A stretch of 64,000 bases of DNA from positions 15,438,001 through 15,502,000 of the forward strand of contig OX638165.1 of assembly GCA_951804945.1 (NCBI GenBank), written 5' to 3'. This document shows, piece by piece, positions 1-64,000 of this stretch. This DNA comes from Podarcis cretensis (lineage: Eukaryota). The notes below the pieces were generated by a model. It was not told where the DNA came from, ran no database searches, and worked only from the letters and a program-made list of their open reading frames with translations. Each line of letters opens with the position of its first letter. Positions within the stretch are counted from its first letter, which is position 1. Made by a program: the position numbers and the translations under genes.

Positions 1-145
1 ATGGCCAGGGACAATGGGAGTGCAGTAGCTTCTGGAGGGCCCCAGGAACCCCCACCCTGCTTCTAGAGCCTTAATCATAAGCCACCGTAAAATAAGACTT
101 TTAAGGCCTTCTCTGACCTCTCCTCCTTATTCCCTCCCCATCCAG

Positions 146-209
146 TTTGGTGTGCACAGCCTTGCGGGGAAAGATTTCTGTGTACAACGAGGTGGAAGCT
201 AATTTCAAG
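146..209 (+). CDS. FIBP: FIBP (acidic FGF intracellular-binding protein), internal exon
   Basis: AG/GT-bounded exon encoding (S)[21 protein letters not shown], matching the remembered human FIBP segment [22 protein letters not shown]. Confidence 0.9.
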
Positions 210-472
210 GTATGGCATGGAGGGACCCTCACTGGGATACATTCTTTAGTTTCAGGACCCTCTTTCCAGCAGCTCCTCCCTCCCTCCAAGTGGCTGATAC
301 GAACTTTGCGCTTGATATTTGTTGGTGCACTTGGCCTGCTACTTCACTCCTGGCCATCAGAGGGGGCTGTTGTCCTTTGGAAAATCTCAATCCCGTAGAC
401 ACAAACTGGGGTGGGGTGGTTTGGCAGCAGCATAAGAAGGCTCTCTTGTGACCCTTCTGTTAACCCTTGCAG

Positions 473-559
473 AACCTCTCCCGAGCCCTGATCAACATTG
501 CCTCAAAGCTCACCCACAGCAAAGATGTCCGTGACTTTTTTGTGGATCTGGTGGAGAAG
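473..559 (+). CDS. FIBP: FIBP internal exon
   Basis: cag|AAC...AAG|gtaag; encodes [29 protein letters not shown], in phase with both neighbouring exons. Confidence 0.93.
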
Positions 560-966
560 GTAAGCCGTCTCCCCTCCCCTCCCCTCCCCATCTGAGCACC
601 CCCTCCCACCAGTGGATCGTGCCTGAATCACTGGGGATGGAGGCTGGTATGTCAAAATAAAAAATCAAAAATCACCAATGAATTAAATGGTGATTAAATG
701 TGTTTAGAGCCTAAGCATGCCTGCCACTTTTCAGAGTATAAGAAGGCAGGTCCCTGTCCCAAGGAGCTAGCAATTAGAAAAAAAATCATATAGGGATAAA
801 AAAACAGAGGTGTGTGGGACAGGGGGCATGGCTGGGGAGGGGATGTGGGGAGGGTCCTGAGGGTCATGCAGAGAGACTTGGAGGCCCTCATTCGTTCCTC
901 AGGCCTGAGGTCCTGTGAGATGTGCTGCCGCACTCTTGCCTTGACGCTTGTCATCTCCCATTGCAG

Positions 967-1064
967 TTTGTTGAGCCTTTTCGGTCGGACAAATGGAGCC
1001 CAAACGACGTGCGTCTCTTTCTGACACAGTACACGGCTTGTGCTCACACGCTGGATGCTTTCAG
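967..1064 (+). CDS. FIBP: FIBP penultimate exon
   Basis: Encodes [32 protein letters not shown](R); phase-2 donor at 1065. Confidence 0.93.
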
Positions 1065-1307
1065 GTTTGTAGGAATGCCAGTGCCCAACCAGCTCCCATC
1101 ACCTGGATTCTCCTCTGTTCCCTCCCTCCCCACTTTTGCCAATGAATTGTTTACTTGCACTAGTAAAGCCTTATATAATTGTCCTTTTCTTTGCCTTTAT
1201 ACTTGCCCTTCTTCCTGCAAAACAGCCCCCCTCCGTATTATTTTTTTTTTAAGGGGGAAAGATCCCACTCTCAGTCTTCCAGCAAAAACATTTTCTCCCT
1301 TTCTCAA

Positions 1308-2582
1308 TGTTACGGAAAAATTCCGGGTGCTGAGTTTCCTTGCCACCCGGCTCGTCGGACAATGTCCGCGGGTCCTAGCGGAAAATGAGTTCAGCCGGAG
1401 ACAGGAGCAATGAACGGAGATCCCAAGTTTATTGCGCAACAGGTTCAATAAATGGCATTGAACCCCGAGAGTGGGGCGACATAAACTTTTAAAGGTTCCC
1501 TCCAGGTCCCAGAATACAGTGCAGAAAACGTCACATATACATCATAAAGAGGTGGGGTTACACGGATCAGCAGTACAAGAAATTGGGTGGTGGTTTACAC
1601 AAATCAAGGTGGGGGCTACAGAGATCAGCAGTATAATAAGGTAGGCAGAACAGAGATCAGCAGTATAATAAGGTAGGCAGAGCAGAGATCAGCAGTATAA
1701 TAAGGTAGGCAGAACAGAGATCAGCAGTATAATAAGGTAGGCAGAGCAGAGATCAGCAGTATAATAAGGTAGGCAGAGCAGAGATCAGCAGTATAATAAG
1801 GTAGGCAGAGCAGAGATTGCCCGGAGTGGTAGAGATATGCATAAACGTTTCCTGAGTACAGGTGATGGCAAGACAATGGCAGAGCCATGCATCGCCCATT
1901 ATCCGGTATTGTCCGGAGGAAGGGCTTGGCTGGACCATCCGACAGGATTAAGGTTTCCCTGAGTACGTGACCTGTCGGTTCGAGGATTATGGCGTCGAGG
2001 GTAGCATCATGGAGTCCGGAGGGAATCGAGTAGAATAACATTAAAATGGAGAAGATCGAAGCTTTGGCTGATTTTATATTATTTTCCGAAGTTTTCGGCT
2101 TCTTGCCGGTCAAGTGTATATTGTAAATTGAGAGCGGAAACAAATGGATACAATGTAACAGGAGTTTGACAGTTTTACGAGGTCGCTAGTTTCGGATCCA
2201 TTGTTGTAGCAGTGGGGGGCCGTCAACACCTTGTCAGGAGGTTAAATGAGGCGTGCAAGAGCTCCCTGAGCTAGCTCCTGCAGGGGAATGCACGTTCCTG
2301 ATTGGCTAAAACGCGGCCATTATGGTCAATGGGGAAACAGTATGATACGGTCTACTCATTAGAAATAGGGGAAACAAGGCTCAAGCGGAGGCTGTATATA
2401 GAAGGAAAGATATAAGGAAAAGATATTGTCTATAAAGTGGGGGGTATAGTGTGGTGCTTGTGCAACAGTGTGGGGGTTCAGGAGTCACGGCAGAGCTGGG
2501 TGCCACCGAGGTCATCGCCTCGGGCCCCGTAGTCACACGGAGGAGGGGTGAGGAAAGGTCCCCCCCCCCTCCTTCCGTATCA
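1308..2582 (-). repeat. ERV 3' LTR (1275 bp)
   Basis: Termini TGATACGG...CCGTAACA on the - strand; by eye identical to the 5' LTR except one C-run (10 vs 12); AATAAA at 1428-1433 (-); TTTAAAA TATA-like box ~1487-1493; preceded by PPT-like GAATGGGGGAC (2583-2593). Confidence 0.96.
1619..1817. repeat. 6 x 32-bp tandem repeat in U3 (copy in 5' LTR at 12460-12658)
   Basis: Unit CAGAGATCAGCAGTATAATAAGGTAGGCAGA(A/G) starting at 1619, 1651, 1683, 1715, 1747 and 1779. Confidence 0.95.
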
Positions 2583-2648
2583 GTCCCCCATTCGGAGATA
2601 GATTTGCATTAAAGTTCTGTAAGAACTTGCAAATCCTTTCTCCGCACC

Positions 2649-4700
2649 CTATACCCCCGTGATTTCGTACTCCCCTTCCCCTAGGTGTCTCATTTGTACA
2701 TATTCAGGGAATATAGAGGCACTGTGGGAGCGGGAATAAGCTCGGATAGGAAGAGGGGTGGATTGAGTAGGACAGCGGAGGAGAGAGCAACAAGGAGAGA
2801 CACAGTGTATAGTACAGCAGAGCATTGAGGCACAAAGGATAATAATAAGGGCAGTGAGCAGTATCACCTTGAGTAACTGTCGGAGCCATCCGAGCTTAGG
2901 CAACCATCCCCACAAGTCTATGTCGGATAGACCCTCATGTCGTATCTCATTTAGTTTTCCTGCCAGCTCGTGGATATTGTTCAAATGTCCGGTAATATTC
3001 AAAGTCTGATCAGTCACATATGTACAACACTCAGTGCCTATTAGGGCACAGGTCCCTCCTTGACTGGACAGGAGAAAGTCCGTCGCAATCCTGGTCTGCA
3101 AACTAAGTTGTCTCACCTCTGACAGCTCCGACATCAGAGAGTCGGTGATTTGGGTTGCCTCTTGCATGAATTTCAGAAGGATGTCGGTAAGCCGGAGGAT
3201 GTCCACATGATTAGAGCCGGCCCCATAGGCAGGGAAGAGTGCCCGACCGACAGTCTCTCCGTTGGCGGCGACATCGGATAAGTCCGACAGTCCTTTTTGT
3301 TCTCTTTTATTTCTCTGCCTCCCAGGGGGTAGGTGTGGGACTACTCTAATGCCGGGGACAATGTATCCTACGAAGCAAGATCCTGACATATGAGGGCTTA
3401 CCCAGGTATATGCGCGATGGCCACATACCCAAAACAGGCCGCTGAGGTAAGACTCCATCCTCCCGGAGGCAAAAGCTTGGAGCAACATGGAGTCGGTGGG
3501 CTGAGGTAGCCAAGTAGGTGGGTGTCCGATGACAGTGGCCCAAGCAAGGGTGAGATTTTGGAAGGTGTGGGACCCAGTCACATCGGTAAGAGTGACGTGA
3601 CCAGTGGGCAAAAGTTCCAAGTTGGAGGGGCAGGTACTGGACCCAATGAAAGTTCCCTCTCCTGTGAAAATGCGGCAAAGGGGCCCTTTTGTAGAGCCAG
3701 TGAGGTAGAGGTATTGGTGGGTCAAATTCAAGGCCGTTAAATTCCAAGAGGTGACATCTCCGGATCGGAACTGTTCAGTGGTCACGGGTACAGGAACAAG
3801 GGGGAGACTTTGTTGGAGGTGGCTGGGTGCATGTGCGCATATCCAGCATTCAGGATAGGGTGCCTCTTTAGCCACCTGGCCCAAGAGTTTGATGTAAGAG
3901 TTCTGTTCCCAAGAGGAGAGGAGGTCTTTTCCTGGGAGAGAGGGATCGTTGCCGAGCTGACGGGGTGCCGTGCCGAGTGGATGAAGAGGGTCCGTGGTAT
4001 TAAGGAGTCGCCTATCCTTGGCTACGCCCCCGCATCTCAAAGGTCCAACGTGATCCCAAGTGGGAGAGCGTGAGGGATGTACCGGATGATACCATCCTTC
4101 TAAATATTCTGCCCCTCTCCAGTCGTGGACGACTCCAAGATTCCAGAGGCAACAGAACCCTCTCAAGCAAAGTCCTTGTAGTTGGGGTTTCTGGGGTTCT
4201 GGAGTCATGGAGACACATTGGAACCCGAAAATTAGGTTGTCAGAGGGGTCTGTTGTGTCGGTGTAGGACGATGTGGCCCCCCTTTTTGTGACTTCAGTCC
4301 AATTTGGGTTCCTTGAGACTTCTCCGTTGCTATAAAGAAAATGGGTCCCGTTCTTACAACTAAGGCGGTAGTAGGAGCGGTCAAGGGTGACTGTTGCCGA
4401 CCCAATCCGGTGTAGGCGTCCATCTCTGATGAAAAGTTCCCAGTACTCGTTGCCAGTTAATCGGGGCACAAGGGAATGGCGTAGCAATGTCCGAGACTCA
4501 GGGAGGCAGAAATCAAAGTCCCCCATTCGGTCCGGGTTTGACTTCCCGCCGGTTTCGACTCGATGGTAGCCTAAAAGGTGGTAATCCGTAGTTAATCCGG
4601 TGCAATGGTCCGTTGGTGTGACTGAGGATTGAGTCAAAGTCCCGTAATCAAGGAAGAGGAAGAAGAAATACATGATCGGAGTCTGGGGACAGCAAGGCAT
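2649..4700 (-). CDS. env: env (gamma-type), intact, ~683 aa from the first ATG
   Basis: Hydrophobic N-terminus, CWIC, furin site RNKR, heptad/ISD-like LQTRIATDFLL, CALIGTECC (CX6CC), TM helix, cytoplasmic tail. Confidence 0.95.
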   Translation of the reverse strand: MPCCPQTPIMYFFFLFLDYGTLTQSSVTPTDHCTGLTTDYHLLGYHRVETGGKSNPDRMGDFDFCLPESRTLLRHSLVPRLTGNEYWELFIRDGRLHRIGSATVTLDRSYYRLSCKNGTHFLYSNGEVSRNPNWTEVTKRGATSSYTDTTDPSDNLIFGFQCVSMTPEPQKPQLQGLCLRGFCCLWNLGVVHDWRGAEYLEGWYHPVHPSRSPTWDHVGPLRCGGVAKDRRLLNTTDPLHPLGTAPRQLGNDPSLPGKDLLSSWEQNSYIKLLGQVAKEAPYPECWICAHAPSHLQQSLPLVPVPVTTEQFRSGDVTSWNLTALNLTHQYLYLTGSTKGPLCRIFTGEGTFIGSSTCPSNLELLPTGHVTLTDVTGSHTFQNLTLAWATVIGHPPTWLPQPTDSMLLQAFASGRMESYLSGLFWVCGHRAYTWVSPHMSGSCFVGYIVPGIRVVPHLPPGRQRNKREQKGLSDLSDVAANGETVGRALFPAYGAGSNHVDILRLTDILLKFMQEATQITDSLMSELSEVRQLSLQTRIATDFLLSSQGGTCALIGTECCTYVTDQTLNITGHLNNIHELAGKLNEIRHEGLSDIDLWGWLPKLGWLRQLLKVILLTALIIILCASMLCCTIHCVSPCCSLLRCPTQSTPLPIRAYSRSHSASIFPEYVQMRHLGEGEYEITGV

Positions 4701-4781
4701 GATCGAGGAGAAGAAATTATAAAGTGTGCTAATCACGGAGTCGTCAGGGCGTGTCGTCAAAGAAGCTGTTATCGAAGGTAC

Positions 4782-5316
4782 GCTGTCAAAGACGCTGTCA
4801 AAGCGAGCTGTCAAGCGCGCTGTCAGAGGTGTACTGTCAAAGGCGCTCTGTCAGAGGAGCCGTCAAAGCTAGCTGTCAAGGCGCGCTGTCAAAGGCGCGC
4901 TGTCAAAGGCGTGCTGTCAAAGGAGCTGTCAAAGGCGGTGTCCAAGCAGCTGTCAGAGGAGCTGTCAAAAGAGCTGTCAAAGGCGCGCTGTCAAAGGCGC
5001 GCTGTCAAAGGAGCTGTCAAAGGCGCGCTGTCGAAGGCGTGCTGTCAGAGGCGTGCTGTCAGAGGAGCTGTCAAAGCTAGCTGTCAAAGGCGCGCTGTCA
5101 AAGGCGCGCTGTCAAAGGAGCTGTCAAAGGCGCGCTGTCAGAGGAGCTGTCAAAGCTAGCTGTCAAAGGCGCGCTGTCAAAGGCGCGCTGTCAAAGGAGC
5201 TGCCAAAGGCGCTGTCCAAGCAGCTGTCAGAGGAGCTGTCAATAGAGCTGTCAAAGGCGCGCTGTCAAAGGCGCGCTGTCAAAGGAGCTGTCAAAGGCGC
5301 GCTGTCAAAGGCGCGC
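4782..5316. repeat. Array of ~41 degenerate 12-14 bp units (GCTGTCAAAGG(CGC/A)) between pol and env
   Basis: About 41 GCTGTC-type cores counted by eye; reads (CCTTTGACAGC)n on the viral sense strand. Confidence 0.95.
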
Positions 5317-8300
5317 TTTAAGCGTAGTTTGATGGCCGTGGGATCTGGGATGATCTCAGACGTCCAGATGGGTGGATCTGTGCTCGATCCGGTCTGTTGG
5401 GCCCGATTCTGGCCCCGGTCTGCTGGTCCGGTCTGTTGGGCCCGATTCTGGCCCCGATCTGCTGGTCCGGTCTGTTGGGCCCGATTCTGGCCCCGATCTG
5501 CTGGTCCGGTCTGTTGGGCCCGATTCTGGCCCCGATCTGCTGGTCCGGTCTGTTGGTCGTCGTTGTCGTCGATATATGAGGTTGGTGGAGTAGGAGGGGT
5601 CGAAAAAGTGAAGTCCTCGCCGAGGTCTCCCTCCGTCTCTTGAGGGGGGGGCGTCGACTTACACCTGGTATGGTGTAACCATGAGTGCTTCTCACCTATT
5701 TTCACGGCGGTTGGCGATGTGAGGAGAATTTGGTAGGGACCTTCCCACGCTGGCTGAAGGAGTGCCCTCTGATAGACTTTGACAAGGATCCAATCGCCTG
5801 GTTTGAAGGAGTGTGCCTGGACGTCGGTGGGTAGATTTTGTCCTTCGATGGCCGCGTAGTGGTGGAGACGTTGAAGCTGTGTCTGGAGCTGAATGACATA
5901 ATTAGTGAGTTCTGCTTCCCCCAGTTCAAGTTCTGAGAGGGGAAACAGAGTGTTGTAAATGGGAGGGGGTCTCCCAAATAGGAGTTCGTATGGGGATAGT
6001 TTCAATGGTCCAGTTGGGGCACTTCGTATGTTATGGAGAACTAGTGGAAGGGCATTTACCCATTTTAGTCCAGTGAGTTTGCAGAGCTTTCCTAGTTGTG
6101 TTTTGATTTCTTGGTTCATGCGCTCTACTTGGCCGGAAGATTGTGGGTGATAGGGCGTATGAAGGTCCCATTTTATTTGTAAGGCCTTGGCCACTAATTG
6201 TACTATTTGAGCGGTGAAATGAGTTCCTCTGTCACTGTCTAGTCGACGGGGAACCCCAAATCGGGGAATAATGTCGTGTAGGAGGGCTCTGGCCACTACA
6301 GAGGCGGTAGGTTTTCTACAGGGGAATCCCTCTACCCAGGAGGAGAGTTTATCCACTATGATCAGAGCGTGTTTGAAACCCTGACAGTGCGGTAAGTCAA
6401 TAAAATCCAGCTGTAGACTTTCAAAGGGAACGAATGCCCACAGTCTGGCTCCTGGTGGTGCTCTAGGTTGTCGTTTGGGATTAAAGGAGCTACAGGTAAC
6501 ACAGTTCTTTGACGCTGCTGTGGCCGCTACCGCAAGTCCAGGAGCGTACCAGGATCTTTTAACGTGCTCTATCAGTCTCCCTTTTCCCCAGTGTGTACGT
6601 TGATGGAGGACCCTCACCAATTTTGGAACCCAAGCTTTTGGAAGGACAGTCCTTCCGTCGGGGAGAGTCCAAACGTCATTTTGTTCGATCGCACCCACAG
6701 AACGCCAGAGAGTCTTTTCCTCCTCGGGGGCTTCTTTGTAAATTTGTGTGGGATCAATATGAAGTGGGATTTGTAAGGCTTGAAATTCCGATTCATTGTT
6801 TGGGAGGCGGAGCGCGGCTGATTGGGCTGCCTTATCAGCTCGCCTGTTACCCCTTGAGACGGGGTCTCTACCCCGGGTATGCGCTTTGCAATGGACTACT
6901 GCGATTGCGGTAGGTAGATGGATAGCGGTCAGTAGTCTCTCTACTAAAGCGGAATGTGAAATTTTGGAGCCTGCAGCGGTTAAGAAGCCTCTTTGTAACC
7001 AGATCTGGCCAGTTGTATGGACTAATCCGAAACAGTACTTACTGTCCGTGTAGATTGTAGTTCGCTTGCCTTCACTGATCTCGCAGGCCCGTATGAGCGC
7101 TATTAGTTCTGCAGCTTGGGCGCTATATTGTGGGTTTATCGGATTTGATTCTATTACTTCGAAGTCGGTGACTACAGCATATCCTGTTTTCCTTTCCCCG
7201 TCCACAACCTTTGAACTGCCGTCTGTATAAAGTATTAAATCTGGGTTTTCTAATGGTAGGTGGTCTAGGTCTTCTCTGGGTTTCTCGGCTTGACGGACTA
7301 TGGTGGCGCAGTCATGGTGTGGGGTTCCATCATCAGGGAGAGGGAGGAGGGTGGCTGGGTTGAGGGAGTTAACCCTCTTTATAGTGACATTTGATGGGGT
7401 CAATAGAAGGGCCTCATACTTGTTTAATCGAGAGTTTGAAAAGTGATGGCTGCCTCTGAGGGTTAATAGGGTGGAGACGGAATGGGGCACATGGATGATG
7501 ATTTCATGTCCCAGAACCGTTTCCTGAGCCTTTTCGAGGAGGACCGCTGCGGCAGCTATGGCTCTTAGGCAGCTTACTGCGCCTTTCGCGGTGGTGTCTA
7601 ATTGAAGACTGTAATATGCTATAGGTCTCTCTTGGTCTCGGAAAGACTGTGTCAATACCCCAGAAGCTACTCCCATTTGCTCATGGATAAACAAGTTAAA
7701 TGGGATCCTGTAGTCGGGTAAGCCTAGCGCAGGGGCAGATCTTAGTTCTCGCTTTAAACGTTCAAAAGATTTGTATGCGTCTTCCTCCCAAACTAGGGTG
7801 TCTGGATGATCTTGGCGGGTCATAGCGGAGAGGGGTTTTGTTATTTCGCTGTATCCCGCGATCCAGGCTCTGCAGAAGCCAGCCATACCTAAAAATCCCC
7901 GAAGTTGTCGTTTAGTTTTTGGAAGGGGAATCTTAGTGACTGCTTCTATTCTATCGGTCGCTAAGCTTCGGGTGCCTACTCCTAGGATATGCCCGAGGTA
8001 CTTTACTTCTTGCTTGCAGTATTGCAACTTTTTTGGTGACACCTTATGTCCTTTTCTGGCTAGTTCTGCAAGGAGATGTTTGGTGTCTATCTTACATGCT
8101 TCCTCATTGGTGGAACAGAGAAGGAGGTCATCCACGTAAAGCAAGAGGGTGGAGTTTGCAGGGAGCTGGACATCCTGTAAATCTTGGTGCAAGATGGCCG
8201 AAAATATTGCAGGTGATTCCACGTATCCCTGGGGTAACCTCGTCCAGGTTAATTGACTGGGTCCCCAGGTAAAGGCGAAAAGAAATTGGCTGGCTGGGTC

Positions 8301-9176
8301 CAGGGGGATACTAAAGAAGGCGGAGCACAAGTCTGCGGCAGTGTACCATTTGGTTTCTGCTGGAATGGCGTTCAAGAGGGAATTGGGATTGCCGACTACT
8401 GGATGGCGGGGTATTACAAATTGATTCACCAGTCTCAGATCCTGGACAAAACGGTACCGGACTGGGGCCCCTTCTGTCGATGGTTTCTTTACTGGAAGTA
8501 CTGGGGTATTGCAAGGGGATGCGCAAGGGACTAGGATGCCCTTCTCGAGGAAGTCCTCTATCATAGGAGTTAGTCCCTCTATGGCTTCTTTAGGTAGGGG
8601 ATATTGCTTTGTGCACGGAAAGGGTAGGTCTGTTCTATAGACGATTTTGACTGGAGCTGCCGACAACAAAAGACCTACTGAAGTTGACTCAGTGCCCCAT
8701 AGAGAAGAGGGCAATTCATTTTCCAGTTCTGGAGGGAGTTCCGGGAACTGCCTGTCTGTTTTGGCCTCTTCAATTATTCCCTGGAAGGCGGGGATGGATT
8801 CCTCTGGCATATGTAAGTAGATGCCTTCCTCAGAACATTTAATGGTGGCATTTAATTTGCAAAGTAGGTCCCTTCCTAAGAGGTTCACCGGGCTGTTGGT
8901 TAAGAGGAAGGTATGTTCCGCTAGTAGGGGTCCGAGGGTAACTTTAGTCGGACGCGATAGCGGGCAAGTGCGGGGTATCCCATCCAGACCCATGACTTTT
9001 CTGGTCTCCGGACTTGGTTCCAGGTGGCTATCCGTTAAGGTGGAGTAAGTGGCTCCTGTGTCCAATAAACATTGATATGGATGGCCATCTATCTCAATGG
9101 TACAGAATGGTTCTTCGGAGGATAACGTTAAGATTGGGCAGATAGTTTGGGTTTGGTTGGGATCCCCTTCTAATTG
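5265..9176 (-). CDS. pol: pro-pol (protease, RT, RNase H, integrase), in frame with gag after a single TGA
   Basis: LLDTGA protease site, LPQG and YVDD RT motifs, YTDGS RNase H, HHCC and D-D-E integrase motifs, WEGPY; no internal stops. Confidence 0.96.
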   Translation of the reverse strand, partial: QLEGDPNQTQTICPILTLSSEEPFCTIEIDGHPYQCLLDTGATYSTLTDSHLEPSPETRKVMGLDGIPRTCPLSRPTKVTLGPLLAEHTFLLTNSPVNLLGRDLLCKLNATIKCSEEGIYLHMPEESIPAFQGIIEEAKTDRQFPELPPELENELPSSLWGTESTSVGLLLSAAPVKIVYRTDLPFPCTKQYPLPKEAIEGLTPMIEDFLEKGILVPCASPCNTPVLPVKKPSTEGAPVRYRFVQDLRLVNQFVIPRHPVVGNPNSLLNAIPAETKWYTAADLCSAFFSIPLDPASQFLFAFTWGPSQLTWTRLPQGYVESPAIFSAILHQDLQDVQLPANSTLLLYVDDLLLCSTNEEACKIDTKHLLAELARKGHKVSPKKLQYCKQEVKYLGHILGVGTRSLATDRIEAVTKIPLPKTKRQLRGFLGMAGFCRAWIAGYSEITKPLSAMTRQDHPDTLVWEEDAYKSFERLKRELRSAPALGLPDYRIPFNLFIHEQMGVASGVLTQSFRDQERPIAYYSLQLDTTAKGAVSCLRAIAAAAVLLEKAQETVLGHEIIIHVPHSVSTLLTLRGSHHFSNSRLNKYEALLLTPSNVTIKRVNSLNPATLLPLPDDGTPHHDCATIVRQAEKPREDLDHLPLENPDLILYTDGSSKVVDGERKTGYAVVTDFEVIESNPINPQYSAQAAELIALIRACEISEGKRTTIYTDSKYCFGLVHTTGQIWLQRGFLTAAGSKISHSALVERLLTAIHLPTAIAVVHCKAHTRGRDPVSRGNRRADKAAQSAALRLPNNESEFQALQIPLHIDPTQIYKEAPEEEKTLWRSVGAIEQNDVWTLPDGRTVLPKAWVPKLVRVLHQRTHWGKGRLIEHVKRSWYAPGLAVAATAASKNCVTCSSFNPKRQPRAPPGARLWAFVPFESLQLDFIDLPHCQGFKHALIIVDKLSSWVEGFPCRKPTASVVARALLHDIIPRFGVPRRLDSDRGTHFTAQIVQLVAKALQIKWDLHTPYHPQSSGQVERMNQEIKTQLGKLCKLTGLKWVNALPLVLHNIRSAPTGPLKLSPYELLFGRPPPIYNTLFPLSELELGEAELTNYVIQLQTQLQRLHHYAAIEGQNLPTDVQAHSFKPGDWILVKVYQRALLQPAWEGPYQILLTSPTAVKIGEKHSWLHHTRCKSTPPPQETEGDLGEDFTFSTPPTPPTSYIDDNDDQQTGPADRGQNRAQQTGPADRGQNRAQQTGPADRGQNRAQQTGPADRGQNRAQQTGSSTDPPIWTSEIIPDPTAIKLRLKRAFDSAPLTAPLTARL
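5389..5556. repeat. 4.3 x 39-bp tandem repeat in the integrase C-terminal tail (QQTGPADRGQNRA)
   Basis: Units start at 5389, 5428, 5467, 5506 and 5545; in frame with pol. Confidence 0.95.
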
Positions 9177-10631
9177 TCAATAACTCCCTTGATCGTCCGG
9201 AGGGGGTTGGTTAGGGGGGTGTAAGGGAGGTGCTGTAGCGTTGGCCCACGGGCGGGGGGATATAGTGATCGCGGGCATTTGAGCCTTTGGTCCTGGTAAG
9301 GGTCTTTGGGTTTGAGCAGGTATAGTTGGAGGTGGCGGTGGTTTGTGGGGGGCAGAGGCTGGCTGAGGGTTGTAAGTGATGGGCGGTGGGTTTCCATATC
9401 CATAGGTTGCATTTGGATGTGGTGTCCCGTAGATCGTGTTATTGAGGTACGGGCAAAACCGCCTAATGTGGCCTTCTTCTTGGCAATAAAAGCATCCGGT
9501 GGTGGTAGGTCCCCAAGGCCTATGGGGATTGGGATTGGGGTTTCCTCCTCCTCGGATTCCCCTCCCTCGGTTGAAGCCCCTGCCCCTACTAGGGTTTAAC
9601 TCCATACTAAGGGCTAGGACTTGTTCGGTTTCAGGTTTGGGGTCCCTTTTCTTCCTCTCATCTCGTGAGTTATAGACTGATTTAGCGATGGAGAGGATTT
9701 CGCTGATACTTTTCCCATCGTATCCTATCTGTAAATTTAAGGCTTTTCTAATATCGGGACAGGCTTGATCTTTAAAGAAGCCTTTCACTATGACTTCGTG
9801 CTGAGAGTTCTCTGGATCAATTCCTCCCCAGGTCTTAATGGCGGATACAAGTCTCGTATAGTAATCGGACGGGTGTTCATTTGCTCCTTGTAGCACAGTC
9901 TGGACTTTCGTCCAGTTAACGGTGCGTTGTCCGGCGGCCTTGATGCCGTCTAAGATTGCCTTTTTAAACAAATTTAAGCACCAGATTCCGTTTGTGGTAT
10001 TATAATCCCATGTCGGTTCGGTGCGCAAGCATTGGGCTGTGAGCGCCGCTAACCCTACCGGGCGTCCTGTCTGATAATCCGGGAGTTCAATCATTTCTCC
10101 GGCTTTGGCTAAAATATCTGCCTTCTCAGCCTCGTTGAAAAGTGCGTTCAGGAGAACGTGAACGTCTGGCCAGGTCGGCTTATGGGTTGAAAATATTGCG
10201 CTGACCTGACGGTGACATTTATCTGGGTCGTCCCTCAATGATGGCATTTGGTTCGACCAAGTTACCAGGTCTGCCGTATAGAATGGTTGGTGGGTATATA
10301 TCATTCGGGGGGCTCCGTCCGGCTGCAACGGTGGGATTGGCAGAGCCCTTAAGGGCATCTGGACGGCCGTAGAGTCCAATTGCCTGGACGTCCCTGGGGT
10401 CTCTTCGGGTCTTTCTAAAGGGAGTGAGGTTCCTAGGGTAGCATTTTGTACCTCCCTGGCTAAGGAGTTGATGTTTTCCGTGATAGCATTCTGTATCTCC
10501 CTTGCTCGTGTCAAAGGGCTGATGTTCTCTGAGGTCGTACCCTGAACTTCTCTAGCCGGTGGGAGGGAGCTAAGGTTTTCCGAGGTAGCATTTTGCATTC
10601 CTTTGGCTCGTTGCCTAGTTATGATTTGACT
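9177..10631 (-). CDS. gag: gag 3' part (spacer repeats, CA, NC, Pro-rich tail)
   Basis: MHR-like VLQGANEHPSDYYTRL, single CCHC knuckle CFYCQEEGHIRRFC; ends at TGA 9177-9179; frame is open back to the G-run at 10632-10641. Confidence 0.92.
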   Translation of the reverse strand, partial: SQIITRQRAKGMQNATSENLSSLPPAREVQGTTSENISPLTRAREIQNAITENINSLAREVQNATLGTSLPLERPEETPGTSRQLDSTAVQMPLRALPIPPLQPDGAPRMIYTHQPFYTADLVTWSNQMPSLRDDPDKCHRQVSAIFSTHKPTWPDVHVLLNALFNEAEKADILAKAGEMIELPDYQTGRPVGLAALTAQCLRTEPTWDYNTTNGIWCLNLFKKAILDGIKAAGQRTVNWTKVQTVLQGANEHPSDYYTRLVSAIKTWGGIDPENSQHEVIVKGFFKDQACPDIRKALNLQIGYDGKSISEILSIAKSVYNSRDERKKRDPKPETEQVLALSMELNPSRGRGFNRGRGIRGGGNPNPNPHRPWGPTTTGCFYCQEEGHIRRFCPYLNNTIYGTPHPNATYGYGNPPPITYNPQPASAPHKPPPPPTIPAQTQRPLPGPKAQMPAITISPRPWANATAPPLHPPNQPPPDDQGSY

Positions 10632-11185
10632 CCCCCCCCCCGTGCCCCTTGTTCCTCTGCCTCTTCGCTGTTATCATTATCCTGGTCATCACTTGGGGCG
10701 GGTGGAACAGTTTGTCTGTAGTAAAAGGGGATAAGCGTTTGTTCCACGGAGTCGTCTATAGGGTGTCCTTCGTAAGGGGGGGGCAGAGGAGACCTCCCAT
10801 GATTTAGGATGGGCAGTTGGTAGGTCGCTCCTCCCTTTGCAACGTGGAGCAGTCCTCGGACGGCTTCGAAAGCGGCTAAATACCCTAGTTGACGGGGTTT
10901 TTCTTCCATCAAGTAGTTTCTTAGATGCCTCAGGCGGTCTTCATTAAAGGAGCCCCCTGTTGGCCACCGTAACTCGGGCTTTGCAGAGGCAGTCCCGGCC
11001 GGCCAGGTTTCTTTACATAGATCTTCTAATTTCTGCTTCGACAGCAAGTTGTGCCCGGGGATAGACTTCCAATAAGAGATGACGAATTCAAGAGGGGAGT
11101 CGGGGTCCCTCTGGGATTCAGATGGCTTCCTTGAAGCCTTCTTCCCGGAGTGAGCCCGCTCATGTTTAGAAGCTTGGGTACCCAT
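10619..11185 (-). CDS. gag: gag 5' part (MA plus p12-like region); frameshifted relative to the 3' part at a G10 run
   Basis: MGTQASK myristoylation-type start, gamma-like MA (LC..TWP, WP..GSF), PPPY late domain. Confidence 0.88.
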   Translation of the reverse strand: MGTQASKHERAHSGKKASRKPSESQRDPDSPLEFVISYWKSIPGHNLLSKQKLEDLCKETWPAGTASAKPELRWPTGGSFNEDRLRHLRNYLMEEKPRQLGYLAAFEAVRGLLHVAKGGATYQLPILNHGRSPLPPPYEGHPIDDSVEQTLIPFYYRQTVPPAPSDDQDNDNSEEAEEQGARGGGVKS

Positions 11186-12128
11186 TTTATTCACGCGTGT
11201 CTGGGTAAAGAGAGGGAGAGGGGGTCGTTAGGGTTTATTTGGGTCTTGGGGATTATCAACAGTTTCCTAACGGGGTTTGAGAGCTCTTTCTACTTATTTC
11301 CTATTCTCTTCCTTTCCTACTTCTTCTTCAATTTCCTGGGGTTTCCTTTCCACTCTGCCAAGTCCCACCCAGTCCTCCCTGGACTATCCCTCCTGGCAAC
11401 CTCCTACCTATCGTCACAAACTTGGGAAAAGGGGGCCCTACTGAACGCCCGCGCCGTGCGGTGCCAGATCGGGTGGTCCCTTGATAGAGTTTTGAACGGA
11501 AAATCCCCCTTGCTTTCGGAAGCGGGCTCACGCACGATTCACGTGTTACGTGGCCCGACCGGTGCGGCTGGGATTGATACAGAAAGTCAGACCCCTTCCT
11601 GCCCCCTCCGTAAGGGCGCTCGGGAAGTTCGGAAGAAGAATTCCAGACCCTTGCTTCAACTGAGAGAGTCCGTTGCGGGGAGTCGGCTATCTTTTCAAGC
11701 CGGGTCTCTCCGTCTTATTTTCGGACCCCCAATTGGTGCAGCTGACTGGAGGGTTTGAGAGGAGAAAGAGATAGAGCTCAGAACCCCCTTTTGGGTTGAG
11801 CAGTGGTCCCCGTTCTCTCTCGCGACGGACCAAGGGAAAAGGTAAGAAGGATCGATAGAGAGGAGGGCAGAGAATTCAGTTGCCAGGAGATTCCACCCCC
11901 TTACCACCAGTGCACTGGGTTTCTCTACTATACTCACGCGTCTTCAACGTTGATCCCGGGATCGATGAATATGCCGGCCGGATTCCCTTTGCTCCTGGGC
12001 TGAACCCTGGGACGTTCGATTACCGCCCGGAAGATGGCCGGGGGTCCTAAGGATCTTCCCAGGCAAAACGGCCTGGTGCCGGCTGAAGATTTCGGGGCCC
12101 CCGGTCAGCAACACGGGAGAACCGCCCT

Positions 12129-12146
12129 GCCCCACGTTGGGCGCCA
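12129..12146 (-). promoter_or_regulatory. Primer-binding site complementary to tRNA-Lys1,2 (CUU)
   Basis: TGGCGCCCAACGTGGGGC, 2 nt after the 5' LTR end. Confidence 0.95.
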
Positions 12147-13170
12147 AATGTTACGGAAAAATTCCGGGTGCTGAGTTTCCTTGCCACCCGGCTCGTCGGA
12201 CAATGTCCGCGGGTCCTAGCGGAAAATGAGTTCAGCCGGAGACAGGAGCAATGAACGGAGATCCCAAGTTTATTGCGCAACAGGTTCAATAAATGGCATT
12301 GAACCCCGAGAGTGGGGCGACATAAACTTTTAAAGGTTCCCTCCAGGTCCCAGAATACAGTGCAGAAAACGTCACATATACATCATAAAGAGGTGGGGTT
12401 ACACGGATCAGCAGTACAAGAAATTGGGTGGTGGTTTACACAAATCAAGGTGGGGGCTACAGAGATCAGCAGTATAATAAGGTAGGCAGAACAGAGATCA
12501 GCAGTATAATAAGGTAGGCAGAGCAGAGATCAGCAGTATAATAAGGTAGGCAGAACAGAGATCAGCAGTATAATAAGGTAGGCAGAGCAGAGATCAGCAG
12601 TATAATAAGGTAGGCAGAGCAGAGATCAGCAGTATAATAAGGTAGGCAGAGCAGAGATTGCCCGGAGTGGTAGAGATATGCATAAACGTTTCCTGAGTAC
12701 AGGTGATGGCAAGACAATGGCAGAGCCATGCATCGCCCATTATCCGGTATTGTCCGGAGGAAGGGCTTGGCTGGACCATCCGACAGGATTAAGGTTTCCC
12801 TGAGTACGTGACCTGTCGGTTCGAGGATTATGGCGTCGAGGGTAGCATCATGGAGTCCGGAGGGAATCGAGTAGAATAACATTAAAATGGAGAAGATCGA
12901 AGCTTTGGCTGATTTTATATTATTTTCCGAAGTTTTCGGCTTCTTGCCGGTCAAGTGTATATTGTAAATTGAGAGCGGAAACAAATGGATACAATGTAAC
13001 AGGAGTTTGACAGTTTTACGAGGTCGCTAGTTTCGGATCCATTGTTGTAGCAGTGGGGGGCCGTCAACACCTTGTCAGGAGGTTAAATGAGGCGTGCAAG
13101 AGCTCCCTGAGCTAGCTCCTGCAGGGGAATGCACGTTCCTGATTGGCTAAAACGCGGCCATTATGGTCAA

Positions 13171-14944
13171 ATCAAATCAAATCAAATCAAAACTTTATTA
13201 GCAAAGCCAACAGGCCACAGCTAGACAAGAATTAAAAATAAAAATAAAAATAAGAATAAAAAGAAGAAAAGAACAGGCAAAAGGGGGTCCGTCAGATGAA
13301 CAAGTCTGTCACTCAGATGGTGGCCCTCAATTTCACAGCTCTCTCGATGTACCTCGCGACCTTCTCTGTTATCTGACTATCCGTATCAGATAAGAGAAAA
13401 TACAGTGTAATGTCTGGTGAACGGCCGGGGTTGGAGAGAATAAGTGGAGTAATAATCTCATTCCTTAGGTCTTTGTAAATAGGGCAAGATAGAAGGACAT
13501 GGGACACTGTTTCCGTGTTACCATCTCCACATGGGCAGAGTCGTTTTTCAAATGGAGTCTTTTGGTAACGACCTTCGAGTACGGCAGAAGGAAGAACATC
13601 CCATCTAGCCAATGTAAAGGCACGTCTGTATTTTGGGATGGTTAATTTAGACAAATATGAGGCTGGGGAGTCAAAATGAGAAGGGGGAAAGTAGGTATAC
13701 CATGGGCACAGTTTCTTTAAGATGGTCAGGTTGTTTTGCCGTTCAATGTCTTTCAGGCGCTGGCCAATTAGACTCTTTGCTTTAATGAGGCCCATTGATA
13801 GTAGGGACTGTGAATGCAAACCGCATGTAAGGAGTTTTTGATGCACAGTTTTGAACCACTTGCTTTTGTGAGAATCTTGCATTACTAGAGGCAGTAGACC
13901 AGGTGGGTTTAGATTAAGACGAAGCCAGTAGTTGAATGTTCTTTGCCAAGTCTGAGTTTCTACAGATGGAAGGCAGGCCTCGAGTCGTAATGCTGCGTTT
14001 GGAACACAGGGGGGGACGCCGAATATCTGCCTTAGAAATTTAGACTGAACAGTTTCAAGACTGGAGCAGTGGTTCCCCGTCCAGATTTGTGCCCCATACA
14101 GTAACTGCGCCAAAGGTTTTGCTTGAAAAACTTCAAGGGCTGCTGGGATGTATCTGCCCCCCTTTGTGTAAAAGAAGCGGGACAGCATCTTAATACTTTG
14201 AGCTGCTTTTTCTTTGGCACATTTTTGATGGACATCCCAGGACCCGGTCGACTGGAACACGATACCCAGATATTTGAAGGCTTTAACCTGTTCAATTGTC
14301 TGGTTATCCATCCTCCAGCTGTACTGTCTGTGTTTCCTTGCAAAAACCATAGTTTTGGTTTTCTGATAGTTTATTGCCAGTTGCTCTCTCCTACAGTATG
14401 CTGAAAATTCACCTATGAGCCTATTTAAGCCTATTCTTGTTCGAGATAGGAGTATCGCATCATCAGCATACAAAAGTACTGATATTGATTTGTCAGCCAG
14501 TTTGGGGGCGTGGAAGTCCGGAGATGACAAACAGTTAACCATATCATTGATGTAAAAGTTAAATAGAACTGGGGCCAGGATGCAACCTTGCTTGACCCCC
14601 TTGCTGACAGGAACTGGTCCTATAAGATGGCCATTTAACGAAGTTCTTACATGCAGCACCGTGTCTTTATATAGACAGCTGATCAGGAATAATAGTCTTT
14701 TGTCTATACTTGATGTGCTCAATTTATCCCAGAGTCTTGCACGTGGAATTGAATCGAAGGCAGCCTTTAGATCGATAAAGGCTGCATATAGCACCCCGCG
14801 GGATTTTTTGGCATATTTATCAATTAAATAGGCTAGGGTGAAGCAGTGGTCTATGGTGGATCTGCCTTGCCTGAAACCCGCTTGCTCTTCCGCTAGAATA
14901 GCTTCAGTTTCCAGCCAGCTAGTTAGCTTAATATAAAGATGTTT
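13171..14944 (-). mobile_element. 5'-truncated non-LTR retrotransposon (RTE-X-like) inserted in the 5' LTR
   Basis: 16-bp TSD CGGCCATTATGGTCAA (13155-13170 / 14945-14960); open RT frame (QAGFR, FIDLKAAFDS, GVKQG, LLYADD) with C-terminal CPCG..HVLLSC; AATAAA then (TTTGA)n tail. Clade assignment is tentative. Confidence 0.92.
13313..14944 (-). CDS. LINE ORF2 fragment (RT plus C-terminal zinc knuckle), uninterrupted from the truncation point to the stop
   Basis: The 493-aa ORF extends in frame upstream (KHLYIKLTSWLETEAILAEEQAGFRQGRSTIDH) to the junction. Confidence 0.88.
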   Translation of the reverse strand, partial: KHLYIKLTSWLETEAILAEEQAGFRQGRSTIDHCFTLAYLIDKYAKKSRGVLYAAFIDLKAAFDSIPRARLWDKLSTSSIDKRLLFLISCLYKDTVLHVRTSLNGHLIGPVPVSKGVKQGCILAPVLFNFYINDMVNCLSSPDFHAPKLADKSISVLLYADDAILLSRTRIGLNRLIGEFSAYCRREQLAINYQKTKTMVFARKHRQYSWRMDNQTIEQVKAFKYLGIVFQSTGSWDVHQKCAKEKAAQSIKMLSRFFYTKGGRYIPAALEVFQAKPLAQLLYGAQIWTGNHCSSLETVQSKFLRQIFGVPPCVPNAALRLEACLPSVETQTWQRTFNYWLRLNLNPPGLLPLVMQDSHKSKWFKTVHQKLLTCGLHSQSLLSMGLIKAKSLIGQRLKDIERQNNLTILKKLCPWYTYFPPSHFDSPASYLSKLTIPKYRRAFTLARWDVLPSAVLEGRYQKTPFEKRLCPCGDGNTETVSHVLLSCPIYKDLRNEIITPLILSNPGRSPDITLYFLLSDTDSQITEKVARYIERAVKLRATI

Positions 14945-16059
14945 CGGCCATTATGGTCAATGGGGAAACAGTATGATACGGTCTACTCATTAGAAATAGG
15001 GGAAACAAGGCTCAAGCGGAGGCTGTATATAGAAGGAAAGATATAAGGAAAAGATATTGTCTATAAAGTGGGGGGTATAGTGTGGTGCTTGTGCAACAGT
15101 GTGGGGGTTCAGGAGTCACGGCAGAGCTGGGTGCCACCGAGGTCATCGCCTCGGGCCCCGTAGTCACACGGAGGAGGGGTGAGGAAAGGTCCCCCCCCCC
15201 CCTCCTTCCGTATCATCACACAGGATCGCTTCCAAATAAGTTGTATTTAAAGCAGGTCCACTGACACGAATTAAGCTAGCCATGTCCATTAATTTCAACC
15301 GGTCTACTCTATAAGTAGGGCTAACTTTTGCAAAAGACCCAGACCTTTTGAGTAAAACTGTGGGATCTGCTAACACAAGATAACCACCAGCTTGGACAGC
15401 TTTAAAGAGCTGTTCAGAAAGATGCTTAGGAGATTGAGGTAATTTTAATCCATATTAGTATTTTAACTATTGTATGTTTTAAAAGTAGTGTTGTGATTTT
15501 TCCCCCTTGCATTTTACTGCTTCAACTTTTGTAAACCGCTTTGAGGGTGTTTAATTTTTTGTAGTATTCTTTTTTTACAACCAAACAGTGTATAAATTTT
15601 ATGAAATAAATAAACAATAAAAGCTCAGACAAGTTGCTGGAAGGCAAGGTAATGCGCTAACTGCAGGATCACTGTGCCAGTATCACTGAATACCAGTTAT
15701 TGGGAGGCAAGAGTGGGAGAGGGCTGTTGTCCTCCTCTCATAAGACAAGCCCTGATGGATCAGGCCCATTGCCCATCTAATCCAGCATCCTTGTTCTCAT
15801 TCTGGACAATAGATGCCAATGGGACGCTTGAAAGCAGGACCTGTGTGCCACGGCGACTCTCCTCAGCAATCGCTAGAAACTTAACAGTCTCCAACAGTGG
15901 AGGGGAGAACATAGCCATTGTGGCTGGTAGCCACAGATTAGCAGCCTTCTGTTCCATGAATTTGCCAAATCCCTTCTTAAAGCCATCCAAGATGGCGGCC
16001 ATCAGGTCATGTTGTCCCGCCATCTGGTTAACCTCTTTCCCCCTCCCCTTCTCCTGCAG

Positions 16060-16129
16060 GCATCAAGCTCTTTGGGAAAGATACATGGGGACGCTGAAAG
16101 CTTGCCTTCTGAAGATGTACCACGACTGA
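16060..16129 (+). CDS. FIBP: FIBP last coding exon
   Basis: Polypyrimidine tract and cag|G; encodes (R)[22 protein letters not shown], the FIBP C-terminus; AATAAA at 16371-16376. Confidence 0.93.
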
Positions 16130-17087
16130 GCTCTGCACTTAGTTCTTTATTTTTTTTGGGGGGGGGGGGGGAGGAAATCACCTTTAGGTGCAACAAGTTC
16201 CAGGCAAGAGAGAACCCGGAGCCCTTCTGCAGGGGAGACGCTTGCTGGCTGCAGCTGTCCTGCACAGACACACACAGTTGTGTGTCCACACACGGCGCGA
16301 CCACCAAGTGTCACTCTTTTCTCTCTACATCTTCAGCAATTAAGGGTTAAAACTGTTGTTGGCGTTGAGAAATAAAGGAGGAGTCCTCACAGATGTTGCT
16401 TGATTTGTCTGATTCTGGATGGCCTGACTGTAAATAGGCCCCACGGCAAATCTATCTATTTTTCCTTCTCTTGTTTTCTTGTTTTCCCCATGTTGAGTTA
16501 CGTTCTCCATGTTTCCACAACCATTTGCAATATTTAGTTGCAAACTGTTCGCTAGCATTATGATGTAACTTTCTCCTCATCTCCAATGTTTGTATGCAAT
16601 TCTGCCAAACCCCCACATTTTTGCAAAGCGATTTTTTTGCTAATATAATACAGTTGCCGGGTTTTGGTTTTTATTTTCATGAACCCATGCACGCTTTCCC
16701 TCAGTCAGTGCATTTTTTATACACATAACTTGTCTGGACATTGCAAAATTTGGAGAGGTGCAGATTTCAAAGGCTGCCTGTGTTTCGCTTCTCATATAGT
16801 TTTGGAAAGTGGAGGATTGGATAGGTTCACCTTTTAAATGTAAACTGAATCATAGTCCCTCTCCCCGACTCCCACATTTCCTACTTAAGAGCATTTGATC
16901 TGAGGTAGCTTGAATTTTCTCTTCAGCACATCAAACCGGTGTGCATCTTTAGTACATAGGAAGCTGCCCAGAGCCAGACGCTTGGTGCATGTAGCTCAGT
17001 GCTGTGAACCCATGGGGCAGGGGGCAGATGCCTCCTTCTAGACCTTTCCTCCTGGCCTTTGGGACTCTCCCCAAGCCACCTTGTGTC

Positions 17088-17313
17088 CAGTGTGGCATAA
17101 TGGTTATAGAGTGTTGGGCTAGGACCTGGGAGAGGCGGCTTCAAATCCTTTCTCAGCCATGAAGCTTGCTGGGTGACCTTGGGCCAGTCACTGCCTCTCA
17201 GACTAATCTACCTCACAAGGTGGTTGTGAAGACGAAATGGGGAGGAGGAGAACGATATGCACCACCTTGAGGTCCTTGGAAGATAAAGGTGATATATAAA
17301 TGCAATAAATAAA
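17088..17313 (+). mobile_element. tRNA/CORE-type SINE (MIR-like); similar copies at ~26445-26620 and ~51665-51800
   Basis: A/B-box-like head, core GGGTGACCTTGGGCCAGTCAC...CTACCTCACA, A-rich tail. Confidence 0.65.
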
Positions 17314-17459
17314 ATATTAATGACTCGTTTATGCCTGCATGGGGGGAATAGAGTGCTGTGTGTGAAACTGACCTACTGTACGTAGGTAAATTTGCCTGTT
17401 TTTCCCCCTTTGTCCCTGGTGGGTTCTGACTACTCTTCCTCCCCCCCCCCCCCCAATTT

Positions 17460-17910
17460 TTCAAATTAATTTTCCAAATTTATAACAAACCTATCAACAA
17501 ATAAGAAAAGAAAACATCAAAAAACAAGCAAGCAAACATAAATCCTAACTGTAATAATTCCACTTTTGTTAACATTGTTGGGTGACTTCCTCAAATCCCC
17601 CTGGCTGAATTTCCATATATATCATTGTAGCAGTTTTCCAAAACTATTTTCCCCTAAAATTTACTTAATCAATTAACCTCTTTTCTTTCTTATCATTTTA
17701 ACTTTAAACATATTATTCTATAACATCACATATTTAAATCCTAAGACAATCCAATACTTGCAAGTAATTCCATTTAAGTTATCTTTAACATATTTAGCTA
17801 AATAGTCTTTAAATTTCTTCCATTCCTCCTGGTACTCCTCCTTCTGGTCACAGACTCTTCCGGTCAGATCGGCTAGCTCCCAAAAGTCCATCATCTTCAT
17901 CTGCCACTGA
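17460..17910 (-). mobile_element. L1-like LINE 3' fragment
   Basis: ORF2 C-terminal-like peptide MMDFWELADLTGRV..EEWKKFKDYL followed by an AT-rich 3' UTR. Confidence 0.6.
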
Positions 17911-18592
17911 CTATTTTTCCTTTTACATCCTGTACAACCCTGTACATCTCACCCCCTCCTGCGCACCTGCCCTGCTGGAGGAGACAGAAATCGGGATGTT
18001 ACAGGCAGGTTAATCGTGCCCCCCAGCCAGCTGCCTCCCTTCCTCATTCCTTTCTAGCAACTCTGCGGGCGGGAACAGTTTTCTCTCCATCATTGCACCT
18101 GGCATGGGCCTGCAAGGAGTTCTCTGTAGCAGAGGAGAAGCAGGAAGCCAGATTCTAGGCCTAGTGATCAGATGGGAGCAGGGCCTAGCAGCGAGGCAGA
18201 GCTGGTGGTGCAGAATGGAGGGGTGGGGTGCCCTGCCTTTAACCCACCAACCCCAATTCCACTTTGTGGGTATGGAGAAGTGCGGTTACTCAGGAGTAAA
18301 AAAGGGATTCTAGTTTCACAGGCCCAAGTTGGGGAGGCAGTAGGGACAGACTAAAGGCTGTGGTTCGGTGCTAGAGCATCTGTTTTTCAGCGATAAGGCC
18401 CTGAGTTCAGTCCTCTGCATCTCCAGCTGAGGCTTGTAGGGATTCCCGGCACCCTGGACAGTTGCTGACAGTCGATGTTGACATTCACTGAGCTAGATCA
18501 GCCAATGGTCTGAACTGATAATGAGGCCTGTTCCCATATTCCTATTTAAGTCAGCATCGCCACCCATAAAAAACAGGTTTGTTTCATGTGTA

Positions 18593-19108
18593 TGTCATGA
18601 AATTCTACTCAATATTGATCCAGAGCAGAACTCCAGGGTATAGTTAGCAGGGTAAAACTTAAACATGTTGCAGGATTCCAAAAAAATAGACCAGCAGCAA
18701 TTATATTTCAGCCAGCAGAGCTTTACTGCTACTGAAAGCAAATGAGCATAATGGTCACAAATCCAATACATTCAGGATTGGCCCTGTCCATAAGAAATCC
18801 AGTTACAGCAGACTTAACTTAAACTTACAATAATTTATAAGACTAAACCTTAATCCTTTATACAGAACACCACACCAGAAAGAAGAGAGATGGAAAGAGA
18901 AAGTCGGGGTCTGGGATTGCCACCATGGAAGGGCAAGGGAGGAACGGCGGTGAGGGCAGATATTATTGGCGAAGGATTTTGCGATGTGGTGATGCTTGAA
19001 CCCCTTCCAATCTACACCCCATCCCAAGGGACATGGGTAGGGTGAGCAGGGATTACCCACCTCTGTCATTGGTGCTGTGTGCAATGAAATGTGATAAAAT
19101 CAATGACA
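18593..19108. repeat. LTR-like dispersed repeat; related copy at ~38836-39130
   Basis: ~250 bp shared with 38836-39075; TGTCAT...ATGACA ends; no TSD found. Confidence 0.5.
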
Positions 19109-19299
19109 ATAAAAGCAATTTCCAATCCAATATAAATTTATTTATATTGGGATTTAAAAACAAACAAACAAAAAAACACCACTTAATATTTATTTCATTT
19201 CATTTGTGAAAATTTTCCCCAAAGCAGGTTTTTAAAAATCAAGTACAATGGCATCTAACATTTCCCTTGAAATGCAGTGGAAGCCATTCCTTAGAGCGA

Positions 19300-19868
19300 A
19301 GATGTCCTCTTTCTGTCGTTGCTCACAGATTTCGTTACAGTTCTTCCGCTCCACCCATCGAAGCCGGCTCTTGCGCCTTGAGGACTAGAAACATGCTTTT
19401 GCGAAGACGGCGCTCAGGCTTCCAACGCTGCCCTGGGCCGATTCCTGCGCCCGTGGGGCAACTGGCAAGAGGAAGGCGAGATACCCTGGCCCAAGCCAGA
19501 TGGTCCCATAGCACCGGGGCGCCGACCTTAACGCGCGCTTTCTGCCCGGGCGTGCGCGGCGCCTTTGGGATTCAACCCTGCTGCCCTTTGCAGGGGAGGC
19601 TGGGCGATGAGGGCTGCGAACAGCTGGCCAGGAAAGGGTGTTCGCTGGGAGCTAAGTGGAACCAGATGTTGGGTGGAATCCTTTTGGCAACTCCGGCTGC
19701 CTGGCGGGGGGCCAGGAATTCAGCGTGGGGGGCTGGAGAGGGGAGCCAGCGCACAGTCTCCCAGGGAGCCCGCGCCTAACACTTCGCGCTCTGCACGCAG
19801 CCGGGATCGGGGCGCGTTTGGAGAAGGCAAGAGAGGGTGCCGGGGGGTGCCAGGCGGCTGCCAGCGTG
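19300..19868 (+). promoter_or_regulatory. CpG island / probable promoter and non-coding exon 1 of EFEMP2
   Basis: CpG- and GC-rich; donor GTG|gtgagt at 19869; first coding exon lies 6.3 kb downstream with a short 5' UTR. Confidence 0.6.
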
Positions 19869-20528
19869 GTGAGTGGCGGGATGTGGGGTTTGGGGGTGGG
19901 GAGGGAGAAGGGGCTGGAGGAAGAAGGAGAAGGCCCGGGCCTGAAAGAGAGAGAGAGAGAGAGAGAGCGTGCGCCAAAGGAAAACATCCCTGCGCACTCT
20001 CCCAAAGTTGGCGATCCCATCCTGGGGAGAGCCCAGATTCATTGCCGTGGGAGGTGCCAGGCAGGCCCCCTCTCACTGTGCCAAGCCAAAGATGTTTGAG
20101 GAGGGGGAGAGAGACCTGATGCTTCCTTTGAACTAAGCGAAAAGTTTCAAGGTGCCTTCTTATATCGGAGACAATGTAGGATCTCGGCTTCTCCAGATCT
20201 CCAGGGATCACTTTGCTTGCCCCCACCCCCGGCATCCTGTGCCCCTCACTCGCTGGGTGAAGGTGGCGGCTCCGTCTAGGCTTGTTTTGCCCTCCTGAAT
20301 TGCTTCTGAAGTTTTCCTCCGCCCAGGGCTTCCAGGGCTGTCCATCCCAGCTTCGGAAACCACAGAGTTTCTTGGGGGGTACAGAGAGAAAAGCTGAAGG
20401 GCTCTGTGGCAGCTGCACATGTGAAAAGGTCCAAAATGTCTCTGGCGTGCTCTCTGCTCAGCTGGTGGGGAAGGTTGGCCTCTGATCTATAGCCTGTGCT
20501 GACCAATGTCTTACCCATACTATATATA

Positions 20529-20893
20529 CCGTATTTTTCGCTCTATAACACGCACCAGACCATAACACGCACGTAGTTTTTAGAGGAGGAAAACAAGAAA
20601 AAAAATATTCTAAACGAAACAGTGGATATATGATTTTTGTGGTTCATGCTGTGGCCACAGACATGTGATCTGACAGTGAGTTTGGAGTAGCCCAATGCAA
20701 AAATCCTGAGGATCCATGTGGATCCATGCTTTGTAACCATGGAGGAGGGAAGGAAAAGGAACCATCGATCCTCTGCTCACGACTGCAGCAGATCCCCCCC
20801 GCCACCCGCAGGCATTCGCTCCATAACACGCACAGACATTTCCCCTTACTTTCTAGGAGGAAAAAAGTGAGTGTTATGGTGCAAAAAATACGG
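20529..20893. mobile_element. Tc1/mariner-pogo-type MITE (CCGTATTTTT termini); relatives at 25485-25639, 35395-35653, 55505-56091
   Basis: Terminal inverted repeats, TA flanks, shared subterminal sequence among copies. Confidence 0.8.
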
Positions 20894-23800
20894 TATATAT
20901 ATTTAAAGCGATGCCTCCTTAACAGCCAGGGCTTTCCTTAAATAAACCTGGGAACTGTACACCAGCTGTGGTGTACCTCACCGTAACTATGCCGGTGCAA
21001 AACAGTGTTAGGTCCAGATTAGGTCGTCATATTTAGAATTAGAATTAAATAAGAAAGTTTGCTGTCAGTGGTGCTTGGTAACATTCGACTTGGTAGGGCT
21101 GCAATTTTTAACCCTGCTGTTTTCATCACAATAGGAGGACTTCATATAGCACTTATTTAGAAATGTGTTCCACATGTATATTAAGATCAGCTTCCTCAAA
21201 AATAGATAACACTGCAAGTGGGGCAGAAGAGATAATATAGCAAATCAAAATTGTATTGATTGCTTTTAAAACTGCATTTCTTTTCAAACTGATTTCTTTT
21301 ATTCCTCCCCCCACCCCCCCAAAAAAAGAATATATGATTCAGTAACTGGGCCAGCATCTTGGGAAAAGAGAAAAGTTGATGTACAACAGACATTGGGGAG
21401 TTATATACCATTTATGAATTGCATGTAGGAACAATTCCTTACATTTTGCTGAAACGGAGTGGAGAGGGGGCTTAGCCCACATTCTCTGCCAGGTGTTGTC
21501 CTCTGTGTCCCAACCCATGTCTTGGCTCCATGCTAATCTTAAACCAAGCTACTTATTCGGTTCCTGTTTCAGTGAAAGTTTACATAACCCAGAAACCAAA
21601 CCCTTCGAGTCATTAGAAGTGGATATAATTTAAGCTCTCAAAATTCGTCGACTTATGGGTTGCAGTGCATTTTCATTGAGCCGTTGTTTAAAAATGCAAA
21701 CATTTGATGCCATGACAACCGTGGGATAGAGGTAGGCCCCAGTTTCTTCTCCATTTCCATCTTCATTGTGGGTTTGCTATTTTTTTATAAAAATCACAGA
21801 GACAGTAAAGTCTCCTAACCCTCCACTCACCCAGATCAAATGTGTGGTTCTGGAAGTCAAATGAGTTAGAGGAAGATTCTGGACAAGGATTCCAAACCAC
21901 CAGTATCAACACTGATACGTCACTTGTAAGAGCCTATTATGAAAGTGAGTTTTATTCTTAAGATTGGATGATAAAAACAAGAATGCACTAAAGGGAATGC
22001 CATTTACCTGCTCAGATTTTTGGGGTGTCCACGACTTAGTACCACCCTCGTTAATCAAAGAGAGGATATGTCTCAGCTGGCTAGCCAAATAATATAGCTG
22101 TAAATTAGGTAAATCCCATCCACCCTCTAACCAAACAATAAACCATTTCCCCCACCCCGATTCTCAGAGATTTTTCATCAAAGGGAAATGGATTAATGTT
22201 TTTCTGCCAAATCCTAAACTGAGTAGAGGGAATTGATGTATTGAATTACTCCTACACATCCATTGCCAGAACACTAAAAACACGAAAGCTTTTGAAATGT
22301 GAGGAACACTTGTTTCTATTCGCATGCGGTTTTCCTCACTGCAAAAATCAGTTTTATTTTTTCATTATCCAAAAGATTTCCTTTTCTAAATTAAAAGAAC
22401 AAAGTATTCCAACCAACGAAAATGATTGTTTCATTTGATCCAGCATGGCTCTGTCCTGAAAATGTGAAGTAATAATCTGTTTATGTGCACCAGAGCAATT
22501 ACAATGTCTTTTTGCTTGTGCACAATGTCCACCTTTTTCTCTCGCTCCTGACTTCGAGGGCACCCTCGCCGTCTTCCCCCTGTCCGCAATGTCCCATATG
22601 ACTCTCTTTGCTCTTTGTCTCCCACCTGCTGACCTGAGCTTTGCAAAAACGCAAAGCTCTTCGGACTTCAGCTCTTATGTACATTTTGAGGGGTGAGTGA
22701 GTCACCGTTCAAACCAGGGTGGAGTTGGCACTGGGTGAGGAAGAGGCTTCCTGGGCACCAGGAAAAGTCCTGCACCCATGGGTGCCATCTCTCTGACCCC
22801 AGCTAGGCGCATTTGTCCCAGACAAATGTGCAGCCTTCGACTTGACGGTGGTGGGAACTCGCTCGCCCTCTGTCCTCATTTGCCCCCAAGGAGACTGCTT
22901 CTGGTGACCTGGAACTCCCAGGGCCTCAACTCTTTCTTGGCACCCATGGAGGTGCCCTATTCAACCATCGGCACCCCTGCTTTCCTCCGAGAGGCTGGCT
23001 GTCGCCTCATCCACTCTTCCTGCGAGACCCAGAGGATGCTTGATGATGGGGTTTAGCCGTGCCCGAGGCAAAACTCAGCGAGTTGGCTGTATTTTAGGTA
23101 TATATACATTAGCCCAAACAAGAGTTATATTTAGCACTGCCTGGAGACCATTTCTGCCTTGAAGCAACATTCAACACACGGGGCCCTTTCATCACCTGAA
23201 AGAGGTGCATTCCTGCAATAACAAGCCAAGACCCAGACCTGCATTTATTCCTAACTACTCCTTTGATACTGACTCAATTCTAGTGCTCAGGGGACGGTGC
23301 AATTGCAAGTGGGGAGGAGAGCTGTTCTTGCCCTCGGATCCTGTTTGCAGGGGGTGGGCATGTGATTGGCCCCTGTGCTGGGCGAGATACTGGCGTCTTA
23401 GTTATATGTTTTTAGGTGCCAGGCAAAAAACGTTCCTCCTAATCGACCAGGCCTTTGGCTGATTAATATTTGACAGCCTTTTAAATGTGTTTGTGGGAGG
23501 GGGGTATTGCTATGTTGTTTTAACTGTTCATTTGTTGCTTTTTCCTTGTATTTTTATTTTGGAGATCTTTTGATGAAGGGTGGTATATCAGGCAATCAAT
23601 CAATGATGCGTCTCATCCAGCACGGCTCCTCTTCTTTACGCTAGGTTCCCCATCTCCTCTCTGATGGAATGTTATCTCTGCCTTGCCAGGTTTTGTTCTG
23701 TTTTTAATGAAAGGCTGGAGGAGGAGGAGGAGGAGGCAGAGCTGGATTGGAGTCAGGGCCTGGCAGGGAGTCAGGGGCCTGATCCGAGTCAGGGAGGTGA

Positions 23801-24629
23801 CATGCCCGATATCTGCAATGTGAAAAGGGACAAACCTTTTGGTCTATGGTTTTTAAAGCAATCAATACAAATTTGAACTGCTATGTTATTCCTCCTGCCC
23901 ACCTTGCAGTGCTATCTAGTTTTGAGGAAGCTGATCTTAGAGTATATAATAAAAAGCTAGTTGTTCTGTTTGGGATGGCACAATGGCTCGTTTCTGGAGA
24001 GATCCAAATGGTGCCAGTACTTCTTTTTGGTATTCTGAAGTTTGGGAACTTCATTTAGAAAAGTTGACCAACAAACTATGCATTTCCAGAGGGAAAATGC
24101 GAAAAGGATAGATTTTCAGGGGTTTGGTTTCATTTTATTAAATATATCATAGTCTGTTACCTCCCTCTGCTTATTATCAATGGATTGGGTTGAGTAAAAA
24201 ATATATTTTTCCTCTTTTAAGATTAATCCCACCCATGACAGCAGTGGGTTTTATTTTATTTTACCTTTAAAACTATACCCAGCCTTTTATTCTCTGGTGC
24301 CAGCCTGATGTGTCTTTTTCTTGCTGTCGTTGAGGTTAGCTCAATAAATAAACTAAACAAAATAGAGGAGTTGTCTGCTCCAATTCCAGTGCAATAATAA
24401 AGAAGGGTGAGCATGAGAGGGCCTTGCCATTGTCCTTCTACTGTTAGTAGCACCTGAACTGCAAATTTGGGAGCCCATATTTCATCCTAGGGTGCTCCTA
24501 GGCAGGGGATTAATATTTCAAATGGGTCTGTCAGTTATTGCAAACAGACCGTTGGCAACAAGTGATTTTTTTATAAAAAAAGGTTCTGGATTTTCCACAA
24601 AAATAGTAAATTTGAATTAAATGGGGGAG

Positions 24630-24985
24630 GGAATTAGAGTGGCGCTTGTGGCTTAAACCACAGAGCCTAGGACTTGCCAATCAGAAGGTCGGCGGTTCGA
24701 ATCCCCGCCACGGGGCGAGCTACCGTTGCTCGGTCCCTGCTCCTGCCAACCTAGCAGTTCAAAAGCACGTCAAGTGCAAGTAGATAAATAGGTACCGCTC
24801 TGGTGGGAAGGTAAACGGCGTTTCCGTGCGCTGCTCTGGTTCGCCAGAAGTGACTCAGTCATGCTGGCCACATCACCCGGAAGCTGTACGCCGGCTCCCT
24901 CGGCCAATAAAGCGAGATGAGTGCTGCAACTCCAGAGTCGGCCACGACTGGACCTAATGGTCAGGGGTCCCTTTACCCTTTAGCT
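24630..24985 (+). mobile_element. Sauria (POM/Squam1-type) SINE
   Basis: GTGGCGCT..GGTTAAACCACAGAGCCTAGGACTTGCC head and (ACCTTT)n tail. Confidence 0.88.
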
Positions 24986-26170
24986 TTTATGTTGATGCCA
25001 ACGCAGTCATGTGGGCCCTGCGAACAGCTTGCATGAATGAGGAGAGCACCACTCCTGCAATAAGCACCCCTCTGGAAGCAACCCTAGTCGCAGCCATCCT
25101 TGCTTCTACAGTAAGATATATTGGATTTCTGTTTTAAATCGCAGTGATCATTTCTAAATTGTTGCCCACGCATATGAAATGTTGATCTGCAGATTCTGAA
25201 GCTAAGTCTGGATCAGGAAGCTTGTTCTTCTAATCCCTGGGAGCTGGGAGCTCCCTGTACTTACTTTTCTGGGGTAGTTCACTGGAAGCTGCCGGGGGGA
25301 TTACAGTGGACTTTGCATCATACACTGCCTGATGCGGTATAGTGGCTAAGAGACTAGCTCATGGCTTGTCTGGAGAGAGGACATTCTCCCTAGCCACACC
25401 CCCTCTCTGCAGGTCACACCCCTCACTGCCACTGCTTTGCACCCTCCTTTAGTTCCGACCATCCCTTCTCCTAGCTTGAATATACCGTAATTTTCTGTGT
25501 ATAACACGCCTCCATGTATAAGACACCCCCTACTTTGGGGGACTCCAAATTATGAAAATATTACTATCTGTGTATAAGAAGACCCCCCCCCCCATTTTTA
25601 ACAGTAAAAAAAACTAGTCTTATACACGGAAAAGTACGGTAAATTCTGCCCCTGCCTTTTGCTTGCATTGAAGGAAGGAGAGAGAGAGAGAGAGGTCTGT
25701 GTGCAGAAACTGGTCTTTTGCAGCCCTCTCTGGCACTGCATGCAAAGCAGGTGCTTGGCCACTGAACTCTGCGGATCGTTTCCTTTAAAATCTCGTATTT
25801 CAATTTCCCCCCTTTTCTACCCTACCTTATGAACAGCTCCTGATAACTCAGAAGTCTGCCTATCTCCAACTTGGGAACAAGCACCTTGAGTTGCCACCTG
25901 GGCGTAATATCCACCCATTCTTCTACTTTTCAGTCCTGCTCAGCCCTGTAAAGGTTTTCTCTTGGGAAGAGATGCGCTCTGCACATGCACAGAGGCTCTT
26001 AGTGTCTCAGTACTATGGAGAGCATCCAAAAAGCAGCCTCCCTTTTGGGACATGGAAAGGCGGTCACTTGGCACCCCACTTTGCGTCTTGCCTACCATTC
26101 GGGCAAATAACTGCTGCGTGCTGTCACTGCCCTTAACCTCTAACCGGCCTCCTTTCCCCCAGGCAGAACA

Positions 26171-29100
26171 ATGAGGTCTGTTTCATGTCTCCTCTTGGCA
26201 ACGCTTCTGAGAGCTGCAGTTTCACAGGAACTGGAGGAACCCGACACTTACACGGTAAATGGCCTGGGCCTCCCACCATGCTGGAGTGGATGCTGTAGGG
26301 CAGGGGGGGGGTTCCAGCTGCAAAACAGGCATGCAGACACACACACACACAGAGGTGCTCCCAGGAGGTGGTTGTTAATGCTGCTCAGCTTCCATGCAAG
26401 AGATGCATCCTCATCTGGGGTGGAGCATGACAGGGGCTAGAGAGCCAGCGTGGCAGTGAAAGAGGTGGACTAGGAGAACAGGGGGAACCTGAGTTCAAAT
26501 CCCCACTTGGCCGTGAAGCTCACTGCATCATCTGCCACAGACTTTATCTCTCACCATGGCGTAACTCATGGGGCTGTTATTTGGGTCATATGGAGCATCT
26601 TGGAGGAAAGGCGGGCTACAAATGTCACATGTCACAGTGTGGAGTACTTCTGTTTATAGGGTGCCAGCTGCCAAGCCAGCCATGCCTCCTTGCAGGATAC
26701 TCCATTCCATTGCCCTCCCACCCCCAACAGAGTTCCCATAAACCCTCAATAGTCAGTAAGCATTCCATGCTATCTGGGTATCTGGACTGCTTTGGAGCCC
26801 CCTCATTCCAACCCTTTCCGGTTTTTGTTTTCTAAATACAGTGGTACCTTGGGTTACAGACACTTCAGGTTACAGACTCAACTAACCCAGAAATAGTACA
26901 TCAGGTTAAGAACTTTGCTTCAGGATGAGAACAGAAATCGTGCTCCGGCGGAGCGGCAGCAGTGGGAGGCCCCATTAGCTAAAGTGGTACCTCAAGGTTA
27001 GGGACATGGGTGGCGCTGTGGGTTAAACCACAGAGCCTAGGACTTGCCGATCAGAAGGTCGGCGGTTTGAATCCCCGTGACGGGCTGAGCTCCTGTTGCT
27101 CGGTCCCTGCTCCTGCCAACATAGCAGTTTGAAAGCACGTCAAAGTGCAAGTAGATAAATAGATACCATTCCGACAGGAAAGTAAATAGCATTTCCGTGC
27201 GCTGCTCTGGTTCGCCAGAAGTGGCTTAGTCATGCTGGCCACATGACCGGAAGCTGTACACCGGCTCCCTCGGCCAATAAAGCGAGATGAGCGCCGCAAC
27301 CCCAGAGTTGGCCATGACTGGACCTAATGGTGAGGGGTCCCTTTACCTTTACCTTTTACCTCAGGTTAAGAACAGCTTCAGATTAAGAACAGACCTCCAG
27401 AACGAATTAACAGTAATGCCTCTGAGCAAGCGTAGGCCGGAAAATAGAAAGGGGCTCCTGCCCCTTTAATAGTGCACTCCTTGAAATGCCCTGCTCTACA
27501 CTACTATTAAAGGGGCAGGAGCTCCACCCTATTTTGCCTTAGCAGTGGTGATGGTGGTTTCTAGGTCAGTGTTGTTTCTGGGTTAGAGTTGCACACATGC
27601 CAGGCCTTAGCCTCAGAATACATTTTTGATATGTTCTGTAATACGTTGGCTCTTAATGGCCACTAAATATTCATGGGTAGACCAAAAGGAAGAGGACTTG
27701 CAAGACAGAAGACGGTGTTTTAAGCAGGACTGAGCATCCTTCACCGGTTGTCTTGCGGTGTGGCAAAGGGGATGGTAGTCCCCAAGTCGGGGGCCTGATT
27801 GATATCTTTTAACTCATTCCTATATGTCCTCCCTCTGCCCTAGGAATGCACTGACGGCTACCAGTGGGATGCGGAGAGTCAACATTGCAAAGGTACAGCC
27901 TGACATTCCAGATAGCCATCTTGTTGAGGACAGGAATGGGGAAATTGGACAGTTTGGGTTTCTTTTGGTTCCTTATTCTTTCCATTTTAAGGTTTTGTGT
28001 TTTTTTAAAAAGAAAACTCCTCTTGAAAATTTGTGCACATGCGTGAGGTCAAACTGTGGACCGAAATGCATGTATTAGTATAAACACACATGAAAATTTT
28101 TATAGTTTGCCTTCATACATGTTGTTTTCCCAGTTATCGTAAATTTTTTGCATGCTTTTCTCACTTTGGTGCACAATTTCCCCACCAAACATTTCCCCAT
28201 GTTTTTGTGTGCATTCCTTGGTTGGAGAACCACATTTTTAAACAAGGGGAGTGGGGACTGCGAATTTTGAGGGACAGTTTGGTTTCGGTTTACATATTGG
28301 CTTAGGAAGTGCAAGTACAGTGGTGTCTGCATTAACATGTGAGCAGAGCAAATCTCTTCCTCGTACCTGGTTGGGGGAATAATACGCATTGTGGGAGGAG
28401 GGCTGTAGGTCAACCTGGGGTGAGCCTCCCATCCTCTTGGGTGTCTTTGTTGGCACCCTAGTGCCTAGAGACCAAGGATGGGGAACCTTGGGCCCAGGGA
28501 CCAAATGTAGCCCTGCAGCACTCTCTTGGGTCTCTCCCCAGCCACACCCCCTAACTGTCCAGGCTCCCCACCTTTCTTGAGTGTTTTTCTCTGGCCATAA
28601 TGTGTCCTTGCATGCTGACGAAGCCTCTTTCTGGCCTGGGTGGAAGCTAGAGAGAGTCTGTAGAAACCAGCCTACAGGCAAAATTTACATCTGTAGCCCT
28701 GCCCACTTTTACCTCTGTCCAACCGCTGCTGTCCTGCGGCCCTCAGGAGATTGCCCAGAAGGGAATGTGGCTCTCAGGCTGTGGCACAGGCTGGGTAAGC
28801 AGCAGTGTTAAAAGCTCAGATACATCAGCCAGGCACCAAATGGCTCCTTAAACCAAGGTTTCAATCACCAAAACAGAATGTCTAAAGTCTTATAAAGTCT
28901 TATTTTTCAAAAGATGGATTGACTGTGATTGATTAACATCTGGCTGGTTCAGATGACAGCCTTAAGCCTCGGTTAAGAACTTTGAGAACTTAAAGAAGAA
29001 AAGTCCCTTGATCCAAAGACAGTCAACAGATATATTGGCCTCTTCCGACTTCTTTTTATTAACAGCGACTGCACAGTCGCTGCTCTGGCTGCACAGAAAA

Positions 29101-29890
29101 AGCATTTGGGTTCCTGAAATTCATTCCAATTGTGCAGATAAAATATACGGTAAGTGTTAGAATTCTACAGCATGCGGGATTAGTGTGTGAAAACAGTCCA
29201 GAACCAAGATCTTAGATGATGGAGATGTCATGCGCCATCCTGGCACCCAGGCATCCTCACTTGGTCACAAGTGGTTGGAAGCTAGGTGCAAAAGGCACCT
29301 GGCTAATTTAAACACTGGTTCCTAAGTGGTGACAGTGGCAAGGAGTTCAGGCATCGCTGGGGTTGTCTTGGCCTAAGGCCTCCACTGAACGTGGAAACAG
29401 CATTGGCTAGGATGTCTCCTACAGCGAGCTGGAACTGACAAGAAGAAGGAGAGAGCCTGGGTGCCCACCTCCCCCCGTCTCCCCCTTATCCTGCCCCCAC
29501 CTGACTCTGCTTCCTTCCTCTTCCTCCCACGCCACCCGCCTGCCAGATGTGAACGAGTGCGAGACCATCCCCCATGCCTGCAAAGGGGAGATGAAGTGCA
29601 TCAACCATTATGGGGGGTACCTGTGCCTCCCCCGCTCGGCCTCTGTGATCAACGACGTGAACTCCGAAAGGGCCCCTCCCCCCAGCCCCCCCAGGCCCAG
29701 GCCCCCCCAGCAGGCCCAGTACTTCGTACAGAACAACTGCCCCCAGGGCTACGAGCCGGACAGACAAGGATCCTGCATGGGTGAGTAGGGTGGCAGCAGC
29801 AACCCGGAGGGCGAGGGAGGAGGGGAGATCTCAGGGCATGGGGGATGTTTAGCCTAGAGGAGACTTGAGAGGGGGGGACATGATAGCCAT

Positions 29891-29931
<41 letters not shown>

Positions 29932-31200
29932 GATAGATATCTGAAGGGCTGTTGTCCCATGGAAGATGGAACAAGCTTGTTTTCCGCTCCTCCACTCCTC
30001 CTGAGTGAGACCCAAACTAACGGATTCAAAATAAAAGAACTGAGATTCCGACTAAACATTAGGAGGGACTTTCCTGCGGTAAATGCTGTTTGACAGTGGA
30101 ACAGACACTCTCAGAAGTTGGTGGAGGTTTTTAATCAGTGGTTGGATTCTTCTTAAGGGACAGGGGTGGCGCTGTGGGTTAAACCACAGAGCCTAGGACT
30201 TGCCGATCAGAAGGTCGGCGGTTTAATCCCCGTGACGGGGTGAGCTCCCGTTGCTCTGTCCTTGCCCCTGCCAGCCTAACAGTTTGAAAGCACGTCAAAG
30301 TGCAAGTAGATAAATAGGTACCGCTCCGGCGGGAAGGTAAACGGCGTTTCCGTGCGCTACTCTGGTTCGCCAGAAGCAGCTTAGTCATGCTGGCCACATG
30401 ACCCGGAAGCTGTACGCCGGCTCCCTTGGCCAATAAAGTGAGATGAGCGCCGCAACCCCAGAGTCGGCCATGACTGGACCTAATGGTCAGCGGTCCCTTT
30501 ACCCTTTACCTATACCTGGATTCTTCTTTTTTTGGCGAACACTCAAAGCCGAGTAAGATTGTCTTCCATAAACACGGTTTTAACAGCGAGTCCGTAAGTG
30601 ACTGTGGAGGCCAATTCTGGATCCACACATCTTTCCACAGTGGGGACATTGGTTTCTGGGCGGGAGTTGATCACAGTGTGGATTTTTCAAGCGTGCCTTC
30701 CTCTTAGCATGTTTCTCCCTTGCATCCTGAGTTCGAGTGTCTTCAAAGCCCATGACACCTTTGGTAAAGGCTGTTCTCCAACTGGAGCGCTCGCAGGCCA
30801 GAGCTTCCCAATTGTTGGTGTTTGTACTACATTTTTAAAGATTTGCCTTGAGACAGTCTTTAAACGTCTTTCGTGACCACCAGCATTACGCTTTCCATTT
30901 TTAAGTGGTGGGCTCTCCTTCCTTGGAGGTTTTTAATCAGAGGTTGGATAGGGCCACCTGTCAAGGGTGCTTTAGTTGCGATTCCTTCATTGCACGGGCT
31001 TGGGCTAGATAACCCTTGGGAGAATTCCTTCTGACTTTACAATCTATGCAGACTGGGGCTCTTTGGGCAGGAAAAAGATGATGTGCAACTTAATTTGAAG
31101 TTATTGCAGTGATTCGGCCTATATCTGACATGCATTTTTAAAAAATGAGCCAGGAGGGGCTGGGTGTTTCTTGGGTGCTGTAGCGTCTTTGGTGAATGGG

Positions 31201-31245
<45 letters not shown>

Positions 31246-34200
31246 TTATTATTGATACCCTGCCCCTCTGGCTGGGTTTCCCCAGTCACTCTGGGCGGCT
31301 TCCAACCGAATATTAAAAACAATACAGCATCAGACATTAAAAACTTCCCTAAACAGGGCCGCCTTCAGTTGTCTTTTAAAAGTAAAATAGTTGTTTATTG
31401 CCTTGACATCTGCTGGGAGGGTGTTCTACGGGGCAGGTGCCACGACCAAGAAGGCCCTCTGCCTAGTTCCCTGTAACCTTACTTCTCACAGCGAGGGAAC
31501 CGCCAGAAGGCCCTCGGCGCTGGACCTCAGTGTCCGGGCTGGATGATGGGGGTGCACTTTGATTCCAGGAAGTACAAGCAGAGTGGCTGGGCACCCCCTG
31601 CCTTTCAACCTCCTTCCTCTGTGTTTGCCTGTCTCTTATTGGGAGCCCGCCCCTCCTCTCCCTCTCCCCTCCCCTTGCTGCCATGCTGGAGCCCCAGCTG
31701 TGTTTTTCTTTTTGTCCCATTCAGACGTGGATGAATGTGAATACGATTCGCACGACTGCCAGCCGAGCCAGCAATGCATCAACACGCCTGGGGGCTTCCA
31801 TTGCCAGTGCCCGGACGGCTATCGGAAGATCGGCACAGAGTGTGTGGGTCAGTGTGCCTGAGGACTGCGCCCATGGGGTGGTCCTCGGTTTCTGCCAGGG
31901 AGTGTGCCTTCATCTTGGGCTGCATGCAATGCAATGGGGCTCTGAAAGGAATGGAACATGTGGGTTCGCAACAAAATATTGCAGCGCAGAGGGCCGGCCA
32001 GCCTCTTCCTGTATATTCCATTTCATTCCCTCTGCCCCTGTCTTGTTTTGCATTCCCCCTTGGCACCAGCACTCATGGGGCATTCCAAAGCCATTCAGCC
32101 TGTGAAATATACTCGGAGTCGAGAGTGGATTTCATGCTCTTTATTCAGCTCATAGTGGTGAGGAGGAATGGAAGTTCCCCCAGAATGTCTGCTTTATATA
32201 CATTATTTACACAATGAGCCCCACGTGATTGGCTAATTCCGGGATTCTCCTGTAGGCCAATCAGGTTGCGGATTCACTTCCACCTGGAGCTGGATTGGGT
32301 GGCTCCTGTGGATCAGTCAGACTGCTGCATTCTGGATCCTATTGTTCTAGGACCAATCAGACTGCTGCATTCTGAATCCTATTGTTCTAGGACCAATCAG
32401 ACTGCTGCATTTTGGATCCTATTCAACTCAGTACATAACAGCCTGCTCACTCCTCATCCCTTGAGTTTCTCCCGGCCGAAAATGATTTCTTGCAGTTCTT
32501 CTGGGTAGGGACTCTGTTCATGCCTAGAGGCACAGCAGGGAGGTGGCGGGAGGGGGTCAGAGCCGCTGAGGATTCCCTCTCCTTTCTCCCACTTGCAGAC
32601 ATTGACGAATGCCGCTATCGCTATTGCCAGCACCGCTGCGTCAACTCCCCAGGCTCGTTCTCCTGCCAGTGCGAACCTGGGTTCCAGCTGGCCAGCAACA
32701 ACCGCTCATGTGTTGGTAAGCAGGGAATGTCCTTGTCCTACCCTGGTCCCTCGCAGGTCTTCGATGCCCTGGTAGAGATGGCCACTTACCCTATTGGAGA
32801 GCTGCCGTTCCTTGCAAATCCTGCCAGATGTTGTGGAGGGAAAGAACACAAGCTTCATGTTCAGAAGGTCCCCTGTTCAAAGGACCAGGAAGCACATGAT
32901 GGGCAAGACCCTTCCTTGCTTAAGACCCCGGGGAGCCGCTGCCAGTCAGAGCAGGTTGTATTGGGCTAGGTGGACTGTTAGCTTGATCTGAGCTGTGGTT
33001 CGGCAGTCAAAGATCTGCTTTGCATTCAGAAGGTTCAATACCTGGGGCATCTTCAGGTAGGACTGGGAGATACTCTTGCTTGAAACTCTGGCTTGCCGCT
33101 GCCAGTCGATGTAGAAAACACTGATCTAGATGGACAAAGAGCCTCATTTTGTATAAGGCAGCTCTCTATGTTCCAAGGATTAAGGCCTTTGCTCACTGGC
33201 AGAAGGATGAGTTCAATCTCCAGTTTCTTCAGTTAGAAAGGATCAGGTCCCAGCTGATGGGAATGACCTCTCTCTCCCTGGGACCTTGAGAGCTGCTGCC
33301 AGTCAGAGTAGACAGTATAAGGGTTGGATGGACACATTGCCTGTCCTGGTAGAAGGCATCTTCCCTGTGTTCCTAAGAGGAAACGGCAGAGGCAAAGGAG
33401 GGAATGAATGTGAATGAATGTGGCTATAGGTAAAGGTAAAGGGACCCCTGACCATTAGGTCCAGTCGTGGTCGACTCTGGGGTTGTGATGCTCATCTCGC
33501 TTTAGTGGGGCGTACAGCTTCCGGGTCATGTGGCCAGCATGACTAAGCCGCTTCTGGCGAACCGCCAACCTTCTGATCGGCAAGTCCTAGGCTCTGTGGT
33601 TTAACCCACAGCGCCACCCGCGTCCCAACTATTTAATTTTAGTTACAGTCAGGCTAAGGAGTTAAGCAAGGCTGGAGGATCGTATCAGGCCCACTAGAAC
33701 TCCCCATTTCACCTGCCGGATCGTTTTGACCAAGCTCTGCTTACCTGCTCAGGTAAAGATGAAGCAGGGCTGGAAGAAAACAAATTGCTTTACATGGAAT
33801 CCAGCTTTCCATTTAGCTCAGTATTGTCTGCACTGACTGGCAGCAGCTCTCCAGAATTTCAAGCAAGGCTTTCTGCTCCCCCATCCCGCTCTACTTGGAG
33901 ATGCTGCAGGGGATTGAAACACAGAACCATAGAATCACAGAAATGTAGAGTTGGAAGGGGCTTCCAAAGGTCATCTAGTCTGACCCCTTGCCATGCAGAA
34001 ATTGTAGCTCAAGAAGCCCTGGCAGGTGGCCACCCAACCTCTGCTTAAAAACAAGGAAGGAGATCCCACCACCTTCTGAGGTCACAGAACAATAGATACA
34101 CAAAGTTGAAAGGGGCCCTCAAATGTCATCTAGTCCACCCCCCCAAAATACTGGACCTTCTGCATGCAAAGCAGTTGTTCTACCCCCTAGCTACCCCTCT

Positions 34201-37200
34201 TCCCCATGAAGGGTCTTTGCAGGCAATCGCCATAGATTGCATCACTTTGCAAGCACTTGCAGTCAGCCAAAGGCTCATTAGAAAAGCTGGATGTTTAGGA
34301 AGGATTTGAAGGAGGCAGTGTGCTGGGAGCAAGTTGCAGGACTGAGGGATAAAAAGGGGAATGAAGGAGATGGCCTGGAAACCCTTGAAGGGAACAGGAG
34401 GCCTCCTGATAGCTTGCTTGCCGACAAGCCATAAGAGGAAAACGCTTATCCCAGGGGTAAGGTGTGTGTTCCCTGTATGCCCCATAAATGCATAAACTGC
34501 TGCCAGCCGTTTCCACGTGGCAATGGCATCTCAACCCCGCTTAAGCTTTTGCAACCTCTCCTCCAGATGTGAACGAGTGCGAGATGGGGGCCCCCTGCAA
34601 GCAGCGTTGCTTCAACACGTACGGTACGTTCATCTGCCGCTGCAACCAGGGCTACGAGCTGGACCAGGATGGCTTCACCTGCAACGGTAGGTGGCTCTGT
34701 CTCCGCCCCATTTCTCCACCCCCTTCTTCCTAGCTCCGCCTCTGCCCCTCCTGCTCCGGAGTTCTCCAACCTTGGGTTCCATGGGTGTTGTTGGACTACA
34801 ACTCCCATCATCCACAGCCGTCTTAGATCTTAGGCTTCTAATAGCATGAAGCCCAAAGTTGGCAAAGGGAGGATTCCCAAATCCTGAGACTTGACACACT
34901 GCCCAGTTACGGAAGAGCAGATAAGGAAGAGGGCAACAAGGAAGCAGCAGAAATCTTTTCTTTTGGGGATAATTCAGACTGGAGCTCCCAGGGGTCAGAA
35001 AATGTTATTTATGTACGCCACGACTGCGGCCCGTGTTTTGTTAGCCCCAAAATGGAAAACGAGCGAGGTCCCAACTGAAGAAGAACGGCAACTTAAGTTG
35101 TCAGATTATACGCAGCTTGTAGACTTAACATATAGAATAAGAGAACAAGAAGAAGATATGTTTAGAGAAGATTGGAAAATGTTTATTGAATATATGGGAA
35201 GTAACTGTATACAGCTGAAAACGCTGGCAGCATTAAGATAAATTCAACAGTGTAAAGAAGTTTTGACGGAGGCAATAATGGAATACTGATTGGTATAGTT
35301 TTTGTAAAATATGCACGGATTTATGATATGTAAAATGAACCATTGAAAGAGAAGAAGGGAAGTCATTGAGATCTTAAAGATGTAAAAACGAATACCGTAT
35401 TTTTTGCTCTATAAGACTCACTTTTTCCCACCTAAAAAGTAAGGGGAAATGTGTGTGCGTCTTATGGAGCGAATGCAGGCTGCGCAGCTATCCCAGAAGC
35501 CAGAACAGCAAGAGGGATCGCTGCTTTCACTGCGCAGCGATCCCTCTTGCTGATCTGGCTTCTGAGATTCAGAATATTTTTTTTCTTGTTTTCCTCCTCC
35601 AAAAACTAGGTGCGTCTTGTGGTCTGGTGCGTCTTATAGAGCGAAAAATACGGTACTTTAAATTGTAAAACAGAAAATTTAATAAAAATTGTGTGTGTGT
35701 GTATACATATACATATACAGTGGATGCTTGGATTGCGAATGTGATCCGTGCGGGATGCACGTTCACAACTCACAGCGTTCGCAACCCACAGCGGCACGTC
35801 TGTGCACATGCGGGTTGTGATTCGGTTCCTCTGTGCATGCACGACTGCTGAAACCTGGAAGTAACCTGTTCCAGTTCTTCCGGGTTTCGGCGGTCCATAA
35901 CCCCAAAAAAACACAACCTGAAGCGTCTGTAACCCAAGGTATGACTGTATACAGTGGTACCTCGGGTTACATATGCTTCAGGTTACAGACTCCGCTAACC
36001 CAGAGATTGGGTTAAGAACTTTGCTTCAGGATGAGAACAGAAATCGTGCTCCGGCGGCATGTGTGTATTAGCAGCAGAAATCCTGAAAGCAAAAACAAGC
36101 CCAGTGACTCCAGAACCTGTCCTAAATCTTCTCCCTCCTTCCCAGACATTGACGAGTGTAGCTATTCCACCTACCTGTGCCAATTCCAGTGTGTCAACGA
36201 GCCGGGACACTTCTCTTGCGCCTGCCCCCAGGGCTACCAGCAGCTGAGCACACGCCTTTGCCAAGGTAAGTGTGGGGCAGGCATAGCTGCCTCGGAGTTG
36301 GGGTGGGGACACCCTCTGGCGCCTGAGCAGTTGTATATAGAATCCTAAGTTGTTTGTGTGAGGATGTTAGACACAGGTCAGGCCCCTTGTGTGCCTTTAG
36401 CTAGGGGTGCCACTCGATTGAAAACATGTTAACTGATAAACAGGTCATGTTTTCCACGGTGGCTCCCCACTAGTGGAATGATTTCCCTAGAGAAACATGC
36501 CTGGCGCCATCTTATTTATTTATTTACTCCCTCTCCTCCTTCCCCTCTACAACCCTAGACATTAACGAGTGTGAGACGGGAGCCTTCGAATGCACAGAGT
36601 CCCAGAATTGCATCAACTTTCATGGTGGGTACCGCTGCGTGGAGAAGAACAGCTGCCAGGAGCCATATGTGCAAGTCTCTGAAAAGTGAGTCTGGGCAGG
36701 TCAGGATGGGGGGCTGGGGAGGGGAGTGAGAGAGAAAGACCATCCTGGATCTGAACGATAGCAAAATCAACGTGTATTTCTGTAGCAAGTCCTGGGAAAC
36801 GGCCCTTGCTTGTATACTTCAAAGGGAAGAAGTACAGTGGTGCCCCGCAAGACGAATGCCTCGCAAGACGGAAAACCCGCTAGACGAATGGGTTTTCTGT
36901 TTTGGAGGTGCTTCGCAAAACGAATTTCCTATGGGCTTGCTTTGCAAGACGAAAATATCTTGCGAGTTCCTGCGGGTTCCCCCCCTCCCCCCTTTTTCTA
37001 AGCCACTAAGCCGCTTATCAGCTGATCCGTTAAGCCGCTAAGCCGCTTAACAGCTGATCCGCTAAGCCGCTTATCAGCTGATCCTGATCCGCTAAGCTGC
37101 TAAGCCGCTTATCAGCTGATCCGCTAAGCCGCTAAGCCGCTTATCAGCTGAGCCGCTAAGCCGCTTAACAGCTGAGCCGCTAAGCCGCTTAACAGCTGAT

Positions 37201-39695
37201 CCGCTAAGCCGCTTATCAGCTGAGCCGCTAAGCCCCTAAGCCGCTAATAGCGCTAATCCGCTAATCCGCTAATGGGCTTGCTTCGCAAGACGAAAAAACC
37301 GCAAGACGAAGAGACTCGCAGAACGGATTCTTTTAGTCTTGCGAGGCACCACTGTATTATGTATGATACTTTTTTTAAAAAAAACACTATTGGTTTTGAA
37401 AGCGAAATGGAGCCTCTCCGTCTAGAGGCAGTCTACCAGATGTATGGGTGACATTACAAGGCTAGGCTATTGGCCTCATACCATAAATAGGAGATCAGGG
37501 TTAGCGTCACCACCTGGACGCAATGGAGGGGATTCTTCTGTACTCTGCTTTCTTAGGAACAAAGCAGGATTCCTTATTTGCACAAATGGAGCCTGCGACA
37601 AAAAGTTGCAGCGGCATGGAGTGGCCCTCCTGTGTGGCATAGCCTCCATCACAGCCAATAGCCATTGAAACCCTCTGTGAATTGGGCTGATGCTCTTTTA
37701 AAGCCTTCCAAGTTGGCGGCCATCACTGCCCGTGGAGCAAGTTCCACAGTTTGGCGATGTGCTGTGTGAAGGACTTCCTTTGTTCTCTCCTGAATCTTTC
37801 GACATTCAGCTCTCCTGGAGGTCCACAAGTGTTCTGAGAGGAGGAAAATGTTTCTCTATCTGCTTTCTCCATGCCATGCATAAAACTTCCACAGTATCAA
37901 CTCTTGCTGTTTCTCTAAAGTCAGAAATGCTGCAACCTTTTGCTCTTGGCAGAGTCGCTCTTTCCCCTTCACCATTCTGTTTTCACTTTTCTGAACCATT
38001 CCCAACAGTAGCTCAGTCAGTAAGAGCATGAGACTCTTAATCTCCGGGCTGTGGGTTCAAGTCCCAATGTTGGGCGAAAGATTCCTGCACTGCAGGGAGC
38101 TGGACTGGATGTCTACAATTCTGTGGCACTGCCAGTTCAAACCCCATGAAGGTATATGTGAAATTAATATTTTTTGCCCTGCCGTGTGTCACCTTACACT
38201 TGGCTTACACTGAATTGTGCTTGTCGTTTCACCGCCCATTCGCTTAGTTTGGAGAGGTGCTTTTGGAGCTCTTCACAATCTCTCTCTGTTTTGACAACCC
38301 TGAACAATTCAGTTCCTTTGGCAAGCTTGGCCACCTCACTGTCCTCCACCCACCCTCCCATAACCCAATTTGTTTCCGCTGTAGCCGCTGCCTCTGCCCA
38401 GCCACGAACCCGCTCTGCCGCGATAATCCGTCCTCCATCGTCCACCGATACATGAGTATCACGGCTGACCGAACTGTGCCCTCTGACATATTCCAGATCC
38501 AGGCCACAAGCGTCTACCCTGGCGCCTATAACACGTTCCAGATCCGCTCGGGCAACGAACAAGGAGAGTTCTATATCCGGGTGAGTCCCGCTTCCCAGCA
38601 GCAGCCATTCGGAGCGGCCCCTGCCCACAGCTGCCATCTTAACCGTTGATCTGTTATTACATATATATTCCAACATATCCCTTGTGCAGTAAGCCTGCAC
38701 CTCCACACACCTCTCTCTGTCCAGGGAAACAAGAGGGAAGATCAGAATTCATGGGCATATTCCACCCAAGGAGGGTTTGGATCACAGTTTGTAAGGGATG
38801 TGGTCAACGAAAGAGTCCGAAGGGACAGATAGAAGTGCCATTGAAATTCCACTCAATATTGATCCAGAGTAGATTCCAATGTATAGTTAGCAGAGTAAAA
38901 ACTTAAGCTTGTTGCAGGATTCCCCCAAAATAGACCAGCAGCAATTGTATTTCATTCAGCAGAGCTTTACTGCTACTGAAGGCAAATGAGCATAATGGTC
39001 ACAAATCCAATACATTCAGGATTGGCACTGTTCATAAGAAATCCAGTTGCAGCAGACTTAGCTTAAACTTACAATAAGTCTAAAACCTTAACGCTAAGCA
39101 TACCATGCACAGAACACAACACCAGAAGGACACCTATTTTTATAGTCAGCATGGCCTTGACAGAAGAGATAAGAGAACCAGTTTAAGCCAGCTGTACTCA
39201 GCTTCTCTGAAGGAATAACCCAAACATCATGCTTATTTCTTTCACACAGAAAAGCTTCCAGAACCCTTTTGAATTAAGTCCAATAGGAAAGATCTCTGCA
39301 CATCAGATCAATGCTTTCTGTACCTAGAAATGCAAACTGGTGACAAGTGCCATTTTGCCCCTGGGCCTGAGGTCCCCCACCTCTTCCCTGGACCCTATAT
39401 GTGGGAAGGCAATGTCTGTTTCAAAAATCTCCCAGCTTGAGCAGCTACCAGGCCCATCTTGAACAGACTCGGCCCTGGCCTGGCATTCTCCCTCCCTCTC
39501 CCCCAAGGCTCAACCTCCTTTTCTCCCCCACAGCAAATCAACAACATAAGCGCCATGCTGGTCTTGGCCCGGCCAGTGACAGGGCCCCATGAGTATGTCC
39601 TGGATTTGGAGATGGTCACCATGAACACCCTGATGAGCTACCGTTCCAGCTCGGTGTTGCGGCTCACCGTCTTTGTGGGAGCCTATTCATTCTAG
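26171..39695 (+). CDS. EFEMP2: EFEMP2 / fibulin-4, complete spliced CDS
   Basis: Coding exons 26171-26254, 27844-27892, 29547-29780, 31725-31847, 32599-32715, 34567-34686, 36146-36265, 36559-36685, 38385-38580, 39534-39695; signal peptide, cbEGF repeats (DVNEC.., [14 protein letters not shown]), C-terminus ...[15 protein letters not shown]. Confidence 0.96.
26839..27410 (+). mobile_element. Tigger-type MITE (CAGTGGTACC termini) interrupted by a Sauria SINE at 27001-27357
   Basis: Same MITE is intact at 41395-41610 and 45921-46147; the SINE is flanked by a near-duplicated TACCTCA(A)GGTTA. Confidence 0.82.
29891..29938. repeat. (AGAT)n microsatellite
   Basis: Seen directly in the sequence. 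Confidence 0.95.
30155..30516 (+). mobile_element. Sauria SINE with a 12-bp TSD
   Basis: TSD TGGATTCTTCTT at 30143-30154 / 30517-30528. Confidence 0.9.
30529..30905 (-). mobile_element. RTE-clade LINE 3' fragment
   Basis: Translates to ..[31 protein letters not shown] (RTE C-terminal C2H2) followed by a GAA-type tail. Confidence 0.8.
31200..31545 (-). mobile_element. L2-like LINE 3' fragment with (TAA)n tail; similar copy at 46805-47150 with (TAG)n
   Basis: The two copies share TACCC.GCCC.TCTGGCTGGGTTTCCC..AAGAACTTCCCTAAACAGGG. Confidence 0.65.
32103..32440 (-). mobile_element. Solo LTR with a 5-bp TSD
   Basis: TG...CA termini, TSD GCCTG (32098-32102 / 32441-32445), TATA and AATAAA on the - strand, ~39-bp internal repeats containing CCAAT. 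Confidence 0.8.
33429..33626 (-). mobile_element. Sauria SINE, internally deleted
   Basis: Head and tail match the other copies; middle is missing. Confidence 0.85.
34905..35690 (+). mobile_element. L1-like LINE 3' end, with a MITE inserted at 35395-35653
   Basis: [31 protein letters not shown]2 C-terminal-like peptide; AATAAA at ~35681. Confidence 0.75.
35718..36055. mobile_element. Two adjacent Tigger-like MITEs
   Basis: TACAGT...ACTGTA boundaries; the second is a partial copy of the CAGTGGTACC family. Confidence 0.65.
36834..37354. mobile_element. Tigger-like MITE with internal minisatellite (CCGCTAAG / ATCAGCTGAT)
   Basis: TIRs CAGTGGTGCC.CGCAAGAC / GTCTTGCGAGGCACCACTG, TA flanks. Confidence 0.82.
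38008..38125 (+). mobile_element. tRNA-Lys(CTT)-derived SINE with CR1-like tail; second copy at 47365-47500 (-)
   Basis: TAGCTCAGTC.GTA.GAGCATGAGACTCTTAATCTC.GGG..GTGGGTTC head, degenerate. Confidence 0.75.
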
Positions 39696-41394
39696 CCAAG
39701 CAGCAGCACTTCCCCTTGCCTGGCTGAGGAGGGGAGGGGTAAGTCTGGCTTTTGGAGTGGGCAAATGAACCTTCATCCTAGGAATGGGGAGGGGGGAGAA
39801 AGAGAGCTGACCCATGGGTGGGTAAGTAATGAAATAATTGGCTGGACCCCTAGATTAAAAAATGCAGGGCTTTACACACACTCTAGTGGGAGAGAGCCAC
39901 CAGCAGAGTTTAGAAGAGTCTCAAAATTAAGTGGGAGTATAGCATGGGAATAATGGGCTGTTAGACCCTTTCATATATCCTGTTCAGTTTGCCAACAACC
40001 CTTCTCTTTACCCCTCTGGCAATGAACAGACCGCACACTGCTAAGTAAGTTTAAAATGCTTTACTTACAAAATCCAAAGGTCTCATTCATGTGTTGTTCC
40101 ATGCAATAGCAAGGAACACACATGTAGAATACTGTTGGGTACAAAATGCAGAAGATAGTTTCAAGCATGCGGTCTGAGCTTGGAGTACATCTTTCCTGGT
40201 TGGTTACATGGCACAAAGAGAGTGAGGAAAGGAAGAGAAGTTCACTTCTTCCCTCATTGGAGGTGAGGGTGTGTGGCTTAAGTGAGTCTAGGAACCCAGC
40301 TCTCTGGTTTTAACCCTTTCCTGCACTAACACCCTGCCTGAAACCCTGTAGAGCTACTGCTTAAAAGTACTCTTCATAATATTTCAGAGATTCCAGATGT
40401 GAGCCAGTAATAACAAGGAAATTCTGTGCTTTCAAGTTCAGCTCACAGCAGCTACCAGCTCTTATGGGGGCGGGGCATCCTAGGTTGGTGCAAACCGCTC
40501 CCCCACCCCTGAGATCTTCTATATTACAGTGCATGGTTACACTCTCTTCTTCCTCTCTCCATTGCAGAAACATCTGCTGGGTTGGGCTGTGTAAGAGAGG
40601 AACCGAGAGGCAAGAAGCCACGACCCCAGCGGCCAGGGAAGGGATCTGTCATGGCCTTTTGCATCTTCCCCGACCCCCAAGGCATCATCATCACAACTGG
40701 ATGAAGAGGGACCAGAGCTGCGACTGGGGGGCCAGAGCTGTGGCTTCAAAGACGAGCGCCACCCCCTCCAGAACCGCCCTTTGAGTCACCACCCTGCCCG
40801 GCAATGGAACTCGTGCCCCCTTCTCCCACTGCCCCCTGCATCTCAGAGCACAGAGGGGCCTCCAGAACCTCTCAGCAAGGCTCCGTGTTTGTTTTCTGCT
40901 TAACAGAGTGAGGGAGAGAAAGACAAAACAAAAATTAGTAAAATGATTTTTTATGTGTGTGGAAAGGAAATGATTCAAATGTGTGTCTGGATGCTTCCCA
41001 AATGGACCAAGCGCTCCAGAATCTTTGGGGAAGACGCCTTGTCCTTTTCAGTCTCTTCAAGGCTCCCCAGCAGGTAGGAAGGCTTTCCCAGCCAGACACC
41101 CATCCTAGATGCTAGAGCTGGTCTAACCCCACCTCCAAAAGGATATTGTACTGCTAGGAAAAGTTGGAGCAGCTCCCATACGAGGAAAGGCTAGAACATT
41201 CTGGGCTTCTTAGCTTAGAAGAAAGGTGAGTAATTGGAGACACGAGACTTAACGCCTGGTGTTCGGCAAGTGAATAGGGAGATGTTTTTTCTCCTTCTCT
41301 CTGATACTAGAACCCAATGGGGGTGGGTCATCCAGGGAAGCTGAATGTTGCAAGAATTAGGACAGACAAAAGGCCGTCCTTCGCAATGGCCATA

Positions 41395-41610
41395 CAGTGG
41401 TATCTCGGGTTAAGAACTTACTTCGTTCTGGAGGGCCGTTCTTAACCTGAAACTGTTCTTAACCTGAGGTACCACTTTAGCTAATGGGGCCTCCTGCTGC
41501 CGCCACGCGATTTCTGTTCTCATCCTGAGGTAAAGTTCTTAACCCGAGGTACTATTTCTGGGTTAGCGGAGTCTGTAACCTGAAGCATCTGTAACCCGAG
41601 GTACCACTGT
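41395..41610 (-). mobile_element. Tigger-type MITE
   Basis: CAGTGGTA..TCGGGTTA / TAACCCGAGGTACCACTG TIRs, TA flanks. Confidence 0.85.
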
Positions 41611-44600
41611 AGTTAAACGATGGAATTTGCCTACACAAGTAGTAGTGATGGCCACTGACTTTTTTAAAAAAGGGGGGGGGGGAGTCTGAGAAATTCACGG
41701 AGGACAAGACTGTATTGTCCCTCCCAGATCAGAAGGCAGCATTTCTCACAAGCAGGAGAGAGCGCTACTGAACAAGTCCTTGCAGCCGAAGAGCTATAAC
41801 TGGAACCTCAATCGTACCAACTTAGCTGCGATTCCTGCATTGCAGGGGGTTGAACTATAGATCACCCTTGGGGAAACCTCTCGCCCTCAAGGCGCCGTGA
41901 ATTTTCAGCAGGGACCACACATTCCATACAGTTAAGTGCCGAGAAACCAGGCGAAATGCGAATGTGCGCACCTGCTGTGCGCAGGTCCCAATTGTGGGCT
42001 TTCCCCAGAGACATTTAGTTGGCCATTGTGAGAACAGGATGTTGGACTATTGCTTTGTCCCGCAGTCAGGCTCTTATGTAGCCGCATTCCCACCAAAAAG
42101 GGCAGGGGTGGATTTGAACCAGGAGCACGGGACCTGTAGCCCTCCTGATGTTGTTGGACTTCCAGCTTCTGCCCTGCTGGACCACTGGCTATGCTGGCTG
42201 TGGATGGTGGCAACCCAAGAACATCTGGATGGGCCACAGCTGTGCTGTTGGGAAGGACTGCAGCTGAAGGATGGAGCATCTGTTTTGTAGGCCCTCTGGT
42301 TCCATCACCAGCATCTCCAGGCAGGGCAGGGAGCGTCCTCAGTCTGAGACCCTGGAAAATCGCCACCACTAAGAAAGTTGGGGTTCCCCTCTCCTGATCT
42401 GAAGCAAGGGCCCATCAGCACAGCTTTGTACCTCTGAAGGGGGCAGGCCAGGTGACCCAGGCTGAGAAGCCCCACAAGTAAGGCAGCACAAAGGTGAAAT
42501 AGCCAAGAGCTTGACCTGGCATGTATTTGGCTCAAATCTCCCTTTGGCCACAGACTCACCAGGTGGGAGCCTCGCACGAGGCGCTTGGTGAAGAGGCCGA
42601 CAACGAAGCAGCTTTTACACAAACATGCCTTGCTTGTGCTTTATGGGCACTGAGGTTCGGGCGAAGTGACGCTCCTGTTATTTTTGCATTTTATAGTTGA
42701 AATTTGTACTTGTAAACTGTCCCAAGGAATTCTGTGAGCGGACAGTATTCTGTCAACACTGGAAATGAAGGAATAGCTGCCGGGAGTGTAATTGGAAGGG
42801 GAAGATTACAGTGGGATAAGGACCTTTCCAAGGCTTTTGCACCCTGCTGAACCTGCCCCCAACCTCCAAAACACACATTTTATTTTCCTTAGGGAAGTAC
42901 GCAAGTCTTGTTAATATTTTCCTTGTAAGAGAAGACAAGAACACTGGTGAATCAGGCCAAAGCCCCGTCTAGCGCAGCATCCTGCCCTGACATTGGCCAA
43001 CCAGATGCCACGATGGGAAGCTCACAAACAGGATCTAAGTGCAACAGCCGTTTTCCCACCTGCAATGGCTTGTAGCCATTGCTAGGCTTATCAATGAGTT
43101 TCTCTAATCTTTTAAAGCTACCTGATACCTTGGGAGCAAATTCCATGGTCGAAACTATGCCCTGCAGAAAGAAGGGCTTTCGTTTGTCTTTCCTGAATCC
43201 TCCAGCATATTCAGCTTCATCGGAGGCTCCCTGCTCTTCCCAGCAGGCATAGGGGGGCACAAAGAAGCTGGAAGGTGGGGCAGTTTTCAGTGGGGAAATG
43301 GCACAAGAAGAAAAGACGAAGCACCTCCCCCCCGCCCCATGCTGGTCTTCTGCTTCAAACTGCAGCCTCAGAGGCTGAATTTCTTAAAACCAAATGGCTG
43401 TCTCCCCACAAAAAAGAAGCACAGGACACGTTGCTCCTCCTATCAGGCAGGCAAAACCAGCCACTGGGCACAACTTGGTAATTCACCCAAAGACTGCAAA
43501 AAACACGCATATATTTCCTCTCCCCTGTGTTTAATTAGAACAGGCAGTCTAAAAATGGACTGTTTCTGACTCTGAACTTTGGAAGGAGGGGAAATCATAA
43601 TATTTGTATTTAAATATTACAAATTCTTCCAATGATTGTGCTGAGGGGAAATACTGGAGACTGCTTCTTTTCCCGTTTTCTCCCATTAATTTCCACACAC
43701 AACACTTTCAGGGTATTTGGGGGGAGGGGGGTGGATGAGCATTTTAAATATTTGCCCAGCATATCTTTTAAAACCTTTTTAGTTGCTTCCAATTTACTCA
43801 CCTACGGCATAAAACAAGAGCCCGCCCATATCTTGAAGCAAATTAAGAAGAGTCCCTAAGACCAAATCCCACTTCCAACGACAAAAGGTTTAATGCTTCT
43901 AGCATCTGAGGTTCCGTTTAGCCTGCATACACACCATATATTTAAAGCACACAGCCTTCCCCAAAGGATCCTGCAAGTTTACAAAGCTGAAATTCCCAGC
44001 ACCTTTAGACAACAGTTCCCATGATTCTTTGGGGGGAAGCCATGTTGGTGCATAAGCAGCCTTAGATATGATAGGTCATCATGGGATTTTGCAGTTGGAA
44101 GGCACCGCAGAGACCATACAGCCCCAACCCAGTGCTCAGCACATGACCCGCAATACAGGGTGCAACTCAATCCTGCCAGGCTCTGCTTACATACCTCCAG
44201 CCGGAGAGAGCCCAGAACTGCGCACAGCAGTCTGGTTCCACTCTCCAAAGAGTTCCTGCCATTACGAAACTTCTCCTAATGTTCCTAAGCAGATCTCTGC
44301 TTCTCGGCAATTACTAACTGGTTGCAGCCCTGCCTTCCGTCGCTGTGGATTTGTCTATAATTGCCTTTTAAAGCTGTCCCTCTCTAATTCCGTAAGAAGG
44401 TGTGTGGTGTGAAAAAGTACTTTTCTGGGCACCTCAGGGGTTGAAGACATAAAAAGAAGAGCCTTTGCAAAACAAAATTTACAATTTTATTAGAATATCA
44501 ACAGATTCTTTTAAAATACAAAAGGAAGAAAAAACCAAGAGGGATGAGACTTGGCAGGCCCTAATTTAGCAGCCAAAAGGGGCCCAAAATACCCAGTCGG

Positions 44601-45034
44601 GGTGCTCTTCCTCAAACAGTCTTGTGGGTGGTGTAACCGACAGAGTAAACCTGGACCCCTCATAAGTTTGTGGCAAGGAAGTGCATTTTGGGCTAGTAAA
44701 CATCTGGCACATAATGCTAGAGCAGGGGTGGTGAACCTGTAGCTCACCAGATGTTGCTGAATGAAAAAGCTCACTGGCCCGAAAAGCCTCGGGTTCCCTG
44801 CCCCTGTGATGAGGCAATAGGACAAACCCATCCTTTCCTTGGCACCTGTGTTTTACAAGGAGCAACAGTGCTGGCTGTCTCTGAGGCCAGCTTCCCACAG
44901 CTGCTGGCTGCTGAAATACGGTAACTGTGATCACACAACAGGCCTTCCTCTAACTCTGGTGGCAGTGGGGAGGCGTATTCCACGTTGGCTGGTGAATCGT
45001 TGGCACGCAGGCGCACCCACAGCCTCCCACTGAT

Positions 45035-46829
45035 TCAAGGCAGAGGTCCTGATGTGCAGTACAACTGAGCCAAAGTCTTGCTCAAGGCAGGGCCCAAGTT
45101 CCTGAAGCAAAAGAGGAAGGAAGAGAGCAAAAGGACAGAGGTTAGGAGAGCCAACAACAGGACAATTGTCAAGGCAACGGGGCTCTCCGAGGTTCAGGCT
45201 ACAGGGTTGGACCCTCAGGGTGTGGTTAAGACCGACCGGCCCCTCCCTCGGTACTTTTTCTGGCCTCGTTTCCCAAAATCCCACAGTGAAAAACCCGTTC
45301 TAGGCTGCTGACTCTCTTCTCTGCTAGATCTCTGTCCGTTGCCTGAGCTCCCAAACCCACATCCTGTGTGGTTCTTGCACAAGATGCCTTTTGCACGCCG
45401 AAGCTCCAGGCCTGGGGAGGGGAGGGGAAACATGCAGCTCTGTTGCTCACCTCTGCAGTTTGCCGCATTTGACATCGCTCAGCAGCTGCTCTTGGCACTG
45501 TGGCGTTGGGCAAGAGGCGTAAGCAGCCAGGAGGCTGAAGGGAAAGAGAGAAAGCGGGAGAAGGGGGTCATGGATGGCAAACCGAAACCCATTCAGATGG
45601 CTTACAGCAGGGATGGGGAACTTGAGGGCCTCTGGATGGTGCTGGACTACAACTCCCACCACCCCTCATGACTGGTCATGTTGGCTGGGGCTGATGGGAG
45701 GTGGAGTCTAACAGCCTTTGTATGCCCTGCCTCAGAGCGAGGAAACCTGCCTTGTGCTAGGCCAGGCTTATTTTGTCCTGCTCTGATTGGCAGAAGCTTT
45801 CCAGGGTCTCAGGAGGTAAGAGGTACTTCCCCAACCCCTGCCACCTGAATCTGGGGGAGGGGGGACACGAAAGAGGTACACAGAAGTATGCATGGATAGG
45901 GGGAATGCCTCTCTTGTAATACAGTGGTACCTCTGGTTAAGAACTTAATTTGTTCTGGAGCTCTGTTCTTAACCTGAAGCACCACTTTAGCTAATGGGGC
46001 CTCCTGCTGCCGCCGCGCCGCTGGAGCACAATTTCTGCTCTCATCCTGAAGCAAAGTTCTTAACCCGAGGTAGTATTTCTGGGTTAGCAGAGTCTGTAAC
46101 CTGAAGCGTATGTAACCTGAAGTGTCTGTAACCCAAAGTACCACTGTACTAGGGATCAGCCCAGCTGCATTGTGGGAGATTCAGGAATGGCAAAAGAAAG
46201 GCTTTCTTTACGCAGTGCATAGTTCAACTGTGGAACCGGCTCCCACAAGAAGTAGTGATGGCCACCCCCTTGGATGGCATTAGATGGTAGGCTGCTTCAA
46301 GGAGGAGAAGGCTATCAATAGTTTTGAGTTGTAGCGGCTATATTGTACCCTCCAGGATCTGAGGCTTCTTTAGGGCTCCCCATTGGGGCATCTGGTGAGA
46401 ATAGGATGCTTGATGGGCCTTTGGGCTGACCCAGATGGGCTCCTAGGTTTCTATATTAAGCTAGGCCAGGGTTTCCCAAACTTGGGACTGTTAGACTACA
46501 ATTCCCACCATCCCTGACCACTGGACCTGCTAGCTGAGGATGATGGGAGTTGTAGTCCAGCTGGGGACCCACGTTTGGGAAATGCTGAGCTAGGCAATGC
46601 AGTCGAGGACAGCCTCCTCCACCACCCCAACCAGCCAATGACCTTGTGTCTTTCATAACCTGTCTCCGCACCTAGCTGGTGTTTTGTATCTCTCCAGGAT
46701 GGCAGCTGCCTTGTCTCCACTGATGCCGCTGATCTGCATGAGTTGCCGTGCAAAGACCTCACTCACTGTTTGGGCCTGGGAGAGGGAGGGGTAAGAGAGT
46801 TGATAATAATAGTAATAGTAATAGTAGTA

Positions 46830-46865
<36 letters not shown>

Positions 46866-47179
46866 ACAGTAATTTTATTATTTATACCCCGCCCATCTGG
46901 CTGGGTTTCCCTAGCCACTCTGCGCGGCTCCCAACAGAATATTAAAAACACAATAAAACATCAAACATTAAGAACTTCCCTAAACAGGGCTGCCTTCAGA
47001 TGTCTTCTAAAAGTCAGGTGATAGTTTATTTCCTTGACATCTGATGGGAAGCCACTACCGAGAAGGCCCTCTGCCTGGTTCCCTGTAACCTCCCTTCTCA
47101 GAGGGAACTGCCAGAAGGTCCTTGGAGCTGGACCTCAGTGTCTGGGCTGATCAAGAAAGGCGCCCCCTACCTTCAATTT

Positions 47180-47218
<39 letters not shown>

Positions 47219-50200
47219 GTTAAAAGAAGAAAGAAAGCAAGAGAGAAAAGGGAAGAATAGCAAGCACCCTTTCAGGATTGTTGGCGGCGCAAACAAGAGA
47301 GAACTTTGCAAATCAAACCTGCGAGGGGAGACACGGCAGTGGCTTTAACCACATGAGGAGTCATAGGATTGCAGAGTTGGGAGGGGGCATGGGGATCATC
47401 TAGTCCAACCCCCTGCAGTGCAGGAATCTTTTGCCCTAACGTGGGGCTCGAACCCACAGCCCTGAGATTAAGAGTCTCGTGCTCTGCCGACTGAGCTATC
47501 ATTGAAGTATGTGGAGTACATTAGAAACTACCTTGTTCTTCACGGCCCCTTCGTTAAACTCAGCAAAGGTCAGAAGCCGGCAGGAGCCAGCGCTGGGCTG
47601 CAGAGGGCGCTCCTGCTCCAGTTCCTCCTTGGTACAGCTCAGAAGGGTTTTGTCCTAGGGAAGACAAAGGAGGAACAGTCCTTAGCAGCTACAGGGCTCA
47701 CAACCTCGTTCTCCTCCACTCTCCCCTTTCAGACTCACAGCACCACCTTTTCCTCCTTCTCCCTGCCTCCAGCGCCCTCGTATGGATGGCCAGCTTTTTC
47801 ATTATAAACTCGCTGAACATTTGTTTCAGTCCTGGAAAACCCAAGTAAGCTCAAGCGAGCAAAGAACTTCTATTTCATTCACGCGACAGCTAAATGGGCT
47901 TGCCTGCTGAAGTTGTCGCTGGATTAAAAGGAACAGAGAAATCTCTGTTTTACTGAGTCACATCAATGGTCCTCTTAGCCCTACGTTGTCTACAAACTTG
48001 GGTTGCCTGCTGTTTTTGGACTATAGCTCCCATCATCCTTGACCACTGCTCCTGCTAGCTAGGGATGATGGGAGTTGTAGTCCAAAAACAGCAGGCAACC
48101 CAAGTTTGGAAAAGCCTGCCTACACCAACCTTGGACTTACAACTCCCATCATCCCTGGCTAGCAGGCCCAGTGATCAGGGATGATGGGAGTTGTAGTCCA
48201 AAAAATATCTGGGGGCCCAAAGTTTACACCAGCAGCAGTGGATTTTCAGGGTTTAAGGCAGGGTGCTCTCTCGACCTGGGACCTTCTCCATGCAAATAAT
48301 GTCCTCTGTCAATAAACTATGAGGGTTTCAGACAGGTCTTCCTTTCCCAGCCCTACCCAGAGATGCTGGCGACTGAACCTGGGGACATCTGTGTGCAAAG
48401 CTGATGCTCGACCACTGAGCTATGACCCTTCCTTGAAAGAAACCTTAATATGACGAGGTTTCACCAGTTAACTGAATCTCTGTAGAACAGATCAATCATT
48501 CTAAAAGGGGTGGTGCTGGACAAACCAGCCTCATCTTTGCTTCCTGGTGATGCACAAGTACATGTGGAGGCCGATGCTCCCTCCCAAAAGAGGTACAACC
48601 TACCTGTGTGATTCCAAACGCTTGCATTTTAAAAAATCTGACCATTAACTGAGTGGAGGTTGTTGTTTTTAACTGCCACTCAGAAAGGTATTTAAAAGCA
48701 ATTAATATAACCTTAGCCGATTTAACATTGCGCCCCGATTATCTGTATGCTGGAGGCTAGGCCTAGGCCTGGATAAATAAGAACCAATCACAACAATAAA
48801 CCAGTAATAGTAAGTGTTCCTGAGCAGATGCAGAGTGCTGCGAACACAGCACTAAGTAACTCCCAACCAGTCTTGGCACATCTTGGGAGAAAAGAAGCAG
48901 GGCAAGAGCTTAAGTCAAATCTTTTAAAACCAAAGGATAAAAATACACAGAAGAGGCAGGCAGTTACAGCAGAGAAACAAACTAAATGTGCCACTCTCCT
49001 GGGTGAGCAGCGACCCCCCCCCATTTCACCCCGCTCCAAACTCGCCTCGTACAGTCTGGTCAGCTGACGCGTCATCAGGGTCAAATACGCTGCGGATTCC
49101 CGTAGGTCCCGAGTGCGTTTAACGAAGAAGCCATCCACCACCTGGGAAAGACAACGGTTATCTTTTAAAAATAAAATAAAAATAAAAATCAATTTTTATT
49201 TGTTTTCACAATCCAGTAAAATAGTATCTATAACAGAGAGAATTGAAAAGACAAGAAAGAAAGCAAAAAAGGAAAGAAGGGGGGGGGGAGAACAAAGGGG
49301 TAAGAAATGTTAGAAAACTTCTGGTTTTCCGTCTGCCAGTTACATTAAAGGTAAAGGTAAAGGACCCCTGACAGTTAAGTCCAGTCACAGAAGACTCTGG
49401 GGTTGCAGCGCTCATCTCGCTTTATTGGCCGAAGGAGCCGGCCTACAGCTTCCGGGTCATGTGGCCAGCATGACTAAGCGAATCAGAGCAGCTCATGGAA
49501 ACGCCGTTTACCTTCCTGCCAGAGCGGTACCTATTTATCTACTTGCACTTTGACTTGCACTTTCGCACTGCTAGGTTGGCAGGAGCAGGGACCGAGCAAC
49601 GGGAGCTCACCCCGTCACGGGGATTCGAACTGCTGACCTTCTGATCGGCAAGCCCTAGGCTCAGTGGTTTAGATCACAGCGCCACCCACGCCCTGGCCAG
49701 TAACATTAGAAAAGGGTTATTTGAGACATTTGGTCCATCCTCTCTGCTTTCTGTTAAACCATATTGGAAAGACAACGGTTATCACGGCTGCTGGAAGCTG
49801 CCAGTCCCCTTCCCAGGTGCAGGCAGCTAAAGCCTTCCCTAACCCCCCAAATATGCAACCCTGAAGCGGTTGCCATGGCAGGGGACAAGTTAGGGGTGGA
49901 GGCAGGATCCAGGGTGGCTGAGTGCTGGCAGAGCCTGGGGGAAGCATGCACAGCGGCAGCCCTACCTGGGCTTGAGGTAATACAGCCAGGTAGACTGAAG
50001 TACCGACTCTCCTGGGGAGCCCCTACCTGGGTGTTGGTCATCGCTTGCTGGAGAGTCTTTTCGGGCAAGCTGAGGTGTTGTGCGGAGCCCGATTCTTCCA
50101 CCAGGTAGATGGGGTGAGAAATGCCACATTGCCGCAGACGGAACTAGGAAGAAGTGAGCAGTTAGTTATGAGCTGGGGGTGCTGCAGGTGTGGGAGTGGA

Positions 50201-53044
50201 GAAGCCTTCAGAGCTCTCCAATTGCATGCTCTCTCTCTCACACACACAAAACGACTGCTTTCCAGGGCTCTCGACACATGCTCAGAGGAACTCTGCAATC
50301 ACTTTCTGAAATGTTGCAGAGTGGCAGAGAGGGAGGGAAGGGAAGCAGGGCATCTCCCTCTTGCTCTGCTGAGCAACCAGCTCCCTTGGGCTCTCCTCCT
50401 CCCTAAGTGCCACTGAGCAATGGCCGTTCCATCAGGCTGTGGAGCAGAGAAGGCAAGCAGGACTATTCCTTCAGCTGAGAGGGAACAGCTACTGCCTGTG
50501 GCTCTCATCGCGGTCACTGAGCCACGACCATTGCATCAGACTGCCTGATCCCAGTCCCTTCCCTTCACGGGGCTCCAGGCGACTACTCTCCCCACCCAGA
50601 CACAGCGCAGCACCTTCTGCTCACGAAAGCGGCCGTCAATGATGCTGCTGCACAGGTCCGGCATCCGTTTCCGTTCTACCACGTAGTCCAGCACCAGCTC
50701 CGGAGCAGCAGGTGGCTGTGGCTGTCCTGGAAAACGAAAGAAGGGGGAGGAGGGCGATTGTTTAAAAGAACGTCAATTTAGCCTCAACCTGGTGAACCAA
50801 GGGAGAGATACAACCAGAGCCCCCTCCCACAGCGCCAATCAGCCAGCAACGCCCACCAGAGGAATACAGGGCTCTCCAGGACTTCAGGCTCCCTACTTGA
50901 AGAATGGTGCAAAGTGAATGTGGGCCCCCCCCTGCAAGCAAGGAAGATCCTCTGTCCCCGAGCCACAGCCTTTTTCCGAAGCAATGGCTGAGTTACTCAA
51001 GCTCATCTTGCTGGGGGGGGGGGGGCGGGTTTGGATGATGAGATGACCCTCAGGTTCTGCGATTCAACGGAAGGCAACTTTCTAGACTTTAAAGCTTTTT
51101 CAAAATGGGTAATGCCCAGAGGCTCCAGCTTGGGCCCAAGACTGAGGGGGCCCCAGTGTCACATGACGTGTCTTGTGACGTCACATGCATGACATGCATC
51201 GTGCGCACATCGTCGAGAGGGGGCCAAGGGCCTGGCCCAGTGCCACTCGGCACCAATGGCTGCAGCTCCTCCACTCTCATGCTCAGGAGGAGCCTGTCAC
51301 TGATGCTGCACCGTGTTTGGCCAAGGAATTGGCGCCGATGCTAATGCCCATCTTAGCCTCTGGCAGTAGAAGGAAAGGGTAGGTAGGTGGAACTGTAATG
51401 ATCAGAGGACTGTCACCCCCTTCCCTGCCTCTGTCCTTTCACCACCTGCCCCTTAGCTCCTGAGAAGAGGTGTGGAACTGCAGAGGGAGCGCTGAGAGGC
51501 CTACATGGTCGCATGGATGGAGTTGGAAGGGGACCAGAGCAATTCCTCCCCTTCCCGCATCCTTGGTGCAGTTTTAGGTAATTGAAAAGGTGTTCAAGGT
51601 ACCAGACCCTGTTTTCCTAAAGAAGTCATCACAGGGAAGCAAGGGCACCAGGGCACAAACCTCCCTGGGTGACCCTGGCAGAGTCACTGCCTCTCAGGCT
51701 AACCTACCTCACAGGGTTATATGCGGAGGGGAGAGAACCATGTACGTCAGCTTGAGCTTCTTGGAGGAAAAAGGGGGCACATAAATGTAAAAAAATAGAT
51801 AAACTGACGCGGGCTATCAGTGAAGTGGCAGGTTCAGAGGGAAGGCAAAATCCTGACACGCTTTTCCAATGGACCCTCCTATTGCACGGCCCAAACCACC
51901 CGCCACACTCACCTGCTGCAGGTAAGACTCTCTCCCTGGCCACCCAGAGGAAGTCCCCGATGTGAAGCTTCCGGATGCTGAAGGGTACATTGTGGCGCTG
52001 GAGCTCACTCACCAAATCTTGCTTCCGGGACGTGGGGCCACTAAAGGGGAAATAGGGGGGGGGGGAGGGAGAGCAGCTCTTTAGAGCACATTTACACTGC
52101 CAACAACAACAGCAACAAATCAGAGAAGTGGCTATCCTGAGATGATAATTCTGGTTTCAACTGAACTCTTCCCTTTTAAAAAAATTACAGCTACATTTTA
52201 TTGTTTTTATCACAAAGGCACTACAAAATTGACGGACGTAACACAAGCCTATCTCGTCCTAATGATAAACGTAATTTGTTATCCAAAATATGATTTTATG
52301 ATCTACATAGGCAAGGAGACAGCTTCTACCGTCTTCATCTGCTCTGTCAAACGCTGGTTATTTGCTGGTTATTAAGATCCACTTTTGCAGCACCAGAAAC
52401 CCTCTGATTGGCACCTATACCTTGCATGGTTTCTAGAAGCTTCCTGACAGGCCCAGCGAGTCAGATCTGTATTTCCCAACACCCCCATGGGCCAACTTTG
52501 ACAGGTGGGCAGGACCACACACCTGCCAATCATCAGGTGACACTAGATGATGGATAGGTGGGTGGTCCTACCCACCTGTCTAAGTTGACCTGGGGAGGTG
52601 GAGTGGGGGCAAGAGTAGCCAAAGAAGCAGCACCAGGCAGGACTGATCTCTCACTCATCAGCTGATGAGCAAAGAGTTCAGCCCTGGTTCCTGCAGGGGA
52701 CTGAGCAGGATTTAACCCGCTGACCATCAGCTGACGGGGAGGAGATCTTGCTGCTTTGACTGTGGGTGGCAGTTATCAGAAAGGGAACCAAAGCATGTAA
52801 GCCCATGCAGAATCAAACCCCACCCATTAGCTGTCACCATCTGCCCACCAGAGTGACGGCTGATTGACAGATTGGCGTGGTTTGGGGAAATTAGCCTCAC
52901 AGGCCAGATTGGGCCATTTTTGCCAGTGGGCTGGGGGATGCCCACCCCTGCTGCTAGGCAGTCAAAGCATACTCCTGTCACGCAAACTCTTGGCCGGTTC
53001 CTCTGCCCCATCCCCTACATGTCAGAAACAGAGTCCCCACATCC

Positions 53045-53077
<33 letters not shown>

Positions 53078-53252
53078 CTTCACTCCTGCAGCTGCCACTC
53101 ACCCCGTGGTCTCAATGAAATCCACACAGAGGATAACATCAAAGTTCCCAGGGTGAAAAGAAAACTGGGGTTTTAAGAGCCCTGCTCTTGGCTCTCTGCA
53201 GCTTGACCTGGAAAACCAGCAAATTTATTTTGTTATTACATTTTAACGTGTG

Positions 53253-53293
<41 letters not shown>

Positions 53294-56200
53294 ATCTATC
53301 TATGCTTCCTACATAAAAATTCTCCTAGCAACTTACAGAACTTTATTTGTAGAGTTTATTTGCTGCCCTTCAGCTGAAAAGGCCCCCAAGGCAGCTCCCA
53401 AAGGTTCAAAAAGAGCTTTTTAAAAGATAACAAGTATAACAACAACAAAATACGCCAATACATTACAATTAAAAATGTAACAAAAACCCATATAACAAAT
53501 CCAGCAAAACAACAGCAGAAAAACCCTTTGACAGCAAAATCAACAAGTCATCCTAACGTGGGTTCACAAAATTAAAACAACAAAGCATTAAAAGTGCAAT
53601 ATTTAGCAGCTTACATTTTGTTCCTTCTAGCAGATGATGATACCATAAAATACAAATTATATAACCCAGCAAGATCCTATCTGGCGGAGTGAGCTGTGCA
53701 GGGAGTGGATTCCATGGTCCTGATAACAGAGACAGGTCTCTGCCTTTCCCTTCCTTCCTTCCTTGTTCCTTGGATGTGCTGCTGGCAAAGTGTGCTGGAG
53801 GACAGGGCTGGCATACCACCTGAAATTTTTGGGGCATGGGGCGGTGGTGCTAATTGGGAATCAAGAGGCAGCTCATGGGCAGAATTTGAAACAAAAGCAA
53901 ACATGCTTGGCCAGGACAGAGTGCAGCCTGCACACTAAGCCTCACCTGGGGCAGCTTCACTGCCTCTGCTACTCCCCTTCCCGAGAGCAGAAAAGTAGCT
54001 GCTCAGGAAGGAGGCTACTTACCTGGGCGAGGCATCCCTGTCCAAAGATTGCTCGCTTTCATCATCTCCCTCCAAAAGCAGCAAGGGGCCTCCAGCATCA
54101 GCTGCCTCAGCTGCCGGCGAGTTGGAGTCCTTCTCCTTTGGCTCATTCAAAGCTGCCAGTTCCCGGGCTAAGGTGAGCCCTGCGTCTGTCAGAGAATATC
54201 TGCCGGAGCAGAGGAGGGTGAGTCAAAATGGCCTCCACCCGGCCTCCCCAGCCTCTCTCCCATCTGGTTGATATTTCCAGAGTTAAAAGGCTGCAGCGCT
54301 TCAGCTTTCACTAGGCAGGTTCCCAATCCTAGGCAGGTTCATGCTAAAGATGGTCCCACCCGCTCTATACTTAACAGATCATTGGGCTGTGCAGGAGAAG
54401 GCCTCCTGCAGGTCCCCTCTGATGAGGAGGTTTGTTCCCCACAATGCAGGAATCGGGCCTTGAGTGTGGCAGCACCTCCTGCCTGGAACCCCTTCCCAAT
54501 GCAGATCAGACAGGTGATGTCTCTGTTATCCTTTTGGTCAGAGACAACAGCTGACACCACAGAACAAAGCAGGGCTTTCCACTGATGGGGCATGTAGGCA
54601 GCACAGTCCCTGCCCATTTCTCTCTCTGTGTGTGTTTTTGTGTGAAAGATGCCATCCCTTCTGGGACCCAAAGATCCTCCGCTTTCATCTTTCTCTTCTC
54701 TTAAAACTTTTGAGCACTTCATACAGTGCTCGGAGCCTGTAAGCCAGGCATAGGCAAACTCGGCCCTTCAGATGTTTTGGGACTACAACTCCCATCATCC
54801 CTAGCTAACAGGACCAGTGGTCAGGGATGATGGGAATTGTAGTCTCAAAACATCTGGAGGGCTGAGTTTGCCTATGCCTGCTGTAAGCAAATGTGTGGCT
54901 CATGTTAAAAGCTTGCACACCTCACTCCAATACAAGCTATGTGCTATCTATGGGTTCTCCCTTACCTCCCAGGTAAGGTGCAACATCCTTACCTGGCTGG
55001 GATATTGGTCTTGAGGACCAACTCCTTGCGAAGCAGAGTGCTGATTGCCGACCAGGCAGTGTTCTTACTCCCAGGATCAGCCTGTTGGGGGAAGCAGAAG
55101 CAGCAACAACAATATACATAATCTCAGGAGAGAAAGGAAGGCCGGGGAAGGCGACCTCAGGGCCTGCAGCAGCAGAACTTTCCCCTTCTTCCCACCAACC
55201 CACAAGGTGGGAGGGATCCTGATGCCTTTGAAGTGTTTTGCTGATTTTTTTTTAAAAATATATTCGAACATTTCTTGCAAACTGGTATCCGCATTATTGC
55301 GAGTGCAGGGTCATAAGGCAGACTAAGATATTCCGTAACCAGATTATCACTCCAATAGGGCTCCTCCAAATGGCCTGTTTATTGCGCATTCATTCTGATT
55401 TCCTTGTGTAAAACTGACATGGTGTTAAACTAGGCTCGGTCATAACTGAGAACTCATTCCTACCTCTTTGCGGAGAGGTTAAATGGCAATGGTCATTCGT
55501 CCTACCATATTTTTCGCTGTATAAGACGCACTTTTCCCCTCCTAAAAAGTAAGGGGAAATGTGTGTGCATCTTATGGAGCGAATGCAGGCTGCGCAGCTA
55601 TCCCAGAAGCCAGGAGAGTGAGAGGGATCGGTGTGCACTGATCCCGCTTGCTCTCCTGGCTTCAGCGATAGCCTCCCGAAGCCTCCTGAGCAGAGTGGGA
55701 GCGCTCCCGCTCTGCTCAGGAAGCTTTGCGTTGCTTTTGCTGAAGCCAGGAGAGCAAGAGGGATCGATCCCTCTTGCTTTCCTGGCTTCGCTGGAAAGCC
55801 ACTGTGCAGCTTTCCCTCTCTGCTCAGCGCCCCTTCAGCAAAGTGGGAGGAGAAATGGAAGGGGCTCCGCTTCTCCTGCCGCTTTGCTGAAGGGGCGCTG
55901 CGCAGAGAGGGAAAGCTGCCCAGTGCCCCTTCAGCAAAGCGGCAGGAGAAACAAAGCCCCTTCCATTTCTCCTCCCGCTTTGCTGGAGAGGTGCTGAGCA
56001 GAGAGGGAGAGAACATTTTTTTTCTTGTTTTCCTCCTCTAAAACTAGGTGCGTCTTATGGTCGGGTGCATCTTATAGAGCAAAAAATATGGTCATTTGCT
56101 TGCAGGGTTTTATACGTCTTCCCATTAACCGTTCATCCCTCCCCCATTTTTCCATGCATTTCCTCATCACTTTTCTAACCACAAAAGGTCAGCTTTTGAA

Positions 56201-59200
56201 TCTTAAAAGAGTGGATTGTTGTACGAGGGTGACAAAGGGTTCTAATCCATTTCAATTTCACAAACATAAACTTCTGGGACATGCTGGAATTCCTCCTGCA
56301 AAACAGTTAAGAGTCTGGAGGTATCCAAAGATTTTCTTAATTCATCAATCAATCTATATAAGTTTCTTGTTCTAGCCAAAGTGACAACAGTACCAATAAA
56401 ATAATACAGATCATACAGGAACTCACAAGAAAAAAAGATTTCTCACACAGTGGCTGAGCTGCTCTCTGTAATTCCGGCTTTGTCAGGAAACCCCGGGAGT
56501 GAGGATTCTGGAAGAAGGGTCAAAAAGGCAGGATAGATTTTACATTTCCTCCCAGGATTCCCACCTCTTAACACTGCCCCACCTTTGCTGACTTCTTAAA
56601 GAGGATTCCAAAACAAAAGCCACTCCCACAATCCTCCAATGTTCAGGTCTTCATCATGCACCTGGGGTTTCCCCGCAAGCCTTCTGGGAAAGGTGGGCTC
56701 TAGGTTCTCCCCCTCCCCAAATGTTATGTTTTTGAGCTTATTGTATTCTGCATCAGCTGTTATCTTACCACACTGTCCTGGTACAGAGCCACCAAAATGG
56801 CAAAGGCTCCAGAACGGGGATCTGGGAAGTACCTCCGGCCACGCTGGCGTGATACTGGTTGCTTCTTCTGAAAGGAAAACCAGGTGTGTCTTCTTCAGGG
56901 ACTCCACCAGTCTTAAGAACATATGAACACAAGGAAAAGCCCTGCTAGGTCAGGCCAGAAGGGGCCCATCTAGCCCAGCATCCTGTTCTCAGCAGTCATT
57001 CAGGTGCCTCAATAGGAAGGCCACAAGCAGGACCTGAGCGCAACAGCTTAGTTGGAAGAGCCGAGGCTGAGTGGGAGGGACTTTCCTAAGGCGGCGGGGG
57101 GGGGGGGGACGACGACTCTAGGCTTGGAGGCCAAATGTGACACTCCAGGTCTGTCTCTCTGGCCCTCAGGGTTCTCCCCAGGCCACACCCCTCCCCAGCC
57201 CAGCTGAAAACTTTGAGGTTTTCCCCCCTGGCCAGAATGTGGCCTTGAACTCTGATACTGTTTCTCGCTTGCCTAGATAAAAGATAGGGAGGTGTGGGGG
57301 GGTTATAAAAACTAGCCTTCTGTACAAAAGTAAAAATTATTTGTTGCTCCATCTACTTTCGCCTCTGGCCCCACCCACCACCAACATGTGCCCCCTGCCA
57401 GGTGGACCAGAAAGGAACCCGGCTCTCCATTGAAAAAGGTTCCCCATCACTAGCCCAAAGTGACTTGGTAAGCATGTGACAGAAGCAAGAGTTAAACCAG
57501 GGACTTCCTGATTCATAGCTAGTTCTCAATGCCCTTCTATGGGATAATAGTGGAAAATCGGGGTGGGAGGTGGGGGAACTGACCCAATACTGTTCCATGT
57601 TTTCATGAGCAAACCAGGCCGGCTACCTTCCCTGACTGCTACCCTGCCAGCCACAATGCCTCTTTTCAAAATTTGATGAAAGGTCTTTTATGTTGCAAGG
57701 CCTTTGACCATTCAGGGAGGAGCAGAGTGCGCGCTTTGTAGGAGAGCATTTTGGTGGGCAGGCTAAGAAGCGAAATGGATAAATGTGCTTTCGGCACCAT
57801 CCACTGGGAAAGCTGCCTGCCCCAGGACCCATGGAAATATGAAAGGTAGCTGTGCGTGGGCACTACATGATCCTCAGCCACACCTTTCAGAGGTGCGGCA
57901 TAGCAATGCGGCAATCAAACTTTTTTTGCGGGGGGCAGGACAGCAAAGAACCAGAAGGCAGTAGCTTTTAAAGCTTGCACCATGTGGTTTAAATTGCACA
58001 ACGCAAGCTGTCAAGTTACACAGGACTCCATTTCAGGCCAGTGTTCAAGCAAATGATGAATAGATGAATTTTTACTTCTTCTGGTTGACAGCAAGAATGG
58101 GTATTAATCCATGCATGAAGCTGTAGCCCAAGAGGGAGTGAGAAACTCAGGCTTGGAAGCCAAATGTGTTCCTCTGAGCCTCTCCCTAAGCGACACCCTA
58201 TTTATCTATCTATTTAGAAAATTTATATACTGTACTGCTGAATTATGACAGCATCTAAGGGGTGTGCAAGAAACTCACCAATACAGTAAGTAAATCAGAA
58301 TTCAGTCAAAATCCCAGCTGAAATGTCTTCAGTACATGCTGGACATTCAGCAGAGAGGGGGCCTGCCTGATCTCAAATGGGAGGGAAGTCCTCAAAATCT
58401 GAGTCACAATGCTGAATGTACAGCTCCTGGTGGATTTGAGGTGGGCATCCAAGCCATGCGGGGGGTGGGGGAGCACTAACAGTGACTCTACTGAAGACAT
58501 CAATGATGAGGAAGGGATCAAGCGGTCCTTAAGGTATCCTGGACCCCCTTGTAAATTAAAACCAGAACCATGGGTGCTTTAGTTTGGCTGGAATGTGTCT
58601 TTAAACTGTAATAATGTCTCTTACTTGCCTGGTGGAGGATGGAGAAGAGTGTGGGTGTATTTACAGTATATAGAAACCACTAACTTTTGCATGGTGAAAT
58701 GCAGCCTGCTGTACAAAGGTTAGGAGTGATGCCCATTTGTCCTCCCGCTTTTGACTCTAGCCCCACCCACTTGTGCCTCTGGCTGCACCTACCACTGCTG
58801 GTTGCCAAGGAGAGAAGGCTTGAAAAGGTTCCTCAACCCTTGTTCTAGTCTATGACCTGCACCATCATTCAATGACTGTTTGGCAGCCCATTCTGATGAT
58901 AATGCACATGTTGCATTCTCACCTTTAAGTGCTTGGCACAGGCACAGATGAGCAGACTTGGGTAATCTGCCAGCGCAGCAGTGGCTGGGACGATTCGTGG
59001 GGAAAGATCACAGCATCGTCACCCTACCCCAAATCCACTCAGCCCCACTCCAAGAGACGGGAAGAGGAAAAGAGGGAAAGTGGGCTGCCTCTTGAATTTA
59101 GGAGGAACCCGCCCAGGCAGAGAGAGTTGAGACATGGCCATACTAATAGTTCAATTGCTTGTAAGGGCAAGGTATTTACACGGACCTTTAAGCACTGTCC

Positions 59201-61197
59201 TTTGTTTTGATCTGGCTCTGTGGCACAGAGGGCAGGCTGGACCGCTTGATCCTTCTGAGAAGCAGCTGTGGCATGCAGACCTGGAATTGACAGTATAAAC
59301 TCTGTTTAATAGATGTTTAGTGGAGACTAATGAAATTCCACAGCTGAGACCAATGAAGGAGATTTGCTCATATGTGCACTTCTCTCTTCCCCCTGCCCCC
59401 CCCCACAGAGGGAGAGACACAGAAAGAGAGAGGGGGCAAAAGAGCAAGCAGCCGTGAATGCATTAAAAGACTAAGCTTTCCAAATGCCAACGTCCTGCTT
59501 AGCTTTTGTTCGTTTAATGAAATGTTACCAGTTTTCAAGTTTACATTTCACCATAGCCATAAGAACTAGAAACCTGTGCAGCTTTAGTGATAAATGAACA
59601 CCCCCAAGGCCCAACCTAGATGATGCCAATTCCCATGCTGCCCTGTTCATATCAGCCCTAAACAGCCTTAGACTGCAATCCAATATGCAGCTACCTGGGA
59701 GTTAAGTGTGGGGCTGGCTTCTGCATAGAAATGCACGGGATTGCACTGTGAGGCCTGCCTGCATCCATTGGAATTTCCCCTCATCACCTGACACCCTCCT
59801 TTTTATTCCATCCCTCTGATGTGCAGGAGTTGGCTACCCAAAGCACAACATTCACTCTGCCAGCATGTAAATGTGGAACTTCCTTCCAGGGGATACTCAC
59901 CAGGCTCCTCCTTGAATATGACTTAAGTGGCAAGAGAAGACTCTACTTGTTTCAAAGGGAAGAGCCAAAACACAGTGGAAGGGTACTTTCTTTGCATACA
60001 GAAAATCTCAGAGTCAATCCTTGGCATCTTCAGGTAGGACTGTATGAAACTCTGGAGAGCTTTTGCAAACCACTGTGGGCAAGCAATACTGTGCTACATG
60101 GACAGATAGTCTGACTCAGTATAAACCAGCTTCCTATGTTTCTATTTAAACCAGCCCTTTATTCAGTACCATGAGGACTGGAATCTTACTTTCTATTTAA
60201 GGAAAAGACTCGAGCACACATTGGACCTTCACACGGCTGCCTCACCACTCACCTGTCAATACTGTGCCATCCTGGGCTTGGCAGTGTCTCTCCAGCCGCT
60301 CGTCTAGCTGGCGGCAGATGTGCTCACCAAAGTACTGGAGGATCCGAGCCTCGCGCCCGCTGCGCAAAGGGAGTGGGTATTTGCGGAGAGAGCTCAGCGC
60401 CTGAACACAAGGAAGAGGATTTATTGTTTTGATAGTAAGGAGAGGTGCACATGGTTTCTCCTGTCTCTTCACTTTGACTAACAAGGAGAGCAGTTCAGGC
60501 TGGGGCCTGAACTAACCCATACATAGTCTCTTTGGTCAGTTCATAGTTGCTGATACTTAGGGCTGGATCCAGACTTCAATTTCAACCCGATACTCACTTT
60601 ATTTGGGAGTAAGATTTCAGTGGGGCTTATTTCTCAGTATACAGTATATGTACAGGATTGCTTTGTAAGTGATACTTAGAAGATACATATTGAAATTAGT
60701 AACTAACATGGGTGGACTCCAAGTCAAGATCTTACCCATCATTTATGCATGTTTATCGATCCTGCTTGTTCAGCCACAAACTCAGCTCCCATAGCAGCTT
60801 TACTCATAGCTAAGAATAAGGTCCCTGCCCGAAGGCTTACAATTTTAAGGCATAGCACTAGAGGAAAATGTATTGGGAGAGAGGAGGAAACAAACAATTT
60901 CAGATGCAAGTTATCCTAATGACCAGCTGGGGAGAAAAGTCCAAGAAGTTTAATATTATGTGTTAGCATTATATTACTACATTATAAATTGGGTACTGAG
61001 GGGAATCCAACGAGCGCTAAGGGGTATATGGGCGGAGCAAAACACCCGGAGGGCGTGGCCTGCCACTAGGGGGCGTGGCTTACCCGTTCATAGGCGCGTT
61101 GGCTCCTGAGGCGCCCGCGCTCGGCGGCCTGGTCGCGCCACTCCTGGAGCCAGCGCGTAAATAAGGGGTTCGGGGCCCCCTGAGTGGGCTTCGGCAT
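45035..61197 (-). CDS. MUS81: MUS81 structure-specific endonuclease, complete spliced CDS
   Basis: Coding exons 61084-61197, 60253-60400, 59186-59280 (least certain), 56769-56867, 56427-56507, 54993-55081, 54023-54199, 53103-53207, 51913-52040, 50614-50726, 50027-50143, 49046-49141, 47532-47654, 46672-46775, 45451-45534, 45035-45101; motifs [29 protein letters not shown] (ERKx3D), [10 protein letters not shown]; AATAAA at 44486-44491 (-). Confidence 0.95.
45921..46147 (-). mobile_element. Tigger-type MITE
   Basis: Same family as 41395-41610. Confidence 0.85.
49347..49693 (-). mobile_element. Sauria SINE
   Basis: Full head and tail; near-TSD GCCAGT(T/A)ACATTA. Confidence 0.88.
54745..54880. 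mobile_element. hAT-type palindromic MITE; relatives at ~45608-45729, ~46468-46587, ~47990-48120, ~62249-62385
   Basis: CAGGCATAGGCAAACT TIRs, 8-bp TSD CTGTAAGC, ACTACAACTCCCATCATCC core. Confidence 0.88.
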
Positions 61198-61500
61198 CTT
61201 CCGAAGGCGCCGGAAAGTTTCTCCTTTCTCTTTGACCCGGAACTCGACGGGGAGATGAAGCGGGGAAGGCAGAGCGGCCTGCCAGGCAGCGACTGCGCAC
61301 GCGCACTTCGCCCCCTAGAGGCCGACGGGCGGAACCGTAGACGCATGAAAAGGGAAGAGCGGCCGCTTCCGCGTTCCCGCTCTCAACCAGCCTTCTCTCC
61401 AGAGGCGAAAGTGAGAGAGGCGCCTGGGCAGGTCAAAAATGACAGCCGCTTTGCCCGCGAGTCGGTGGGGCAGGATGAGTCTCCCGTAGGCAACTGAGCG
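61000..61500. promoter_or_regulatory. CpG island / MUS81 promoter
   Basis: CpG-rich with GC boxes and CCGGAA/GCGGAA ETS-like motifs around the MUS81 start codon. Confidence 0.7.
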
Positions 61501-63512
61501 CTGGATTTGGCTCTGGGGAAGGTAAAAAGAAATACGACTCGCCTTTGCTCACAAAAGCCAACCAGACCCACCTGAGCCTCCCACCAGTAAGCATCGCAGA
61601 CCTGTGAAGCCCCTCCTGCAATAGGGCATAGCTGTCAACTTTTCCCTTTTCTTGCGAGGAATCCTATTCGGAATAAGGGAATTTCCCTTGAAAAAAGGAA
61701 AACGTTGACAGCTATGCAGTAGGGGTGTCATGGCGGGCAACACTGCAGGGTTGTTGCAAGCTACTGTACTGTTTCAGTCTCAGCCCTACCTGCATTGGGG
61801 CCAGTTACTACTGGAGTGCATTTTGAAGGGCCCTTGCAAAGTACTCTCTCGGCTTCAGGCAAGCCTCCAATCTGCAGTACTCAGAAGACACTGCACCGCA
61901 AGGCTGTCGCAAGGCACTCCCAACTACAATCTCCAACCTGCACCATGGAAATAATGAGATGCACGTGCGTTTGTATTAGCTGGGCTACTTTATGAATATG
62001 TTGCAAAACTTCTTCTTTTTTTTAAGGAAAGAGGTAGAGCAGAAGCGCCCCTCTTTGCTGCGATCTGTTTTGGGGTGTGTGGACGCACTAAGAGTTGTAT
62101 CCAGTATTAGCCCTACTTGGAGTAGATGCTCTGATAATAATGAATGTGATCTCACTTCGGCCAATTTGTTACAATGGATCTACTCTGAACAGAGATTAGT
62201 TGGCAGCAACTCTAAACGCCCAGTCACAATTATGTGGATATATTAGACCAGGCTTCCTCAAACTGGGCCCTCCAGATATTTTTGGCCTAAAACTCCCATG
62301 ATCCCTAGCTAGCAGGACCAGTGGTCAGGGATGATGGGAATTGTAGTCTCAAAACATCCGGCGGGCCGAGTTTGAGGAAGACAGTATTAGGCTTTCCCAT
62401 GGATTACTATGAGCTGCTGCTTCTCCCCTCTTTGGACCTGGGATACATTTAAACTGCTCAATCCCTTTCTGACAGGAGATGCTGCATGCCTTCTACATGC
62501 AGTGCTGATGCTTTGTCACCGAGTTACAGTCCCTCCCATGAAAGGGAAGAAGCTGCAAATTATTTGTCCGTCTAGGCCAGTGGCATCTGCTTTGACTGGC
62601 AGCCGCTCTCCAGGGTTTCCACCAGAGAAGGATCTTTCTTTCCCATCACCTGCTACTTTGATTCTTATAGCTGAAGCTGCCAATTATTACTCTGCTCCTA
62701 AGTGCCTTTTCATGTTTACATAACACAGATTAAGATTGCTGCCTTATTAAGAGAACCTTAATATGCACTGCTCCGCTTTGCAAATTTAAAAAGACATCTG
62801 TGAACCAGGAAGGGCCATTTCTCAGTGGTTTGACCACAATTTTTGCATTCAGGAGATCCCAGAGGCTCAATCCCCAGCATCTCCAGGTAGGGCTGGCAGA
62901 GAGCCCTGCCTGGAGAGCTGCTGCCAGTCAATATACAGTAGTTAGATGGACCAGTGGGTCTGATTCTGTATAAGGCTGCTTCCTCTGTTTCAGAATAGAT
63001 TCTATATAATCTCCAAGGTGATTGTCATGGCCTCTGGCTAGCACAATAAATTTATTGAAAGAGTGGACCTCCAAGGTGGCACATGGTTCATGAGACGGGT
63101 TTGGGGAGAGTAGATGGAGTAAGACTGAAATCATCCTTCCGCTCCTGCTGTCAGGTGTGTAGTCATCCTGTGTTCTTTGAAGATTGCTCATCAACAGGCA
63201 GGCAGAGGCACTGTATGTGCTAAAGGTGTGGTTACACCTAATTCAATAAGAGGCAAGCCGCGTGAGCAACAGAGAGGTGCTGTGAAGTCAGCTGCCTGCA
63301 ATTTGTCATAGCTCTAACACACCCTGCATGTCTGCTTGCAGCTTCCAAAGGGTCTTCTGCATTTGGATGTTTTGTATAAGATTTTTTTTTGTGGTACTTG
63401 GTTCTTTCACTTACATGCACATTTATTGAATTAAATTAGAATGTGGAATCATGATTTATAATTTGGTACAGTATTTGGTTTTGAATGTGGAAATTGTATT
63501 GTGTTTCTTACA

Positions 63513-64000
63513 CAGTGGGACCTCGGTTTTTGAATATTTCTACTGACGAATGTTTCGGTTTACGAACGCTGTAAATCTGGAAGTAAATGCTTCGGTTTTC
63601 AAACACACCTCGGAAGTCAAACATGCCACACAGCTTCTGCTGATTGCAAGATCCTGAGGCCTAGCTGTTGGCACCTGTGCACCACAGAGGTGATATTTGG
63701 GCTTATTTGGTGACTGTATGCAATCAATCTGTGCTCATCTCATCTCAGGAGCTCTCTTGCGACCAGTTTGTTTTTGTGACTGTGGAATCCAGTGCATAAA
63801 TCTGTATTCATCTCATCTCATCTCAGCAGCCCTCTGCCAATCACCCCGTGCTGTGAGAAATGGATAAAAGCTGCAAAGCCAAGAGAATCCTTAACAGAAT
63901 AACAATAGAGGTGAAGAAGGAAATTATTTCCAAACATGAAAGTGGTGTCCGTGTAAGTGATCTGGCAAAGCAGTTTGGTATTGCCAAATCTACAGTTTCT
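63513..64000 (+). mobile_element. Tigger/pogo DNA transposon 5' end; transposase ORF starts at 63860 and runs off the window
   Basis: CAGTGGGACCTCGG TIR-like start; MDKSCKAKRILNRITIEVKKEIISKHESGVRVSDLAKQFGIAKSTVS is a CENP-B/psq-type HTH. Confidence 0.8.

Follow-up and report, generated by a model that had tools for sequence, protein, structure and literature searches.

A young, probably polymorphic class I retrovirus in a FIBP intron of Podarcis cretensis and its lacertid family

The last intron of the Podarcis cretensis FIBP gene contains an antisense class I endogenous retrovirus (ERV), which is with good probability a young and likely polymorphic insertion with a broken gag and a still younger LINE, belonging to a lacertid family that was likely spread by infection. 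The window analysed is a 64,000-nucleotide stretch of contig OX638165.1, and all positions refer to it.

The provirus and its insertion site

The provirus occupies 13.9 kb of the minus strand (1308-15215). Plus-strand exons matching PF05427 flank it: one FIBP exon at 473-559 (PF05427 positions 274-302, E 3e-7), the penultimate coding exon at 967-1064 (303-334, E 1.5e-6) with a donor GT at 1065, and the last coding exon at 16060-16129 (341-360, E 7e-5). These matches uphold the antisense placement in the last FIBP intron given in a preliminary description of this DNA, as well as the enlargement of that intron, which now measures 14,995 bp and would measure 1,083 bp minus the provirus and one target duplication. 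The class I layout is present (LTR-PBS-gag-pro-pol-env-PPT-LTR, with TG...CA ends), and 4-bp target duplications lie at 1304-1307 and 15216-15219, the left copy differing from the right by one mismatch, at the base next to the U5 end.

The 1,275-bp 3' LTR (1308-2582, minus) includes a putative poly(A) signal, AATAAA (1433-1428, minus), a TATA-like TTTAAAA that may serve as the promoter (1493-1487, minus) and six 32-bp repeats (1619-1817), and is preceded by a polypurine tract (2583-2600, minus). The 5' LTR (12149-15215, minus) is 3,067 bp long including the LINE, and consists of a promoter-side part (12149-13170, minus) identical to 1308-2329 and a distal U3 part (14945-15215, minus). The primer-binding site (12129-12146, minus) matches the 3' end of host tRNA-Lys(CTT), two of the six loci scanned being tRNA-Lys(CTT) genes, and the virus would accordingly be expected to prime on this tRNA. 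The long leader (11186-12128, minus) has a single donor-like GGTAAG at about 11904 (minus), a candidate splice donor. A 154-codon U3 frame was rejected as an accessory gene, as it has no Pfam match and ends in the 32-bp repeats; of 15 copies, six have it broken and one lacks it. No accessory ORF with a Pfam match was found in this provirus.

The two LTRs align over 1,275 columns with no substitutions; a C run differs by 2 bp between them. The recent insertion proposed earlier is therefore borne out, with a 95% upper bound on its age of 0.6-2.4 Myr if the rate is taken to be 2 to 0.5e-9 per site and year. Six of the 11 other close copies likewise have no LTR-LTR substitutions, and the remainder have at most five. 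The statement that the LTRs differ only in the C run does not hold, since a 5'-truncated, two-ORF LINE of 1,774 bp (13171-14944, minus, in the orientation of the virus) also splits the U3 of the 5' LTR. Its tail is (TTTGA)n, its target duplication measures 16 bp, and it holds a reverse transcriptase (RT) frame of 545 codons. Its insertion, about 840 bp upstream of the TATA-like box, would be later than that of the provirus, so that the LINE would not pass to progeny RNA; the promoter core may still work. A second family copy carries a LINE of a different family, and targeting by one LINE family was dropped as an idea, there being no blastn match between the two LINEs. The loose ends of public contigs at 14944, among the matches listed, all run into full-length LINE copies.

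Evidence on the empty site comes from public contigs of three samples (X1, X2 and X4), all from one study. The X1 contig spans the LTR end (15186-15611, with 30 nt on the LTR side, one fewer than the 31 required) without any difference, the X2 contig stops exactly at 15216, and the X4 contig aligns over 15334-15216 and then continues into 62 unlike letters, which by their length, and not by their letters, would end in a T run at 1241-1250 in the left flank. Together the contigs are consistent with a site that is filled in one sample, mixed in another and empty in the third, and X1 may be the source of the assembly. This agrees with the suggestion of a polymorphic insertion, the empty allele being read from length, and the insertion is likely missing from some individuals.

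Coding frames and spread of the family

Both pro-pol and env are open, as had been described. The former comprises 1,303 codons (5265-9176, minus) with protease, RT with a YVDD motif, RNase H and an integrase (IN) with MLVIN_C, as well as 39-bp repeats at 5388-5556; the latter, counted from its ATG at 4700, has 683 codons (2649-4700, minus; TLV_coat, E 9e-11), in a frame open over 2649-4850. The predicted Env is gamma-type, with CWIC, an RRNKR-like furin site, an ISD and CX6CC, and its best PDB match is syncytin-1. The gag homopolymer frameshift is likewise present, as two overlapping minus-strand frames with a G run (10632-10641, minus) in the overlap. The 5' frame from the ATG (10619-11185, within an open span of 10619-11227) is 188 codons long, starts with MG, includes a PPPY late motif and has no Pfam match, and the 497-codon 3' frame (9177-10670) contains the capsid domain Gag_p30 and a zinc knuckle. 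The break is upstream of the gag-pol readthrough stop and therefore should remove Pol too, leaving env as the only gene that should be expressible from this copy. With Gag and Gag-Pol presumably abolished and a LINE in the 5' LTR, "near replication-competent" was an overstatement. Among the public matches listed for 2600-12148 none comes from RNA, which speaks neither for nor against expression.

A genome-wide count of family copies, which had been proposed as a check, gives 24 by their U5-PBS junction and none for the control; 12 are close copies, seven belong to a sister lineage and five are truncated or decayed. Among the close copies gag is full-length in only three, stops at 188-190 codons at the same G run in eight, and is broken at another G run in one more (9/12 broken in total). 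The length of the run differs among family copies. Slippage at a G run in gag would disable many copies at or after integration, with loss of Pol as well, and it is the copies so disabled that the germ line would tolerate best. Long-read assembly is known to be unreliable at homopolymers of 10 or more, and an assembly error, with gag in fact open here and in most sister copies, would account for the recurrence of the stop at one run in eight close copies and at another run in a ninth, and for the dN/dS of 0.09-0.6 that gag retains 3' of the break. We regard this as quite improbable, given that the analogous C run in the LTR has its assembled length in the independent X1 contig (no gaps over 15186-15611). 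The C run is shorter in other contigs, in all four runs, and because these and the X1 contig differ, length variation is real for that run at any rate. RT has been documented to shift frame at homopolymer runs (PMC3185545). The gag run could still be partly an assembly error.

Pairwise comparison with the FIBP-intron provirus gives dN/dS values of 0.12-0.37 for env SU (16/16 copies), 0-0.32 for TM (14/16, the other two being identical) and 0-0.10 for IN (15/16, with one partial copy), in pairs that all share the branch of this provirus and that record past, not present, selection. As all these values are below 0.5, they point to a family likely spread by infection. The family may instead be no longer infectious, its copies having arisen by intracellular retrotransposition or by complementation from a few source elements, with the selection on env left over from an exogenous ancestor now extinct, as might be thought from the broken gag in most close copies, from one close copy with a large pol-env deletion and near-identical LTRs, and from the lack of evidence of particles or somatic insertions. 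This is unlikely, however, given that 11 close copies retain env, 10 of them with its frame open, and that, per site, synonymous changes exceed replacement changes even where two copies differ by 1-3%.

The gag-pol junction and the pol-env array

The gag and pro-pol genes share one frame with a TGA (9177-9179) between them, in a junction (UGA-CAA-UUA, 9171-9179, minus) of the type I, or tobamovirus-like, context. Over 30 loci with protease-region identities of 67-100%, 12 of which are near-identical copies, the junction is UGA-CAA-UUA at 14, UGA-CAA-CUA at eight and UGA-CUA-CUA at six, and type I or II readthrough contexts are thus found at 28 of the 30. With respect to the CAR-YYA consensus, 22 of the 30 have CAA-YUA after the stop, and the six with CUA-CUA are type II. 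The junction has UAG in all 12 of the gammaretrovirus- and WDSV-type contigs read. Reporter assays in mammalian cells give about 15% readthrough for UGA-CAAUUA in the portion of PMC4132726 available, and, judging from this source and PMC3542737, the family likely makes its enzymes through a leaky gag UGA. Ribosomes would leak through owing to the six following bases (CAA-UUA in the FIBP-intron provirus, CAA-CUA or CUA-CUA in the sister lineages), without a gammaretroviral pseudoknot. Folding after the stop was not above that of shuffled sequences in any of three lineages (z of +1.1 for the FIBP-intron provirus over 120 nt after the stop, and -0.2 and -0.9 for the others) by a minimum free energy (MFE) test that is blind to pseudoknots and long-range pairings.

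These bases might alternatively be kept as a protein constraint, namely Gln-Leu at a protease cleavage site, with readthrough driven by a distant RNA structure. Every in-frame junction encodes x-Leu after the stop, YUA would be expected in all three lineages by chance at about 8.5% (10 of 117 conserved Leu codons, a modest contrast), and type II sites often require a 3' stem-loop, according to the accessible text of PMC3159437. Such a constraint seems improbable as the explanation, since the A at the third position survives the replacement of Gln by Leu (CAA to CUA) and, in one decayed copy, that of Leu by Val (GUA), and since every variant falls on a published readthrough motif. A leaky stop would resemble the type I signals of TMV (UAG-CAA-UUA) and Providence virus (UAG-CAA-CUA), with which the lizard family has in common both the six bases and the lack of a detected downstream structure, whereas those viruses use UAG and this vertebrate retrovirus uses UGA. 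Type I contexts are confined in reviews, including PMC3542737, to plant viruses and one insect virus, and no report of a CARYYA context in a retrovirus was found in the literature covered, outside which lay subscription journals and bioRxiv supplements. Readthrough in epsilon-related retroviruses is, in the available part of PMC13517186, so far without an experimental test.

Directly before the env ATG lies an array of about 41 units of 12-14 bp with the core TTTGACAG (4743-5317, minus). It holds the pol stop and no ATG, and its core occurs in it 26 times, as against zero times in the 8,976 other internal bases. The array is kept in three lineages, that of the FIBP-intron provirus and two others, including one, 70% identical in pol and 50% in env, that has 10-16 units with different spacers; none was found in a contig taken, by inference, as SSSV. 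From its sequence it is likely an array of splice acceptors; in the making of env RNA, the leader donor would be joined to one of its many acceptors. It could also act as a DNA enhancer, or in RNA export or stability, a somewhat doubtful alternative. The TGACAG in its core is presumably the MEIS/TGIF/PKNOX (TALE) homeodomain motif, only three to four pyrimidines precede each AG, and a second, stronger acceptor-like site, kept in the sister lineages, is found at 5933. That site, however, is separated from the env ATG by two ATGs, whereas the array is immediately before this ATG, in one orientation only, and each unit combines a branch-point-like TTGAC with an AG. A role as splice acceptors remains the preferred reading of what is a conserved, length-variable cis element, and splicing is clearly testable.

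Relationship to known retroviruses

RT trees of 73 and 43 rows, selected from matches and built by a quick method with SH-aLRT support only, group the provirus with the gamma- and epsilonretroviruses, not with class II or spumaviruses, in line with the class I assignment. The clade that holds its RT contains lacertid sequences only and lies far from WDSV and SSSV and outside the gammaretrovirus clade with REV and MLV-type contigs (98 SH-aLRT), on a weak backbone (80-87 SH-aLRT). Its nearest relatives beyond the lacertid clade, ERVs of turtle, opossum and fish, are 50-54% identical. Gammaretroviruses (MLV, KoRV and REV; RT 45-49% identical) resemble it in Gag_p30, MLVIN_C, PPPY, a one-frame gag-pol, a covalent, gamma-type Env (CXXC, ISD and CX6CC) and mostly 4-bp target duplications, but they have UAG-G and a compact pseudoknot in place of UGA-CAA-UUA and no strong fold (by the pseudoknot-blind MFE), and the lizard provirus differs further in its 1.2-kb LTR and tRNA-Lys primer. 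Epsilonretroviruses (WDSV and WEHV; RT 38-43% identical, on separate branches, the reference being assigned by its UAG-GAU junction) have accessory ORFs and a non-gamma Env, neither of which was detected here, accessory ORFs being judged by Pfam match. Closer in organization are the epsilon-related class I ERVs of bioRxiv 10.1101/2021.11.23.469661, which, in the text available, share a Pol outside the gamma clade, a gamma-type env with ISD and CX6CC, an absence of accessory genes and pol-env recombination, but come from fish and amphibians. SSSV and ZFERV, as far as the accessible part of PMC13517186 describes them, also have a simple genome of about 11 kb and UGA at the gag-pol junction, in contexts (UGA-AGA and UGA-CGA) unlike UGA-CAA or UGA-CUA; the contig taken as SSSV has an RT 37% identical to the lizard RT, on a separate branch.

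Recently invading squamate ERVs are already known, and the view that squamate retroviruses are poorly characterised stands only in part: 36 from five species were catalogued by Wang and Han in 2023 (PMC10435555), although no lacertid code appears among the five hosts in the 28 of 36 squamate rows available, Lacerta, Podarcis and Zootoca genomes having been screened. Compared with those elements, as described in the accessible text, the FIBP-intron provirus has open pol and env, a squamate host and insertional polymorphism (filled, branching and run-off contigs in three samples, with the empty allele from length), and its RT shares by eye the DLCSAF and QGY.ESP motifs of Scro.ERVi.2. It departs from them in its broken gag; its LTRs, set against the strict identity asked of those elements, show no substitutions but a 2-bp run difference and the LINE insertion. 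The lacertid clade and its signals were not found in print, in a search whose coverage excluded subscription journals, bioRxiv supplements and Repbase/Dfam. Taken jointly, a clade invading lizard germ lines today, with a structure-free, tobamovirus-type leaky UGA, array-tuned env splicing and a gag G-run switch-off, is a distinctly speculative picture and on balance rather unlikely to hold in every part.

The UGA-CAA-UUA, UGA-CAA-CUA and UGA-CUA-CUA family brings the readthrough question within reach of short reporters and connects type I with type II contexts in nature. Ongoing germ-line invasion has been documented in few reptiles, and in no lacertid in the available portion of the Wang and Han survey (PMC10435555). 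Wall lizards are in common use as models in the field and in genomics, and in them a segregating insertion would be a marker and a system for watching endogenisation.

Structure of the provirus and its setting in FIBP

The provirus occupies positions 1308-15215 on the minus strand, in the order 5' LTR-PBS-leader-gag-pro-pol-env-PPT-3' LTR. The 5' LTR (15215-12149, minus strand) is followed by a PBS (12146-12129, minus strand) that matches the 3' end of the host tRNA-Lys(CTT), genes for which were found at two of six scanned loci drawn from 32 pattern matches; the 3' LTR lies at 2582-1308 on the same strand. The Pfam domains detected are Gag_p30, a zinc knuckle, RVP, RVT_1, RNase_H, rve, MLVIN_C and TLV_coat. 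As the preliminary description had claimed, pro-pol (1,303 codons) and env (733 codons, or 683 counted from the ATG) are open, and gag is broken at a homopolymer: it is split over two frames that overlap, and a G run (10632-10641, minus strand) lies in the shared part. FIBP is single-copy in a genome search, with three exons matching PF05427, and its last intron measures 14,995 bp, or 1,083 bp without the insertion, in agreement with the earlier estimate of growth from ~1.1 to ~15 kb. AATAAA signals on the FIBP-sense strand, at 1447-1452 and 12288-12293 (both LTRs) and 13237-13260 (LINE tail), might lead to premature polyadenylation within this intron.

The two LTRs show no substitutions in 1,275 aligned columns, a 2-bp C-run difference and a 1,790-bp gap, so the earlier statement that they differ only in the C run does not hold. 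The gap comprises a 1,774-bp LINE fragment, which has a (TTTGA)n tail and includes an RT frame of 545 codons, and one copy of a 16-bp target duplication. Each of the 40 genome matches scored has 99-100% identity across the 1,741-bp query, another copy matches 1,769 bases without difference, the exact 3' tag occurs at 43 genomic sites, and longer copies (~5.5 kb) have two ORFs with endonuclease and RT; an active LINE thus struck the provirus after integration. It lies in the distal U3 of the 5' LTR, ~840 bp upstream of a TATA-like box, and the 32-bp repeats and R remain joined to the proviral genome. Because the 5' U3 is not transcribed in retroviruses, progeny would not inherit the LINE. The LINE family (window 13171-14944) features an APE endonuclease, RT, a C-terminal Cys/His motif and an (ATTTG)n tail; it is very young, at least 40 of its copies sharing 99-100% identity, and is also found in contigs of a second organism, B. 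A sister provirus (contig C12 of the searched genome G000, ~1.69-1.71 Mb) carries a different LINE of ~3.1 kb, antisense in pol, with a 1,019-codon frame, and a young LINE is present inside 2 of the 12 close proviruses.

Age and likely polymorphism of the insertion

The absence of LTR substitutions caps the insertion age (95% upper bound) at 0.6, 1.2 or 2.4 Myr if the rate is taken to be 2, 1 or 0.5e-9 per site and year, respectively, which bears out the proposal of a recent insertion. The duplication flanking the provirus (1304-1307 and 15216-15219) contains one mismatch. Among 22 elements with both ends read, target duplications are perfect over 4 bp in 12 and over 5 bp in four, the two lengths occurring side by side in one family; four, including the window, have one mismatch, and two are ambiguous. 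The deviating base agrees in all four mismatched pairs with what the unprocessed viral dinucleotide would supply; the window's mismatch was therefore probably left by integration and not by age.

Read contigs were compared over window 12700-16300. Sampled words were present at 69-75% in four runs of organism A, which represent three samples of one study, and at 48% in one run of organism B. The contig from run X1, possibly the assembly's source sample, covers 15186-15611 without difference and reaches 30 letters past the LTR end; bridging would require one more. The X2 contig breaks off precisely at 15216, as a contig would if two alleles diverged there. The X4 contig aligns over 15334-15216 and continues with 62 unlike letters; counted back on the left flank, these reach ~1242, within a T run (1241-1250) that is a natural contig break. 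The contigs fit filled, mixed and empty genotypes, respectively, the loose end of X4 being judged by its length, and the suggestion of a polymorphic site is to that extent supported. The listed X5 pieces include none over the junction and carry no weight on genotype.

Related proviruses in the genome

The preliminary description had called for a count of family copies: the exact U5-PBS pattern occurs 24 times in the genome (control, 0), and the 24 loci comprise 12 close copies (window included), seven of a sister lineage and five truncated or decayed. The 11 other close copies have no LTR-LTR substitutions in six cases and 1-5 in five. Read from the ATG, gag is full length in three of the 12 close copies, stops at 188-190 codons in eight and at 166 in one; its run, located by pattern in 11 of 15 copies, has five distinct lengths among them. 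In five of eight copies read, the two LTRs carry U3 runs of unequal length.

Pairwise dN/dS of 16 copies against the window is 0.12-0.37 for env SU (16 copies), 0-0.32 for env TM (14; two identical), 0.02-0.47 for PR-RT-RH (13; two partial, one saturated), 0-0.10 for IN (15) and 0.09-0.60 for gag CA-NC (10; six saturated). The selection acting on env speaks for infectious spread, and selection on gag past the break indicates that the breaks are terminal events and not an inherited defective lineage. Between sister lineage and window, gag-pol synonymous distance is saturated (dS 1.6-3.6 or undefined) but env dS is only 0.18-0.35 and LTR identity ~90%; env and LTR have therefore likely been swapped between two backbones.

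A third, separate lineage within the clade is distinguished by an LTR of its own, by a 263-bp duplication in the leader and by a TTTGACAG array of smaller size. Fifteen matches belong to it, at 68-69% identity in the protease region, and 11 of them have pol frames of 1,286-1,310 codons. The lineage is likewise young, LTR pairs being at least 99.7% alike in the three examined. The window integrase tail contains a 39-bp in-frame repeat (13 residues; 5388-5556), with a 36-bp counterpart of similar sequence in this lineage. Several proviruses and solo LTRs of the clade cluster near a contig end (G000:C2, 126.3-127.8 Mb), and many other elements also lie close to contig ends. Dozens of elements on many contigs, with a single ~1,847-codon frame at 26-28% identity, are probably a young Ty3/gypsy-type family, a guess from frame length and a weak protease match.

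Cis signals and placement of the lacertid clade

The array between the end of pol and the env ATG consists of ~41 units of 12-14 bp; TTTGACAG occurs 26 times within it and is absent from the remaining 8,976 internal bases. Ten close copies have 21-46 units and four sister-lineage copies 11-54, all three third-lineage copies have 10-16 units with different spacers, and two decayed copies retain 0 and 2. Direct repeats are prone to loss during reverse transcription, so persistence of the array, with its core retained and its spacers altered, points to selection. Redundant env splice acceptors are a slightly favored role, and ATG is absent from all 16 arrays. A homeodomain enhancer, whose motif the core matches, or an export element is a less probable reading. 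The acceptor-like sequence at 5933 could instead serve env, but two ATGs intervene before the env start.

gag ends in TGA in the same frame as pro-pol, followed by CAA TTA. Among the 30 best protease loci, which represent some four to six lineages and not 30 independent events, the junction is UGA-CAA-UUA in 14, UGA-CAA-CUA in eight, UGA-CUA-CUA in six and decayed in two, one of which reads UGA-CAA-GUA, out of register; the stop is UAG in 12 of 12 contigs of gamma or WDSV type that were read. Folding of the 120 nt from the stop is no better than that of shuffles in three lineages. The type I motif of tobamoviruses is CAR-YYA, which also functions with UGA, and the insect Providence virus has UAG-CAA-CUA, compared with UGA-CAA-UUA/CUA here; the same source classes gamma- and epsilonretroviruses as type III (PMC3542737). 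A 2026 review lists animal viruses with types II and III only and describes epsilonretroviral readthrough as still untested (PMC13517186). In a mammalian reporter, readthrough was ~15% for UGA-CAAUUA and higher for CUAUUA (PMC4132726). By background, YUA is shared by all three lineages at 10 of the 117 conserved Leu codons, so junction conservation alone is modest evidence, and the fit to a prior motif carries the weight. If Pol is made via readthrough, the upstream gag break should also abolish Pol in the window copy, which is defective.

Podarcis and Zootoca provide the closest protein matches (67-94%), followed by turtle, opossum, snake and fish ERVs (50-54%). In two quick RT trees, a check that the preliminary description had called for, the window provirus belongs to a clade of lacertid sequences only (98 and 99 SH-aLRT), which lies outside the gammaretroviruses and apart from contigs read as WDSV/WEHV and SSSV from their UAG-GAU and UGA-AGA junctions, respectively, the latter being the SSSV stop context (PMC13517186). 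Backbone support of 80-87 SH-aLRT allows a placement no finer than epsilon-related class I with a gamma-type env, a combination known from anamniotes (bioRxiv 2021.11.23.469661).

Wang and Han 2023 (PMC10435555) catalogued 412 invading ERVs in 123 vertebrates, including 12 units in five squamates, with lacertid genomes among those screened; the phenomenon is thus known. Its 14 supplement files, with 28 of 36 squamate rows covered, contain no Lagi, Pmur or Zviv elements, and the literature searched contained no published description of the clade. It seems rather unlikely that every part of the fullest reading applies, namely a clade invading lizard germ lines with a type I leaky UGA, an env acceptor array and switch-off at the gag run. 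The lasting interest lies not in the phenomenon but in a lacertid clade that was active recently, seems not to have been described and has unusual cis signals.

Follow-up and report, generated by a model that had tools for sequence, protein, structure and literature searches.

A clade-wide tandem array of TGACAGC units between pol and env in class I endogenous retroviruses of Podarcis cretensis, and its possible role as a multiplied env splice acceptor

An endogenous retrovirus (ERV) in the window, by which we mean the whole 64,000-nt stretch of Podarcis cretensis DNA analyzed here, carries between pol and env a tandem array of 41 units of 12–14 nt (4782..5316, minus strand) that share the conserved core TGACAGC. 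The array is a real, clade-wide feature. It is known from one genome, in which its copies could be grouped into ten lineages (labeled A, A2, B–H and J), and in these ten lineages 2–56 array units are found directly after pol. Judged from its sequence, the array may represent an env 3′ splice site that has been multiplied into individually weak copies, a reading that we think has an even chance of being correct. The TGACAGC core is itself likely to be under selection.

Results

A tandem array separates pol from env in a recently inserted provirus

The provirus lies on the minus strand, as do all of its features described below, and has the LTR-gag-pro-pol-env-LTR architecture of a class I (gamma-type) ERV, with domain matches to Gag_p30, RVT_1, rve, MLVIN_C (the MLV-type integrase C terminus) and TLV_coat; the proteins closest to those of the provirus are from Podarcis and Zootoca. 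As befits class I, gag and pol share one frame with a single stop between them. In particular, gag spans 9177..11185 (split between two reading frames near 10620–10670 in the window copy), the gag frame at 9177–10670 terminates at the stop that precedes the 5265–9176 frame, and this pro-pol frame (5265..9176) stays open for 1303 aa downstream of the gag TAG, with its final codons entering the array. The pol tail contains a 39-nt coding repeat in 4.3 copies (5388..5556), corresponding to 13 aa in the integrase tail; a 36-nt version (12 aa) is found in other lineages, and the number of repeats is variable. The gamma-type env (TLV_coat; 2649..4700) is open for 683 aa from an ATG at 4700.

The 3′ LTR occupies 1308..2582 and the 5′ LTR 12149..15215, the latter broken by a LINE-like element (approximately 13171–14944) that has a 545-aa frame bearing a reverse transcriptase (RT) and a 16-nt target duplication. 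Because the LTRs are otherwise almost identical (1024 nt identical, and 99.3% identity over the outer 271 nt), both the ERV and the LINE-like insertions appear to be very recent. Both LTRs also contain a 32-nt repeat in 6.2 copies with 98% matches (1619–1817 and 12460–12658). A primer-binding site (PBS) that we take to be of the Lys type is located at 12129..12146, and 209 nt past it lies the predicted major splice donor, a GTGAGT (11932..11937) that an initial annotation of this DNA had placed at 11937 and that is kept in sister lineages.

The approximately 41 units reported in the initial annotation were recovered both by TRF (4781–5317, period 14, 41.3 copies, 78% matches) and by a parse of the minus strand, which gave 41 units at spacings of 12 nt (18 times), 13 nt (5 times) and 14 nt (17 times); two decayed extra units are present at 4772 and 4760. 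The consensus originally offered for the unit held only in part. TGACAG occurs in 36 of the 41 units, and four pyrimidines followed by TGACAG in 30, but the literal pattern YYYY(T/C)TGACAG|C is found in 10 and an exact CCTTTGACAG in only 21. The remaining observations on the reading frames were borne out: array TGAs fall in all three frames (15, 11 and 11), the pol frame stops within the array at 5265, and no ATG is present between 5682 and the env ATG at 4700. Antisense open reading frames over the array are without an early ATG, and we set them aside as a by-product of the repeat.

A pattern of three TGACAGC motifs spaced 5–10 nt apart occurs 556 times in the genome and only once for a reversed control, so the array does not reflect chance; all 100 of the 556 places that were listed fall in loci of the ERV clade. 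Nor is the array only an assembly artifact, since contigs from four other runs span the array bins.

The array is shared across the clade and varies in length

A DNA search with the array in the query, and thus biased toward the array, returned 28 distinct loci, all of which were array-bearing. In an unbiased search with the integrase, at least nine TGACAG motifs were present downstream in 28 of the best 30 matches; of the other two, one was truncated and one had 6 units displaced by an insertion. No array was found in nine stretches of distant ERV families with integrases 37–44% identical. Five array-less loci of distant ERV families (L123, L124, L126, L127 and L128) carry between pol and env an ATG-led frame starting with MGGAP, which is possibly an extra gene. 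Further afield, a metagenome scan gave 5 distant matches (27–28%), and a pattern scan of viral contigs gave 15 single matches, in contigs of 10–51 kb.

The length of the array appears to change fast, because copies with 99.9–100% identical LTRs differ in unit number (23, 28, 34, 38 and 41 units). Only 2–5 units are found in the older lineages E, F and G. Sister proviruses keep the array, at variable lengths; its absence from them was one of the results that, according to the initial annotation, would have refuted its reading. Two copies, L008 (G000:C18:4573518) and L009 (G000:C15:4710149), have letter-identical arrays and either arose by very recent copying or were duplicated in the assembly.

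The TGA of the first unit is the in-frame pol stop in 8 of the 14 parsed copies; these belong to lineages A2 (2 of 3 copies), B (1 of 2), C, D, E, F and H, with lineage G outside the parse. In lineage A, pol continues into the array, and the resulting tails differ between copies. Since the first unit's TGA coincides with the pol stop, the unit likely began as a stop codon followed by CAG, and stops in all three frames would then be a by-product of duplicating the pol stop codon with spacers of mixed length. These findings also argue against the suggestion that the array is a translational insulator, as the first TGA is so often the pol stop itself and the read-in tails differ; any such effect is probably incidental.

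The array lies where an env splice acceptor would be expected

Simple retroviruses use a single leader donor and make a spliced env mRNA with an acceptor near the 3′ end of pol (PMC5294762, PMC3185771), and a 3′ splice site requires a branch point, a tract and an AG (PMC5294762). In L121, an array-less member of the same clade, the slot that the array would occupy holds the pol TAA, 58 nt of 89% pyrimidine, CAG|G and, 10 nt on, an ATG. A tree of 22 rows, all of which were kept, supports its membership of the clade (100/100), although L121 sits on a long branch and its place inside the clade is not settled. A search for a second copy of L121 found none, and the sister acceptor is that of one old copy. 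Two Zootoca proteins (P0006 and P0007) share 79% identity with L121 across a stretch of integrase.

Pyrimidines make up 79% (822 of 1037 nt) of the distinct spacers from the ten lineages, compared with 51% of the provirus, and these spacers contain 14 AGs where about 62 would be expected; the spacers of lineage J are 10–28 nt long and tract-like. The initial annotation had proposed that the unit also supplies branch-point matches for acceptors downstream, and a YTRAY indeed lies 15–42 nt upstream of 41 of the 42 YAGs in the array, compared with 35 of 233 other YAGs; this excess is not independent evidence, however, because the unit itself contains the branch-point match. Reading toward the next ATG, the YAG nearest to it belongs to an array unit in the examined copies of lineages A2, B, D, E, F and G. 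In lineages A, C, H and J, a YAG later than the array units exists before that ATG, and the window has two more AGs between the array and the env ATG (4729..4766), each with a branch-point match upstream.

At distant ERV loci, a tract and a CAG|G acceptor are present in the integrase helix (6 of 6). No AG was found at that place in the 12 best integrase matches, which belong to lineage A and one A-like copy, or in 10 young copies of lineage B; lineage A2 keeps a weak AG there. Of the 11 leaders with a recognizable PBS (among 20 leaders retrieved), 10 retain the donor, as does lineage B. The lineage B leader (L144; G000:C2:86918241-86922241) has a different PBS and several near-repeats, and the palindrome before its donor is the same as in the window's lineage.

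The splice acceptor proposed in the initial annotation thus gains from the sister acceptor in the same slot, the composition of the spacers, the branch-point matches and the conserved donor, but it loses from the weakness of single units and from the presence of candidate acceptors in the integrase. The window units have pyrimidines at 8–11 of the 16 positions from −20 to −5, like background AGs, compared with 15 of 16 in L121. Within the integrase of the window copy, predicted rival acceptors for env lie at 5877..5933 (an AG at 5933, and AGs at 5889, 5883 and 5877 behind a CTAAT branch-point match), and lineages D, E and G retain a good integrase acceptor beside their array units. Four sequencing runs gave even cover of gag-pol and high LTR depth, which is DNA-like, and the donor was the start of 0 of the 15 joints listed; 2 further joints and 239 loose ends lie outside that list, and the result speaks neither for nor against splicing into the array.

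Counts of AUGs point in the same direction as the integrase candidates. From the integrase helix to env there is 1 AUG in the window, 0 in two A2 copies and in lineage D, 2 in lineage B and at most 6 in old copies; this scarcity from the helix onward hints that the env exon may start in the integrase. A test for AUG avoidance initially gave p = 3e-4, and p = 0.050 after control for CpG (2/23 versus 18/61), with lineages that are not independent of one another. The same scarcity would suit an alternative in which env uses one fixed acceptor, either in the integrase or at a terminal unit, and most units are passengers produced by slippage expansion near the pol stop. Such expansion would be in keeping with a repeat-prone ERV, as seen in the 39-nt coding repeat of pol and the 32-nt repeat of the LTRs, and with a unit number that ranges from 2 to 56 and is low in the older E, F and G. 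It fits poorly with a core that did not change while, across the same lineages, synonymous sites became saturated and spacers were replaced, and with the retention of deletion-prone repeats at nine or more copies in nearly all of the best 30 integrase matches (28 of 30). We consider it improbable.

If the array does act as a multiplied env acceptor, each pair of neighboring units would constitute one splice site, in which the TGAC of one unit would serve as the branch point and the CAG of the next, 16–32 nt away, as the acceptor, with the pyrimidine-rich spacer between them as the tract. As the array contains no AUG, the Env produced would be identical whichever unit the leader donor is spliced to. 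Starting, as is likely, from the pol stop codon and a CAG, the array would probably have grown and shrunk through template switching by RT, with selection likely maintaining enough units. Branch-point strength can set the balance of retroviral splicing (PMC5294762). One may go further and suppose that a single env acceptor was replaced by an expandable array of branch-point/AG modules, in which RT slippage alters the number of units and the ratio of env to genomic RNA; judging from the sequence, we regard this extension as possible but doubtful. Equally tentative is the notion that the array is a splicing rheostat set by copy number, for which 2 to 56 units would be natural alleles within one genome.

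Conservation of the TGACAGC core exceeds what splicing requires

TGACAGC is the most frequent core in every lineage, whereas the spacers differ among lineages. At integrase sites compared across lineages A, A2, B, C and D, only 1 of 28 four-fold sites and 10 of 39 two-fold sites are invariant. It is the persistence of the core while spacers differ and four-fold sites are saturated that suggests selection. In addition, retroviruses frequently lose direct repeats as they replicate (for a repeat of 110 bp, 41% per cycle; PMC3187697), so that long arrays in young copies argue for retention, although slippage can also expand them. Three core positions that would be expected to vary by transition under splicing are unchanged (approximately 0.02 by the two-fold-site rate of 10/39), and conservation of the core goes beyond the demands of splicing. 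The two commonest variants that change the core are TGACAAC, which is without the AG and recurs in 22 copies over four groups, and GGACAGC, which has been amplified to 15 copies.

Fixation of all seven positions together with tolerance of TGACAAC could be accounted for if the array were a cluster of sites for TALE-homeodomain proteins (TGIF/MEIS/PKNOX) that enhances or silences the provirus from within. The invariant core falls inside the canonical TGIF1 site ATTGACAGCTGTCAAT, and the TGACAG of TGIF1/MEIS sites is identical to that of the array (PMC6158717); moreover, a lone TGACAG in the HIV-1 LTR is functional, being bound by Meis with a repressive effect (PMC3505963). The viral sites known from these sources are single and located in LTRs, whereas the array copies number in the dozens and are internal and transcribed, and putative binding to them is a motif match. 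Five LTRs carry 8 TGACAG motifs compared with 2.7 in shuffles (nominal P = 0.003), but this count was made after the fact, no LTR reaches significance by itself, and homology links three of the five. A cluster of TALE sites also leaves unexplained why the spacers are pyrimidine-rich and AG-poor in a strand-specific manner and why the array occupies the acceptor slot, and the amplified GGACAGC breaks the TGACA core. We think it unlikely that the array is such a cluster. In a variant of this idea, the array may have arisen at an acceptor and then been kept for protein binding; indeed, the acceptor and TALE readings could both hold.

The core is also exact in sequence on the sense strand, as would be anticipated if the array were a single-stranded RNA platform, on the genomic RNA or in the env 5′ UTR, for a host protein involved in export, stability or m6A writing. 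UGACA matches the m6A consensus DRACH, which is preserved by both GGACAGC and TGACAAC. Moreover, all of five arrays are predicted to be open RNA, with less structure than dinucleotide shuffles (z +1.9 to +5.1). Low structure is nevertheless expected of any such repeat (z 0.31 versus repeat-preserving shuffles), and a DRACH match would be possible without the fixed G and C that follow the core; a platform of this kind seems to us quite improbable.

The same folding results led us to reject tandem hairpins, which the initial annotation had listed among its alternatives, as well as a CTE-like structured RNA: the arrays fold no better than either kind of shuffle, the GCGC spacers that would close the hairpins are missing in lineages B, C and D and so are not clade-wide, and the array has no match in Rfam. 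A TCF/LEF-like motif, CCTTTGA, was likewise discarded, its CC being lost in lineages B, C and E. We know of no conserved vertebrate miRNA seed that fits the array.

Discussion

The usual account of why simple retroviruses leave part of their RNA unspliced is that a single splice site is purposely weak. The clade described here offers a comparison, in that a weak site would have been multiplied to between 2 and 56 units, one sister has no array but a strong acceptor, and the LTRs of young copies are nearly identical. If the array were instead bound by TGIF/MEIS, it would be a mobile regulatory block present at approximately 30 loci and, to our knowledge, the densest such cluster in a vertebrate retrovirus; should its units prove to be passengers, the array would be a variable repeat of an ordinary kind.

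Arrays in retroelements may have precedents. Salmon swim bladder sarcoma virus, a class I virus, is said to have a short tandem repeat in its pol-env spacer, and, if this is correct, an array between pol and env would not be without parallel. The Su(Hw) array of Drosophila gypsy, which lies in the 5′ UTR and is read by a zinc-finger protein, has a demonstrated function. Like it, the array described here is internal to a retroelement and repeats a short core in degenerate tandem copies whose spacers vary; unlike it, the present array lies between pol and env.

With respect to splicing, the array resembles the gamma-type env acceptor, as described in the sources consulted, in its leader donor, in its slot near the 3′ end of pol and in its branch-point and AG matches, with the spacers as a candidate tract. 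It differs from gamma-type retroviruses in having 2–56 weak tandem copies where they have one site, and in the absence of the pol-env overlap. In MLV, it is mostly the donor that determines the splicing balance (PMC3185771), so that tuning at the acceptor is a priori less probable. In foamy virus, recognition of the branch point at the env acceptor SA3 sets the balance of spliced to unspliced RNA (PMC5294762). SA3 is a strong single acceptor repressed by a neighboring purine-rich C element, whereas the units here form a weak tandem array.

The literature searched, which left most subscription papers outside, contained no description of the array or of tandem env acceptors, and no account of the array was present in the consulted parts of PMC6431247, PMC8672886, PMC3185748, PMC2684134, PMC10435555, PMC9723728 and bioRxiv 2024.03.17.585361. 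Outside the provirus, at 36998–37272, the window contains a separate short-unit array, CTAAGCCG, in approximately 34 copies.

Follow-up and report, generated by a model that had tools for sequence, protein, structure and literature searches.

How does a lizard provirus make Pol when its gag and pol frames are parted by a single in-frame TGA? The window (the whole 64-kb stretch of DNA analysed here) carries such an element. A first-pass annotation had explained it, against an MLV baseline, by opal readthrough at a purely linear, plant-virus-like signal. The anatomy of the element, the junction and the structure predicted downstream were analysed in turn.

Provirus anatomy and classification

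All parts of the provirus lie on the minus strand of the window.

12149..15215, minus strand: 5′ LTR, with a LINE insertion inside
12129..12146, minus strand: primer binding site, which we take to be of the tRNA-Lys type
9177..11185, minus strand: gag (Gag_p30 capsid and one CCHC finger)
5265..9176, minus strand: pro-pol open frame of 1303 codons (PR, RT, RNase H, IN), from the ORF and its Pfam domains
9060..9062, minus strand: codon of the protease catalytic Asp (DTGA), within the loop of the stem described below and upstream of the first pol ATG
2649..4850, minus strand: env open frame (TLV_coat), 733 codons from stop to stop
1308..2582, minus strand: 3′ LTR of 1275 nt, with a purine-rich tract before it

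Protease, RT, RNase H and integrase were all matched by Pfam in the pro-pol frame, and no second retroviral pol was found elsewhere in the 64-kb window. The LINE within the 5′ LTR (13171–14944) has a 16-bp target duplication. The two LTRs show no substitution in 1275 aligned positions and one 2-nt gap. The gag frame is broken near 10620–10670, and this gag-damaged copy is a record of the ancestral signal only.

In an RT tree (53 rows, midpoint root), the element was split from the gamma side (96/92) and grouped with class I sequences of fish, amphibians and reptiles. The lacertid clade (98/90) adjoins a Pelodiscus sequence (98/88). The viral contig scans turned up no WDSV-like locus. The element is a young, epsilon-like class I, non-gamma ERV of lacertid lizards, close to Podarcis sequences. 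The MLV baseline was thus misplaced, as the element groups with epsilon-like ERVs.

The gag stop and the route to Pol

Two short features of the junction are needed for what follows.

9177..9179, minus strand: TGA that ends gag, a candidate readthrough codon sharing the frame of pro-pol
9171..9176, minus strand: CAATTA hexamer directly after the stop, fitting the type I CAR-YYA readthrough motif

The end of gag had been read correctly: positions 9185..9168 of the minus strand are AGT TAT TGA CAA TTA GAA. The protease also lies, as described earlier, in the gag frame with no further stop; pol is open to 5265 and, counted from the gag stop, LLDTGA begins at codon 37, with the catalytic Asp at codon 39. 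The C-terminal part of gag has 91 residues from the CCHC finger to the stop. Six of 10 related CCHC-finger proteins terminate 86–91 residues past the finger, and Gag relatives of 60–86% identity have the same finger-to-end distance. Because related Gag proteins terminate at the same place, the TGA is the natural gag stop. It was unchanged in the junction-bridging contigs of three of four runs (X1, X3 and X4), the fourth run being without coverage of the site.

Readthrough was favoured because no other route to Pol was evident. The first pol ATG is codon 62, past the catalytic Asp, and the two other frames are closed around the junction. The final 150 nt of gag contain no slippery heptamer, and between the stop and DTG there is no AG after a pyrimidine tract that could serve as a splice acceptor. 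Protein searches for junction-spanning relatives returned nothing but gene models in which the junction is left out, and no fusion protein with a natural linker. Judged from the sequence, Pol is most plausibly made by readthrough, which very probably occurs at this UGA. The opal readthrough proposed for Gag-Pol has good support in the anatomy and in class I retrovirus biology. It would be very surprising if Pol were instead made from a spliced message or by reinitiation, or if the stop were a private nonsense change with a meaningless context. Some gag-UGA-pol elements, such as Tca2, did lack local readthrough in reporter tests (PMC2194720), readthrough is unverified in epsilonretroviruses, where the cis-elements are unclear (PMC13517186), and gag is damaged elsewhere in this copy. 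Against this, the stop is common to near-identical copies and to the Gag ends of relatives, and neither an ATG ahead of the catalytic Asp, nor an acceptor, nor a natural-linker fusion protein was found in the searches described above.

The hexamer was unchanged in copies at least 99% identical, the only ones with DNA across the junction, and was absent from the distant relatives L001–L003. In the provirus's own coding frames, in-frame CAR-YYA makes up 11 of 2532 dicodons and CAA-TTA 4 of 2532. A chance match at a fixed position thus has a frequency of about 0.4% (CAR-YYA 0.43%; exact hexamer 0.16%), a figure that would be raised by allowing for other known leaky contexts. Published experiments indicate that the type I motif also works with UGA. 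In mammalian cells, readthrough at UGA-CAAUUA placed in the OPRL1 context was about 15%, UGA and UAG being similar, and each of the six positions matters (PMC4132726). In plants, yeast and mammals alike, the CAR-YYA hexamer needs no 3′ structure to be active (PMC13517186, section 2.5). A role of the hexamer in readthrough of the lizard element is likely. A CARYYA context at a retroviral gag-pol junction was not found in the published literature, and a gain of the hexamer by convergence with tobamoviruses is plausible from the sequence. The stop context of SIRE1 is reportedly CARYYA-like.

A predicted long-range stem downstream of the stop

The earlier remark that no obvious pseudoknot follows the stop was borne out. 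An H-type screen gave no candidate here, whereas all 11 gammaretrovirus loci had candidates, seven of them ending at +57/+58. An Rfam search gave a single chance-level match (E 0.8). The lack of downstream structure implied by that remark did not hold. The suggested fold of the 100 nt downstream gave a divided answer: folds of 100–120 nt show no structure (z from +0.1 to +1.7 for 120 nt and for 60–150 nt), but longer folds predict a long-range stem. Short folds are blind to this stem because its 3′ arm lies beyond their reach, and taken alone they would have upheld the first-pass view in error.

9168..9176, minus strand: 9-nt spacer from stop to stem, hexamer included, predicted mostly unpaired
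9139..9167, minus strand: 5′ arm of the predicted long-range stem, +10..+38 after the stop
8972..9003, minus strand: 3′ arm of the predicted long-range stem, +174..+205, codons RKVMGLDGIP

The codons under the 3′ arm presumably encode the protease flap. The predicted stem has 25 bp, all Watson–Crick and 15 of them G-C, and closes a loop of about 135 nt. Pair probabilities were 0.83–1.00, and the identical 25 pairs were obtained in 15/15 fold windows. The duplex energy was –36.2 kcal/mol (z = –3.84 against synonymous resampling, 0/500 as good) and the stem had 22 long-range pairs >0.9, a count matched by 0/548 other provirus positions and 1/200 synonymous resamples; these p-values are optimistic because the metrics were picked after the stem had been seen in the window. 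In a looser duplex test, 31/2744 provirus positions (about 1%) fold equally well, and 6/548 positions reach the level of the stem by the expected-pairs measure. A second subfamily (about 84% identical, with 22 differences, 16 of them listed) was covered over part of the 3′ arm and is silent on covariation.

Distant loci were obtained by a search of metagenome contigs (four loci). Loci were dropped when they had no readable junction (L004, L005) or shared contigs with earlier loci (L006, L018–L029), and L030 was dropped because the stop ahead of its protease is doubtful as an end of gag. L016 was excluded from duplex resampling; its rows in the pseudoknot screen and pair count are weak, with a misplaced junction. 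Close-relative DNA was obtained neither from viral contigs (by protein or junction pattern) nor from genome contigs. L001 (36% identity) has the stop context TGA-AGA and a predicted stem whose 3′ arm likewise falls on the flap codons and whose helix is unbroken for 10 bp from +10. It was equalled by 6/500 duplex resamples, 0/247 positions and 0/200 synonymous resamples. The start of this stem, +2, falls within the ribosome footprint, and the outer pair drops to 0.52–0.66 once upstream sequence is included. For L003 (TAG-GGG) the predicted stem is weaker (0/243 positions, 1/200 resamples); it has 0 to 22 pairs depending on the fold window and fails the duplex test (187/500). In L002 (TAG-GGA), an old frameshifted copy, no stem was found by folds, duplex test or pair count. 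The 11 gammaretrovirus loci had 0–6 long-range pairs >0.9 each. Stems reaching this region are thus predicted in two distant relatives of the epsilon-like kind whose stop contexts differ, robustly in one and more weakly in the other, and in none of the 11 gammaretrovirus loci.

A lineage-wide stimulator might be formed by the extended stem (with UGA-C), the CARYYA match being incidental or minor and set by a Gln-Leu needed near the NC/protease boundary. The recurrence of the stem in two of three relatives whose stop contexts vary is in line with this, as is MLV, where readthrough was the same after UAG was changed to UGA with the structure kept (PMC4178896). The low background of the exact hexamer in the provirus argues against it and, as all six positions matter, the hexamer would be active even if born by chance. 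This explanation was considered rather improbable. A somewhat better case, though still an unlikely one, can be made for UGA-CAAUUA driving readthrough alone, as in tobamoviruses, the stem being a chance fold or having some other task, such as folding or packaging the genome or shielding the long gag 3′ UTR from NMD. The activity of the hexamer without 3′ structure, and the 15% obtained with UGA in one mammalian context, would be sufficient by themselves. Tobamoviruses have the hexamer without extended 3′ conservation (PMC3159437), and therefore the hexamer may not need the stem. The duplex energy of the stem is attained at about 1% of provirus positions, and structures adjacent to the gag stop can have other roles, for instance the Rous sarcoma virus RNA stability element (PMC2925335). 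On the other side, the 9-nt spacer places the onset of the stem exactly where readthrough stimulators start, the stem outdoes its synonymous controls, and relatives without the hexamer are predicted to have comparable stems at the homologous place.

What the sequence itself shows is the stop in frame with pol, the hexamer, a Gag end common to the family and the lack of an MLV pseudoknot candidate. The reading preferred for them, with a probability of about one half, is a bipartite cassette in which UGA and CAAUUA are joined by an extended stem of the alphavirus type. Most ribosomes would terminate at the UGA and release Gag, and a few percent would insert an amino acid there and produce Gag-Pro-Pol; at UGA, Trp, Cys or Arg would be expected (PMC13517186). 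CAAUUA in the mRNA entry channel would weaken termination. The stem, starting at +10 and paired with protease-flap codons across a gap of about 135 nt, would add stimulation as in alphaviruses. The purely linear signal proposed at first is probably not the whole of it, given the 25-bp stem predicted from 9 nt past the stop, and a contribution of this stem to readthrough is fairly probable.

More tentatively, the epsilon-like retroviruses of fish, amphibians and reptiles may share an undescribed long-range stem stimulator, in which the bases after the stop pair with protease-flap codons. It would take the role of the MLV pseudoknot, with stop contexts varying freely (UAG-G, UGA-A). The lizard lineage would then have acquired the exact tobamovirus hexamer on its own, to yield a hybrid of UGA, type I motif and extended stem that is unreported in retroviruses. 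Within about 220 nt, this locus pins both candidate elements down to single bases, L001 being an independent second case in a distant relative. The junction gives a concrete guess at how enzymes are produced in a little-studied group of retroviruses and, if the hexamer is active, a use of the type I motif by a vertebrate virus.

Comparison with known readthrough systems

As in epsilonretroviruses and their aquatic relatives, gag and pol lie in one frame parted by a single stop. UGA is known at this place in SSSV (UGA-AGA), ZFERV (UGA-CGA) and cane-toad RMEV (UGA-AGU) (PMC13517186), and in the frog XtERV-S (PMC8278194), but none of the listed contexts is CAR-YYA. WDSV and snakehead retrovirus are without a gamma-type pseudoknot (PMC3835772), and an 'extended stem-loop' is given for epsilonretroviruses, unreferenced, in a 2012 review table (PMC3542737). 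Accessory ORFs of the WDSV kind were not identified in the lizard element in a shallow look.

The MLV type III cassette consists of UAG-G, an 8-nt purine spacer and a compact H-type pseudoknot, whereas the lizard junction has UGA-C and no pseudoknot candidate. The two share their purpose, the position between gag and pro and a structure 8–9 nt past the stop, predicted in the lizard element. Gammaretroviruses form a separate clade, with a TAG-G context and a stop 27 codons ahead of the catalytic Asp in 10 of 11 loci, against 39 here.

Type I signals (UAG-CAR-YYA) are found in tobamoviruses, benyviruses, pomovirus CP and Providence virus, which is an insect virus. The lizard element has the exact CAA-UUA directly past the stop, but with UGA in place of UAG, no A at –1 (TAT before the stop) and, as a vertebrate retrovirus, a lizard host. 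The motif is described as confined to plant viruses in a 2026 review (PMC13517186), and Providence virus is included under type I in the 2012 table (PMC3542737). One benyvirus with UAG-CAA-UUA requires an additional 3′ element (PMC3159437); the 9-nt spacer and 3′ stem-loop are alike, but the benyvirus hairpin is compact and the stem predicted here has a 135-nt loop.

Type II signals, those of alphaviruses (VEEV/SINV) and coltivirus, combine UGA-CGG or UGA-CUA with an extended stem-loop. Alphaviruses have a spacer of 8–12 nt and a loop of 101–154 nt (PMC3159437), so that UGA-C, the spacer and the predicted loop size are alike. The lizard element differs by CAA in place of CGG/CUA and by a predicted stem of 25 bp, about twice their 10–12. 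The junction is a variation on known recoding and not a new mechanism.

The junction and its provirus

The gag end of the window reads TGA-CAA-TTA with pol in frame, as the first-pass annotation had it, and the junction is confirmed as real. The protease, placed by that annotation about 38 codons on with no further stop, was found there: its catalytic Asp is codon 39 downstream of the gag stop. The features are listed below.

1308-2582 and 12149-15215, minus strand: LTRs; the 5' LTR (12149-15215) is broken by a 1.8-kb LINE
2649-4850, minus strand: env frame, open
9179-9177, minus strand: gag stop, read from the sequence as AGT TAT TGA then CAA TTA GAA
Ending at 5265, minus strand: pro-pol open frame, 1303 codons after the gag stop, with protease, RT, RNase H and integrase domains

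The provirus, on the minus strand, looks complete. Its LTRs differ by no substitution across 1275 aligned positions and by a single 2-nt gap, so the insertion is young. The gag frame of the window copy is disrupted near 10620-10670, at a homopolymer run. The break may be genuine or an assembly error, the latter being possible because the sole LTR difference is likewise one of homopolymer length. The 4-base LTR flanks (1304-1307 and 15216-15219) agree at 3/4 positions, an imperfect target-site duplication despite identical LTRs. The LINE (13171-14960) is 5'-truncated, with a 545-codon RT frame, a pentamer-repeat tail and a 16-bp target duplication; since it sits in an LTR of a provirus with substitution-free LTRs, its family was active very recently. 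Each LTR holds a 154-codon stop-to-stop frame (1721-2185 and 12562-13026, minus strand) without Pfam match, adjoining a 32-nt tandem repeat (6.2 copies) and possibly an accessory ORF or a chance frame. Tandem repeats occupy 4781-5317 and 5388-5556: a 14-nt unit, repeated about 41 times, forms an array in the pol-env gap that contains both the pol frame end and the env frame start, and a 39-nt repeat (4.3 copies) lengthens the integrase C-terminus. The primer binding site is presumably of the tRNA-Lys type.

The nearest Pol matches come from Podarcis (87-90%) and from Zootoca. In an RT tree (53 rows, midpoint root), the provirus lies in a lacertid clade, with a turtle sequence adjacent, and groups with fish, amphibian and reptile class I elements, the gammaretroviruses splitting off (96/92). 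Epsilon-like retroviruses are therefore the proper comparison, rather than the MLV baseline of the first-pass annotation.

The gag stop and the route to Pol

A CCHC finger was present in 10 of the 18 related proteins examined. Six of these ten (60-86% identity) terminate 86-91 residues past the finger (window: 91); the remaining four appear to be gene models leaving the frame or skipping the junction. Among the matches listed, the stop letters are unvaried in the bridging contigs of runs X1, X3 and X4, which are at least 99% identical, so that the stop is common to the copies and conservation is not implied; X6 lies outside the site. Over 8856-8993, runs X1, X3 and X4 also contain a second subfamily of this ERV, about 84% identical.

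Neither an internal ATG, a frameshift nor a spliced pol found support: the first ATG in pol is codon 62, a search of the final 150 nt of gag gave no slippery site, and the stretch from the gag stop to the protease active site gave no splice acceptor. Readthrough is thus the route left for Pol; it is given as the general rule for gamma- and epsilonretroviruses in the available part of a 2026 review (PMC13517186). The opal readthrough earlier proposed to yield Gag-Pol is very likely, judging from the shared stop and with no other route evident, and a junction without readthrough is improbable.

Most ribosomes would terminate at the UGA, and in some a near-cognate tRNA would decode it, giving Gag-Pro-Pol. 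The CAAUUA hexamer should weaken termination. In an OPRL1 context, UGA-CAAUUA is reported to give about 15% readthrough, with all six bases mattering and UGA about equal to UAG (extracts of PMC4132726). In the coding frames of the provirus, CAR-YYA accounts for 11/2532 dicodons and CAA-TTA for 4/2532; at this rarity a chance match at one fixed site is unlikely, although several other leaky contexts would have drawn notice too.

A predicted long-range stem

Folds of 60-150 nt after the stop gave no structure, and an H-type pseudoknot screen returned 0 candidates at the window junction versus one in each of the 11 gammaretrovirus junctions compared, in agreement with the earlier remark that no obvious pseudoknot follows. 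The proposed fold check over about 100 nt is likewise empty, but longer folds give a stem (positions counted after the gag stop).

+10..+38 (9167-9139), minus strand: 5' arm of the predicted stem, after a 9-nt spacer from the stop
+174..+205 (9003-8972), minus strand: 3' arm of the predicted stem, pairing with +10..+38

It has 25 pairs, all Watson-Crick and 15 of them G-C (pair probabilities 0.83-1.00), and was identical in 15/15 fold windows of sizes up to 600 nt. Whole-region folding gave z = -2.29 (3/200 shuffles). Under synonymous resampling with the protein fixed, its duplex energy (z = -3.84) was matched by 0/500 and its high-probability long-range pair count by 1/200. Against other provirus positions, strict measures gave 0/294 and 0/548, expected pairs gave 6/548 and a looser duplex test gave 31/2744; these window figures are optimistic because the measures were picked once the stem was known.

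Three other non-gamma junctions, from distant relatives, were readable. In L001 (36% identity; TGA-AGA), a stem is predicted between +2..+19 and +163..+179, with an unbroken 10-bp helix from +10, scoring 6/500, 1/294, 0/247 (8/247 on expected pairs) and 0/200. L003 (TAG-GGG) has a weaker predicted stem, about +15..+44 with +183..+210, at 0/243 and 1/200 on pair counts; the duplex test gave 187/500, and the stem changes with the size of the fold window. No stem was found in L002 (TAG-GGA, a frameshifted copy). Counted from the codon of the catalytic Asp, the 3' arm of the window stem occupies +59..+90, that of L001 +60..+76 and that of L003 +50..+77, on or just upstream of what we take to be the flap codons. 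High-probability long-range pairs number 0-6 in the 11 gamma loci versus 21-22 in the non-gamma stems, and 0/6 gamma loci were significant in the synonymous-resampling duplex test. The window, L001 and L003 are too diverged for covariation alignment.

On the salmon-sarcoma-virus-like contig of L001, the strong stem (3029-3207) lies directly 3' of the gag stop, its 3' arm on protease-flap codons, and a second TGA-AGA stands in frame in the pol-env gap (7190-7195). L002 (1437-1445) and L003 (2920-2928) are epsilon-like, group with fish and have MLV-like TAG-GG contexts; no clear MLV pseudoknot was found at either junction.

A bipartite model, UGA and hexamer acting with the long-range stem, is predicted from sequence and fold, with a probability of about one half. 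Of the purely linear signal first proposed, the hexamer stands, CAA TTA being in place; with a strong stem of alphavirus type predicted at the junction and again in relatives, it is doubtful that the hexamer drives readthrough alone. Readthrough driven by the stem with an incidental hexamer is less probable still, given how rarely the hexamer should fall there by chance.

Comparison with known readthrough systems

As far as the extracts of the cited papers go, gag-pol UGA occurs in SSSV (UGAAGA), ZFERV (UGACGA) and a cane-toad ERV (UGAAGU) (PMC13517186) and in XtERV-S (PMC8278194), and MLV tolerates UAG to UGA (PMC4178896). The L001 context is the same as that entered for SSSV. Fission-yeast retrotransposons are described with gag-pol TGA-CT. 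An opal stop at gag-pol is already known for the epsilon-like group.

In searches of the open-access literature, neither a retroviral gag-pol junction with CARYYA nor the junction of this lacertid family was found described; the exact TMV hexamer at such a junction appears to be new. The SIRE1 stop context is reportedly CARYYA-like. Stop suppression is described there at the pol-env boundary. Providence virus infects insects. It is listed as type I (UAG-CAR-YYA) in the accessible part of a 2012 table, where epsilonretroviruses stand, unreferenced, as UAG-R plus an extended stem-loop (PMC3542737). The available part of the 2026 review has animal viruses without type I readthrough and epsilon cis-elements as still unclear (PMC13517186), and extracts of PMC3835772 report no pseudoknot detected downstream of the WDSV and snakehead gag stops.

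In one benyvirus, UAG-CAA-UUA goes together with a required 3' element, and alphavirus stems have spacers of 8-12 nt and enclose 101-154 nt (both from part of PMC3159437). The stem predicted in the window would begin at the site of known readthrough stimulators, likewise after a short spacer.
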